Shown here: positions 1 through 6,540 of the stretch, piece by piece
Layout of the letters: the number at the start of each line of letters is the position of its first letter
How positions within the stretch are numbered: position 1 is the first letter of the stretch
Virus record (IMG/VR): IMGVR_UViG_2698536307_000009
Reading direction: 5' to 3' (one strand)
DNA length: 6,540 nucleotides
DNA from: a virus
Lineage: Duplodnaviria; Heunggongvirae; Uroviricota; Caudoviricetes
Notes under the pieces: model-generated
Database searches by the model: none
Told to the model about the DNA's origin: nothing
The model's input: only the letters and a program-made list of their open reading frames with translations
Translations under genes and position numbers: made by a program

Positions 1-1
1 G

Positions 2-23
2 GAAAAAATAGCCTAAATAGGCT
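2..23 (-). terminator. Putative intrinsic terminator downstream of tfa
   Basis: Minus strand reads AGCCT-ATTT-AGGCT (5-bp stem, plus 10-23) followed by ATTTTTT (plus 9-3), about 120 nt after the tfa stop. Confidence 0.4.
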
Positions 24-142
24 GATTCGATGTGTTTGCGGGAAAAAAATCGGCCCAGATCCGAGAAATTTTAATCAGCGAGTCAGCTTGGGAAGAAATG
101 ACCTGCTTATTCGCACCTTCCATAGAATTTATATGTTTTACC

Positions 143-718
143 CTACGGCAGTGCTGGCCATTCAATATCCGGTGCAGTTGATGTATCAACACGGTTCAGC
201 AACACCCGATACTTTTTCCAGGCTTCCAGCAACAAGGTTTCTTCCTCCGTTGCGATCTCCAGATCCACAGCATCCTGAAGCGGCGCTATATGCTCACTGG
301 CTATCTGCATCAGGCTGTTTTTTGTTTCTTCCGCCTCCCGGATCCGGAACAGTTTTTCTGCTTCCGTATCCTTCACCCAGGCTGTGCCGTTCCACTTCTG
401 ATATTCCCCTCCCGGCGATAACCAGGTAACATTTTCCGGTAACGGACCGAGTTCAGAAATAAATAACGCGTCGCCGGAAGCCACGTCATAAACCGTTTTA
501 CCCCGATGATCTTCAACGAGATGCCACGATGCCTCATCACTGTTGAAAACAGCCACGAAGCCTGCCGGAATATCTGGCGGTGCAATATCGGTACTGTTTG
601 CTGGCAGACCTGTATGAGGCGGAATATATGCGTCACCTTCACCAATAAATTCATTAGTTCCGGCCAGCAGATTATAAATTTTTATGGTCCGTGGTTGTTC
701 ACTCATTCTGAATGCCAT
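143..718 (-). CDS. tfaQ: Tail fiber assembly protein (lambda Tfa family), 191 aa
   Basis: 191-aa ORF; translation [35 protein letters not shown]...DIEWPALP matches lambda Tfa and the K-12 TfaQ/TfaR paralogs as I recall them. Start overlaps the upstream stf stop (TAATG). Symbol assigned from Qin-like gene context. Confidence 0.9.
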
Positions 719-1026
719 TACGCAAGCCTCACAATATAGTTAAATGCGATGTTTTTGACGGTGTTTTCCGCGTTACCAGCAGCGTTAACGGTGATGGTAT
801 GTCCATGTGAACCAATCGCAACGGAGTGCGTATGAGCACCAATACCGACAGTATGTGCGTGTGCACCTGCGCTTGCAGCAGTACCCGATACAGAGTGCGT
901 ATGAGCGCCTGCAGAAGAAGTGTTAACACTGTATTTAGAATAATCAGGTGATCCACTTCCCGGAGCACCACTGGAACCACCTGAAACAAATGTCATCGAA
1001 TGGGTATGTGCACCGGCTGTCCCCAT
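718..1026 (-). pseudogene. Side tail fiber (Stf) C-terminal fragment, remnant lacking its N-terminus
   Basis: 102-aa ORF with GAHTHS/HxH repeats typical of the distal receptor-binding tip of lambda Stf-like fibers. Begins at an internal ATG directly at the junction with J-derived DNA; translationally coupled to tfa. Confidence 0.7.
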
Positions 1027-2360
1027 GCATTTACCGCCCGGACTGTCAGCCTGTAATTTCCCAGCGCCAGCTGCGTGAAGCGATATGTGGTTTCCGTCGT
1101 CCGGGCCGTGCTGACCAACCGCTCACTGCCGTCGTCCGCTGCCACGGTCAGGCGAAGCATAAAGCTCACCCCCTTCACCACCTTCGGCGTGTCCCAGCGC
1201 GCCAGCACCTGGTATTCCCCGCTGTCTGCGGTGACTTCTGCGGTCAGGTGCTGAACTGCTGGCGGCGTGACACCATTCACCGTGCCGCTCTGGTCACCGT
1301 CAAAGTGCGCCCCGTTATCCACGATGGCTTCTTTCTCCGGTACATGCTGCACGGCAGTGATGGCATACGTACCGTCATCGTTCTCACGGATACTCACACA
1401 GCGGAACAGGCGCTGACGCAGCGTCGGCAGCTTCAGCCCCCACACGCTGTACTCGGCAACGCCGTCAGGAACCCGGCTCACTTTCACCTTCACGCCGTCG
1501 GTGACGGACTGGACCTCCACGCTCACCGGATTACCCTGCCCGTCAACCAGGCTTATCAGCGTGGTGCCGGAGGATGGCAGCGTGATTTCACGGTCGAGCG
1601 TCAGTGTCCGCGTCTGGCTGTTCACCGCCAGCACGCGCCCGCCGATGCTGATCCCCGCATAGTCATCATCACAGATTTCAATGACATCACCTGGTACATG
1701 GCGAAGCCCTTCGGCACCCACGCTGAAGTCCACGGTCTGCGTTTCCAGCAGTTCCGTTTTAATCAGCCACAGCCCGGCTCGGTGCGCCTGCCCCCGCCTG
1801 GTACAGCCAAAGGCATCCATCTTCGTGACGTTACGACCGTAACGGGCAATGGCCTGCGTGTCCTCCACAAGCTCTGTCGCCGTCTCCCAGCCGTTATCCG
1901 GGTCAATCCAGTTCACCTCAACGGCATTATGGCGGTCCTTCAGGGCGCTGAAGCTGTAGCGGAACGGCGCGCCATCATCCGGCATCACCACATTACTGCG
2001 GTTATAGGTCCACACCTTATCTGATGGTCGGTCCTGCACGAACGTCAGCGTCTGCCCGTTCCATACCGGCATACAGCGCATCGCCGAGCAGAAATCACTG
2101 AGAACATCCCACGCCTTACGCTGTGTGGTCAGCCAGGCATTACAGGTGATGCGCGGCTCCGTGCCGCCAAAACCGTCCGGCACCGACTGGTCGCAACACT
2201 GGCCGATGACATACAGCGCCCATTTATCCACATCTGCCGCACCAAGACGTTTACCCATGCCGTAGCGCGGGTGGCTGGAGATCTGTCTCGCTGGCCTGCC
2301 GCAGTTCTTCAACTTCCCGGCGCAGCTTTTCGTTCTCAATTTCAGCATCCCTTTCGGCAT
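993..2360 (-). pseudogene. Internal fragment of lambda J-like host specificity (tail tip) protein; J homology roughly 1017..2271
   Basis: 455-aa ORF; from YGMGKRLGAADVDKWALYVIGQ to [14 protein letters not shown] it matches the central part of lambda J (about residues 330-770 of 1132 from memory). The first ~28 codons are Nu1 DNA read out of frame; the last 7 codons (PVHIPIR) are stf DNA read out of frame. Confidence 0.85.
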
Positions 2361-2508
2361 ACCATTTTATGACGGCGGCAGAATCATAAAGCACCTCATT
2401 ACCCTTGCCACCGCCTCGCAGAACGGGCATTCCCTGTTCCTGCCAGTTCTGAATGGTACGGATACTCGCACCGAAAATGTCAGCCAGCTGCTTTTTGTTG
2501 ACTTCCAT
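2251..2508 (-). pseudogene. Terminase small subunit Nu1 homolog, N-terminal fragment (85 aa, winged-HTH DNA-binding domain retained)
   Basis: MEVNKKQLADIFGASIRTIQNWQEQGMPVLRGGGKGNEVLYDSAAVIKWYAERDAEIENEKLRREVEELRQASE matches lambda Nu1 residues 1-~77; after DLQP it diverges (PALRHG-stop) where J-derived DNA is fused, near plus 2271/2272. Native start codon and upstream cosB are intact. Confidence 0.85.
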
Positions 2509-2519
2509 TGTTCATTCCA

Positions 2520-2730
2520 CGGACAAAAACAGAGAAAGGAAACGACAAAGGCCAAAAAGCCCGCTTTCAGCACCTGTCGTTTCCTTTCTTTTCAGGGGGT
2601 ATTTTAAATAAAAACATTAAGTTACGACGAAGAAGAACGGAAACACCTTAAACCGGAAAATTTTCATAAATAGCGAAAACCCGCGAGGTCGCCGCCCCGT
2701 AACCTGTCGGATCACCGGAAAGGACCCGTA
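2520..2730. other. Lambda-type cohesive end site: cosB (2520-2685, with Nu1-binding R-like elements), cosN (2686-2697), cosQ side (2698-~2730)
   Basis: Plus 2686-2697 AGGTCGCCGCCC is the reverse complement of the lambda 12-nt cohesive end GGGCGGCGACCT. Flanks match the lambda left end (CGCGGGTTTTCGCTATTTATGAAAATTTTCCGG...) and right end (...CGACAGGTTACG) as recalled. Elements with the GTTTCC core are visible between cosN and the Nu1 start. Confidence 0.85.
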
Positions 2731-2896
2731 AAGTGATAATGATTATCATCTACATATCACAACGTGCGTGGAGGCCATCAAACCACGTCAAATAATCAAT
2801 TATGACGCAGGTATCGTATTAATTGATCTGCATCAACTTAACGTAAAAACAACTTCAGACAATACAAATCAGCGACACTGAATACGGGGCAACCTC

Positions 2897-3130
2897 ATGT
2901 CAACGAAGAACAGAACCCGCAGAACAACAACCCGCAACATCCGCTTTCCTAACCAAATGATTGAACAAATTAACATCGCTCTTGAGCAAAAAGGGTCCGG
3001 GAATTTCTCAGCCTGGGTCATTGAAGCCTGCCGCCGGAGACTGTGCTCAGAAAAAAGAGTTTCTTCTGAAGCAAACAAAGAAAAGAGTGACATTACTGAA
3101 TTGCTCAGAAAACAGGTCAGACCAGATTGA
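2897..3130 (+). CDS. ynfO: Small basic protein YnfO-like (77 aa), predicted ribbon-helix-helix (Arc/MetJ-like) DNA-binding fold
   Basis: ATG-initiated 77-aa ORF in lambda right-end-like DNA. Basic N-terminus (KNRTRRTTTR), then a strand-helix-helix pattern (NIRFP / NQMIEQINIALEQKG / NFSAWVIEACRRRL). Position and size fit K-12 Qin ynfO; the fold is inferred from the pattern only. Confidence 0.65.
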   Translation: MSTKNRTRRTTTRNIRFPNQMIEQINIALEQKGSGNFSAWVIEACRRRLCSEKRVSSEANKEKSDITELLRKQVRPD

Positions 3131-3187
3131 AGCAATTTAGATAATCGTGCAGACTACGCCCCCTCATATCACATGGAAGGTTTATCT

Positions 3188-3598
3188 ATGGATCAGGTAG
3201 TCATTTTTAAACAAATATTTGATAAAGTTCGAAACGATTTAAACTATCAATGGTTTTATTCTGAGCTAAAACGTCACAATGTCTCACATTACATTTACTA
3301 TTTAGCCACAGAGAATGTTCATATTGTATTAAAAAATGATAATACAGTGTTATTAAAGGGCCTAAAAAACATTGTGTCTGTCAAATTTTCAAAGGATAGG
3401 CATCTTATAGAAACGACCTCTAATAAGCTGAAATCCAGAGAGATCACATTTCAGGAATACAGAAGAAACCTTGCTAAAGCAGGAGTTTTTCGGTGGGTTA
3501 CAAATATCCACGAACAAAAAAGATATTACTATACCTTTGATAATTCATTACTATTTACTGAAAGCATCCAGAAAACTACACAGATCTTACCACGCTAA
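3188..3598 (+). CDS. ydfO: YdfO/YbcV family protein (DUF1398), 136 aa
   Basis: [34 protein letters not shown]...QILPR. Start placed at ATG 3188, which has a GGAAGG Shine-Dalgarno 7 nt upstream (3175-3180); the in-frame ATG at 3173 has none. Confidence 0.85.
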
Positions 3599-3606
3599 AC
3601 CATAAC

Positions 3607-3635
3607 GTCCGGCTTCTCTCACTCCTGAGCCGGAC
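3607..3635 (+). terminator. Hairpin 9 nt after the ydfO stop (possible terminator, weak U-tract)
   Basis: Perfect 8-bp inverted repeat GTCCGGCT...AGCCGGAC with a 13-nt loop, followed by TGCATTGGTTTAAT. Confidence 0.3.
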
Positions 3636-3700
3636 TGCATTGGTTTAATAAAAACCATCAACAATTGTGATTTAGATATTCGGAACCATTCAAATATAAC

Positions 3701-3723
3701 AAAACCCCGTAAAAACGAGGTTT
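3701..3723 (-). terminator. Possible bidirectional terminator between convergent ydfO and gnsB
   Basis: Minus strand AAACCUCG-UUUUUA-CGGGGUUU: stem with one G-U wobble, flanked by A and U runs, about 30 nt after the gnsB stop. Confidence 0.25.
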
Positions 3724-3749
3724 ATGGATAAATTTTATTATTGAATACA

Positions 3750-3923
3750 TCAGATTAAATTAATCTTGACATCATAGCTTTCAAGACCCGTCATTTTTTC
3801 CCGTGCGGTAAACTGAATACTGGTAACTTCTTTCCCGGTCTTTTTCTTAAGTTCAATAATTTTTTTTGTTATATATTCAGAAATATCTGCTTCTGCTTTT
3901 GTTTTTAAGTTTTCAATATTCAT
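3750..3923 (-). CDS. gnsB: GnsB (GnsA/GnsB family small protein, 57 aa)
   Basis: Not in the supplied ORF track (below its size cutoff). Minus-strand translation is MNIENLKTKAEADISEYITKKIIELKKKTGKEVTSIQFTAREKMTGLESYDVKINLI. AAGAGGAA Shine-Dalgarno immediately upstream. Family and symbol from recalled GnsA/GnsB sequence and Qin gene order. Confidence 0.8.
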   Translation of the reverse strand: MNIENLKTKAEADISEYITKKIIELKKKTGKEVTSIQFTAREKMTGLESYDVKINLI

Positions 3924-3965
3924 CATTTCCTCTTTTAGTCTGTTATGACTTTCCAGTTACACAGT

Positions 3966-4000
3966 AAGTCGATTATATGGTGCAAACGTGTAAAAGATAA
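3966..4000 (-). promoter_or_regulatory. Candidate sigma70 promoter for gnsB
   Basis: Perfect -10 TATAAT (minus strand, plus 3977-3972) about 50 nt upstream of the gnsB start; the -35 at 17-bp spacing is weak (TTATCT). Confidence 0.3.
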
Positions 4001-4094
4001 GATGAAACATCGCAATAATCAACATACGATAGTCTAAATTTTACACAAACAGACAAAGAGAATTTTCCTGAATTATCAATGCAATAGCATCAAA

Positions 4095-4250
4095 TCAACT
4101 CAAGAGCCTTATTGCTGCTTCCAGAATTTCTTCTGAAGTAACATGTCGATCCGCGGCTACATAAATGACTTTATGATCTCCGGTCAGAGATGGAAACCCT
4201 GCGGCCATTACAGTAAGGTGTGTTTTTTCGCCATTTGGATATTCACGCAT
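4095..4250 (-). CDS. ynfN: YnfN-like small protein (51 aa if started at MREYPNGEK; alternative in-frame ATG at 4325 gives 76 aa)
   Basis: Open frame ending at 4095; the track's start at 4367 is TTG. The ATG at 4250 has GGAG 11 nt upstream and gives the 51-aa length I recall for K-12 YnfN. The minus-strand terminator at 4370-4389 leaves little room for a promoter ahead of the upstream starts. Confidence 0.5.
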   Translation of the reverse strand: MREYPNGEKTHLTVMAAGFPSLTGDHKVIYVAADRHVTSEEILEAAIRLLS

Positions 4251-4369
4251 GATGGTGTTAACTCCAGTCATCGCTGGCACTACCACTGCTGGTTCAGAGT
4301 TAAAAAAAACTATGATTTTTTTCATGATGTTACCGTAGTATGTGAGTATCCATCGAATAGACACCAAGC

Positions 4370-4389
4370 AAAAAAGCTCCCGAAGGAGC
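4370..4389 (-). terminator. Intrinsic terminator between cspI and ynfN
   Basis: Minus strand GCUCC-UUCG-GGAGC (GC-rich 5-bp stem, UUCG tetraloop) followed by UUUUUU; plus 4376-4389 stem-loop with the A-run at 4370-4375. Confidence 0.6.
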
Positions 4390-4596
4390 CTTCATTTTCA
4401 CTTTTTTAAATCCAACGACAGACGGCTGGCATTTAAGTATTGTGAAATATTATCAAATGTAATCATCATTGATTTACAAAAGATACATTTTGCCCCGAAA
4501 GGATTCATGTCAGAAACATCAAAAGATGATGTTCTATACTGGGAACCATGACAACACGGGCATCTAAAGTGAATATGGTTTGTAATATTGTCTACC

Positions 4597-4809
4597 TCAA
4601 AGCGCCACTACATGAACAGCGGCAGGACCTTTAGGTCCGTTCTCAATACCAAATTCAACTTCCTGATTCTCAGTTAATGTTTTGAAATCGTTGCTCTGAA
4701 TTGCTGAGAAATGGACAAACACATCTTTGCTGCCATCTTTCGGCGTGATGAAACCAAAACCTTTTTCAGGGTTAAACCATTTCACTAAACCAGTCATTTT
4801 GTTAGACAT
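4597..4809 (-). CDS. cspI: Cold shock protein, CspA family (70 aa), CspI-like
   Basis: [70 protein letters not shown] carries the RNP1 (KGFGFI) and RNP2 (VFVHF) motifs. Shine-Dalgarno AAAGGTAATAATT-ATG resembles cspA. Neighbours fit K-12 Qin cspI. Confidence 0.93.
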
Positions 4810-4989
4810 AATTATTACCTTTTGAAGAAATTAGCCCTTGGGCAGAATGGTCCGAAAAAAAATATCAGAGAGAAAAACCAACAAGGAAATCTCAAGAGGT
4901 ACAAATAATAAAATTATAACAATGACTGCTTCAGATAAATTTGTAACAAACCAGAACACCATTAACGCATGATTAACCACCCATAGCAA
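4810..4989 (-). promoter_or_regulatory. cspI promoter and long 5' leader with cold-box-like element
   Basis: Minus strand: -35 TTGCTA (plus 4989-4984), 17-bp spacer, -10 GTTAAT (plus 4966-4961), resembling cspA TTGCAT/CTTAAT. Predicted leader about 145 nt; GGTTTGTTACAAAT near its 5' end resembles the cspA cold box. Confidence 0.45.
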
Positions 4990-5171
4990 GGATTACTTTT
5001 GTAAAGAAAAACACAGCAATGAAAGAATGGCTTTATTTATTAATAAAACGTGTCATTCTGATTAAGACCTTTTATCTTACCCTTAAGATTTCAGGAATTT
5101 TGGCTCATGGAAGAGTCCTTTTTATTTAAATTTTACATTCCGCGATGTAAATGTTCCGATTTAATATTACC

Positions 5172-6195
<1,024 letters not shown>

Positions 6196-6199
<4 letters not shown>

Positions 6200-6425
6200 A
6201 GATATTTATGATGAGGACGCTCGTGCTTATTGGCAGGATTTTCAATCTTAAAGGAGTACTGATGCTGCAGATAAGACTCAACTTTTTCTGACAATTTTTC
6301 TGCTACTTCCAGGAAGACTTGCCGGACGCTCCTTCTGGCTGCTGCCTCATAAAACTCCAGCGCAGCTCCTTCAACACGGTCCATGGCGACATCCAGGTCA
6401 AAAATTTCACCGTCAAAGCGTTCTT
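6196..6425 (-). CDS. ydfR: YdfR-like protein, 5'-truncated by IS1 insertion (likely pseudogene); first ATG at 6384 gives 62 aa
   Basis: Frame is open from the stop at 6196 to the IS1 boundary at 6425/6426 with no start codon except the internal ATG at 6384, which lacks a Shine-Dalgarno. Position between the endolysin and where the holin would lie fits ydfR. Stop overlaps the rrrQ start (ATGA). Confidence 0.5.
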
Positions 6426-6540
6426 GGTAATGACTCCAACTTATTGATAGTGTTTTATGTTCAGATAATGCCCGATGACTTTGTCATGCAGCTCCACCGA
6501 TTTTGAGAACGACAGCGACTTCCGTCCCAGCCGTGCCAGG
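6426..6540 (-). mobile_element. IS1 insertion sequence, terminal 115 bp including the right inverted repeat; element continues beyond the window
   Basis: Plus 6426-6455 GGTAATGACTCCAACTTATTGATAGTGTTT is the IS1 right-end inverted repeat; the following sequence matches the IS1 3' region in reverse complement as recalled. Confidence 0.9.
6441..6540 (-). CDS. insB: IS1 transposase InsB (InsAB') C-terminal end, partial at window edge
   Basis: Minus-strand translation ends ...[19 protein letters not shown]-stop, with the stop codon at plus 6441-6443. Confidence 0.8.

Follow-up and report, generated by a model that had tools for sequence, protein, structure and literature searches.

The stretch of DNA analyzed here (6,540 nucleotides; hereafter the window) carried on its minus strand, in the order of reading, a phage cos region, codons 1–79 of the terminase small-subunit gene Nu1 (2508–2272), codons 282–700 of the tail-tip/host-specificity gene J (2274–1016), the end of the side tail fibre gene stf (1019–718), and the tail fibre assembly gene tfaQ (718–143). 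The frames of Nu1, J, stf, and tfa, expressed as start coordinate modulo 3, were 0, 2, 0, and 1, respectively. This arrangement was collinear with the lambda late operon (Nu1, J, stf/orf-314, and tfa) and in the same orientation, with 98% identity in Nu1 and 94% in tfa. Two blocks of lambda DNA were absent, one starting with A and ending after the first quarter of J (15.9 kb) and the other covering the last third of J, lom, and most of stf (about 4–5 kb), and the joints were out of frame. In nucleotide alignments, lambda J (17608–16347) matched window 1013–2274 with 92.6% identity (98.3% for J of mEp460 by blastn), and lambda tfa together with the stf 3′ end matched window 153–867 with 93.8% identity. 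Because the E-values were 0 or near 0, chance similarity was excluded.

The left end of the phage chromosome, with the cos region upstream of Nu1, was located at 2509–2697 by its match to lambda. Lambda 427–1 aligned with window 2272–2697 (98.1% identity) and lambda 48502–48300 with window 2698–2900 (100% identity), which placed cos at 2697/2698. The 12-nt cohesive-end sequence GGGCGGCGACCT, identical to that of lambda, could be read directly at 2686–2697. Downstream of cos, an 85-aa ORF (2251–2508) consisted of Nu1 codons 1–79 (2272–2508), followed by six out-of-frame codons and a stop codon. The fragment showed 98.7% amino acid identity with residues 1–79 of lambda Nu1 and matched profile positions 1–81 of the 164 positions of Pfam Phage_Nu1 (PF07471; E = 1.4e-48). 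Full-length Nu1 comprises an N-terminal winged-helix DNA-binding domain and a C-terminal part responsible for self-assembly and gpA binding. With 79 codons against approximately 181 aa for the full protein, the window product was a fragment and not a functional Nu1 family member, and RefSeq described it in E. coli BUCT2930 as a terminase small subunit that is "incomplete, missing C-terminus".

The J fragment (1016–2274) retained the central 419 of approximately 1132 codons and had 97.1 and 99.5% amino acid identity with residues 282–700 of the J proteins of lambda and mEp460, respectively. In J/TipJ proteins, which are approximately 1130 aa long, an N-terminal hub precedes central Phage-tail_3 and Ig-like domains, and a receptor-binding domain forms the C-terminus. 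The fragment contained Phage-tail_3 and one Ig_J domain in Pfam searches, and lacked residues 1–281, residues 701–1132 (including the C-terminal receptor-binding part), and an in-frame start codon; it thus represented a portion of a J/TipJ protein, annotated in BUCT2930 as host specificity protein J, "incomplete, missing N- and C-terminus". The stf fragment (718–1019), which had no start codon of its own and contained GAHTHS repeats, corresponded to the last 99–100 of 1075 codons, with 99% amino acid identity to residues 977–1075 of the 1075-aa full-length protein encoded by strain IPCEC31. Lambdoid Stf proteins are long fibres that begin with a prophage tail fibre N-terminal domain and end in a receptor-binding tip bearing Phage_fiber repeats. 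Of these, the window retained a Phage_fiber repeat and lacked the prophage tail fibre N-terminal domain; this remainder of an Stf protein was labelled in BUCT2930 as a tail fiber protein, "incomplete, missing N-terminus".

Directly downstream of the stf fragment, tfaQ (143–718) was a complete ORF of 191 codons. Its product belonged to the Tfa family (Caudo_TAP, PF02413; E = 2.4e-43) and could be aligned along its full length with lambda Tfa and K-12 TfaQ, at 96.3 and 95.3% amino acid identity, respectively; the identical sequence in BUCT2930 was annotated as tfaQ (WP_000885600.1). Only tfaQ, cos, and the DNA-binding N-terminal part of Nu1 were left structurally whole in this remnant, and any capacity for tail construction was absent from 718–2508.

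The two junctions were resolved at the base level. At the first (2272–2274), which was compared with the Nu1 and J genes of less-deleted Qin alleles, K-12 nohA, lambda, and mEp460, Nu1 homology reached position 2272 and J homology began at 2274, with an overlap of 3 bp (CCA on the phage strand). This junction coupled Nu1 codon 79 with J codon 281; both breakpoints were in phase 2, and the frames nonetheless differed. At the second (1016–1019), mEp460 J and the full-length stf of IPCEC31 were both compared with the window without gaps, which showed that J homology reached 1016 and stf homology began at 1019, with an overlap of 4 bp (CAGC on the phage strand). Here, J codon 702 in phase 0 was coupled with stf codon 976 in phase 1, and the frame was consequently lost. 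In lambda coordinates, the DNA missing at the Nu1/J junction was 428–16346 (15,919 bp), and that missing at the J/stf junction began at 17609 and continued as far as the stf 3′ end (about 4–5 kb, J codon 702 through stf codon 976). No IS sequence was found at either joint. The parents at each joint were non-homologous and shared only 3 and 4 bp, as in microhomology-mediated (illegitimate) deletion, and the remaining joints of the allelic series described below had 0–5 bp of microhomology, as judged against the nearest available parent. The combination of 3–4 shared bp and a frame shift at each junction would be the signature of RecA-independent illegitimate recombination.

These results agreed closely with a first-pass annotation made from the letters of the sequence, which had described a three-part deletion scar with Nu1, J, and stf fragments joined out of frame, breakpoints near 2271/2272 and 1017–1026, losses of about 16 kb and a few kb, and an intact tfa. 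The peptides it had quoted on either side of the breakpoints (ETDLQP, HPRYGMGKRLGAADVDKW, AWGQ, and GAHTHS) were all located, the breakpoint alignments supported the reading as a deletion scar, and the microhomology that it had suggested looking for was present at both joints. The scar is thus real. It is also ordinary, and RefSeq/PGAP already annotated the three pieces as partial pseudogenes in the identical genomes.

The surrounding genes assigned the locus to the cryptic prophage Qin. The Qin region of BUCT2930 was 100% identical to window 122–2900 and had the order ydfJ′, ynfT, ydfK, pinQ, tfaQ, stf′, J′, Nu1′, ynfO, ydfO, followed by gnsB, ynfN, cspI, rzpQ, rrrQ, ydfR, essD, cspB, and cspF. 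Window 122–6428 was collinear with the ydfJ′-flanked Qin regions of BUCT2930 and other strains; the pinQ/ydfJ side itself was missing from the window because the end of an IS5 occupied 1–121. In a megablast of the whole window against 5426 complete E. coli genomes, none had both of its IS junctions (IS5 and IS1), and exact patterns of the IS5/tfaQ and Nu1/J junctions gave no hits in species-representative genomes; the source may be a Shigella strain or an unlisted E. coli. The site at the 5′ end of ydfJ and the characteristic order (pinQ, tfaQ ... ynfO-ydfO-gnsB-ynfN-cspI-rzpQ-rrrQ-ydfR-essQ-cspB-cspF) are those of Qin, and the neighbors and gene order of K-12 Qin agreed with those of BUCT2930. 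Qin has been described as cryptic, lacking genes required for making phage progeny (PMC6832061), and its size ranges from 11 to 97 kb across 189 strains (PMC6379469). From these data, we concluded with a probability of approximately 0.93 that window 718–2508 is what remains of the late operon (packaging, head, and tail genes) of the lambdoid cryptic prophage Qin at ydfJ and that its fragments are, as we infer, non-functional.

The window carried a non-K-12 allele of Qin, which was 100% identical to the sequences of 25 complete E. coli genomes. K-12 Qin (Kim; nohA-stfQ-tfaQ, b1546–b1548) shares with the window the ydfJ site, the flanking genes on both sides, and the presence of a late-operon deletion remnant, with 98.4% identity in cos and the 5′ part of Nu1 and 96% in tfaQ and the stf 3′ end. 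The locus is that of K-12 Qin, with which the first-pass annotation had proposed an alignment, but the K-12 scar was a different one (nohA/stfQ): lambda 1–719, comprising full Nu1 and the first bases of A, was joined straight to 963 nt of stf and J was absent, whereas the window had only Nu1 codons 1–79, about 300 nt of stf, and 1.26 kb of J. As no derivation of one form from the other is possible in either direction, the two arose by independent deletions.

Across 5426 complete E. coli genomes, 91 had the J/stf junction, which was also found in 11 metagenome contigs; the Nu1/J junction occurred in 25 complete genomes and one metagenome contig (L024). Although 69 genomes covered at least 80% of the 2.1-kb region, only those 25 had the arrangement of the window; the assumption that all 69 did so was rejected, as the remainder were other Qin alleles or the DLP12 prophages of B and C strains. 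Upstream of the shared J/stf junction, we distinguished at least ten alleles with differing, partly nested amounts of the morphogenesis block. In lambda coordinates, 1332KP retained 1–956 and 13434–17608; P13-6 retained 1–956, 13434–13575, and 16534–17608; TB06053 and 300709 retained 1–703, 2177–3501, 5294–5626, 9780–10687, and 15668–17608; NCTC9040 retained 1–703, 2177–3470, and 16136–17608; FDAARGOS_1337 retained 1–699 and 16135–17608; F829 retained 1–701 and 16726–17608; the window type retained 1–427 and 16347–17608; and the metagenome contigs L018 and L022 retained 1–703 and 17302–17608. Of the genes A, W, B, C, G, T, H, L, K, I, and J, sister alleles at the same locus thus kept intermediate amounts. 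The series was not strictly linear, as the 1332KP and TB06053 branches each retained DNA absent from the other. Over the shared segments (2754 nt), there were no substitutions among the window, FDAARGOS_1337, NCTC9040, TB06053, and 1332KP alleles, indicating that deletions had outpaced substitutions. The window allele could be derived from the FDAARGOS_1337 allele by a single 480-bp deletion, and the latter is likely the immediate parent form.

A related scar occurs in DLP12 of E. coli B, BL21, and C, which is likewise a lambdoid cryptic prophage with a Nu1/A–J deletion, in which Nu1 is fused to a 5′-truncated J. DLP12 is, however, a different prophage at another site (ompT/appY) with about 95% identity to the window, and its J runs past codon 701 into full stf. 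The window junction (427/16347) falls inside the 699/16135 junction of DLP12 and was not found in DLP12. The 699/16135 junction was base-identical in DLP12 (B and C lineages) and in the Qin of FDAARGOS_1337, with different flanking SNPs, and three junctions in all shared an endpoint in J at lambda 16135/6 (GTGCTACCCGAAC). Copying of the FDAARGOS_1337 junction from DLP12 of the same genome was unsupported, as the junction occurs once there; its flanks were of the Qin type, with 0–1 mismatch compared with 8 to DLP12-B. The shared endpoint could reflect a sequence-determined deletion hot spot in J, or the transfer of a deletion joint from one resident prophage to another by very short-tract gene conversion. 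We raise only tentatively, and with more doubt than confidence, the view that the Qin late region is a natural time-lapse of prophage decay with a recurrent deletion endpoint.

A 455-aa ORF (993–2360, minus strand) spanned both junctions. It consisted of 37 out-of-frame Nu1 codons, J codons 282–700, and 8 out-of-frame stf codons; its ATG was internal to the coding part of Nu1 and in a different frame, and no clear Shine–Dalgarno motif was recognized before this start by reading of the sequence. On the plus strand, a 358-aa ORF (948–2024) antisense to J was rejected as a gene, being unannotated in all identical genomes; a long antisense ORF is expected opposite a G+C-rich coding region. The 455-aa ORF is long and open, and in a few PGAP runs (e.g. 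F829) its counterpart was named "phage tail protein" and not flagged as a pseudogene, as would be the case for a contiguous, breakpoint-free tail protein belonging to another family of phages, the finding that the first-pass annotation had named as fatal to its proposal. Most genomes, however, carried a pseudogene annotation only; the two ends of the ORF are out-of-frame Nu1 and stf sequence; in intact relatives (lambda, mEp460, and about 250 other phages) J runs on beyond the fragment on both sides; and in less-deleted alleles of the same locus J, in 100% identical sequence, extends further upstream. We therefore consider this explanation, which the breakpoint alignments refute, scarcely credible: the ORF is an accidental one and not a natural tail protein. 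Even less probable, to the point of being negligible, was an artefact of assembly or sequencing through collapse between lambdoid prophages of one genome, for although E. coli genomes contain many near-identical Nu1 and J copies (median of four places per genome), the same 2.1 kb was found in the 25 complete genomes, whose projects and hosts were unrelated, as well as in metagenome assemblies made independently; these genomes and contig L024 carried both junctions.

An exchange of modules among lambdoid phages, whether homologous or linker-mediated, was also considered in place of deletion within the prophage, as mosaicism is common to the late regions and tail fibre genes of lambdoid phages, the stf fragment upstream of window position ~909 differed from K-12 stfQ and lambda, and the 699/16135 junction was present in both DLP12 and Qin. 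Such exchange yields in-frame or intergenic joints, whereas both window junctions were out of frame, inside coding sequences, and supported by only 3–4 shared bp; moreover, all alleles were at one chromosomal site with identical flanks, and a search of 50,697 phage records found none with coverage of the scar region reaching 80%. Exchange is thus very unlikely to account for the arrangement. Slightly less improbable, yet still poorly favored, is that the remnant is a domesticated module kept for host use, be it the 85-aa Nu1 fragment by the intact cos, the J polypeptide, or TfaQ. It has been argued that genes of cryptic prophages can be retained for host benefit (PMC6832061; PMC6379469). In this locus, cos and Nu1 codons 1–79 are intact, tfaQ was intact in every allele seen, and the J frame is still open over 419 codons. 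The open frame is, however, uninformative on function because the alleles are too young, as reflected in the lack of substitutions noted above; it is expected for a young deletion and alone is no proof against function. Against this view, the alleles retained anything between 307 nt and 4.2 kb of J, and K-12 had none; the J fragment of TB06053 was annotated with an internal stop, and Nu1 ended at codon 79 in the window allele only.

Deletion within the prophage remained the preferred reading, for which we propose the following history. The ancestral prophage would have had a lambda-like order of cos, Nu1, A ... J, lom, stf, and tfa. Its first loss may have been the segment of about 4–5 kb that separates J codon 702 from stf codon 976, since the J/stf junction, common to 91 genomes compared with 25 for the Nu1/J junction, appears to be the older; it is the deletion that the first-pass annotation had called "second". 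DNA between Nu1 and J would then have been lost, either at once or, as is more likely, through several deletions in succession, and a final deletion would have coupled Nu1 codon 79 to J codon 281. As sister alleles hold intermediate amounts of the block, the 16-kb loss was probably stepwise and not a single event. Each deletion may have proceeded by RecA-independent illegitimate recombination, e.g. replication slippage or microhomology-mediated end joining. No intact ancestor with the J/stf junction and a complete Nu1-to-J block was found among the genomes compared, and the proposed sequence of deletions is thus based on parsimony; the presence of the 699/16135 junction in DLP12 of E. coli B and C makes recurrence or recombination between alleles possible.

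For annotation, these results mean that the 455-aa ORF should not carry the label "tail protein" and that the three pieces are pseudogene fragments. In the prophage-decay model of defective or "grounded" prophages, morphogenesis genes are lost stepwise and accessory genes, such as cspI, gnsB, relBE, hokD, and dicBF in Qin, persist, and prophage size varies strongly between strains (PMC6379469). The Qin locus is the same in kind and offers an unusually clean, deletion-only series of alleles. Its value lies in these base-resolved and partly nested deletions, through which a lambdoid prophage can be followed losing its virion genes while its accessory genes are kept.

Sequence comparison showed that window 143-2900 on the minus strand was a lambdoid left arm lacking large pieces. 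The right end of lambda (48502-48300) matched window 2698-2900 with 100% identity and lambda 427-1 matched window 2272-2697 with 98.1% identity, both on the minus strand, which placed cos at 2697/2698. The cohesive-end sequence GGGCGGCGACCT lay at 2686-2697, and both this end and the cos region upstream of it were intact. On the same strand, window 1013-2274 matched lambda J 17608-16347 with 92.6% identity and J of phage mEp460 with 98.3% identity, and window 153-867 matched lambda tfa and the 3' end of stf with 93.8% identity. All four ORFs listed in the first-pass annotation were recovered on the minus strand: an 85-aa ORF at 2251-2508 (Pfam Phage_Nu1, profile positions 1-81 of 164), a 455-aa ORF at 993-2360 (Phage-tail_3 and Ig_J), a 102-aa ORF at 718-1026 (Phage_fiber repeat), and a 191-aa ORF at 143-718 (Caudo_TAP). 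In protein comparisons, the three fragments corresponded to residues 1-79 of lambda Nu1 (98.7%), residues 282-700 of J (99.5% with mEp460 and 97.1% with lambda), and the C-terminal 99 residues of a side tail fibre 1075 aa in length (99%). Tfa, which the annotation had taken to be intact, was full length and 96.3% identical to lambda Tfa. The 85-aa ORF kept the whole N-terminal helix-turn-helix part of Nu1, with weak MerR and HTH_17 matches besides Phage_Nu1. Within the stf fragment there was a mosaic boundary at window ~909: the downstream part matched K-12 stfQ and lambda (96%), and window 910-1019 belonged to another stf type. Strain IPCEC31 has a full-length copy of that type (3228 nt), and the terminase of its prophage at the ydfJ site was different as well (DUF1441 and a large subunit).

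Three-way ungapped comparisons with the nearest available parents mapped both joints to the base. Nu1 homology extended to window 2272 and J homology began at 2274, with CCA shared (three bases, phage strand); J homology extended to 1016 and homology with the full-length stf of IPCEC31 began at 1019, with CAGC shared (four bases). The frames (start coordinate mod 3) were 0, 2, and 0 for Nu1, J, and stf, respectively, in agreement with the out-of-frame joints that had been read near 2271/2272 and 1017-1026. The 455-aa ORF was a composite of the three genes instead of a contiguous natural tail protein; it consisted of 37 out-of-frame Nu1 codons, J codons 282-700, and eight out-of-frame stf codons followed by a stop, and from these frames we conclude that it is an accident of joining. 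Relative to lambda, 428-16346 (15,919 bp) was absent, as was the stretch from 17609 to ~300 nt before the stf end (~4 kb in lambda, ~4.9 kb with the 3.2-kb stf), close to the predicted losses of about 16 kb and a few kb. The fragment homologies, the out-of-frame joints, and the breakpoints relative to intact relatives thus all supported the reading as a deletion scar.

In E. coli BUCT2930, whose Qin region is identical to window 122-2900, the arm was flanked on one side by ydfJ', ynfT, ydfK, and pinQ and on the other by ynfO, ydfO, gnsB, ynfN, cspI, rzpQ, rrrQ, ydfR, essD, cspB, and cspF. The ynfN gene was annotated as 231 nt in non-K-12 Qin alleles (L001, 12496-12726) versus 156 nt in K-12 MG1655 (L002, 7955-8110). 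Window 1-121 consisted of one end of an IS5-like element and was 100% identical to ISKpn26 in L011; this insertion lay 21 nt beyond the tfaQ stop on its downstream side and displaced pinQ from its usual place; window 6426-6540 was an IS1B end (100% identity) inserted in ydfR. The two IS junctions occurred together in none of 5426 complete E. coli genomes, so the window may derive from an IS-rich strain, for example a Shigella, and an exact-pattern scan of species-representative genomes gave zero matches for the IS5/tfaQ or the Nu1/J junction. K-12 MG1655 carried a different scar at the same site, in which nohA (lambda 1-719) directly abutted 963 nt of stfQ and J was entirely absent. Because each form retains sequence missing from the other (Nu1 and stf in K-12, J in the window), the two scars were independent deletions from fuller ancestors.

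The J/stf junction was present in 91 of the 5426 genomes and in 11 metagenome contigs, and the window's Nu1/J junction in only 25 genomes and one contig. At least 10 Qin alleles (L005, L006, L008, L009, L010, L013, L014, L018, L021, and L022) had the J/stf junction in common, and upstream of it, always at the Qin site, retained portions of A, W, B, C, G, T, H, L, K, I, and J that differed between alleles and were partly nested. Before stf', 1332KP retained lambda 1-956 and 13434-17608; P13-6 and four ETEC strains 1-956, 13434-13575, and 16534-17608; TB06053 and 300709 1-703, 2177-3501, 5294-5626, 9780-10687, and 15668-17608; NCTC9040 1-703, 2177-3470, and 16136-17608; FDAARGOS_1337 1-699 and 16135-17608; F829 1-701 and 16726-17608; the window type 1-427 and 16347-17608; and two metagenome contigs (L018, L022) 1-703 and 17302-17608. 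The 2754 nt common to the window, FDAARGOS_1337, NCTC9040, TB06053, and 1332KP were 100% identical, indicating that these five fully aligned alleles diverged by deletion alone and that deletions were faster than point mutation. Strain 300709 had three differing sites in shared segments, and strain 17MR471 carried a three-piece version of the region with 95.7% identity.

A single deletion of 480 bp from the FDAARGOS_1337 form, or of 3416 bp from the 1332KP form, suffices to give the window allele; the 16-kb loss was therefore probably cumulative and not a single event. The simplest reading is a three-step history, in which the J/stf deletion would have come earliest, two or more branches (1332KP-like, TB06053-like) would each have lost different internal blocks, and later deletions across earlier joints would have produced the shorter forms. 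This order was inferred by parsimony, because no ancestor was found that combined the J/stf joint with an unbroken Nu1-to-J block. There was no IS or recombinase site at either joint of the window, and the other junctions of the series had 0-5 bp of microhomology. Short microhomology (3-4 bp) at out-of-frame intragenic joints lacking such sites is typical of illegitimate, RecA-independent deletion, possibly by replication slippage or end joining.

The FDAARGOS_1337 junction (lambda 699/16135, GAACTGATA/CCCGAACACGG; L006, 5823-5942) was base-identical to the Nu1/J' junction of DLP12, a cryptic prophage at another chromosomal site, in E. coli B, BL21, C, and ATCC 8739; in DLP12 it occurred in ~64 genomes (L012, ~8400-8480, in E. 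coli B ATCC 11303). This sharing suggests either a deletion hot spot in J or transfer of a joint between prophages, and a third reading is that a deletion may have happened to stop at an older joint. The B/J junction of NCTC9040 (B 3470, J 16136) ended 1 nt from 16135. The FDAARGOS_1337 genome had only one copy of the junction, and its flanks were of the Qin type, with 0-1 mismatch against 1332KP versus 8 per 600 nt against DLP12 of E. coli B.

Nothing that we saw pointed to functional maintenance of the fragments. The retained J length ranged from 307 nt to 4.2 kb among the alleles, with none in K-12, and J' of TB06053 was annotated with an internal stop; the open J' frame is uninformative, the alleles being too young. 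Both tfaQ and cos remained structurally whole, as did the DNA-binding N-terminus of Nu1, and a role is possible for any of them.

Among cryptic prophages Qin is a textbook case, in which genes for virion production have been lost (PMC6832061). Its reported size in 189 surveyed strains spans 11 to 97 kb, and the numbers of capsid, tail, and host-specificity genes vary too (PMC6379469). At the Qin locus of BUCT2930, the three pieces are already entered by RefSeq/PGAP as partial pseudogenes of a tail fiber protein (N-terminus missing), host specificity protein J (N- and C-terminus missing), and the terminase small subunit (C-terminus missing). The deletion scar is thus real, was correctly interpreted, and is already known in kind, its exact allele being these RefSeq pseudogenes; the allelic series, resolved to the base, illustrates it neatly but is not a discovery.

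Follow-up and report, generated by a model that had tools for sequence, protein, structure and literature searches.

A truncated lambda-type nu1 gene next to a cos region in a Qin-type cryptic prophage of Escherichia coli: probably a passive deletion remnant

The stretch of DNA analyzed here, 6,540 nt long and called the window below, carries part of a Qin-type cryptic prophage. Positions 122-6428 are 99.95% identical to NZ_CP059723 (E. coli BUCT2930), where PGAP annotates the Qin region beside ydfJ, and positions 2272-6428 are 99.7% identical to Qin of MG1655. The gene order is that of Qin (tfaQ, stf, nu1/nohA, cos, ynfO, ydfO, gnsB, ynfN, cspI, rzpQ, rrrQ and ydfR); the ydfJ flank itself lies outside the window and was seen in the matching region of NZ_CP059723. 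The tail-fibre, J and terminase pieces are all PGAP pseudogenes (“incomplete, partial in the middle of a contig”), and the stretch of interest here, a truncated nu1 (nu1′), is labeled in NZ_CP059723 as the pseudogene “terminase small subunit, missing C-terminus”. Among the other occupants of the window, ydfO (DUF1398; 3173-3598, plus strand) matches PHROG 413, “head protein”, at E=1.1e-85, but the gene belongs to the moron region that separates the lysis genes from cos, and this label looks doubtful. Rfam reports IS009 (221 bits) within tfaQ at 177-375 on the minus strand and the cspA thermoregulator (113 bits) over the cspI leader at 4570-4955, also on the minus strand.

Insertion sequences border the locus on both sides. 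At one edge, an IS1 end (6429-6540), a 100% match to the IS1B end in locus L001, removes the 5′ part of ydfR, a gene that in the uninterrupted locus corresponds to window positions 6196-6507. A Q-dependent late promoter normally drives nu1; the IS1 inside ydfR cuts the late operon, and the lysis genes, cos and nu1′ are therefore disconnected from the Q-dependent promoter region present in related genomes. At the other edge, the end of an IS5-family element (1-121) lies 21 bp past the tfaQ stop codon, where related genomes carry pinQ. The same stretch adjoins an ISKpn26/IS5-like transposase gene in locus L009, and the terminal repeat GGAAGGTGCGAATAAG, read at 106-121 on the minus strand, is presumably the IS5 end. 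The pairing of IS5 and IS1 borders found in the window occurs in none of the complete E. coli genomes of the collection.

The nu1′ open reading frame (ORF) occupies 2251-2508 on the minus strand; in the program's ORF list it starts with ATG and encodes 85 residues, MEVNKKQLADIFGASIRTIQNWQEQGMPVLRGGGKGNEVLYDSAAVIKWYAERDAEIENEKLRREVEELRQASETDLQPPALRHG. A residue-by-residue alignment finds residues 1-79 identical to those of lambda Nu1 apart from a single change, A75T, and residues 80-85 are PALRHG, followed by a stop codon, and come from out-of-frame J sequence. Nucleotide identity to lambda is ~98% over 427 nt, which puts a chance resemblance out of the question. The Pfam family Phage_Nu1 (PF07471) aligns residues 1-81 with positions 1-81 of its 164-position profile (E=1.4e-48), and PHROGs assigns the ORF to phrog_57, the small-terminase group. 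[quoted passage not shown] The residues that form the TerS dimer interface (PMC6739421), I11, F12, G13, S43, A44, I47 and A51, are all kept when the sequence is read directly. The first-pass annotation had described a truncated Nu1 with its native start, leader and whole DNA-binding domain but without the oligomerization and gpA-interaction region, and this anatomy holds up on each count: the bases just 5′ of the ATG are the same as in lambda, the Pfam alignment begins at profile position 1 and residues 1-68 are identical to 1J9I, and homology is lost downstream, with profile positions 82-164 absent. Only two amendments are needed: the Nu1 portion, given there as residues 1 to about 77, ends at residue 79 in the alignment, and the strand, which that annotation leaves unstated, is minus.

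Measured against the Nu1 family as a whole, the ORF has the N-terminal wHTH/dimerization domain and lacks both the central oligomerization domain and the C-terminal domain that binds gpA (TerL). It is preceded by cosB, as in lambda, but gene A is deleted and J from codon 281 onward comes next; the ORF is thus a fragment of a family member and not a working one. It shares with lambda gpNu1 (TerS, PF07471) the ATG, the leader, the cosB sites R1-R3 and the wHTH/dimer domain, and differs in having lost residues 80-181 and gene A and in being joined to an internal J fragment. Similar N-terminal pieces have been made in the laboratory: gpNu1 ΔE68, gpNu1 ΔK100 and TerS(1-98) form soluble dimers and underlie the NMR (1J9I) and crystal (6HN7) structures (PMC6739421). 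Those fragments are engineered, whereas the ORF in the window is a natural deletion product with a six-residue foreign tail, and its expression is only hypothetical.

The region upstream of nu1′ is close to that of lambda throughout. The leader (2509-2697, minus strand), which holds cosB and the cohesive end and measures 190 nt from the cohesive end to the ATG, differs by four substitutions and a 1-nt deletion. Using subsite names that we assign from the established lambda literature, the R1 core (2533-2544) and the inverted R2 core (2578-2589), which together form the inverted repeat I1, are intact, and R3 (2634-2644) has its first base changed from C to T; the 12-nt cohesive end, GGGCGGCGACCT, aligns at 2686-2697. 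Beyond it, positions 2698-2734 on the minus strand reproduce without change the terminal ~37 nt of lambda (48466-48502), the right-end segment that contains cosQ. Thus cosQ and cosN are the same as in lambda, and cosB is nearly so.

Immediately next to this right-end sequence lies a Fur box, GTAGATGATAATCATTATC (2735-2753), which matches the consensus at 16 of 19 positions and is identical in lambda (48447-48465) and in K-12; phage lambda itself therefore has a strong Fur site beside cosQ. In the window the box sits 233 nt upstream of the ORF, between the divergent ynfO and cos/nu1. The K-12 site at −233 of nohA was recovered by in vivo Fur selection and gel-shifted by Fur, and Chen et al. had picked it for the gel assay as a potential Fur-controlled promoter using a sigma-70 information model (PMC2189734). 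An FNR ChIP-seq summit coincides with the same coordinate (PMC3688515). Since the box binds Fur in vitro and may mark a Fur-controlled promoter, transcription under iron limitation is conceivable; the Fur and FNR results, though, report protein binding and stop short of a transcript, and the site might just as well act on ynfO. On the nu1 strand, a scan with a simple consensus found no promoter between the ORF and ynfO, its sole match near the ORF on that strand (2411-2383) lying inside the ORF.

Downstream, nu1′ ends at a deletion junction (2272-2274) that BLAST and a three-way alignment place between lambda nt 427, in nu1 codon 79, and nt 16347, in J codon 281. By BLAST, window positions 2272-2697 correspond to lambda nt 427-1 and positions 1013-2274 to nt 17608-16347, so that the two segments overlap by 3 bp (CCA on the minus strand), which reads as the signature of a microhomology-mediated illegitimate deletion. 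Lambda nt 428-16346 are missing at the junction, ~15.9 kb that comprise the remainder of nu1, all genes from A to I and the opening quarter of J. The same event created a 455-codon chimeric ORF (993-2360, minus strand), which starts at an ATG in the nu1 +1 frame, reads ~30 codons in that frame and runs on in the J frame through residues 281-702 (J homology, 1013-2274), with the Pfam domains Phage-tail_3 and Ig_J. PGAP labels it the pseudogene “host specificity protein J, missing N- and C-terminus”, and it is likewise only a deletion remnant. At a second break, J codon 702 is joined to the C-terminal part of the side tail fibre gene (stf); in this J-to-stf junction (898-1026), ~100 nt match neither lambda nor K-12 stfQ and extra tail-fibre repeats of the GAHTHS type are encoded. 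The end of the J fragment at this junction recurs in other Qin variants (P0034 and P0076), so the J-to-stf junction predates the nu1-to-J deletion.

In absolute terms the allele is common. Of 5426 complete E. coli genomes, 59 have its exact junction (NCTC10973 and BUCT2930 are carrier strains), and the exact 85-residue protein is indexed in 2226 blocks of an assembly collection. No GTDB species-representative genome contains the 36-nt junction in exact form. In all ten contexts that were read the protein occupies one and the same locus, with IS1 or IS5 insertions nearby that differ among lineages. Eleven carrier loci compared with the window show 34 differences in ~69 kb, each locus being at most 0.1% divergent; we conclude that this is one young allele spread by descent. 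There are no differences in nu1′ among the 11 loci where ~1.4 would be expected, and the pseudogenized J fragment is equally unchanged; at a divergence of 0.1% or less, selection cannot be judged either way. Other carriers have additional IS1 copies in gnsB and ynfO, an IS5-type insertion close to gnsB, or a J fragment that is broken once more (L015:2065-4543, L011:2473-3453 and L014:6081-6596). The region around the stub is still decaying, through the J-stf deletion and through IS1 and IS5 insertions.

Related prophages have reached similar states by other routes. In MG1655 Qin, NohA consists of Nu1 1-176 fused near stfQ, with no J fragment. In L008, a third variant of Qin, lambda nt 703 is joined to nt 17300, yet the J-to-stf junction is that of the window. 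The Qin nu1 stubs thus differ in length and junction, and the structural genes must have been lost by several independent deletions. NohA (Qin) and NohD (DLP12) of K-12 are the nearest named counterparts of nu1′: the Qin prophage, the position after ynfO and cos, and the Fur box at −233 are shared, but K-12 NohA keeps Nu1 1-176 as the product of an independent deletion, whereas the allele in the window keeps 1-79 together with a J segment that K-12 lacks. Two reports on nohA are uninformative here, one a mutant phenotype from a boric-acid screen that could not be complemented, and the other a 7-bp insertion in nohA carried by a phage-resistant MG1655 derivative.

We posit that the ORF is, very probably, a nonfunctional remnant of a lambda-type nu1 gene in a Qin-type cryptic prophage, made by one illegitimate deletion. 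A single event across the 3-bp microhomology would have taken out the whole interval from nu1 codon 79 to J codon 281, and cosQ, cosN, cosB, the leader, the ATG and codons 1-79 would survive because they lie outside it; the frame would then run six codons into out-of-frame J before it meets a stop. We infer that the stub, whose anatomy, junction, locus, inheritance as a single allele and decaying surroundings can be read off directly, has no selected function. No observation speaks directly against this reading, but three features keep a function possible: the native start with its leader, the self-folding, self-dimerizing 1-68 domain, and the Fur box. The 1-68 domain of Nu1 folds and dimerizes on its own (PDB 1J9I; PMC6739421), and if a transcript crossed the stub, a soluble, dimeric wHTH peptide of 85 residues could arise, although nothing suggests that it would be relevant to the cell. 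Nor does anything in the sequence evidence point to an anti-phage role, and by that measure the stub appears ordinary. The ORF is already recorded as a pseudogene in RefSeq/PGAP; as found, it has little significance beyond adding another decayed gene to a well-known cryptic prophage.

A different emphasis is that the intact cos region with its Fur box is what matters at this locus, the stub being a bystander: a lambda-type terminase brought in by an infecting phage would cut the chromosomal cos and thereby promote recombination with the phage or the packaging of adjacent DNA. Productive packaging needs a second cos ~38-51 kb away, however, and this requirement, along with the changed first base of R3, weighs against a packaging role. 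Conversely, the near-identity of cosQ, cosN and cosB to their lambda counterparts fits such cutting, and so does the work of De Paepe et al., who found recombinants of lambda with DLP12 to be ~100-fold commoner than those at other prophage loci, with half of the lambda x DLP12 junctions adjoining cos (PMC3945230). We regard this role for cos as improbable, yet it holds up better than any function proposed for the stub; it is also compatible with the remnant explanation and is no true alternative to it.

Two further models would have the stub interfere with incoming phages, and even jointly they command only a small probability. In the first, full-length TerS brought in by a phage would pair with the DNA-binding domain of the stub, and the resulting heterodimers, short of one oligomerization/gpA arm, would reduce terminase assembly in the manner of the Rpp proteins of phage-inducible chromosomal islands (PICIs). 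Lambda TerS homodimerizes through α1 (I11, F12 and G13) and α3 (S43, A44, I47 and A51), and RppC blocks phage by replacing the second DNA-binding domain (PMC6739421); the conservation in the ORF of every one of these interface residues, a point that the first-pass annotation does not raise, makes such poisoning more plausible than occupancy of cosB. Rpp of E. coli PICIs (EcCICFT073 type) is a known means of interfering with lambda-type packaging through TerS (PMC6739421), and the stub resembles it in being a TerS-fold wHTH able to occupy the TerS dimer interface. The likeness goes no further, since Rpp proteins are island-encoded, 139-154 residues long, specific in recognizing a PICI cos and equipped with C-terminal dimerization helices α4-α6 (PMC6739421, PMC9026076). 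We rejected the ORF as a PICI Rpp: it has 85 residues, is ~99% lambda Nu1 and lies beside a lambda-type cos among Qin neighbors. Rpp gains affinity through its own C-terminal helices (PMC6739421), which the stub lacks; expression of the stub is only hypothetical, lambda grows on K-12 despite NohA and NohD, and a literature search found no report of a truncated small terminase acting as a defence. Poisoning is for these reasons very unlikely. A fuller version, in which the stub would be made under iron limitation from a Fur-controlled promoter in the lambda right-end sequence, form dead-end heterodimers with incoming TerS and lower the burst, strikes us as just as doubtful. If it were true, a prophage relic would be a minimal Rpp-like packaging inhibitor, and simple truncation of a phage gene would yield a defence of the PICI Rpp type, linked to iron status through Fur.

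The second model is the one raised by the first-pass annotation, which had speculated that the stub, if expressed, could occupy cosB without assembling terminase and so interfere with the packaging of incoming lambdoid phages. The expressed protein would act as a decoy on the R sites of incoming lambda-type DNA, gpA would not be recruited and packaging would be blocked, all of which requires that the protein be expressed, that the isolated domain bind cosB specifically and that it prevail over the TerS of the phage. The complete DNA-binding domain, the native start and the leader are in place, and the Fur-bound site upstream could permit expression. Yet gpNu1 itself binds the R sites weakly, and a fragment that contains the DNA-binding domain binds specific and nonspecific DNA about equally (Murialdo and Feiss review, PMC9026076). 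Competition would also be uneven, as a single-copy, poorly expressed gene would have to outcompete TerS made late by the phage. Classic cosmids such as pHC79 carry a cos fragment that ends at the lambda BglII site, nt 415, and helper lambda packages them in vivo; nu1 codons 1-75 are therefore present at high copy in cells where packaging nevertheless succeeds. The sequence confirms a BglII site at lambda nt 415, and a literature search for the cosmid BglII cos fragment returned nothing. K-12, which has NohA and NohD with a similar upstream region, still supports lytic growth of lambda on MG1655, and the nu1 gene of DLP12 is functional once recombined into lambda (PMC3945230). The consensus scan gives no promoter, IS1 severs the late operon, the ORF is a by-product of a microhomology deletion and a PGAP pseudogene, and its carriers are too alike to reveal any selection. 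Occupancy of cosB as a block to lambdoid packaging is thus left unsupported: binding by the domain is nonselective in the literature, lambda grows on K-12, the operon is cut and the gene is a pseudogene. We judge it slightly less probable still than the poisoning of TerS.

Least credible of all is that the stub was recruited to serve as a small independent wHTH regulator akin to excisionases, MerR or Mad1 of MADS, since the ORF remains ~99% lambda Nu1 and shows no sign of drift to a new role. The PADLOC profile mad1 (a 60-residue MADS protein, PDLC04133) does match residues 1-55 (E=3.8e-12), and MerR, HTH_17 and excisionase PHROGs match weakly. Both Pfam scores fall under the gathering thresholds, however (MerR, 18.3 bits against a cut-off of 28.2; HTH_17, 18.2 against 27), and membership of these excisionase-type families was rejected. 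MADS membership was rejected as well: the mad1 profile stands alone, there being no other mad gene or PADLOC match among the five window ORFs scanned, this one and four others. Mad1 is, like the Nu1 DNA-binding domain, a small wHTH protein, and the two have a detectable common profile; with the other MADS components absent among the scanned ORFs, the likeness is at the level of the fold and the match therefore reflects a shared wHTH architecture.

A separate pattern emerged when full-length lambda Nu1 was used as the query and Nu1::X fusion ORFs were counted among the proteins fetched from E. coli assemblies. Public assemblies carry many different fusions of this kind, and among the proteins fetched the Nu1 sequence is left exactly after I169 in 37 cluster representatives and after P170 in another eight, the neighboring codons having one or two exits each. 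At the DNA level, the left end falls at lambda nt 697-703 (Nu1 codons 168-171), at the Shine-Dalgarno sequence of gene A, with overlaps of 2 to 12 nt; examples are L006:3501-3510, L007:3501-3510 and L008:5503-5514. Neither a homology boundary in an intact relative nor a strong DNA hairpin was found at this site. The site is absent from the window, where those nu1 codons are deleted. The pattern resembles a deletion hotspot whose left end is fixed and whose right ends vary, and points to an unrecognized hotspot of breakage or joining at the nu1/A boundary that may interest researchers of prophage decay more than the stub itself. In public E. coli genomes, ~30 different deletions begin within four codons of Nu1 codon 169, joining it to ~30 different partners that include the tail terminator U, FI, the major capsid protein E, the portal, Lom, J, Tfa, a Big_2 protein and an integrase.

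What the first reader, a model, noticed from the sequence alone, without database searches (positions are those of the whole stretch)
2520..2730. Complete lambda-type cos site retained in a prophage that has lost its packaging and structural genes
cosN is base-perfect against the lambda cohesive end and the cosB and cosQ flanks look intact, yet terminase large subunit, portal and capsid genes are absent. A superinfecting or co-resident lambdoid phage with lambda-specificity terminase could cut here and package adjacent chromosomal DNA.
Basis: partly seen in the sequence, partly recalled or inferred. Interest (0 to 1): 0.55.

Follow-up and report, generated by a model that had tools for sequence, protein, structure and literature searches.

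The report
Orphan lambda-type cos in Qin prophage
The window holds an apparently working copy of the phage lambda DNA-cutting and packaging signal (cos), left behind in the well-known defective Qin prophage of E. coli after a 16-kb deletion removed the packaging and head genes; such sites are ordinary, being present in about three quarters of complete E. coli genomes.

Summary
A complete lambda-type cos lies at window 2532-2727 on the minus strand, in the order cosQ, cosN, I2, R3, I1, R2, R1, followed by a truncated Nu1 gene. cosQ, cosN and I2 are identical to lambda, and 388 bp run without a mismatch. The terminase-binding side (cosB) has five differences from the lambda reference. One, C53T, falls inside the annotated R3 element. 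None looks disabling: all five changed positions have the same state in viable phage 434 (the indel site differs by one adjacent base), each occurs in contigs with full-length terminase genes, and the TerS-contacted bases 55-63 are unchanged.

The host element is a non-K-12 allele of the cryptic prophage Qin. A deletion equivalent to lambda 428-16346 fuses Nu1 codon 79 to the middle of J. It removes the large terminase subunit and all head genes and most tail genes.

Cutting by a lambda/434-specificity terminase supplied in trans is plausible but untested here. Packaging would run towards tfaQ, pinQ and ydfJ. No second cos is seen, so only rare, defective one-cos particles are expected.

Orphan cos sites in K-12 cryptic prophages, and their use by helper terminases, are already in the literature. 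Verdict: confirmed, ordinary, already known.

The parts
2721..2727 (-). cosQ (GGGTCCT), the packaging-termination subsite; equals lambda -30..-24
   Evidence: Exact match at the correct 23-bp spacing from cosN. The position agrees with the cosQ feature in the phage 434 record. The flank is identical to lambda for 336 bp.
2686..2697 (-). cosN cohesive-end sequence GGGCGGCGACCT. Nicks are predicted between 2698/2697 on the minus strand and 2686/2685 on the plus strand. The symmetric cosN extends about 2-5 bp either side.
   Evidence: Exact match. lambda -10..+52 is identical.
2648..2680 (-). I2 segment (lambda bp 18-50), an intrinsically bent spacer essential for initiation
   Evidence: Identical to lambda. 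Coordinates and essentiality come from PMC4856287.
2633..2648 (-). R3 (lambda bp 50-65), the critical TerS binding site. It carries C53T at window 2645. Bases 55-63 are identical to lambda.
   Evidence: The R3 allele is identical to that of phage 434. The contact bases 55-63 are taken from PMC9026076.
2612..2624 (-). I1, the IHF binding site (lambda bp 74-86). A73G (window 2625) lies just outside it.
   Evidence: Identical to lambda and 434. Coordinates come from the 434 record annotation.
2575..2590 (+). R2 (lambda bp 108-123), a TerS site inverted relative to R3 and R1
   Evidence: 15-nt perfect inverted repeat with R1. Identical to lambda.
2532..2547 (-). R1 (lambda bp 152-167), an accessory TerS site. 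C151T (window 2548) abuts it.
   Evidence: The allele is the same as in phage 434.
2251..2508 (-). nohA', a truncated terminase small-subunit gene. Residues 1-79 equal lambda Nu1 with A75T, followed by 6 out-of-frame residues and a stop. It keeps the winged-HTH DNA-binding domain and lacks the TerL-binding C-terminus.
   Evidence: Pfam Phage_Nu1 1-81/164, E=1.4e-48. Translation. Lambda homology ends at bp 427.
2272..2274 (-). Deletion junction joining lambda bp 427 (Nu1 codon 79) to lambda bp 16347 (J), with 3 bp of overlap. The equivalent of lambda 428-16346 is missing: the Nu1 C-terminus, A, W, B, C, Nu3, D, E, FI, FII, Z, U, V, G, T, H, M, L, K, I and the J N-terminus.
   Evidence: blastn against lambda segments. 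The exact junction is present in 26 of 5426 complete E. coli genomes.
1013..2274 (-). J' fragment (lambda J aa ~281-701, 92.6% nucleotide identity)
   Evidence: Pfam Phage-tail_3 and Ig_J. PGAP labels it 'host specificity protein J, incomplete' in near-identical genomes.
143..1026 (-). stfQ' fragment and intact tfaQ. This is the first DNA a terminase starting at this cos would package after nohA' and J'.
2897..3598 (+). ynfO (DUF3950, homologue of lambdap79) and ydfO (DUF1398, homologue of lambdap78) on the cosQ side, as at the right end of lambda

Best explanation
This is the cohesive-end site of the cryptic lambdoid prophage Qin, in a non-K-12 allele. It is a leftover. The ancestor was a lambda-like prophage. 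One deletion, with a 3-bp microhomology junction, removed everything from Nu1 codon 80 to J codon ~280. A second deletion removed the J C-terminus through most of stf. cos and its cosQ-side neighbours stayed in place. The site has every subsite of a lambda/434-specificity cos, with correct spacing and orientation. It is therefore most likely still a competent substrate for a terminase supplied in trans by lambda, 434 or a relative with the same TerS recognition helix. The inferred sequence of events is as follows. TerS and IHF bind R3-I1-R2. TerL nicks cosN at 2698/2697 and 2686/2685. Terminase stays on the cosB end and translocates DNA towards decreasing window coordinates: nohA', J', stfQ', tfaQ, then pinQ, ydfK, ydfJ and ydfI in related genomes. 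The cosQ-side end is left exposed to RecBCD. No second cosQ-cosN lies at packageable distance, so the expected products are a double-strand break that stimulates phage-prophage recombination and, rarely, defective one-cos heads. Efficient transducing particles are not expected. Shown here: sequence identity, subsite architecture, the deletion map, the population distribution, and the presence of every variant in viable phages or in contigs with intact terminase genes. Inferred: cleavage, direction of packaging and outcome. Retention is best explained by descent plus recombination with lambda-like phages, not by selection for a function.
For: Architecture and chance. Identity to lambda: 388 bp are perfect, and lambda 1-427 is 98.1% identical. 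Qin identity: gene order tfaQ-stfQ'-nohA'-cos-ynfO-ydfO-gnsB-ynfN-cspI-rzpQ-rrrQ-ydfR matches K-12 Qin, and window 2272-6425 is 99.7% identical to K-12. Tolerance of the cosB variants rests on several results. C53T, A73G, T102C, C151T and the 1-bp deletion are all shared with phage 434; at the indel the window also reads G where lambda and 434 read A, a state seen in contigs with intact terminase genes. Twenty-four phage records are 100% identical over lambda 26-81. Each variant occurs in IMG/VR contigs with full-length Nu1 and A, for example L008, L043, L063 and L013. The TerS recognition helix RTIQNWQE and the wing are invariant across the C53, T53 and A54 R3 alleles. TerS contacts bp 55-63, and mutations at 56, 58 and 59 are the ones that matter (PMC9026076, PMC4669245); all of these bases match lambda here. 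The specificity-determining bases T56 and C59 are lambda-type, not 21-type (PMC4669245). Precedents: 10 of 19 lambda x Dlp12 recombination junctions lie next to cos and are attributed to terminase breaks (PMC3945230), and terminase-defective Sp4 is packaged, most likely by Sp14 terminase, through an identical cos (PMC2669165). The requirement for a second cos is stated in PMC6687093 and PMC12829572.
Against: No experiment shows cleavage at this site. The exact combination of five variants was not found in any isolated phage; the best phage record was 98.9% identical over 461 bp. Combined effects therefore cannot be excluded. C53T lies in the annotated R3, near a predicted minor-groove wing contact 5' of the major-groove contacts (PMC9026076). 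Lambda virion sequencing from a K-12 host reported essentially no coverage outside lambda and its flanks (PMC7667829). Packaged product from orphan cos sites is therefore at best very rare, although that does not argue against cutting. In a chromosome the site is single-copy and not on a concatemer.
Confidence: 0.85

Rival explanations
1. Dead relic. The cos looks complete, but the cosB changes, especially C53T in R3 together with the altered R2-R1 spacer and C151T, have disabled terminase binding. On this view nothing happens here during infection.
For: There are five differences from the lambda reference on the cosB side, one of them inside R3. R3 is the most sensitive R element, and single transitions in it make lambda IHF-dependent (PMC4669245, PMC9026076). 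The K-12 Qin allele carries a different change at the neighbouring base, G54A.
Against: All five changed positions have the 434 state, the indel site differing by one adjacent base, and 434 encodes a lambda-identical TerS DNA-binding domain. T53 and A54 are common polymorphisms: 11 and 12 of about 69 lambda-type sites in the IMG/VR sample. They sit next to full-length Nu1 and A with no change in the TerS helix or wing. The 1-bp deletion is the majority state, and the lambda reference is the outlier. The bases known to matter (55-63) and the cosN-R3 spacing are unchanged.
Confidence: 0.06
2. Retained for a function. One version is a mobilisation signal that lets lambda-specificity helper phages move the ydfJ-side chromosome or Qin cargo, a cos-phage analogue of lateral transduction or satellite piracy. 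The other is an interference module, in which the orphan cos and the DNA-binding-domain-only NohA' fragment trap or misdirect incoming terminase.
For: Three independently truncated Qin alleles all keep cos and at least the Nu1 DNA-binding domain: K-12, this window and FORC 064. The cos region is far better conserved against lambda (98-100%) than the flanking J' (92.6%), tfa (93.8%) or ydfO (84%). Satellites such as cos-PICIs do exploit helper cos specificity (PMC9026076, PMC6739421).
Against: The alleles were ascertained through cos or nearby sequence, so keeping cos is partly circular. High identity is equally explained by recent recombination with lambda-like phages, which is demonstrated experimentally for Dlp12 (PMC3945230). 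No integrase, replication, Rpp or capsid-size genes are linked in the window. There is no second cos for termination. A terminator-like hairpin follows gnsB, and no sigma-70-like promoter is predicted between it and nohA', so NohA' expression is doubtful. One chromosomal cos against hundreds of phage genomes cannot titrate terminase. The field view is that cos phages do not perform lateral transduction (PMC12829572).
Confidence: 0.07
3. Artefact. The perfect lambda identity reflects vector, cosmid or lambda-DNA contamination, or a chimeric assembly.
For: There are 388 bp of perfect identity to laboratory lambda.
Against: The same arrangement, including the Nu1'/J' junction, occurs in 26 independent complete genomes. 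Their sources include raw milk, civet, cattle, seawater and humans. The identity is embedded in a graded mosaic typical of lambdoid prophages. K-12 Qin has the homologous site.
Confidence: 0.01

Closest known systems
Bacteriophage lambda cos (cosQ-cosN-I2-R3-I1-R2-R1)
   Same: Every subsite is present, in the same order, orientation and spacing. cosQ, cosN, I2, I1, R2 and the TerS-contacted bases of R3 are identical, and the site is followed by the Nu1 start codon.
   Different: There are five substitutions or indels on the cosB side. The site is not followed by functional terminase genes. It is single-copy in a chromosome rather than repeated on a concatemer.
Phage 434 cos (OL657226, subsites annotated in the record)
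   Same: The R3 allele (T53), G73, C102, the 1-bp shorter R2-R1 spacer and T151 next to R1 are all shared. The Nu1 DNA-binding domain coding sequence matches lambda.
   Different: 434 differs from the window at C23T in I2, at several spacer bases (99, 134, 139, 145, 176) and at nine positions on the cosQ side. At all of these the window matches lambda instead. The window is therefore a lambda/434 mosaic.
cos-nohA of cryptic prophage Qin and cos-nohD of DLP12 in E. coli K-12
   Same: Same element and same locus type. The genes flanking cos are the same, 99.7% identical over window 2272-6425. These are orphan lambda-type cos sites without a functional TerL. Dlp12 cos is discussed as a terminase-cut recombination hotspot (PMC3945230). 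The lambda qin111 recombinants that defined Qin are cited in PMC5811629; details of that work are from memory.
   Different: The deletion endpoint differs. K-12 keeps about 176 aa of Nu1 fused towards stfQ. The window keeps 79 aa fused to a J fragment absent from K-12 at this position. The R3 allele also differs: K-12 has G54A and the window has C53T.
O157 Sakai Sp4/Sp14: a terminase-defective lambdoid prophage packaged through a cos identical to that of a co-resident prophage
   Same: A defective prophage keeps a cos that a co-resident phage's terminase can use (PMC2669165).
   Different: Sp4 is amplified by regional replication of the neighbouring prophage Sp5 and is excised, so circular or concatemeric substrates with repeated cos exist. 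Nothing of the kind is shown for this Qin allele.
Helper-exploiting satellites with a helper-type cos (cos-PICIs such as EcCICFT073, SaPIbov5, P4)
   Same: A helper phage's packaging signal is carried by an element that lacks its own capsid and terminase genes (PMC9026076, PMC6739421).
   Different: Satellites have integrase, replication and induction modules, a genome size suited to packaging and, in the enterobacterial (Gram-negative) cos-PICIs, an Rpp protein with a non-lambda R3. None of these is present in the window. Here R3 is lambda-type.
Lambda 'doc' (defective, one cos) particles and in-situ packaging from an unexcised prophage; lateral transduction by pac phages
   Same: Packaging starts at a chromosomal cos and runs unidirectionally from the cosB side into adjacent host DNA. 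(Sternberg and Weisberg 1975 is cited from memory and was not retrievable here.)
   Different: A cos terminase cannot make the terminal cut without a second cos. DNA therefore protrudes and tail joining is blocked (PMC6687093). Yields are very low compared with pac-phage lateral transduction (PMC12829572).

Membership tests
Lambda-type cos site (lambda/434 packaging specificity) | 12-nt cohesive-end sequence GGGCGGCGACCT within a partially symmetric cosN | tested here: met
   Exact at window 2686-2697(-). lambda -10..+52 is identical.
Lambda-type cos site (lambda/434 packaging specificity) | 7-bp cosQ (GGGTCCT) at -30..-24 from the nick | tested here: met
   Exact at 2721-2727(-), with 23-bp spacing. 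No match in 200 shuffles. The position agrees with the 434 annotation.
Lambda-type cos site (lambda/434 packaging specificity) | I2 spacer (bp 18-50) of conserved sequence and an unaltered cosN-to-R3 distance | tested here: met
   Identical to lambda with no indel between bp 1 and 136. The requirement is taken from PMC4856287.
Lambda-type cos site (lambda/434 packaging specificity) | R3 with lambda-type TerS contact bases (bp 55-63, including T56, C58, C59) | tested here: met
   bp 54-65 are identical to lambda. The only R3 change is C53T, which is the phage 434 allele. Contact bases are taken from PMC9026076 and PMC4669245.
Lambda-type cos site (lambda/434 packaging specificity) | IHF site I1 between R3 and R2; R2 inverted; R1 direct | tested here: met
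   I1 (74-86) is identical. R2 is on the opposite strand and R1 is direct. R1 and R2 form a 15-nt perfect inverted repeat.
Lambda-type cos site (lambda/434 packaging specificity) | Site-specific nicking and packaging by lambda terminase | not testable with these tools
   This needs in vitro cleavage, cosmid packaging or in vivo end-mapping. Only indirect support exists, from the viability of phages that carry each variant.
Cryptic prophage Qin | Gene order tfaQ-stfQ-nohA-(cos)-ynfO-ydfO-gnsB-ynfN-cspI-rzpQ-rrrQ-ydfR-essQ next to ydfJ | tested here: met
   The same order and PGAP gene names occur in near-identical genomes and in K-12, with 99.7% identity to K-12 over 4.15 kb. The ydfJ junction itself lies outside the window.
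Packaging-competent (autonomous) lambdoid prophage | Intact TerS, TerL, portal, protease/scaffold and major capsid genes downstream of cos | tested here: not met
   Nu1 is truncated at codon 79 and joined to the middle of J. The equivalent of lambda 428-16346 is absent, and no such genes occur in the Qin part of L001.
Phage-inducible chromosomal island / satellite with helper cos | Own integrase, regulator, replication module and, in the enterobacterial (Gram-negative) cos-PICIs, Rpp with a non-helper R3 | tested here: not met
   None of these appears among the window ORFs. R3 is lambda-type. The wider Qin integrase region was not examined for activity.

The most novel reading that the evidence does not exclude
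Orphan lambda-specificity cos sites in cryptic prophages might be functional parts of E. coli gene flow rather than inert scars. Lambda-type cos sequence, orphan or not, is present in 3984 of 5426 complete genomes, often in several copies. During lytic growth of a lambda/434-type phage these sites would be cut. In polylysogens with tandem or nearby prophages, pairs of co-oriented cos sites could then bracket chromosomal or prophage cargo at packageable spacing. That would give cos phages a lateral-transduction-like route that the field currently denies them. A second reading is that the retained DNA-binding-domain-only NohA' fragment, together with cos, interferes with incoming terminase. Nothing in this window requires either reading.
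Probability: 0.06. Interest if true: 0.55.

Novelty: already known. Interest (0 to 1): 0.15.

Why it matters
This matters little as a discovery. That K-12 cryptic prophages Qin and DLP12 keep lambda-homologous cos-Nu1 segments has been known since the lambda qin and qsr' recombinants of the 1970s and 1980s. That such sites can be used by a helper terminase or stimulate recombination is published. The practical value is as annotation. Automated pipelines do not mark cos, and no feature is annotated under any of the listed places. Anyone doing lambda-based virion sequencing, cosmid work or break-mapping in E. coli should expect chromosomal cos sites to behave as cryptic terminase targets. A modest by-product is the catalogue of natural cosB polymorphisms. 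C53T and G54A in R3 are common and are not accompanied by TerS changes, which agrees with biochemical mapping of the contacts to bp 55-63.

Tried and rejected
(1) I suspected that C53T in R3, and the independent G54A in K-12 Qin, were decay or counter-selected knock-down mutations. I rejected this. Both are frequent alleles next to intact terminase genes, and T53 is the phage 434 allele.

(2) I looked for a second cos that could complete packaging. There is none of lambda type in the window or in 30 kb of a near-identical genome. A tandem, IS-disrupted Gifsy-like prophage in strain SCPM-O-B-9504 has a co-oriented cos with a different cohesive end. It lies only 28.7 kb away, which is too short, and its TerS is of the unrelated DUF1441 type.

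(3) I tried to identify the source genome through the IS5-end/tfaQ junction. No exact match was found in 185,579 species-representative genomes, and no complete E. coli genome covers the whole window.

(4) Literature searches for direct evidence of cleavage or packaging at the Qin cos found none. The doc-particle and lambda qin111 papers are not in the library, so those points rest on memory. One search was lost to a term-length error, and searches failed for the same reason.

(5) I checked for a Chi site oriented towards the exposed end. There is one, at chance frequency.

(6) A promoter scan for nohA' expression found nothing convincing. I did not pursue the interference idea.

Full report
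**What is there**

On the minus strand of the window the lambda cohesive-end sequence GGGCGGCGACCT occupies 2686-2697. The 7-bp cosQ GGGTCCT occupies 2721-2727, exactly 23 bp upstream. The joint pattern occurs once with no mismatch, and it occurred in none of 200 dinucleotide-preserving shuffles. Three copies of the R-element core are present: R1 at 2533-2544(-), R2 at 2578-2589(+, inverted) and R3 at 2634-2645(-, one mismatch). The expected count is 0.04. R1 and R2 form a 15-nt perfect inverted repeat.

I placed the subsites using the coordinates annotated in the phage 434 GenBank record and those given by Murialdo and Feiss (PMC9026076) and Oh et al. (PMC4856287):

| Subsite | Window coordinates |
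|---|---|
| cosQ | 2721-2727 |
| cosN overhang | 2686-2697 |
| I2 | 2648-2680 |
| R3 | 2633-2648 |
| I1 | 2612-2624 |
| R2 | 2575-2590 |
| R1 | 2532-2547 |
| Nu1-type ATG | 2508 |

**How good a copy it is**

Against lambda NC_001416 the window is perfectly identical from lambda 48167 through bp 52. That is 388 bp, window 2646-3033. It covers cosQ and its flank, cosN and all of I2.

On the cosB side there are five differences:
- C53T at window 2645, inside the annotated R3.
- A73G at 2625, one base outside I1.
- T102C at 2596, in a spacer.
- A 1-bp deletion at 137/138, in the R2-R1 spacer.
- C151T at 2548, abutting R1.

So cosN is base-perfect as claimed, and cosB is close to lambda but not identical.

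**Are the cosB changes disabling?**

The evidence says no, for five reasons.
- All five positions have the same state in phage 434, a classical viable phage (at the indel the window reads GCGG-GC and 434 ACGA-AC, so one adjacent base differs). Its Nu1 coding sequence over the DNA-binding domain is identical to lambda's.
- Twenty-four phage records, including 434 and many independently isolated lambda-like coliphages, are 100% identical to the window over lambda 26-81.
- In 120 IMG/VR contigs that share cosN and the start of I2, each variant occurs next to full-length Nu1 (181 aa) and A (641 aa). Examples are L008 and L043 (C53T A73G T102C del138), L063 (also C151T and the delA137 form) and L013. 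The 1-bp deletion is the majority state, and the lambda reference is the outlier.
- The R3 alleles C53, T53 and A54 all pair with the same TerS recognition helix (RTIQNWQE) and wing (RGGGKGNEV). There is no compensatory co-variation, so these look like neutral polymorphisms.
- NMR and genetics place the TerS contacts at bp 55-63, and the mutations that impair packaging at 56, 58 and 59 (PMC9026076, PMC4669245). All of these bases are lambda-identical here. They include T56 and C59, which distinguish lambda from phage 21 specificity.

My initial suspicion was that C53T, together with the different neighbouring change G54A in K-12 Qin, marked erosion of R3. I reject that.

**What element carries it**

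The window is an allele of the cryptic lambdoid prophage Qin. In near-identical complete genomes PGAP names the genes in this order: tfaQ, tail-fibre fragment, J fragment, terminase small-subunit fragment, ynfO, ydfO, gnsB, ynfN, ynfR, ynfQ, cspI, rzpQ, rrrQ, ydfR. K-12 MG1655 Qin has the same order. Window 2272-6425 is 99.7% identical to K-12.

The blastn map against lambda gives the following:
- Window 2272-2697 equals lambda 427->1 (98.1%).
- Window 1013-2274 equals J 17608->16347 (92.6%).
- Window 153-867 equals lambda 22538->21824 (stf C-terminus plus tfa, 93.8%).

One deletion therefore joins Nu1 codon 79 to J residue ~281, with 3 bp of overlap. It removes the equivalent of lambda 428-16346: the Nu1 C-terminal domain, A (TerL), W, B (portal), C, Nu3, D, E, FI, FII and all tail genes up to J. 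A second deletion removes the J C-terminus through most of stf.

Pfam confirms the remnants and finds no terminase large subunit, portal or capsid family. The surviving NohA' ORF (85 aa) is lambda Nu1 residues 1-79 with A75T, followed by six out-of-frame residues. It is therefore the whole winged-HTH DNA-binding domain without the TerL-binding end.

**Population context**

- The exact Nu1'/J' junction is present in 26 of 5426 complete E. coli genomes.
- There are at least three different Qin deletion alleles: K-12 (about 176 aa of Nu1, then stfQ), this window, and FORC 064 (full-length nohA, then a short J fragment). FORC 064 has a 100% identical cos.
- Lambda-type cos itself is commonplace. 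A match covering at least 80% of the 211-bp interval is present in 3984 of 5426 genomes, with a median of two places per genome and up to eight. No feature is annotated under any of the listed matches.

**Likely mechanism**

The sequence supports competence for a lambda/434-specificity terminase supplied in trans. By the established lambda pathway (PMC4669245, PMC4856287), TerS and IHF would assemble on R3-I1-R2. TerL would nick at 2698/2697 on the minus strand and 2686/2685 on the plus strand. Terminase would stay on the cosB end and translocate towards decreasing window coordinates, through nohA', J', stfQ' and tfaQ. In related genomes it would continue into pinQ, ydfK, ynfT, ydfJ, ydfI and ydfZ. 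The cosQ-side end, towards ynfO and ydfO, would be exposed to host nuclease.

These steps are inferred, not shown.

The proposed consequence, packaging of adjacent chromosome, faces the known requirement of cos terminases for a downstream cosQ-cosN to make the terminal cut. Without it the DNA protrudes and tails cannot join (PMC6687093). A recent paper states flatly that cos phages do not perform lateral transduction (PMC12829572). I found no second lambda-type cosN in the window or in 30 kb of a near-identical genome.

In one strain, SCPM-O-B-9504, a tandem IS-disrupted prophage lies in the packaging direction. It has a co-oriented cos with a different cohesive end (GGGCGGGTCGGC) and a DUF1441-type small terminase. 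It is only 28.7 kb away, which is well below lambda's lower packaging limit (the limit is from memory of Feiss and co-workers).

Sequencing of purified lambda particles from a K-12 host, which carries the Qin and DLP12 cos sites, reported coverage almost exclusively at lambda and about 25 kb either side (PMC7667829).

The realistic outputs are therefore a terminase-made double-strand break that promotes phage-prophage recombination, plus very rare one-cos defective heads. The classical 'doc' particles are the precedent; I cite Sternberg and Weisberg 1975 from memory, because the paper is not in the library.

**Comparison with what is known**

The site meets every sequence-level criterion of a lambda-type cos. 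Only biochemical cleavage is untested. It is the homologue of the K-12 Qin cos and a sibling of the DLP12 cos.

De Paepe et al. (PMC3945230) note that the lambda-Dlp12 homology contains cos. [quoted passage not shown] Asadulghani et al. (PMC2669165) showed that the terminase-defective prophage Sp4 is packaged, most likely by the terminase of Sp14, which has an identical cos. Qin itself was defined through lambda qin111 recombinants (Espion et al. 1983, cited in PMC5811629; details from memory).

The site is not a PICI or satellite. No integrase, replication or Rpp genes are present in the window, and R3 is helper-type rather than island-type (PMC9026076).

**Rivals**

- A dead relic is unlikely, given 434 and the contigs with intact terminase genes that carry the same variants.
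- A selected mobilisation or interference role is not excluded, but nothing requires it. The high identity around cos (98-100%, against 84-94% in the flanks) is what recombination with lambda-like phages would produce. Keeping cos across the three alleles is partly an ascertainment effect. nohA' has no predicted promoter between it and a terminator-like hairpin downstream of gnsB.
- Contamination is excluded by the 26 independent genomes.

**Verdict**

The feature is ordinary and already known in kind and, in effect, in instance. Interest is low (0.15). The most novel reading that survives is that abundant chromosomal lambda-type cos sites give cos phages a cryptic in-situ packaging route in polylysogens, or that NohA' plus cos interferes with helper terminase. 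That reading is cheap to test, but I rate it at about 6%.

Noticed in passing
window 1-121 and 6429-6540: The Qin segment is bracketed by insertion-sequence ends. From my own recollection of the IS sequences, an IS5-family (ISKpn26-like) terminus ending ...GCTTATTCGCACCTTCC abuts the tfaQ side at 121/122. An IS1 terminus beginning GGTAATGACTCCAACTTATTGATAG interrupts ydfR at 6428/6429. No complete E. coli genome has both at these positions; the best hits cover 1-6428 or 122-6540 only by joining IS copies that lie elsewhere. The left junction is absent from 185,579 species-representative genomes. The source strain, possibly an IS-rich lineage, was not identified.
   Followed up: partly
window 2272-2274; K-12 L003 5799-6368; L130 7223-8028: There are at least three independent deletion alleles at the Nu1-to-tail junction of Qin. 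K-12 keeps about 176 aa of Nu1 and then stfQ. This window keeps 79 aa and then J aa ~281-701, with a 3-bp microhomology at the junction. FORC 064 keeps full-length nohA and then a ~100-aa J fragment. This implies stepwise decay from a more complete ancestor.
   Followed up: partly
window 2644-2645 (lambda bp 53-54); loci L006-L125: Natural polymorphism exists in the R3 element of lambda-type cos. In the IMG/VR sample about 44 sites have CG, 11 have TG, 12 have CA and 1 has TA at bp 53-54. All pair with an invariant TerS recognition helix and wing. This fits biochemical mapping of the TerS contacts to bp 55-63.
   Followed up: yes
L129 ~14165-14210 and L001 14565 (strain SCPM-O-B-9504): A second, IS66-disrupted lambdoid prophage sits in tandem with Qin in ydfJ. 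It has a DUF1441 small terminase and a ClpP-capsid fusion. Its own cos (cosQ GGGTCCT plus GGGCGGGTCGGC) is co-oriented with the Qin cos and lies 28.7 kb downstream in the packaging direction.
   Followed up: partly
window 2520-2730 versus 5426 genomes: Lambda-type cos covering at least 80% of the 211-bp interval is present in 3984 of 5426 complete E. coli genomes. The median is 2 places per genome, the maximum is 8, and 37 of all 8,770 matching places (any coverage) are on plasmids. No feature is annotated under any of the listed matches.
   Followed up: no
window 177-375 (-) and 4570-4955 (-): There are two Rfam matches above the gathering score. IS009, a candidate small RNA, lies inside or overlapping tfaQ. 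The cspA-type thermoregulator 5' UTR lies upstream of cspI.
   Followed up: no
window 5774-5781 (-): A single Chi sequence (GCTGGTGG on the minus strand, inside rrrQ) is oriented so that RecBCD entering from the exposed cosQ-side end of a cut cos would recognise it. The frequency is at chance level: 26 of 200 shuffles have at least one.
   Followed up: no
window 3173-3598 (+); lambda 47042-47575: ydfO (DUF1398) is 84% identical at the DNA level to lambda gene lambdap78. The RefSeq lambda and DE3 records label that gene 'head protein', which looks like an annotation error because Pfam finds only DUF1398.
   Followed up: no
window 718-1026 (-): The StfQ' fragment is rich in repeated G-A-H-T-H-S/V motifs (Pfam Phage_fiber repeat). 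Its 5' part runs into the J fragment with no intact start.
   Followed up: no
window 3702-3723 (-): A terminator-like hairpin lies just downstream of gnsB. No sigma-70-like promoter is predicted between it and nohA'. The truncated Nu1 fragment is therefore probably transcribed only by read-through or antiterminated late transcription.
   Followed up: no

Follow-up and report, generated by a model that had tools for sequence, protein, structure and literature searches.

The ynfO and ydfO genes of a Qin-like lambdoid prophage: probably separable neighbors in the lambda-type right-end accessory region

The DNA analyzed here (hereafter, the window) is a 6,540-nt stretch of IMG/VR record IMGVR_UViG_2698536307_000009, and the element that carries the genes under study is a defective Qin-like lambdoid prophage. 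Two genes on the same strand, ynfO and ydfO, encode proteins with pI values of 10.6 and 9.75, end in TGA and TAA, respectively, and are separated by exactly 57 nt (Table 1). The layout described in the first-pass annotation, a 77-aa gene followed at this distance by a 136-aa gene, is borne out by the ORF coordinates, as are the gene names: the products belong to Pfam families DUF3950 and DUF1398, and RefSeq gives the same DNA these names in E. coli genomes. The annotation had also placed the pair in the cargo slot between cos and the lysis genes, a location confirmed by the collinearity of the segment with the lambda right end. Both genes are under purifying selection (dN/dS ~0.2–0.3 at moderate divergence) and are therefore genuine genes rather than chance ORFs. 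An alternative ydfO start (ATG 3173) would give 141 aa, the reading used for a PDB construct; the ATG at 3188 is the RefSeq start and is preceded by a Shine–Dalgarno sequence. The strand of ynfO and ydfO is opposite to late transcription, and a further ORF (5222–5494) is nested within the DUF2514-family ORF to their right.

Table 1. Features of the window in and around ynfO and ydfO
Feature	Position	Strand	Description	Basis
Truncated Nu1	2251–2508	-	Left of ynfO	
cosN cohesive-end sequence AGGTCGCCGCCC	2686–2697		Reverse complement of lambda left-end overhang	Sequence and BLAST
AGGACCC	2721–2727		Reverse complement of GGGTCCT	Read from sequence
Perfect 7-1-7 palindrome TGATAATGATTATCA	2734–2748		149 nt 5' of ynfO ATG	
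ynfO	2897–3130	+	77-aa basic protein, YlcI/YnfO family (DUF3950)	
YnfO conserved core, residues 15–50	2939–3046	+	IRFP strand-like segment, helix A, G-S-G-N loop, helix B; putative RHH DNA-binding domain	
54-nt segment without lambda counterpart	3060–3113	+	Encodes most of the Qin-specific YnfO C-terminal tail	
PdhR-box-like palindrome AACAGGTCAGACCAGAT	3111–3127		In last codons of ynfO	PMC7660256 and sequence
DUF1398 cassette common to lambda	3114–3617	+	74 nt upstream, coding region, and 19 nt downstream	
GATAAT candidate -10 hexamer	3140–3145	+	Putative ydfO-specific promoter	Sequence reading only
GGAAGG Shine–Dalgarno	3175–3180	+	7 nt 5' of ydfO ATG	Sequence
ydfO	3188–3598	+	136-aa basic DUF1398 protein, GC 0.32	
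9-bp GC-rich hairpin GUCCGGCUU...GAGCCGGAC	3607–3635	+	Starts 9 nt past ydfO stop	
gnsB, cspI, DUF2514-family ORF (RefSeq rzpQ), lysozyme		-	Right of ydfO	

In BLAST comparison with lambda, window base 2698 corresponds to the right end of the mature phage genome, and the ynfO ATG lies 199 nt inside that end. The heptamer GGGTCCT, whose reverse complement occupies window positions 2721–2727, is what we take to be lambda cosQ. Window 2698–3059 matches lambda 48502–48141 at 98.3% identity, and window 3114–3617 matches lambda 47527–47023 at 84.4% identity; YnfO residues 1–49 are identical to those of an unannotated ylcI-like lambda ORF (48109–48303, minus strand), and YdfO is 79% identical to lambdap78. 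The lambda right end comprises this ORF, lambdap79 (plus strand), lambdap78 (DUF1398, minus strand), and bor (minus strand), the counterpart set in DLP12 is ylcI-ybcW-ybcV, and ynfO and ydfO share this placement and orientation with respect to cos and the lysis genes. Unlike lambda, the window lacks a 613-bp segment carrying lambdap79/ybcW and has 54 nt of its own in that place, which give YnfO a different, longer tail (77 versus 64 aa) and bring the two genes close together; downstream, it carries gnsB, ynfN, and cspI, whereas lambda carries bor. Lambda-vir can gain the Qin arrangement through recombination.

YnfO matches Pfam PF13132 (DUF3950) with an E-value of 2.7e-21 and 75.6 bits (cut-off 25), NCBIfam NF041551 (YlcI_YnfO_N) with 36.6 bits (cut-off 30), and PHROG 949 (phrog_949) with an E-value of 6.3e-34. 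Residues R16, F17, and P18 are invariant in the DUF3950 alignment, and conservation reaches at least 90% at I15, I25, N36, F37, S38, W40, V41, A44, C45, and L49; the C-terminal tail differs by genomic context. The pattern of a ribbon-helix-helix (RHH) protein had been suspected in YnfO, and part of the evidence agrees with it: the AlphaFold2 model (extended N-terminus, helix 19–32, 4-residue loop, and helix from residue 37) has a fitting topology, the conserved motifs IRFP and G..NFS are also consistent with it, and the Foldseek list against the PDB consists mostly of RHH proteins (ParD, Arc, MazE, MatP, NikR, CopA, and KacA). However, every one of these matches has E > 1 (best, 1.3), including the ParD chains at the top of the list. 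The monomer model contains no strand (mean pLDDT 71; core 73–84); the RHH strand cannot form in a monomer prediction. Alignment to Arc with hhalign reached a probability of only 3.9%, in the expected register, with IRFP opposite LRWP. An hmmsearch of PDB sequences with the DUF3950 profile gave 0 matches, even at an E-value of 10, and a Pfam scan of all 49 members of the DUF3950 alignment at the same threshold returned stray weak matches only. Kinship with HicB-like antitoxins, matched by 3 of the 49 members at 0.036 or worse, was not used as evidence. With RHH repressors (P22 Arc, Mnt, CopG, and the NikR N-domain), YnfO shares small size and the order of a basic N-terminal arm, strand-like segment (IRFP; LRWP in Arc), helix, G-x-x-N/S turn, and second helix, and Arc, NikR, CopA, and MatP are among its nearest structural neighbors, but the similarity scores lack significance in sequence and in structure. 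Judging from the modeled topology and the structural neighbors, an RHH fold is plausible.

The palindrome upstream of ynfO presumably corresponds to the 7-1-7 consensus of the Fur box; it was matched once, against 0.01 matches expected by chance, and recurs in 141 of 315 fetched loci. One representative of the commonest (cos-type) upstream group retains it with only the center base changed (G to A); no clear copy was seen in the representatives of the HNH-type and satellite-type upstream groups. When the sequences upstream of DUF3950 genes were searched for an operator common to the Nu1 and HNH types, shared 6- to 8-mers were no more frequent than in shuffled controls.

Base composition breaks between the two genes, with GC falling from ~0.43–0.45 to 0.28–0.35 across positions 3100–3200 (0.45 for ynfO as a whole). 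A PdhR site obtained by genomic SELEX is listed between ynfO and ydfO, and at the paralogous ybcV/ybcW site, which lies in the divergent spacer between those genes, mRNA dropped ~10-fold in a pdhR mutant (PMC7660256). Consensus promoter scanning of positions 2500–3800 gave zero sites for either gene, and the promoters of both are therefore only predicted. Beyond the ydfO stop codon, the RNA fold of positions 3590–3740 has a z-score of -3.2, and the hairpin modeled there, missed by the terminator scan because it has no canonical U-run, is likely to be the 3' end or a stabilizer of a transcript. The same scan found no terminator-like site between ynfO and ydfO, so that the two may well be co-transcribed in the Qin arrangement, which leaves room for an effect of YnfO on the expression of ydfO.

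These properties bring ydfO close to the lambdoid morons bor and lom, with which it shares a small, autonomous design, an anti-late orientation within a slot between modules, GC content below that of the surroundings, presence/absence polymorphism among related phages, and dispensability for lytic growth, whereas its promoter, unlike theirs, is a putative one. Both hallmarks of a moron, distinct composition and a polymorphic fixed slot, were found: depending on the phage, the slot holds DUF1398, lambdap79 with DUF1398 and bor, bor alone, or nothing. Possible signs of a self-contained unit are the downstream hairpin and the candidate -10 hexamer with the PdhR box, though the scan gave no consensus promoter.

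The first-pass annotation had asked whether the pair is conserved across lambdoid prophages and had held that frequent separation of the genes would speak against a joint module. In the phage collection, 152 records contain DUF3950 and 43 contain DUF1398. An IMG/VR scan based on the DUF3950 alignment gave near-identical YnfO copies only, and two more scans used divergent members; among the 227 resulting DUF3950 loci with enough downstream sequence, a count that includes many near-identical prophage copies rather than independent samples, 98 carry DUF1398 no more than 400 nt away, and 129 lack it within 2.5 kb. DUF3950 is also present in a satellite-like element, and 0 of 72 satellite loci have DUF1398. 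In an Stx2 phage, the DUF3950 gene stands without DUF1398 beside genes for an HNH-like endonuclease (annotated as "Dnase") and a small terminase, and in lambda-like 2G7b it is followed directly by bor. Conversely, about three dozen DUF1398 loci with 49% identity or less, from Escherichia (ycgX-type), Shigella, Citrobacter, Klebsiella, Kluyvera, Pseudocitrobacter, and Salmonella, all lack DUF3950 within 4 kb, and no conserved small upstream partner of stand-alone DUF1398 was found in the 18 distant loci examined. The genes are thus frequently apart, and co-inheritance as a unit does not hold across genomes. Lambda sequence at 79% identity accounts for the matches in Pseudomonas, Bacillus-like organisms, Flavobacterium, and other unrelated taxa; many lie on contigs of ~3.5 kb, and all were treated as contamination with lambda control DNA rather than real distribution.

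Where the 77-aa type of YnfO is present, DUF1398 lies directly downstream in 79 of 80 loci, a linkage within near-identical DNA and hence not independent evidence. This YnfO (94%–100% identical) adjoins DUF1398 alleles that are either 96%–100% or only ~75% identical, and in lambda and DLP12 the two genes are separated by the opposite-strand gene lambdap79/ybcW. The sequences thus indicate that ynfO and ydfO recombine independently.

YdfO matches the Pfam DUF1398 profile (YdfO/YbcV/YcgX) with an E-value of 1.5e-46, above the curated cut-off, and is identical, except for one residue, to the protein in PDB entry 2HH8, an NMR structure known since 2006, so that profile and fold agree on its family. 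Its conserved residues are hydrophobic, glycine, or aromatic, and no residue of catalytic type is invariant; the structural neighbors included no toxin-like or enzyme-like protein, and a BFVD search gave no significant match. The fold is unique and not enzyme-like. The labels "head protein" and "putative envelope protein" attached to lambdap78/PHROG 413 are unsupported, because the gene lies on the anti-late strand, is dispensable, and has ordinary chromosomal homologs.

In published data, an ionic liquid induced ydfO 116-fold, and overexpression of T4 MotB raised ybcV more than 1,000-fold, a condition that the title of the report links to altered H-NS-dependent repression. From these paralog data and the base composition, we infer that ydfO is probably silenced by H-NS. 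In TraDIS data, ydfO has few transposon insertions, as do the other AT-rich horizontally acquired genes listed, and the same list also holds antitoxin genes. A glycogen phenotype was scored in a viable ASKA clone overexpressing ybcV, and CRISPRi knockdown of lambdap78 left lambda plaquing unaffected. Overexpression of YdfO is said to raise oxidative-stress resistance (PMC4077768). We set this claim aside as a probable mix-up of names. If its source is Wang et al. 2010, that study reports on YfdK, YfdO, and YfdS and makes no mention of ydfO.

The arrangement had first suggested an antitoxin-toxin or regulator-effector module. As a type II toxin-antitoxin or abortive infection system, YnfO would be an RHH antitoxin whose C-terminal tail neutralizes a YdfO toxin, and the locus has the outward form: the classic order of a small RHH-like gene and then a larger one, an RHH-like N-domain with a tail that varies with context, as in ParD, RelB-like, MazE-mt1, and KacA antitoxins, ParD and MazE among the top Foldseek matches, albeit not significantly, and scarce ydfO insertions in a TraDIS list that includes antitoxin genes. 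That scarcity, however, affects the putative toxin gene and not the antitoxin gene, the opposite of what such a system predicts. In contrast to the known systems, ydfO is not a conserved partner and is widely found alone, with no small companion conserved at the lone chromosomal copies; the two genes are often apart in both directions, their sequences do not covary, and YdfO has neither a toxin-like or enzyme-like fold nor a conserved catalytic residue. DUF1398 proteins, YdfO for its NMR structure and YbcV from the ASKA clone, have been overexpressed alone with no reported lethality, and a PADLOC scan of YnfO, YdfO, and the neighbors gnsB and ynfN matched no defence model. Distribution, recombination, PADLOC, and the YdfO structure thus leave the module unsupported, and the toxin-antitoxin version, already largely refuted by the distribution, is extremely unlikely. 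A looser coupling confined to the Qin type fares better, though we still regard it as unlikely: a promoter between cos and ynfO would drive both genes, and YnfO, as an RHH repressor, would set the level of the transcript and of YdfO with no toxin-antitoxin relation. RHH proteins are typically autoregulators, and the common strand, the short terminator-free gap, the hairpin placed only after ydfO, and the 79 of 80 linked loci are in keeping with an operon. Yet that linkage comes from near-identical DNA, the same YnfO is joined to DUF1398 alleles 25% apart, and the window retains the lambda-type upstream segment of DUF1398, so that a conserved stretch with a PdhR site travels with ydfO; in lambda and DLP12, moreover, the opposite-strand gene intervenes between ylcI and DUF1398, which is controlled from a divergent region of its own that contains a PdhR site, and the upstream comparison found no conserved operator.

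Location at the genome end invites another explanation, in which a leftward unit 200 nt from the right end would act on host defences or physiology during infection. Lambda DNA exits the capsid right end first, so that a leftward unit of ylcI/ynfO followed by cargo such as DUF1398 would offer the earliest template for transcription. The distance of the ynfO ATG from the mature end fits this proposal, as does the end-proximal position of DUF3950 with two packaging modules, Nu1-type and HNH-type, and expression of lambdap79 in lambda-vir infection triggers the Vulcan NADase defence (bioRxiv 10.64898/2026.09.04.749371). Against it, the genes run antisense to the late operon, as does bor, which is known to be expressed in lysogens, knockdown of lambdap78 does not affect plaquing, neither protein resembles a known anti-defence protein, and DUF1398 genes are commonplace in ordinary chromosomal settings; we consider a counter-defence or takeover role very unlikely.

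The reading that we favor, with somewhat better than even confidence, is that ynfO and ydfO are two separable neighbors in the Qin version of the lambda right-end accessory region, an RHH-type regulator and an independent moron. YnfO/YlcI would most likely dimerize into an RHH DNA-binding domain (residues ~13–50) carrying a variable C-terminal tail and would bind DNA sequence-specifically to control transcription in the lysogen. Its gene is retained immediately inboard of the packaging end in lambdoid phages and is found in phage satellites as well. The AT-rich ydfO gene, for its part, would be exchangeable cargo traveling with its own 74-nt upstream segment, PdhR box included, probably kept silent by H-NS until stress or metabolic cues turn it on, and YdfO, a basic nonenzymatic alpha/beta protein, presumably acts by binding a host macromolecule. 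A more ambitious version, in our view quite unlikely, would make YlcI/YnfO a dedicated RHH regulator, retained by lambdoid phages and satellites at the first-entering end, that controls the leftward anti-late unit (lambdap79, DUF1398, bor, or other cargo), to which the Fur-box-like palindrome between the putative cosQ and the gene might add an input from host iron status; if so, DUF1398 would be a regulated effector of the lysogen or of early infection, acting on a host stress-signaling partner.

Both ynfO and ydfO were already catalogued, in the E. coli Qin prophage and at the lambda right end, as members of annotated families of unknown function, and the useful outcome of this analysis is a negative one: the toxin-antitoxin look of a small RHH gene followed by a larger gene is misleading here. 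Three features of the region could nevertheless merit work at the bench, namely, a conserved but unannotated lambda gene of putative DNA-binding type located 200 nt from the right end, a perfect Fur-type palindrome conserved beside the putative cosQ, and DUF1398 itself, which is among the most widespread uncharacterized and apparently H-NS-silenced accessory genes of E. coli.

The first-pass annotation described a small basic 77-aa ORF followed, after a 57-nt gap, by a 136-aa ORF, and every detail was confirmed by the ORF sizes, a spacer of exactly 57 nt, the Pfam and RefSeq identities, the NMR structure 2HH8, which is that of the YdfO protein, and dN/dS values of approximately 0.2 to 0.3 for ynfO and ydfO alike, calculated against relatives at moderate divergence. 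Both proteins were assigned to their families in Pfam, NCBIfam, and PHROG; a GGAAGG Shine–Dalgarno motif lies 7 nt 5′ of the ydfO ATG; and megablast located segment 2600–3750 in 4,838 of 5,426 complete E. coli genomes. Both genes are catalogued in existing families, so the observation is not new.

As a whole, the window constitutes the right arm of an E. coli lambdoid prophage that is Qin-like and defective. The placement of the pair in a slot between cos and the lysis genes held up, with the lambda cohesive-end sequence on the left, lysozyme on the right, and homology to lambda. The late operon is antisense to both genes, an orientation likewise shown by bor of lambda. The Nu1 frame ends after 85 codons and covers only positions 1–81 of the 164 in the Pfam model, whereas a K-12-like record contains the full 189-aa nohA; since the truncated Nu1 lies directly against 455 aa remaining of tail tip protein J (Phage-tail_3 and Ig_J), the two together spanning 993–2508 on the minus strand, the head genes and most tail genes have been lost from this prophage copy. 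A PADLOC scan returned no match for gnsB or ynfN.

Features of the window and the related lambda gene
Feature	Coordinates	Strand	Remarks
J-like tail fragment and tail-fibre assembly gene			Left of ynfO
IS009 family match	177–375	-	Rfam, gathering score; within the tail-fibre assembly gene region
Nu1 fragment	2251–2508	-	Pfam Phage_Nu1; left of ynfO
Lambda cohesive-end sequence	2686–2697
TGATAATGATTATCA	2734–2748		Perfect 7-1-7 palindrome; 36 nt in from the right end of lambda, beside the presumed cosQ
ynfO	2897–3130	+	77 aa, pI 10.6; Pfam DUF3950, E = 2.7e-21; RefSeq YlcI/YnfO family
AACAGGTCAGACCAGAT	3111–3127		Reported PdhR site
GATAAT	3140–3145		Possible −10 hexamer
ydfO	3188–3598	+	136 aa, pI 9.75; Pfam DUF1398, E = 1.5e-46; RefSeq ydfO
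gnsB	3750–3926	-	Right of ydfO, convergent with it; Pfam "GnsA/GnsB toxin" family, E = 3.3e-35
ynfN	4095–4367	-	Right of ydfO, next after gnsB
cspA thermoregulator element	4570–4955	-	Rfam, gathering score; upstream of cspI
cspI, DUF2514-family ORF (RefSeq rzpQ), lysozyme		-	Right of ydfO
ORF nested in the DUF2514-family ORF	5222–5494
lambdap79	Lambda 47738–47944		Absent from the window; PHROG 657

Lambda positions 48502–48141 aligned with window positions 2698–3059 at 98.3% identity, and 47527–47023 with 3114–3617 at 84.4%. Lambda itself has the pair, since a 64-aa YlcI/YnfO-family ORF (48109–48303, minus strand of NC_001416; 2710–2904 of the fetched locus L002) is identical to YnfO over residues 1–49, and the product of lambdap78 is 79% identical to YdfO; the RefSeq lambda record carries no annotation of this conserved ORF. 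In lambda, an extra 613 bp lies between the two genes, including the opposite-strand gene lambdap79, and prophage DLP12 shares this layout (ylcI-ybcW-ybcV). Because an opposite-strand gene intervenes, the lambda and DLP12 pair cannot be one simple operon. The lambdap78/PHROG 413 protein of family DUF1398 is called "head protein" in RefSeq lambda and PHROG 413 and "putative envelope protein" in GenBank; we rejected both labels, as the gene is dispensable, lies on the strand opposite the late genes, and has ordinary chromosomal homologues. The lambda right-end segment was also present at lambda-like identity in many assemblies of unrelated taxa (L011–L050), including Pseudomonas, Kitasatospora, Brevibacillus, Flavobacterium, Candidatus Nanosynbacter, and others, often on contigs of approximately 3.5 kb; these assemblies almost certainly retain lambda DNA added as a control or spike-in.

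The AlphaFold2 model of YnfO (mean pLDDT 71; core 73–84) comprises an extended N-terminus and two helices, one at residues 19–32 and one starting at residue 37, joined by a loop of four residues. This is the ribbon-helix-helix (RHH) order of elements, the RHH strand forming only in the dimer. Foldseek PDB neighbours of the model were almost all RHH proteins (ParD, StnY, MazE-mt1, Arc, MatP, MazE9, KacA, NikA, NikR, CopA(SO), HicB, and CdbA), with a best E-value of 1.3. Across 49 diverse DUF3950 proteins, R-F-P is invariant and the core from I15 to L49 is conserved, with a variable N-terminal arm and C-terminal tail. A DUF3950 profile search of PDB sequences yielded no match, and the LRWP of Arc aligned with the IRFP of the family at an hhalign probability of just 3.9%. 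The RHH-like character first noticed for YnfO fits the element order and the RHH-rich neighbour list, and neither the E-values nor the profile search secures it; the modelled RHH fold is likely, albeit unproven.

YdfO folds into two tandem helix-helix-three-strand units. The positions conserved throughout DUF1398 (L27, Y35, T41, N43, an L-A-x-A-G-V motif, W103, R112, and Y114) include no catalytic-type signature, being hydrophobic, glycine, or aromatic. The family is small (200 representatives at E ≤ 0.001 by exhaustive phmmer, many of them fragments) and, with lambda contamination set aside, is confined to Enterobacteriaceae among species-representative genomes.

The gene itself looks like autonomous cargo. 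GC content falls from approximately 0.43–0.45 over ynfO to 0.28–0.35 over ydfO, a 9-bp GC-rich hairpin lies 3′ of the ydfO stop codon, and the upstream segment travels with the gene, since lambda homology resumes 74 nt upstream of its ATG. This segment contains AACAGGTCAGACCAGAT, reported as a PdhR site from genomic SELEX, and pdhR deletion lowers both mRNAs approximately 10-fold at the paralogous ybcV-ybcW spacer (PMC7660256). A consensus promoter scan found no promoter; GATAAT is a candidate −10 hexamer from its sequence. Expression of ydfO rises 116-fold in ionic liquid and changes upon DicC overexpression, and a study of altered H-NS-dependent repression reports that T4 MotB overexpression raises ybcV and ybcW more than 1,000-fold. 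Few Tn5 insertions were recovered in ydfO by TraDIS of E. coli K-12, alongside numerous AT-rich genes of horizontal origin in the same list (iraM, safA, ygeF/G/N; PMC5821084), a pattern suggesting that H-NS shields the DNA and not pointing to essentiality. A screen for changes in glycogen accumulation picked out an ASKA ybcV clone, which is viable. A claim in PMC4077768 that YdfO overexpression raises oxidative-stress resistance was set aside, since YdfO seems to have been confused there with YfdO, which belongs to prophage CPS-53; the presumed source of the claim, PMC3105296 (Wang et al. 2010), never mentions ydfO.

The two genes are not a unit. In the phage collection, DUF3950 occurred in 152 records versus 43 for DUF1398; it stands alone in an Stx2 phage, where it diverges from the genes for the small terminase and an endonuclease of HNH-like type (annotated "Dnase"), directly precedes bor in phage 2G7b, and is also encoded by capsid-forming phage-inducible chromosomal islands (cf-PICIs) and by a satellite-like element of 16.5 kb. 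Of 240 DUF3950-centred IMG/VR loci, 98 had DUF1398 within 400 nt, 129 lacked it within 2.5 kb, and 13 were too short, with DUF1398 near DUF3950 in 0 of 72 satellite-type loci; as many near-identical copies are counted, these numbers show that separation is common and are not frequencies. No DUF3950 gene lay within 4 kb of any DUF1398 locus ≤49% identical to YdfO (E. coli/Shigella ycgX type and genes of Citrobacter, Klebsiella, Kluyvera, Pseudocitrobacter, and Salmonella), and the 18 distant DUF1398 loci examined for neighbours had no conserved small upstream partner. The N-terminal segment of ynfO/ylcI occupies 9,861 places in 4,184 complete E. coli genomes (up to 12 per genome), and full-length lambdoid DUF1398 is found in 3,011. 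The 77-aa YnfO (94–100% identical) adjoins DUF1398 alleles either 96–100% or only approximately 75% identical to YdfO, and this joining of a near-constant protein to divergent alleles marks the spacer as a recombination joint. The genes are often apart in other genomes, an outcome that the first-pass annotation had set against the module reading.

The picture we consider fairly probable is that ynfO encodes an RHH regulator and ydfO is an independent, H-NS-silenced moron, that is, a cargo gene. The ynfO/ylcI product would be a conserved small RHH DNA-binding protein, probably dimeric, whose gene lies immediately within the packaging end of lambdoid genomes and occurs in satellites as well, and most likely a transcriptional regulator in the lysogen; ydfO would be exchangeable, probably H-NS-silenced and signal-induced, and its product a non-enzymatic binding protein. 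A co-transcribed regulator–effector pair specific to Qin, where no gene separates the two, is unlikely, the spacer being a recombination joint. Action at first entry or in counter-defence is still less probable; CRISPRi knockdown of lambdap78 leaves lambda plaquing unaffected. A 2026 preprint (bioRxiv 10.64898/2026.09.04.749371) describes escape of lambda-vir from the Vulcan NADase defence, of which lambdap79 is the reported trigger: recombination with Qin removes lambdap79 and gives lambda the arrangement present in the window, the escape allele. By CRISPRi score lambdap79 is "essential," yet it can be deleted; it matches no Pfam family. The antitoxin–toxin module suggested by the architecture is very improbable, as the genes are neither co-inherited nor co-varying and YdfO has no toxin fold; a toxin–antitoxin-type element, if any is present here, is more likely to be gnsB/ynfN.

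In satellites of the integrase/AlpA/primase type (IMG/VR satellite-like loci L156–L235), three lineage-specific GGTGT-N6-CAC repeats, approximately 260 nt upstream of the DUF3950 gene, flank a promoter-like GTCAAG...TATACT stretch, and a conserved 62-aa basic ORF (PHROG 21027) follows on the same strand approximately 240 nt downstream; the two may form a different two-gene cassette. At the lambdoid right end, TGATAATGATTATCA, for which 0.01 occurrences per window are expected by chance, was found in 141 of the 315 fetched loci, with only the centre base changed (G to A) in a cos-type representative; upstream representatives of the HNH and satellite types showed no evident copy. It is identical to the Fur-box 7-1-7 consensus, and the adjacent site is presumably lambda cosQ. 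Two curiosities remain, namely that DUF3950 is conserved in its location 199 nt from the mature right end and that this perfect palindrome lies beside the presumed cosQ.

Follow-up and report, generated by a model that had tools for sequence, protein, structure and literature searches.

The DNA analysed here (hereafter the window, a stretch of 6,540 nt from a virus of the Caudoviricetes, IMG/VR record IMGVR_UViG_2698536307_000009) carries a cassette already known as a cold-shock moron from Qin-type lambdoid prophages. Taking the evidence together, we consider it likely that this cassette is organized around a thermoregulated core unit, cspI-ynfQ, which is followed by a partial terminator and by read-through into two further genes, ynfR and ynfN.

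Locus identity and gene content

Between positions 2272 and 6425, the window and the cryptic prophage Qin of E. coli K-12 have 99.7% identity and share gene order, promoter, leader, and hairpins; outside of these positions, the flanks of the window diverge from K-12. Within 3600-5170, only two differences from K-12 were found, including an extra A in an A-run of ynfN and a G/A difference at 5029. The original prediction described a cold-shock cargo cluster of three small genes, cspI, ynfN, and gnsB, between the lysis genes and ynfO-ydfO. While these three genes are present on the minus strand where they had been placed, the cluster has five annotated genes rather than three; the curated annotation of the K-12 Qin counterpart (cspI-ynfQ-ynfR-ynfN-gnsB; b1552, b4724, b4749, b1551, and b1550, respectively) includes ynfQ and ynfR, which had been overlooked between cspI and ynfN. 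The features of the cassette are as follows, in the direction of transcription:

4984-4989, minus strand: -35 hexamer TTGCTA of the putative cspI promoter, read from the sequence
4961-4969, minus strand: extended -10 TGC-GTTAAT of the putative cspI promoter, with a 17-nt spacer from the -35
4810-4954, minus strand: cspI 5' UTR of 145 nt, by alignment
about 4937-4953, minus strand: partial cold box in the cspI leader
4597-4809, minus strand: cspI, encoding a 70-aa cold-shock domain protein (CspI in the K-12 annotation)
4398-4586, minus strand: ynfQ, 62 aa, with an ATT start (K-12 curated annotation)
4370-4393, minus strand: terminator-like hairpin with UUCG loop and U6
4330-4395, minus strand: ynfR, a 21-aa open reading frame (K-12 annotation)
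4095-4325, minus strand: ynfN, intact 76-aa form, by sequence comparison with K-12
3972-3977, minus strand: perfect TATAAT, a speculative -10 for gnsB, read from the sequence
3750-3926, minus strand: gnsB, with the curated start at the second ATG (3923), 57 aa
3702-3723, minus strand: terminator-like hairpin and T tract that end the cassette

The description of this cluster as a moron is upheld by its location and by its architecture. Rz and the packaging end flank the cassette in Qin, in Citrobacter-type prophages, and in the phages Tritos, 2H10, and PhiR42_1, the three phages having the same cassette 3' of Rz. The cassette has its own promoter, as judged by motif, and its own terminators, as judged by folding. 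Morons of lambdoid phages such as the lambda bor and lom regions are likewise self-contained, with their own promoter and terminators, between the lysis genes and the packaging end. By contrast with these, the Qin cassette is located on the late-operon strand, and its cargo is related to cold shock and RNA chaperones rather than consisting of surface or virulence proteins.

The cspI promoter and leader

A cspA-type cold-shock promoter is defined by a -35 element TTGC(A/T)(T/A) and an extended -10, TGn followed by (C/G)TTAAT, with a spacer of about 17 nt between them. The -35/-10 pair TTGCTA/GTTAAT previously noted upstream of cspI is part of a putative promoter of this type, TTGCTA-N17-TGCGTTAAT, at 4989-4961, which aligns to the promoters of cspA, cspB, and cspG, including their -35 elements; TGCGTTAAT is identical in cspB and cspG. 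The composite motif TTGCWW-N13-15-TGNSTTAAT had a single occurrence in the window and did not occur in any of 200 shuffled sequences, and the cspA-type motif was also found upstream of csp in related loci. A second GTTAAT (4977-4972) was ruled out as the -10, as it is just 6 nt from the -35.

The cspI coding sequence has no base differences from K-12. CspA-family proteins are characterized by one cold-shock domain, a length of about 70 aa, and the RNP1 (KGFGFI) and RNP2 (VFVHF) motifs; the translation of cspI contains KGFGFITP and VFVHF, and the Pfam cold-shock domain (PF00313) matches residues 5-69 with E = 1.6e-31. Leaders of this family extend about 145-160 nt from a cold-box element. When the cspI leader was aligned to those of cspA, cspB, and cspG, a base-by-base correspondence was obtained in which the base aligned to the cspA +1 is C4954; with the start site placed by this homology, the leader comprises exactly 145 nt up to the ATG at 4809. 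This length agrees with that of the original prediction (about 145 nt) as well as with the 145 bases, including a cold box, given for the cspI 5' UTR in the literature (PMC6719143, citing Wang et al. 1999). The cold-box-like element held up in part; GGUUUG is conserved, but cspB and cspG have 16 nt there that cspI lacks. The Shine-Dalgarno sequence of cspI in the leader is AAGG.

The leader and coding region matched the Rfam cspA thermoregulator (RF01766) over the full model (1-428) at 4955-4570 on the minus strand, with 112.8 bits (gathering cut-off, 78 bits) and E = 4.6e-29, a match that is thus far beyond chance; the thermoregulator was also present in all 20 related loci tested. The cspI mRNA resembles cspA thermoregulators in its long 5' UTR, in the pairing of a 5'-end element to the early coding region, in a GCC-loop-GGC hairpin right before the Shine-Dalgarno sequence, and in the conserved AUGACUGGU downstream box. 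It differs from cspA in its shorter leader (145 as compared to about 160 nt) and truncated cold box, and its score is at the lower end among members of this family (86-208 bits in related loci). A chance resemblance of the promoter-like and cold-box-like elements to functional ones might be considered, as the region is AT-rich (36% G+C over the RF01766 match) and lone hexamers are frequent in such DNA. This explanation, to which we assign a negligible probability, is already refuted by the Rfam E value, the shuffled sequences, the alignment to cspA, cspB, and cspG, and the experimental characterization of this locus (PMC13271884, PMC6719143).

Post-transcriptional regulation by temperature, which the original prediction had proposed, is supported not only by the RF01766 match but also by a report that the cspI 5' UTR behaves as an RNA thermometer, with a fold switch detected by in vivo and in vitro DMS probing (PMC13271884). 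CspA, CspB, CspG, and CspI have been described as the only cold-induced Csp proteins (PMC7858274); on the two points that could have overturned the prediction, a short leader and a lack of cold induction, the literature speaks for a long leader and for cold induction. In our analyses, a long-range helix was predicted to pair the 5' end of cspI with codons 4-12 (z = -2.1) and was maintained, with some compensatory changes, in 14 related leaders. When the leader was folded at four temperatures (10, 15, 25, and 37°C) with an equilibrium method, which is blind to a co-transcriptional thermometer, an identical long-range stem was obtained throughout and no switch was predicted; the temperature switch is thus reported on the basis of the published probing (PMC13271884) and not of the folding performed here.

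These data are consistent with a mechanism in which the cspA-type promoter would give rise to an mRNA with a 145-nt leader, and in which this leader and the first cspI codons would form a cspA-family thermoregulator. At 37°C, the 5' end and the early coding region would be paired in the long stem and the ribosome-binding site thereby concealed, while in the cold the nascent RNA would adopt a shorter fold that permits translation.

ynfQ and the paralogous cspG locus

The first of the two overlooked genes, ynfQ, encodes a YmcF-like protein. Proteins of this family are about 62 aa in length with conserved FRCPCCHGSQYRTS and GAKCIFCK motifs; YnfQ matches PF23641 over its full length (E = 1.7e-32), has the invariant Cys, Gly, and Lys columns, contains two CxxC pairs that are zinc-ribbon-like, and is 66% identical to YmcF, the product of the gene after cspG. 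The ATT of ynfQ is located 10 nt past the cspI stop, and its Shine-Dalgarno sequence, GAGG, overlaps the cspI TGA. As this weak AUU start is combined with a Shine-Dalgarno sequence that overlaps the cspI stop, ynfQ is probably translated by coupling to cspI. Among 80 loci, all 47 csp-coupled ymcF copies start with ATT or ATC, and the csp stop is 9-10 nt upstream of such a ymcF start in 46 of the 80.

The cspG-ymcF-ymcE-gnsA locus of the E. coli K-12 chromosome is built along the same lines, with a cspA-type promoter, a long leader, an ATT-initiated ymcF homologue 10 nt past the csp stop, a hairpin and T tract after the ymcF stop, an annotated open reading frame across this hairpin, and a Gns protein last. 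The two loci differ in that the cspG leader is 156 nt long with a full cold box, whereas the cspI leader is without 16 nt there; in the middle gene, as YnfN is without detectable similarity to YmcE; and in the packing of the cspG locus, which is without the 168-nt gap that precedes the gns gene in Qin.

The UUCG hairpin and ynfR

Downstream of ynfQ, folding of the minus strand gave a hairpin with a core of GGCUCC-UUCG-GGAGCU at 4390-4375, an extended stem of 9 bp (4393-4372), a free energy of -12.4 kcal/mol, and a U6 tract at 4375-4370. This GC-rich hairpin with its direct U tract has the sequence characteristics of an intrinsic terminator; from the ynfQ TGA, the distance is 4 nt to the extended stem and 7 nt to the GC core. 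A consensus terminator scan called the hairpin (4376-4389) on the plus strand only, which we think is explained by greedy stem extension into the U tract. The original prediction of a UUCG terminator between cspI and ynfN was therefore correct with regard to the hairpin itself, which is real, but not with regard to its setting, as it sits after the overlooked ynfQ and is overlapped by ynfR. The hairpin was invariant in variants with 93-96% identity, and an equivalent hairpin and T tract, with differing stem sequences, was found within 60 nt past the ymcF stop in 54 of 80 loci. A hairpin with U6 that is conserved in this way resembles a competent terminator and fits a real 3' end.

The ATG of ynfR is 2 nt past the ynfQ stop, its codons 1-8 make up the hairpin, through which its reading frame continues, and its stop is 4 nt ahead of the ynfN ATG. 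The ynfR open reading frame is not conserved; variants with 93-96% identity have a premature TAG, and the Citrobacter-type cassette has no ATG. YnfR-SPA, which carries the tag at the 3' end, was found to be strongly cold-induced (PMC6001520), which indicates that transcripts traverse the UUCG hairpin.

ynfN

The A-run at 4302-4309 (plus strand) is A8 in the window and A7 in K-12; K-12 ynfN is thus frameshifted and encodes a 51-aa form, while the extra A in the window restores the full 76 aa. The N-terminal 25 residues of YnfN are conserved through the family. YnfN matched no Pfam or NCBIfam family, a structural search gave no significant match, and a role as a YmcE-type antitoxin was rejected, given that no similarity to YmcE could be detected. 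A ynfN homologue comes after ymcF in 24 of the 80 loci, and these 24 represent at least eight named genera according to locus titles; the distance between ymcF and the ynfN homologue is 64-98 nt in several genera, no terminator was found between the two genes in 7 of the 24, and one homologous phage cassette has csp-ymcF-ynfN without the hairpin.

Probable transcription past the hairpin

The separation of cspI and ynfN into different transcription units, as initially proposed on the basis of the hairpin, is probably wrong. An efficient hairpin, with cspI (and ynfQ) upstream and ynfN downstream under its own promoter, would be in keeping with the canonical structure and U6 tract as well as with the conservation of the hairpin as the csp-ymcF 3' end across loci that vary in downstream content. 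We nevertheless regard such an arrangement as unlikely, as the distance from the U tract to the ynfN ATG is only about 45 nt, ynfR begins 5' of the hairpin and its product is cold-induced, and ymcF and ynfN are conserved as neighbours, in some loci without a hairpin. The best candidate for a ynfN promoter downstream of the hairpin, TTGCTT-15 nt-GATACT, matched 7 of 12 positions with poor spacing and was rejected as unconvincing. Co-regulation also argues against separate units; cspI, ynfQ, and ynfN co-vary in two RNA-seq studies (PMC11228462, PMC7406224), with AZT induction of 6.5-, 5.9-, and 5.8-fold, respectively, and matching SspA dependence in one (PMC11228462) and nearly identical stationary-phase profiles of cspI and ynfN in the other (PMC7406224). 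Such co-regulation could also stem from a second cold-responsive promoter within ynfQ, where the consensus scan identified a weak sigma-70-like site (4554-4526); as this site is upstream of the hairpin, transcription of ynfN from there would still require read-through.

It is very unlikely that the phage late promoter is the main source of ynfN, and perhaps gnsB, expression, such that Q antitermination would override both hairpins, the hairpin would block transcription in the lysogen, and the co-variation would reflect low-level prophage induction. The cassette does lie on the strand of the lysis genes, immediately 3' of Rz, and Q-modified polymerase is able to pass terminators in lambdoid phages. 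AZT, which induces cspI, ynfQ, and ynfN, is also a DNA-damaging treatment (PMC11228462). By contrast, Qin is cryptic and heavily deleted, induction of YnfR was seen upon cold shock rather than upon DNA damage (PMC6001520), and ymcF-ynfN is found in four loci in which no csp was detected directly upstream.

We thus return to a leaky terminator; the UUCG hairpin is probably a conserved 3' end of the csp-ymcF unit that is passed by some transcripts. Read-through as the route to ynfN, and likewise its cause, are what we infer, with the literature on YnfR and on co-regulation behind this reading. With most transcripts terminating at the hairpin and U6, cspI-ynfQ would be the core unit, while the fraction that reads through would include ynfR and ynfN, with gaps of 2 nt and 4 nt; ynfN would hence track the regulation of cspI. 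Ribosomes that halt at the ynfQ stop, antitermination by Csp proteins in the cold, or the two combined would probably aid read-through. With a stop codon 5 bp ahead of a terminator, termination in a reporter system fell from about 90% to under 10% (PMC4824070), and Csp proteins are able to antiterminate (PMC9765468). As a tentative extension, which we consider possible but less than probable, the hairpin may be a conditional terminator that is suppressed by ribosomes at the ynfQ stop, and possibly by cold-accumulated Csp proteins, such that cold-dependent translation of cspI-ynfQ gates ynfR and ynfN; ymcF and ynfN would then represent a functional pair across Enterobacteriaceae, and the AUU/AUC start of csp-coupled ymcF would set how frequently the hairpin is masked.

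gnsB and the end of the cassette

GnsA/GnsB family proteins are about 57 aa in length and match the PF08178 (GnsAB_toxin) profile; GnsB matched this profile with E = 3.3e-35 and is 67% identical to GnsA. In toxin-antitoxin pairs of the GnsA-YmcE type, a YmcE-like gene immediately precedes and overlaps gns. As the upstream gene ynfN is unlike YmcE and is 168 nt from gnsB, GnsB should not, on these grounds, be filed in such a pair. Within the gap, the TATAAT is about 45 nt 5' of gnsB and is associated with a weak putative -35, TTATCT; a 75% diverged cassette has kept the TATAAT block in part, and this putative promoter was absent from the calls of the consensus scan of the window. gnsB would probably be expressed from its own weak promoter plus read-through, with the second hairpin (-11 kcal/mol, z = -3.2; supported by scan and folding) closing the cassette. 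In two published gene tables, gnsB is absent beside cspI and ynfN (PMC11228462, PMC7406224). Regulation of gnsB may be separate from that of cspI and ynfN.

Conclusions

The 145-nt leader, cold induction, and thermometer behaviour of cspI have been published, and curated K-12 annotation already includes the five genes. What the present analysis contributes are corrections, i.e., that the cassette has five genes and that ynfN encodes 76 aa, with the K-12 reference form representing a frameshift remnant. The conserved unit extends from the promoter and thermometer leader through csp and an AUU-initiated ymcF to the hairpin, and ynfN probably relies on transcripts that continue past this hairpin. 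If the hairpin indeed acts as a translation- or Csp-sensitive gate, the cassette would represent a compact natural cold-controlled attenuator within a phage moron, which would be of modest interest to the fields of cold shock and transcription-translation coupling.

Gene Content and Prophage Context

Window positions 2272-6425 aligned with the Qin cryptic prophage of Escherichia coli K-12 MG1655 at 99.7% identity with one gap; between 3600 and 5170, two positions differ from K-12: the A-run at 4302-4309, which is longer by one A, and position 5029 (G/A). At least 80% of the stretch is present in approximately 2,100 of 5,426 complete E. coli genomes. The original prediction described three small minus-strand genes (cspI, ynfN, and gnsB) between the lysis genes (rrrQ, rzpQ, and rzoQ) and plus-strand ynfO-ydfO; these genes and their placement were borne out, but the K-12 curated record has five genes, adding ynfQ and ynfR. 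The cassette comprises the following features (genes from the K-12 curated record; hairpin from a terminator scan and folding):

4597-4809, minus strand, cspI
4398-4586, minus strand, ynfQ
4330-4395, minus strand, ynfR
4095-4325, minus strand, ynfN
3750-3923/3926, minus strand, gnsB
3723-3702, minus strand, second hairpin and T tract at the cassette end

Consistent with the proposed cold-shock cargo cluster, the same cassette is found after Rz in phages Tritos, 2H10, PhiR42_1, PhiR63_1, and HannyBb, and, in Citrobacter-type prophages, after the lysis genes and before HNH and terminase genes. This shared position accords with a moron that brings its own promoter and terminators. By analogy with lambda, Q-modified polymerase starting at the late promoter should transcribe past both hairpins in the lytic cycle. 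Morganella phage IME1369_01 (L006, 1330-2869) carries a csp gene downstream of its antiterminator Q gene, with a strong cspA-thermoregulator leader (208 bits). The next gene has the annotation lipid A biosynthesis lauroyl acyltransferase, and the pair would represent another type of cold-related phage cargo.

Elsewhere in the window, positions 1-121, 907-2271, and 6426-6540 have no counterpart in the compared K-12 Qin region, and an 85-aa Nu1-like N-terminal ORF (2251-2508) abuts a 455-aa tail-protein ORF (993-2360), which identifies the source of the window as a Qin-like prophage with a deletion different from that of K-12. An Rfam IS009 match (177-375, minus strand; 221.5 bits, cut-off 117) lies inside a tail-fibre assembly gene (143-718), and a plus-strand terminator-like hairpin with a T tract (5102-5117) is located between the cspI promoter and rzpQ.

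cspI Promoter and Thermoregulatory Leader

The predicted cspA-like promoter upstream of cspI was found on the minus strand as a -35 TTGCTA (4989-4984), a 17-nt spacer, and a GTTAAT (4966-4961) preceded by TGC, i.e., an extended -10. A search for the composite motif gave a single hit in the window and no hit in 200 shuffles; the motif can be aligned base for base with the cspA, cspB, and cspG promoters, and TGCGTTAAT of the cspI promoter is identical in cspB and cspG. A second GTTAAT (4977-4972) was ruled out as a -10, being merely 6 nt from the -35.

With regard to the leader, C4954 aligns with the known cspA +1, which gives 145 nt, in agreement with the predicted length and equal to the value of Wang et al. 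(1999) as quoted in PMC6719143. The proposed cold box is partial: GGUUUG is kept, but 16 nt are absent relative to cspB and cspG. The leader and coding region matched the Rfam cspA thermoregulator (RF01766) at 112.8 bits (cut-off 78, E = 4.6e-29), and the cspI, cspG, and cspB leaders have been identified as RNA thermometers by in-cell and in vitro DMS probing (PMC13271884), both of which support post-transcriptional regulation of cspI by temperature as originally predicted. The MFE fold computed for the leader together with 60 coding nt predicts a single long stem (-44.8 kcal/mol, z = -2.1) between the 5' end, which is the cold-box region, and codons 4-12, which are the downstream-box region; this stem matches the published 37°C form (PMC13271884). 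RNAalifold indicated that this long-range helix is kept, with compensatory changes at several pairs, in 14 related leaders from Escherichia, Citrobacter, Salmonella, Yokenella, and Intestinirhabdus. No structural switch of the cspI leader was predicted at 10-37°C; equilibrium folding is unable to test a switch, which therefore rests on published experiments. The literature already speaks against both a short leader and a lack of cold induction (PMC6719143, PMC7858274, PMC13271884).

A Conserved csp-ymcF Unit

The ATT start codon of ynfQ lies 10 nt past the cspI stop, and its Shine-Dalgarno GAGG overlaps the cspI TGA; the gene encodes a 62-aa product with two CxxC pairs (Pfam YmcF-like, E = 1.7e-32) that is 66% identical to YmcF, encoded by the gene after cspG. 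YmcF and YnfQ were reportedly discovered by D'Lima et al. in 2017 as cold-induced proteins with ATT starts. PMC10191623 cites that study for AUU initiation, and ynfQ is labelled "cold shock induced" in PMC11228462. A table in PMC6001520 gives the name "ynfQ" to another ORF, which lies between ydfJ and ydfK at 1632890; as ynfT, at this same coordinate, heads a later list of Qin genes, the ydfJ-ydfK ORF appears to have since been renamed ynfT.

Among 80 YmcF-family loci (one genome per species), csp ends 9-10 nt before the ymcF start in 46, with a 29-nt gap in one more, and the start codon is ATT or ATC in all 47 csp-coupled ymcF copies. The 21 loci with an ATG start all lack an intact csp directly before ymcF; 12 uncoupled copies also start with ATT. 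In 54 of the 80 loci, a hairpin with a T tract is found no farther than 60 nt from the ymcF stop, and in 50 of these it starts at most 12 nt after the stop; since the stems vary (GGCTCC/GGAGCC, GGCCCC/GGGGCC, CAGGTC/GACCTG, and GCCTCGC/GCGAGGC), its structure rather than its sequence is conserved. The cspA thermoregulator was present in 20/20 csp-ymcF loci tested. This comparison identifies promoter, thermometer leader, csp, AUU-ymcF, and hairpin as a conserved unit, of which the originally predicted terminator is the 3' end. At the K-12 cspG locus (L002, 2348-2578), where the hairpin is GGCTCC-CTCGT-GGAGCC-T6, and at locus L064, the start of ymcE lies 26 nt ahead of the ymcF stop, and the gene crosses the following hairpin and T tract, an arrangement that parallels ynfR in the cspI cassette.

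In Silvania, Leclercia, and Enterobacter, ymcF genes that stand alone and start with ATG have their own cspA-type promoter motif approximately 190-220 nt upstream (L073, L081, and L082 at ~2280-2309; L086 and L087 at 2288-2316), which suggests that ymcF is able to act independently as a long-leader cold-shock gene. The csp-ymcF operon of Salmonella has its 3' end catalogued as a small RNA: in S. enterica subsp. diarizonae (L020, 2647-2726), Rfam sRNA STnc220 (102 bits) overlaps the ymcF 3' end and terminator; the window had no Rfam match to STnc220 at E <= 1. In Citrobacter sedlakii (L014, ~2290-2690), no stop codon separates a degenerate csp frame (KEFN for KWFN, VFVPS for VFVHF) from ymcF, with which it is in frame; this is a CSD-YmcF fusion or else a csp gene in decay.

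ynfN and gnsB

In the window, ynfN is an intact ORF of 76 aa. The plus-strand A-run at 4302-4309 is A8 (T8 in ynfN codons 6-8), and the A7 of K-12 causes a frameshift that yields the annotated 51-aa form. The K-12 reference ynfN is a frameshift remnant because conservation of YnfN residues 1-25, MKK-VFFN among them, extends to homologues with identities as low as 52%, and because the 51-aa form has far fewer member sequences in public data than full-length forms; the NCBI annotation pipeline likewise flags K-12 ynfN. YnfN had no family assignment in Pfam or NCBIfam, and structural comparison gave no significant match.

GnsB, located 168 nt beyond ynfN, belongs to the GnsA/GnsB family (Pfam) and is 67% identical to GnsA. 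In Pfam, this family carries the label of a toxin in a toxin-antitoxin system whose partner is YmcE; this label is not supported at the gnsB locus because the upstream YnfN is unrelated to YmcE. A perfect TATAAT (3977-3972), which lies in a partly conserved block and is accompanied by a weak -35, might, speculatively, be gnsB's own promoter; gnsB is not listed with cspI and ynfN in the expression tables of PMC11228462 and PMC7406224.

Probable Read-Through at the Hairpin after ynfQ

The predicted UUCG hairpin is present on the minus strand at 4390-4370 (GGCUCC-UUCG-GGAGCU plus U6), with an extended stem of 9 bp that folds at -12.4 kcal/mol. The original prediction that this hairpin makes cspI and ynfN separate transcription units was not upheld, as cold-induced YnfR (PMC6001520) and the co-variation of cspI and ynfN argue against a tight boundary. 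ynfR (21 aa) starts 2 nt after the ynfQ stop, upstream of the hairpin that forms its codons 1-8, and stops 4 nt before the ynfN ATG. VanOrsdel et al. found that YnfR tagged at the 3' end could hardly be detected under normal conditions and that cold shock induced it strongly (PMC6001520), and hence transcripts cross the hairpin in the cold. The YnfR peptide itself is not conserved; variants of 93-96% identity have TAG at codon 12, and the Citrobacter-type cassette lacks the ATG.

Expression data show cspI and ynfN varying together: AZT treatment raised cspI 6.5-fold, ynfQ 5.9-fold, and ynfN 5.8-fold, with SspA dependence after AZT of 38-, 42-, and 51-fold, respectively (PMC11228462), and in long-term stationary phase four ratios were almost equal between cspI and ynfN (PMC7406224). 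No convincing promoter could be read in the approximately 45 nt between the U tract and the ynfN ATG. A ynfN homologue starts 64-98 nt after ymcF in 24/80 loci (at least eight named genera: Escherichia, Shigella, Citrobacter, Trabulsiella, Yokenella, Raoultella, Klebsiella, and Scandinavium), of which 4 had no csp detected directly upstream of ymcF and 7 had no detectable terminator between ymcF and ynfN; a 60%-identical phage cassette has the order csp-ymcF-ynfN and no hairpin. The conserved pairing of ymcF with ynfN hints at a shared function. Such pairs occur with or without csp upstream or gnsB downstream (e.g., L041, L042, L056, L059, L018, L038, and L047).

The hairpin lies 4-7 nt from the ynfQ stop. 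When the distance from a stop codon to a terminator was shortened from 28 to 5 bp in a reporter system, termination fell from ~90% to <10%, as the terminating ribosome blocked hairpin folding (PMC4824070); Csp-family proteins have also been reported to antiterminate (PMC9765468). Given the induction of ynfR, the co-regulation, the short gap, the conservation of ymcF-ynfN, and the proximity of stop codon and hairpin, the most likely source of ynfN expression is transcription that starts at the cspI promoter and reads through the hairpin.

The cspI cassette is thus real, was largely correctly described by the original prediction, and is already known; the corrections concern two missed genes, the true length of ynfN, and a probable operon link from cspI to ynfN across the hairpin. 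The only reading of this locus with some novelty is that the hairpin, beside the ynfQ stop codon, may act as a conditional gate for ynfN.

Follow-up and report, generated by a model that had tools for sequence, protein, structure and literature searches.

An IS1 end interrupts ydfR in the lysis operon of a Qin-type cryptic prophage of Escherichia coli

Insertion sequence IS1 is classically strongly polar in operons, and polar IS1 insertions are classically known in the gal and lac operons. The IS-free state of the gene studied here is represented by the Qin prophage of E. coli K-12 MG1655, in which ydfR (WP_000189916.1; UniProt P76160) comprises 312 nt encoding 103 aa, lies 4 bp downstream of the holin gene (essD in RefSeq) and overlaps with its stop codon the start of rrrQ. 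YdfR is a protein of unknown function; an interaction of residues within 1-72 with the N-terminal, catalytic half of RNase E, and possibly binding of RNA, has been reported for it, and the ydfR operon is reported to be essentially silent under standard conditions (PMC13232886).

Here we analysed a stretch of 6,540 nt (the window) of the IMG/VR virus record IMGVR_UViG_2698536307_000009, a piece of Qin prophage bounded by IS elements. Positions 122-6425 match the IS-free Qin-type locus of CP144926.1 (L012) without a difference, the one mismatch reported lying within a 3-base BLAST extension past the ydfR-IS1 junction, and positions 2599-6425 are 99.9% identical to Qin of MG1655 (L002). The gene order is that of K-12 Qin, ydfR-rrrQ-rzpQ-cspI-ynfN-gnsB-ydfO, with the same neighbours, and the 230 nt of ydfR shared with K-12 are 100% identical; nt 1-82 of the gene are absent from the window and would be separated from the rest by IS1. 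The features of the interrupted region are as follows.

Positions 6426-6540, minus strand: IS1 right end, the first 115 bp inward from the right inverted repeat (IRR); 115/115 identity, the window ending at 6540.
Positions 6441-6539, minus strand: 3' end of insB, the last 32 codons and the TAA stop (6443-6441), from translation.
Positions 6426-6448, no strand assigned: IS1 terminal inverted repeat (IRR) of 23 bp, GGTAATGACTCCAACTTATTGAT, read directly.
Positions 6417-6425, no strand assigned: right-hand copy of the putative 9-bp target-site duplication, ydfR nt 83-91, AGCGTTCTT on the plus strand and AAGAACGCT in the ydfR sense; position from the K-12 alignment, 9-bp length deduced from the peptide look-up.
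Positions 6196-6425, minus strand: ydfR remnant, nt 83-312 of 312, from the last two bases of codon 28 to codon 103 and the stop; 100% identity to MG1655 ydfR (L002 3597-3826).
Positions 6196-6384, minus strand: residual 62-aa ORF from Met42; ORF listing and Pfam PF07041.
Positions 5666-6199, minus strand: rrrQ endolysin gene, intact; ORF listing, Pfam PF00959, identical to K-12 rrrQ over this stretch.
Positions 5172-5669, minus strand: rzpQ (DUF2514, Rz-type spanin gene) with embedded rzoQ, intact; Pfam PF10721 at 133.8 bits, K-12 rzpQ at the matching position.

The preliminary description of this DNA had set the start of the IS1 right inverted repeat at 6426, and the alignments bear this out. 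All 115 bases of 6426-6540 are identical to annotated IS1 copies of E. coli chromosomes (loci L001, L011 and L016; E ~5e-56), carried in the annotation as "IS1-like element IS1A family transposase", and at 100% identity to annotated IS1 the objection that this stretch is not IS1 falls away. The IRR at 6426-6448 agrees in every base with the corresponding end of the IS1 annotated in E. coli IAL7255 (NZ_CM130730.1, L001), where the right-end sequence extends as a full IS1 (3001-3768), and GGTAATGACTCCAACTTATTGAT also matches the IS1 IRR of the literature. Moreover, the insB stop at window position 6441 corresponds to the last position (3016) of the transposase coding sequence annotated for the IS1 of IAL7255. 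Only the last 32 codons of insB, identical to copies annotated as "IS1A family transposase, programmed frameshift", lie in the window, with insA and the frameshift site beyond its end; insA-insB' of this copy would be on the minus strand, in the same direction as ydfR, rrrQ and rzpQ. An InsB-YdfR fusion protein was considered and ruled out: insB ends at its own TAA inside the IRR, and its frame differs from that of the ydfR remnant.

The comparison with the IS-free Qin locus of MG1655, which had been suggested at the outset, places window 6196-6425 on ydfR nt 83-312, and homology breaks at 6425|6426. The junction lies exactly there, after the first base of ydfR codon 28 (...CAAAGCGTTCTT|GGTAATGACTCC), and past 6425 the K-12 sequence reads ...tgtcctgtaagg... 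where the window reads IS1. Homology to the IS-free locus thus ends at exactly the terminal base of the IS1 inverted repeat, with the IS-free sequence of K-12 ydfR extending another 82 nt 5' of the junction. The IS1 end sits inside codon 28, and only the 3' 230 nt of ydfR are kept in the window, which holds neither the natural start of the gene nor its ribosome-binding site nor codons 1-27. Both outer coordinates of the region are correct, 6196 belonging to the ydfR stop codon and 6540 being the window end.

A ydfR-like frame that runs into IS1 with no start of its own had been noticed before, and so it was found: the frame is open across the junction as far as a TAG inside IS1 (6486-6484), and its sole in-frame start is the ATG at 6384, the internal Met42. 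The IS1 insertion explains the missing proper start. The residual 62-aa ORF from this ATG, which is devoid of YdfR residues 1-41, matches Pfam PF07041 (DUF1327) with 96.3 bits (E 1.3e-27, cut-off 25); K-12 YdfR covers positions 1-93 of the 93-position profile, whereas the residual ORF covers only 42-93. Upstream of ATG 6384 the sequence is GACCTGGATGTCGCC, with no obvious Shine-Dalgarno sequence. The same 62-aa product has been called on 67 contigs with various ydfR lesions, as several independent lesions leave the same ORF; a 1-bp deletion and a 14-bp deletion, for instance, leave it identical. The 62-aa "gene" at 6196-6384 is a gene remnant and no functional DUF1327 member, which fits annotation as a pseudogene.

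It is extremely improbable that there was no real insertion, whether through an assembly artefact or through a ydfR that is naturally short and starts at ATG 6384. The window resembles a short-read contig with repeats at both ends, such ends can be chimeric, and many records carry the 62-aa ORF as an annotated gene. However, the break falls exactly on the terminal base of IS1, and the same ydfR-IS1 junction recurs in the separately assembled contig IMGVR_UViG_2693429601_000010 (6,513 bp; L021), which is 100% identical to window positions 3-6515, has both its ends inside IS elements and stops 90 bp into IS1. That the junction turns up again in a second contig, trimmed differently at its ends, speaks against a chimeric assembly, as does the presence of the reciprocal junction product in several assemblies, described below. 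Furthermore, a full DUF1327 needs residues 1-41, and the IS-free allele encodes 103 aa in K-12 and in at least eight near-identical loci, so that the proposal of a natural start at 6384 fails.

With IS5 at one end and IS1 at the other, the window behaves as a short-read contig flanked by repeats, and the far end of IS1 is therefore out of reach from it. Positions 1-121 are a terminal end of IS5 that reads ...CTTATTCGCACCTTCC as far as base 121; at 99.2% identity it matches the IS5 copies that adjoin 326-aa DDE transposase genes in loci L012 and L014. IS-free Qin homology begins at 122, 21 bp past the tfa stop, and the pin invertase gene, which comes next in other strains, is absent from the window. 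The 4 bp adjoining IS5 (CTAT in the tfa sense) are no textbook IS5 target. A 36-aa ORF at 13-123 (minus strand) lies almost wholly inside the IS5 end, with its ATG straddling the IS5 boundary, and is present on 425 public contigs as "ABC transporter", which looks like a propagated annotation error.

In the interior of the window, the terminase small subunit (nohA, Phage_Nu1) survives as an N-terminal fragment of 85 aa (2251-2508, minus strand), which leads straight into a fragment of 421-455 aa from the C-terminal part of a lambda J-type tail-tip protein (993-2360, minus strand). It follows that the entire block of head and tail genes was lost in one large deletion. Qin prophages with this deletion are widespread: their 85-aa product is present in 2,226 blocks of the collection. 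Look-up of the 85-aa fragment gave many genomes, all with intact ydfR, and the only match of the 455-aa J-fragment ORF was a 1.4-kb metagenome contig. ORFs spanning the IS5 or IS1 junctions were either absent from the protein collection or not lineage-specific.

The fate of the ydfR 5' end was approached through its predicted products. Simple insertions leave target duplications and adjacent deletions leave none (PMC11708052). For a simple insertion, ydfR nt 1-(82+L), with L the length of the duplication, should be followed by the IS1 end GGTGATG..., and the peptides predicted in this way were looked up by exact sequence among ~15 billion proteins, the prediction having been made before the look-up. 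The peptide for L = 9, MTQDYELVVKGVRNFENKVTVTVALQDKERW, which ends in ...DKERW followed by a stop, was found exactly (P0002; CTU70331.1, CTW58579.1, CTZ24152.1 and CTZ56539.1, "Qin prophage protein [Escherichia coli]"), while five other junction peptides (L = 7, 8, 10, 11 bp) were absent from the same collection. P0002 occurs on six contigs, the longest of 6,487 bp, unlike the 14-bp-deletion allele ending in ...DKERF (no IS), which occurs on contigs of up to 4.77 Mb. Its confinement to short contigs fits a contig breaking at a repeat; a 30-aa contig-edge partial ending in ...DKER, on contigs of at most 6,341 bp, likewise fits a repeat that starts right after ydfR nt 91.

In addition, the 62-aa 3' ORF is recorded under CTU69724.1, in the same accession series as CTU70331.1. 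In another strain of the same table, ORFs two locus tags apart have accessions ~250 apart, and with this spacing CTU69724.1 and CTU70331.1 are compatible with one genome; the shared series is only suggestive of P0002 and the window coming from the same genome. The peptide ending in ...DKERW could also come from an IS-free gene that has lost 5 bp (TTGAC, nt 92-96), and it would arise from an IS1 end in either orientation.

Taken with the junction itself, the peptide evidence points, indirectly but specifically, to a simple IS1 transposition that duplicated 9 bp (AAGAACGCT) and kept the holin gene and late region on the far side of the element, a reading to which we assign a probability of roughly 75-80%. 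In a defective lambdoid prophage of the Qin type in E. coli, an IS1 copy would have transposed into ydfR, where the InsAB' transposase would have made a staggered cut whose repair duplicated 9 bp of the target (ydfR nt 83-91). The predicted left side reads ...GACAAAGAACGCT (ydfR to nt 91; also ...ACAAAGAACGCT) and then the IS1 left end GGTGATGCTGCCAACTTACTGAT (GGTGATGCTGCCAACTT...); after ...AAGAACGCT, a simple insertion predicts GGTGATGCTGCC... Beyond the 768-bp element there would still be ydfR nt 1-91, the holin gene essD/essQ and the late region. Of the two fates proposed earlier for the ydfR 5' end, displacement or deletion, displacement by this element is most likely the one that occurred, given that the N-terminal fragment predicted from a 9-bp duplication exists in public E. 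coli assemblies, and deletion was not upheld.

It is unlikely that the IS1 insertion went together with, or was followed by, an adjacent deletion through which the ydfR 5' end and possibly the holin gene and late promoter region were lost and the far IS1 end came to adjoin some sequence further upstream, with no target duplication. Only 115 bp of IS1 are visible before the window ends, the other contig end is IS5 (window 1-121), so that the prophage is being reshaped by IS elements, and adjacent deletions promoted by such elements, which leave no duplication, are common (PMC11708052). The left junction predicted for a simple insertion, searched as DNA, had no match in IMG/VR or in the JGI metagenomes. 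These empty DNA searches are uninformative, however, in that the right junction, which is certain, is likewise absent from the species-representative genomes and the JGI metagenomes and was found once in IMG/VR, in IMGVR_UViG_2693429601_000010. Moreover, the exact peptide of an intact 5' fragment plus 9 bp plus IS1 end exists on short repeat-bounded contigs, the tested alternatives being absent, and the same accession series holds the 62-aa 3' ORF. The suspicion that an adjacent deletion had removed the holin or late promoter region is thus opposed by the presence of the 9-bp peptide in the databases, although the window itself ends inside IS1.

Of the 5,426 complete E. coli genomes screened with a 211-base query (window 6330-6540), 5,212 match its IS1 or ydfR piece, at a total of at least ~76,000 places; among the matches listed, the median genome has about 10 such places, most of them IS1 copies. 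Such a number of copies is ample substrate for recombination, and the visible IS1 end might be part of a composite IS1-flanked transposon or of an IS1 that later recombined with another copy by inversion or translocation. This is also allowed by the 115 bp of IS1 in view and by the peptide evidence, which places an IS1-type end by nt 91, either IS1 end giving ...W*; an IS1-IS1 recombination (inversion) after the insertion would leave both junctions intact. We nevertheless regard a composite or rearranged element as quite unlikely: it has no positive evidence, single-copy insertions are usual (as the IS1 in rzpQ of IAL7255, with its 8-bp duplication), and the flanks are collinear with IS-free Qin loci up to the junction.

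Among the matches listed, the right junction was not found in the 5,426 complete RefSeq E. coli genomes, in which a full-length junction match would outrank IS1-only pieces. The full-coverage matches were all made of two or three pieces, to IS1 copies elsewhere, namely in rzpQ, in rrrQ and upstream of essD or ynfU. The contigs found through the 62-aa ORF all had ydfR damaged in other ways, by deletions of 1 bp or 14 bp or by an IS3-family insertion. This insertion site appears to be lineage-specific; its absence from the 5,426 complete genomes, among the matches listed, suggests that it marks a particular E. coli lineage and could serve as a typing marker.

Downstream of the insertion the lysis operon continues with rrrQ and ends with rzpQ. 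The rrrQ ATG (6199-6197) overlaps the ydfR TGA stop (6198-6196) as ATGA on direct reading, the rrrQ stop and rzpQ start overlap as GTGA (5666-5669), and rrrQ has no obvious ribosome-binding site of its own. These four-base overlaps suggest translational coupling along the lysis operon, and rrrQ is probably coupled translationally to ydfR within the same operon. By deduction, full-length YdfR cannot be made from the interrupted gene, and the leftover 62-aa ORF would be devoid both of the N-terminal region reported to bind RNase E and of a ribosome-binding site. Transcription from the late promoter would be likely to terminate inside IS1, and rrrQ would also lose the coupling given by its overlap with ydfR. 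Through IS1 polarity and lost coupling together, the endolysin (rrrQ) and spanin (rzpQ/rzoQ) genes are probably silenced, with polarity probably cutting rrrQ and rzpQ/rzoQ off from late-promoter expression. Neither promoter-like nor terminator-like sites, including hybrid ones at the junction, were found in 5600-6540.

In comparison with other Qin prophages, the nearest parallel with IS1 itself is E. coli IAL7255 (NZ_CM130730.1, L001 3001-3768), in which an IS1 with the identical 115-bp end lies in rzpQ and is flanked by a clean 8-bp direct duplication, GAAATTTC; the gene struck is rzpQ with 8 bp duplicated there, and ydfR with a deduced 9 bp here. In strain cS76a (NZ_CM176584.1, L011), an IS1 with the same 115-bp end lies upstream of essD and an IS3 interrupts rrrQ. 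The ydfR gene itself is interrupted by IS629/IS1203-type elements (IS3 family) in F8704-2 (CP050998.1, L005 8565-10189) at nt 83-85, in 2014C-4423 (NZ_CP027454.1, L022 521-2145) at nt 69-71 and in NCTC9038 (NZ_LR134082.1, L023 537-2160) at nt 50-53, all three in one and the same orientation and, like the IS1 of the window, in the 5' third of the gene. These elements differ from IS1 in being ~1.3 kb long, in a 3-bp duplication (4 bp possible in NCTC9038) and in other chemistry, and they are independent events in other lineages. The retained 3' part of ydfR in F8704-2 begins at nt 83 as in the window and leaves the same 62-aa residual ORF, which may be a coincidence or could hint at a regional hot spot. 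Another three copies of the IS3 family are found close to the holin gene, a few hundred bp further upstream.

Smaller ydfR lesions are a 1-bp deletion in codon 12 and a 14-bp deletion of nt 92-105 (loci L003/L006/L007/L008 and L004/L009, respectively). The 14-bp deletion lies between TTTGAC repeats and directly adjoins the 9-bp IS1 target; as a candidate excision scar of IS1 this allele was set aside, slippage between the repeats fitting better. That the 5' third of ydfR (~nt 50-105) is a mutational hot spot or a target of selection is an unlikely proposition. The lesions in this stretch, independent and in different E. coli lineages, are IS1 at nt 83-91, the IS629/IS1203-type insertions at nt 83-85, 69-71 and 50-53 and the 14-bp deletion at nt 92-105, collected with look-ups that were biased toward ydfR lesions upstream of Met42, and a truncated database protein, taken by itself, would imply a further junction near nt 79. 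If the hot spot were true, local DNA structure might attract two unrelated transposases, or selection might silence the RNase E-binding YdfR or the residual lysis cassette of a domesticated prophage.

The event described here is of an ordinary, already known kind with known elements, in which IS1 makes a pseudogene of a small gene in a cryptic prophage. IS elements have repeatedly struck the Qin lysis cassette, and ydfR especially, across strains, which fits ongoing decay or domestication, and the IS1 of the window adds a further step to the decay of a prophage that was defective already. As in the IS1 mutations of gal and lac, the element lies in an early gene of an operon whose distal genes are expected to be off through termination within the element; the operon of the window differs from these in being the late lysis operon of a largely silent cryptic prophage, in which polarity is predicted from the position of IS1.
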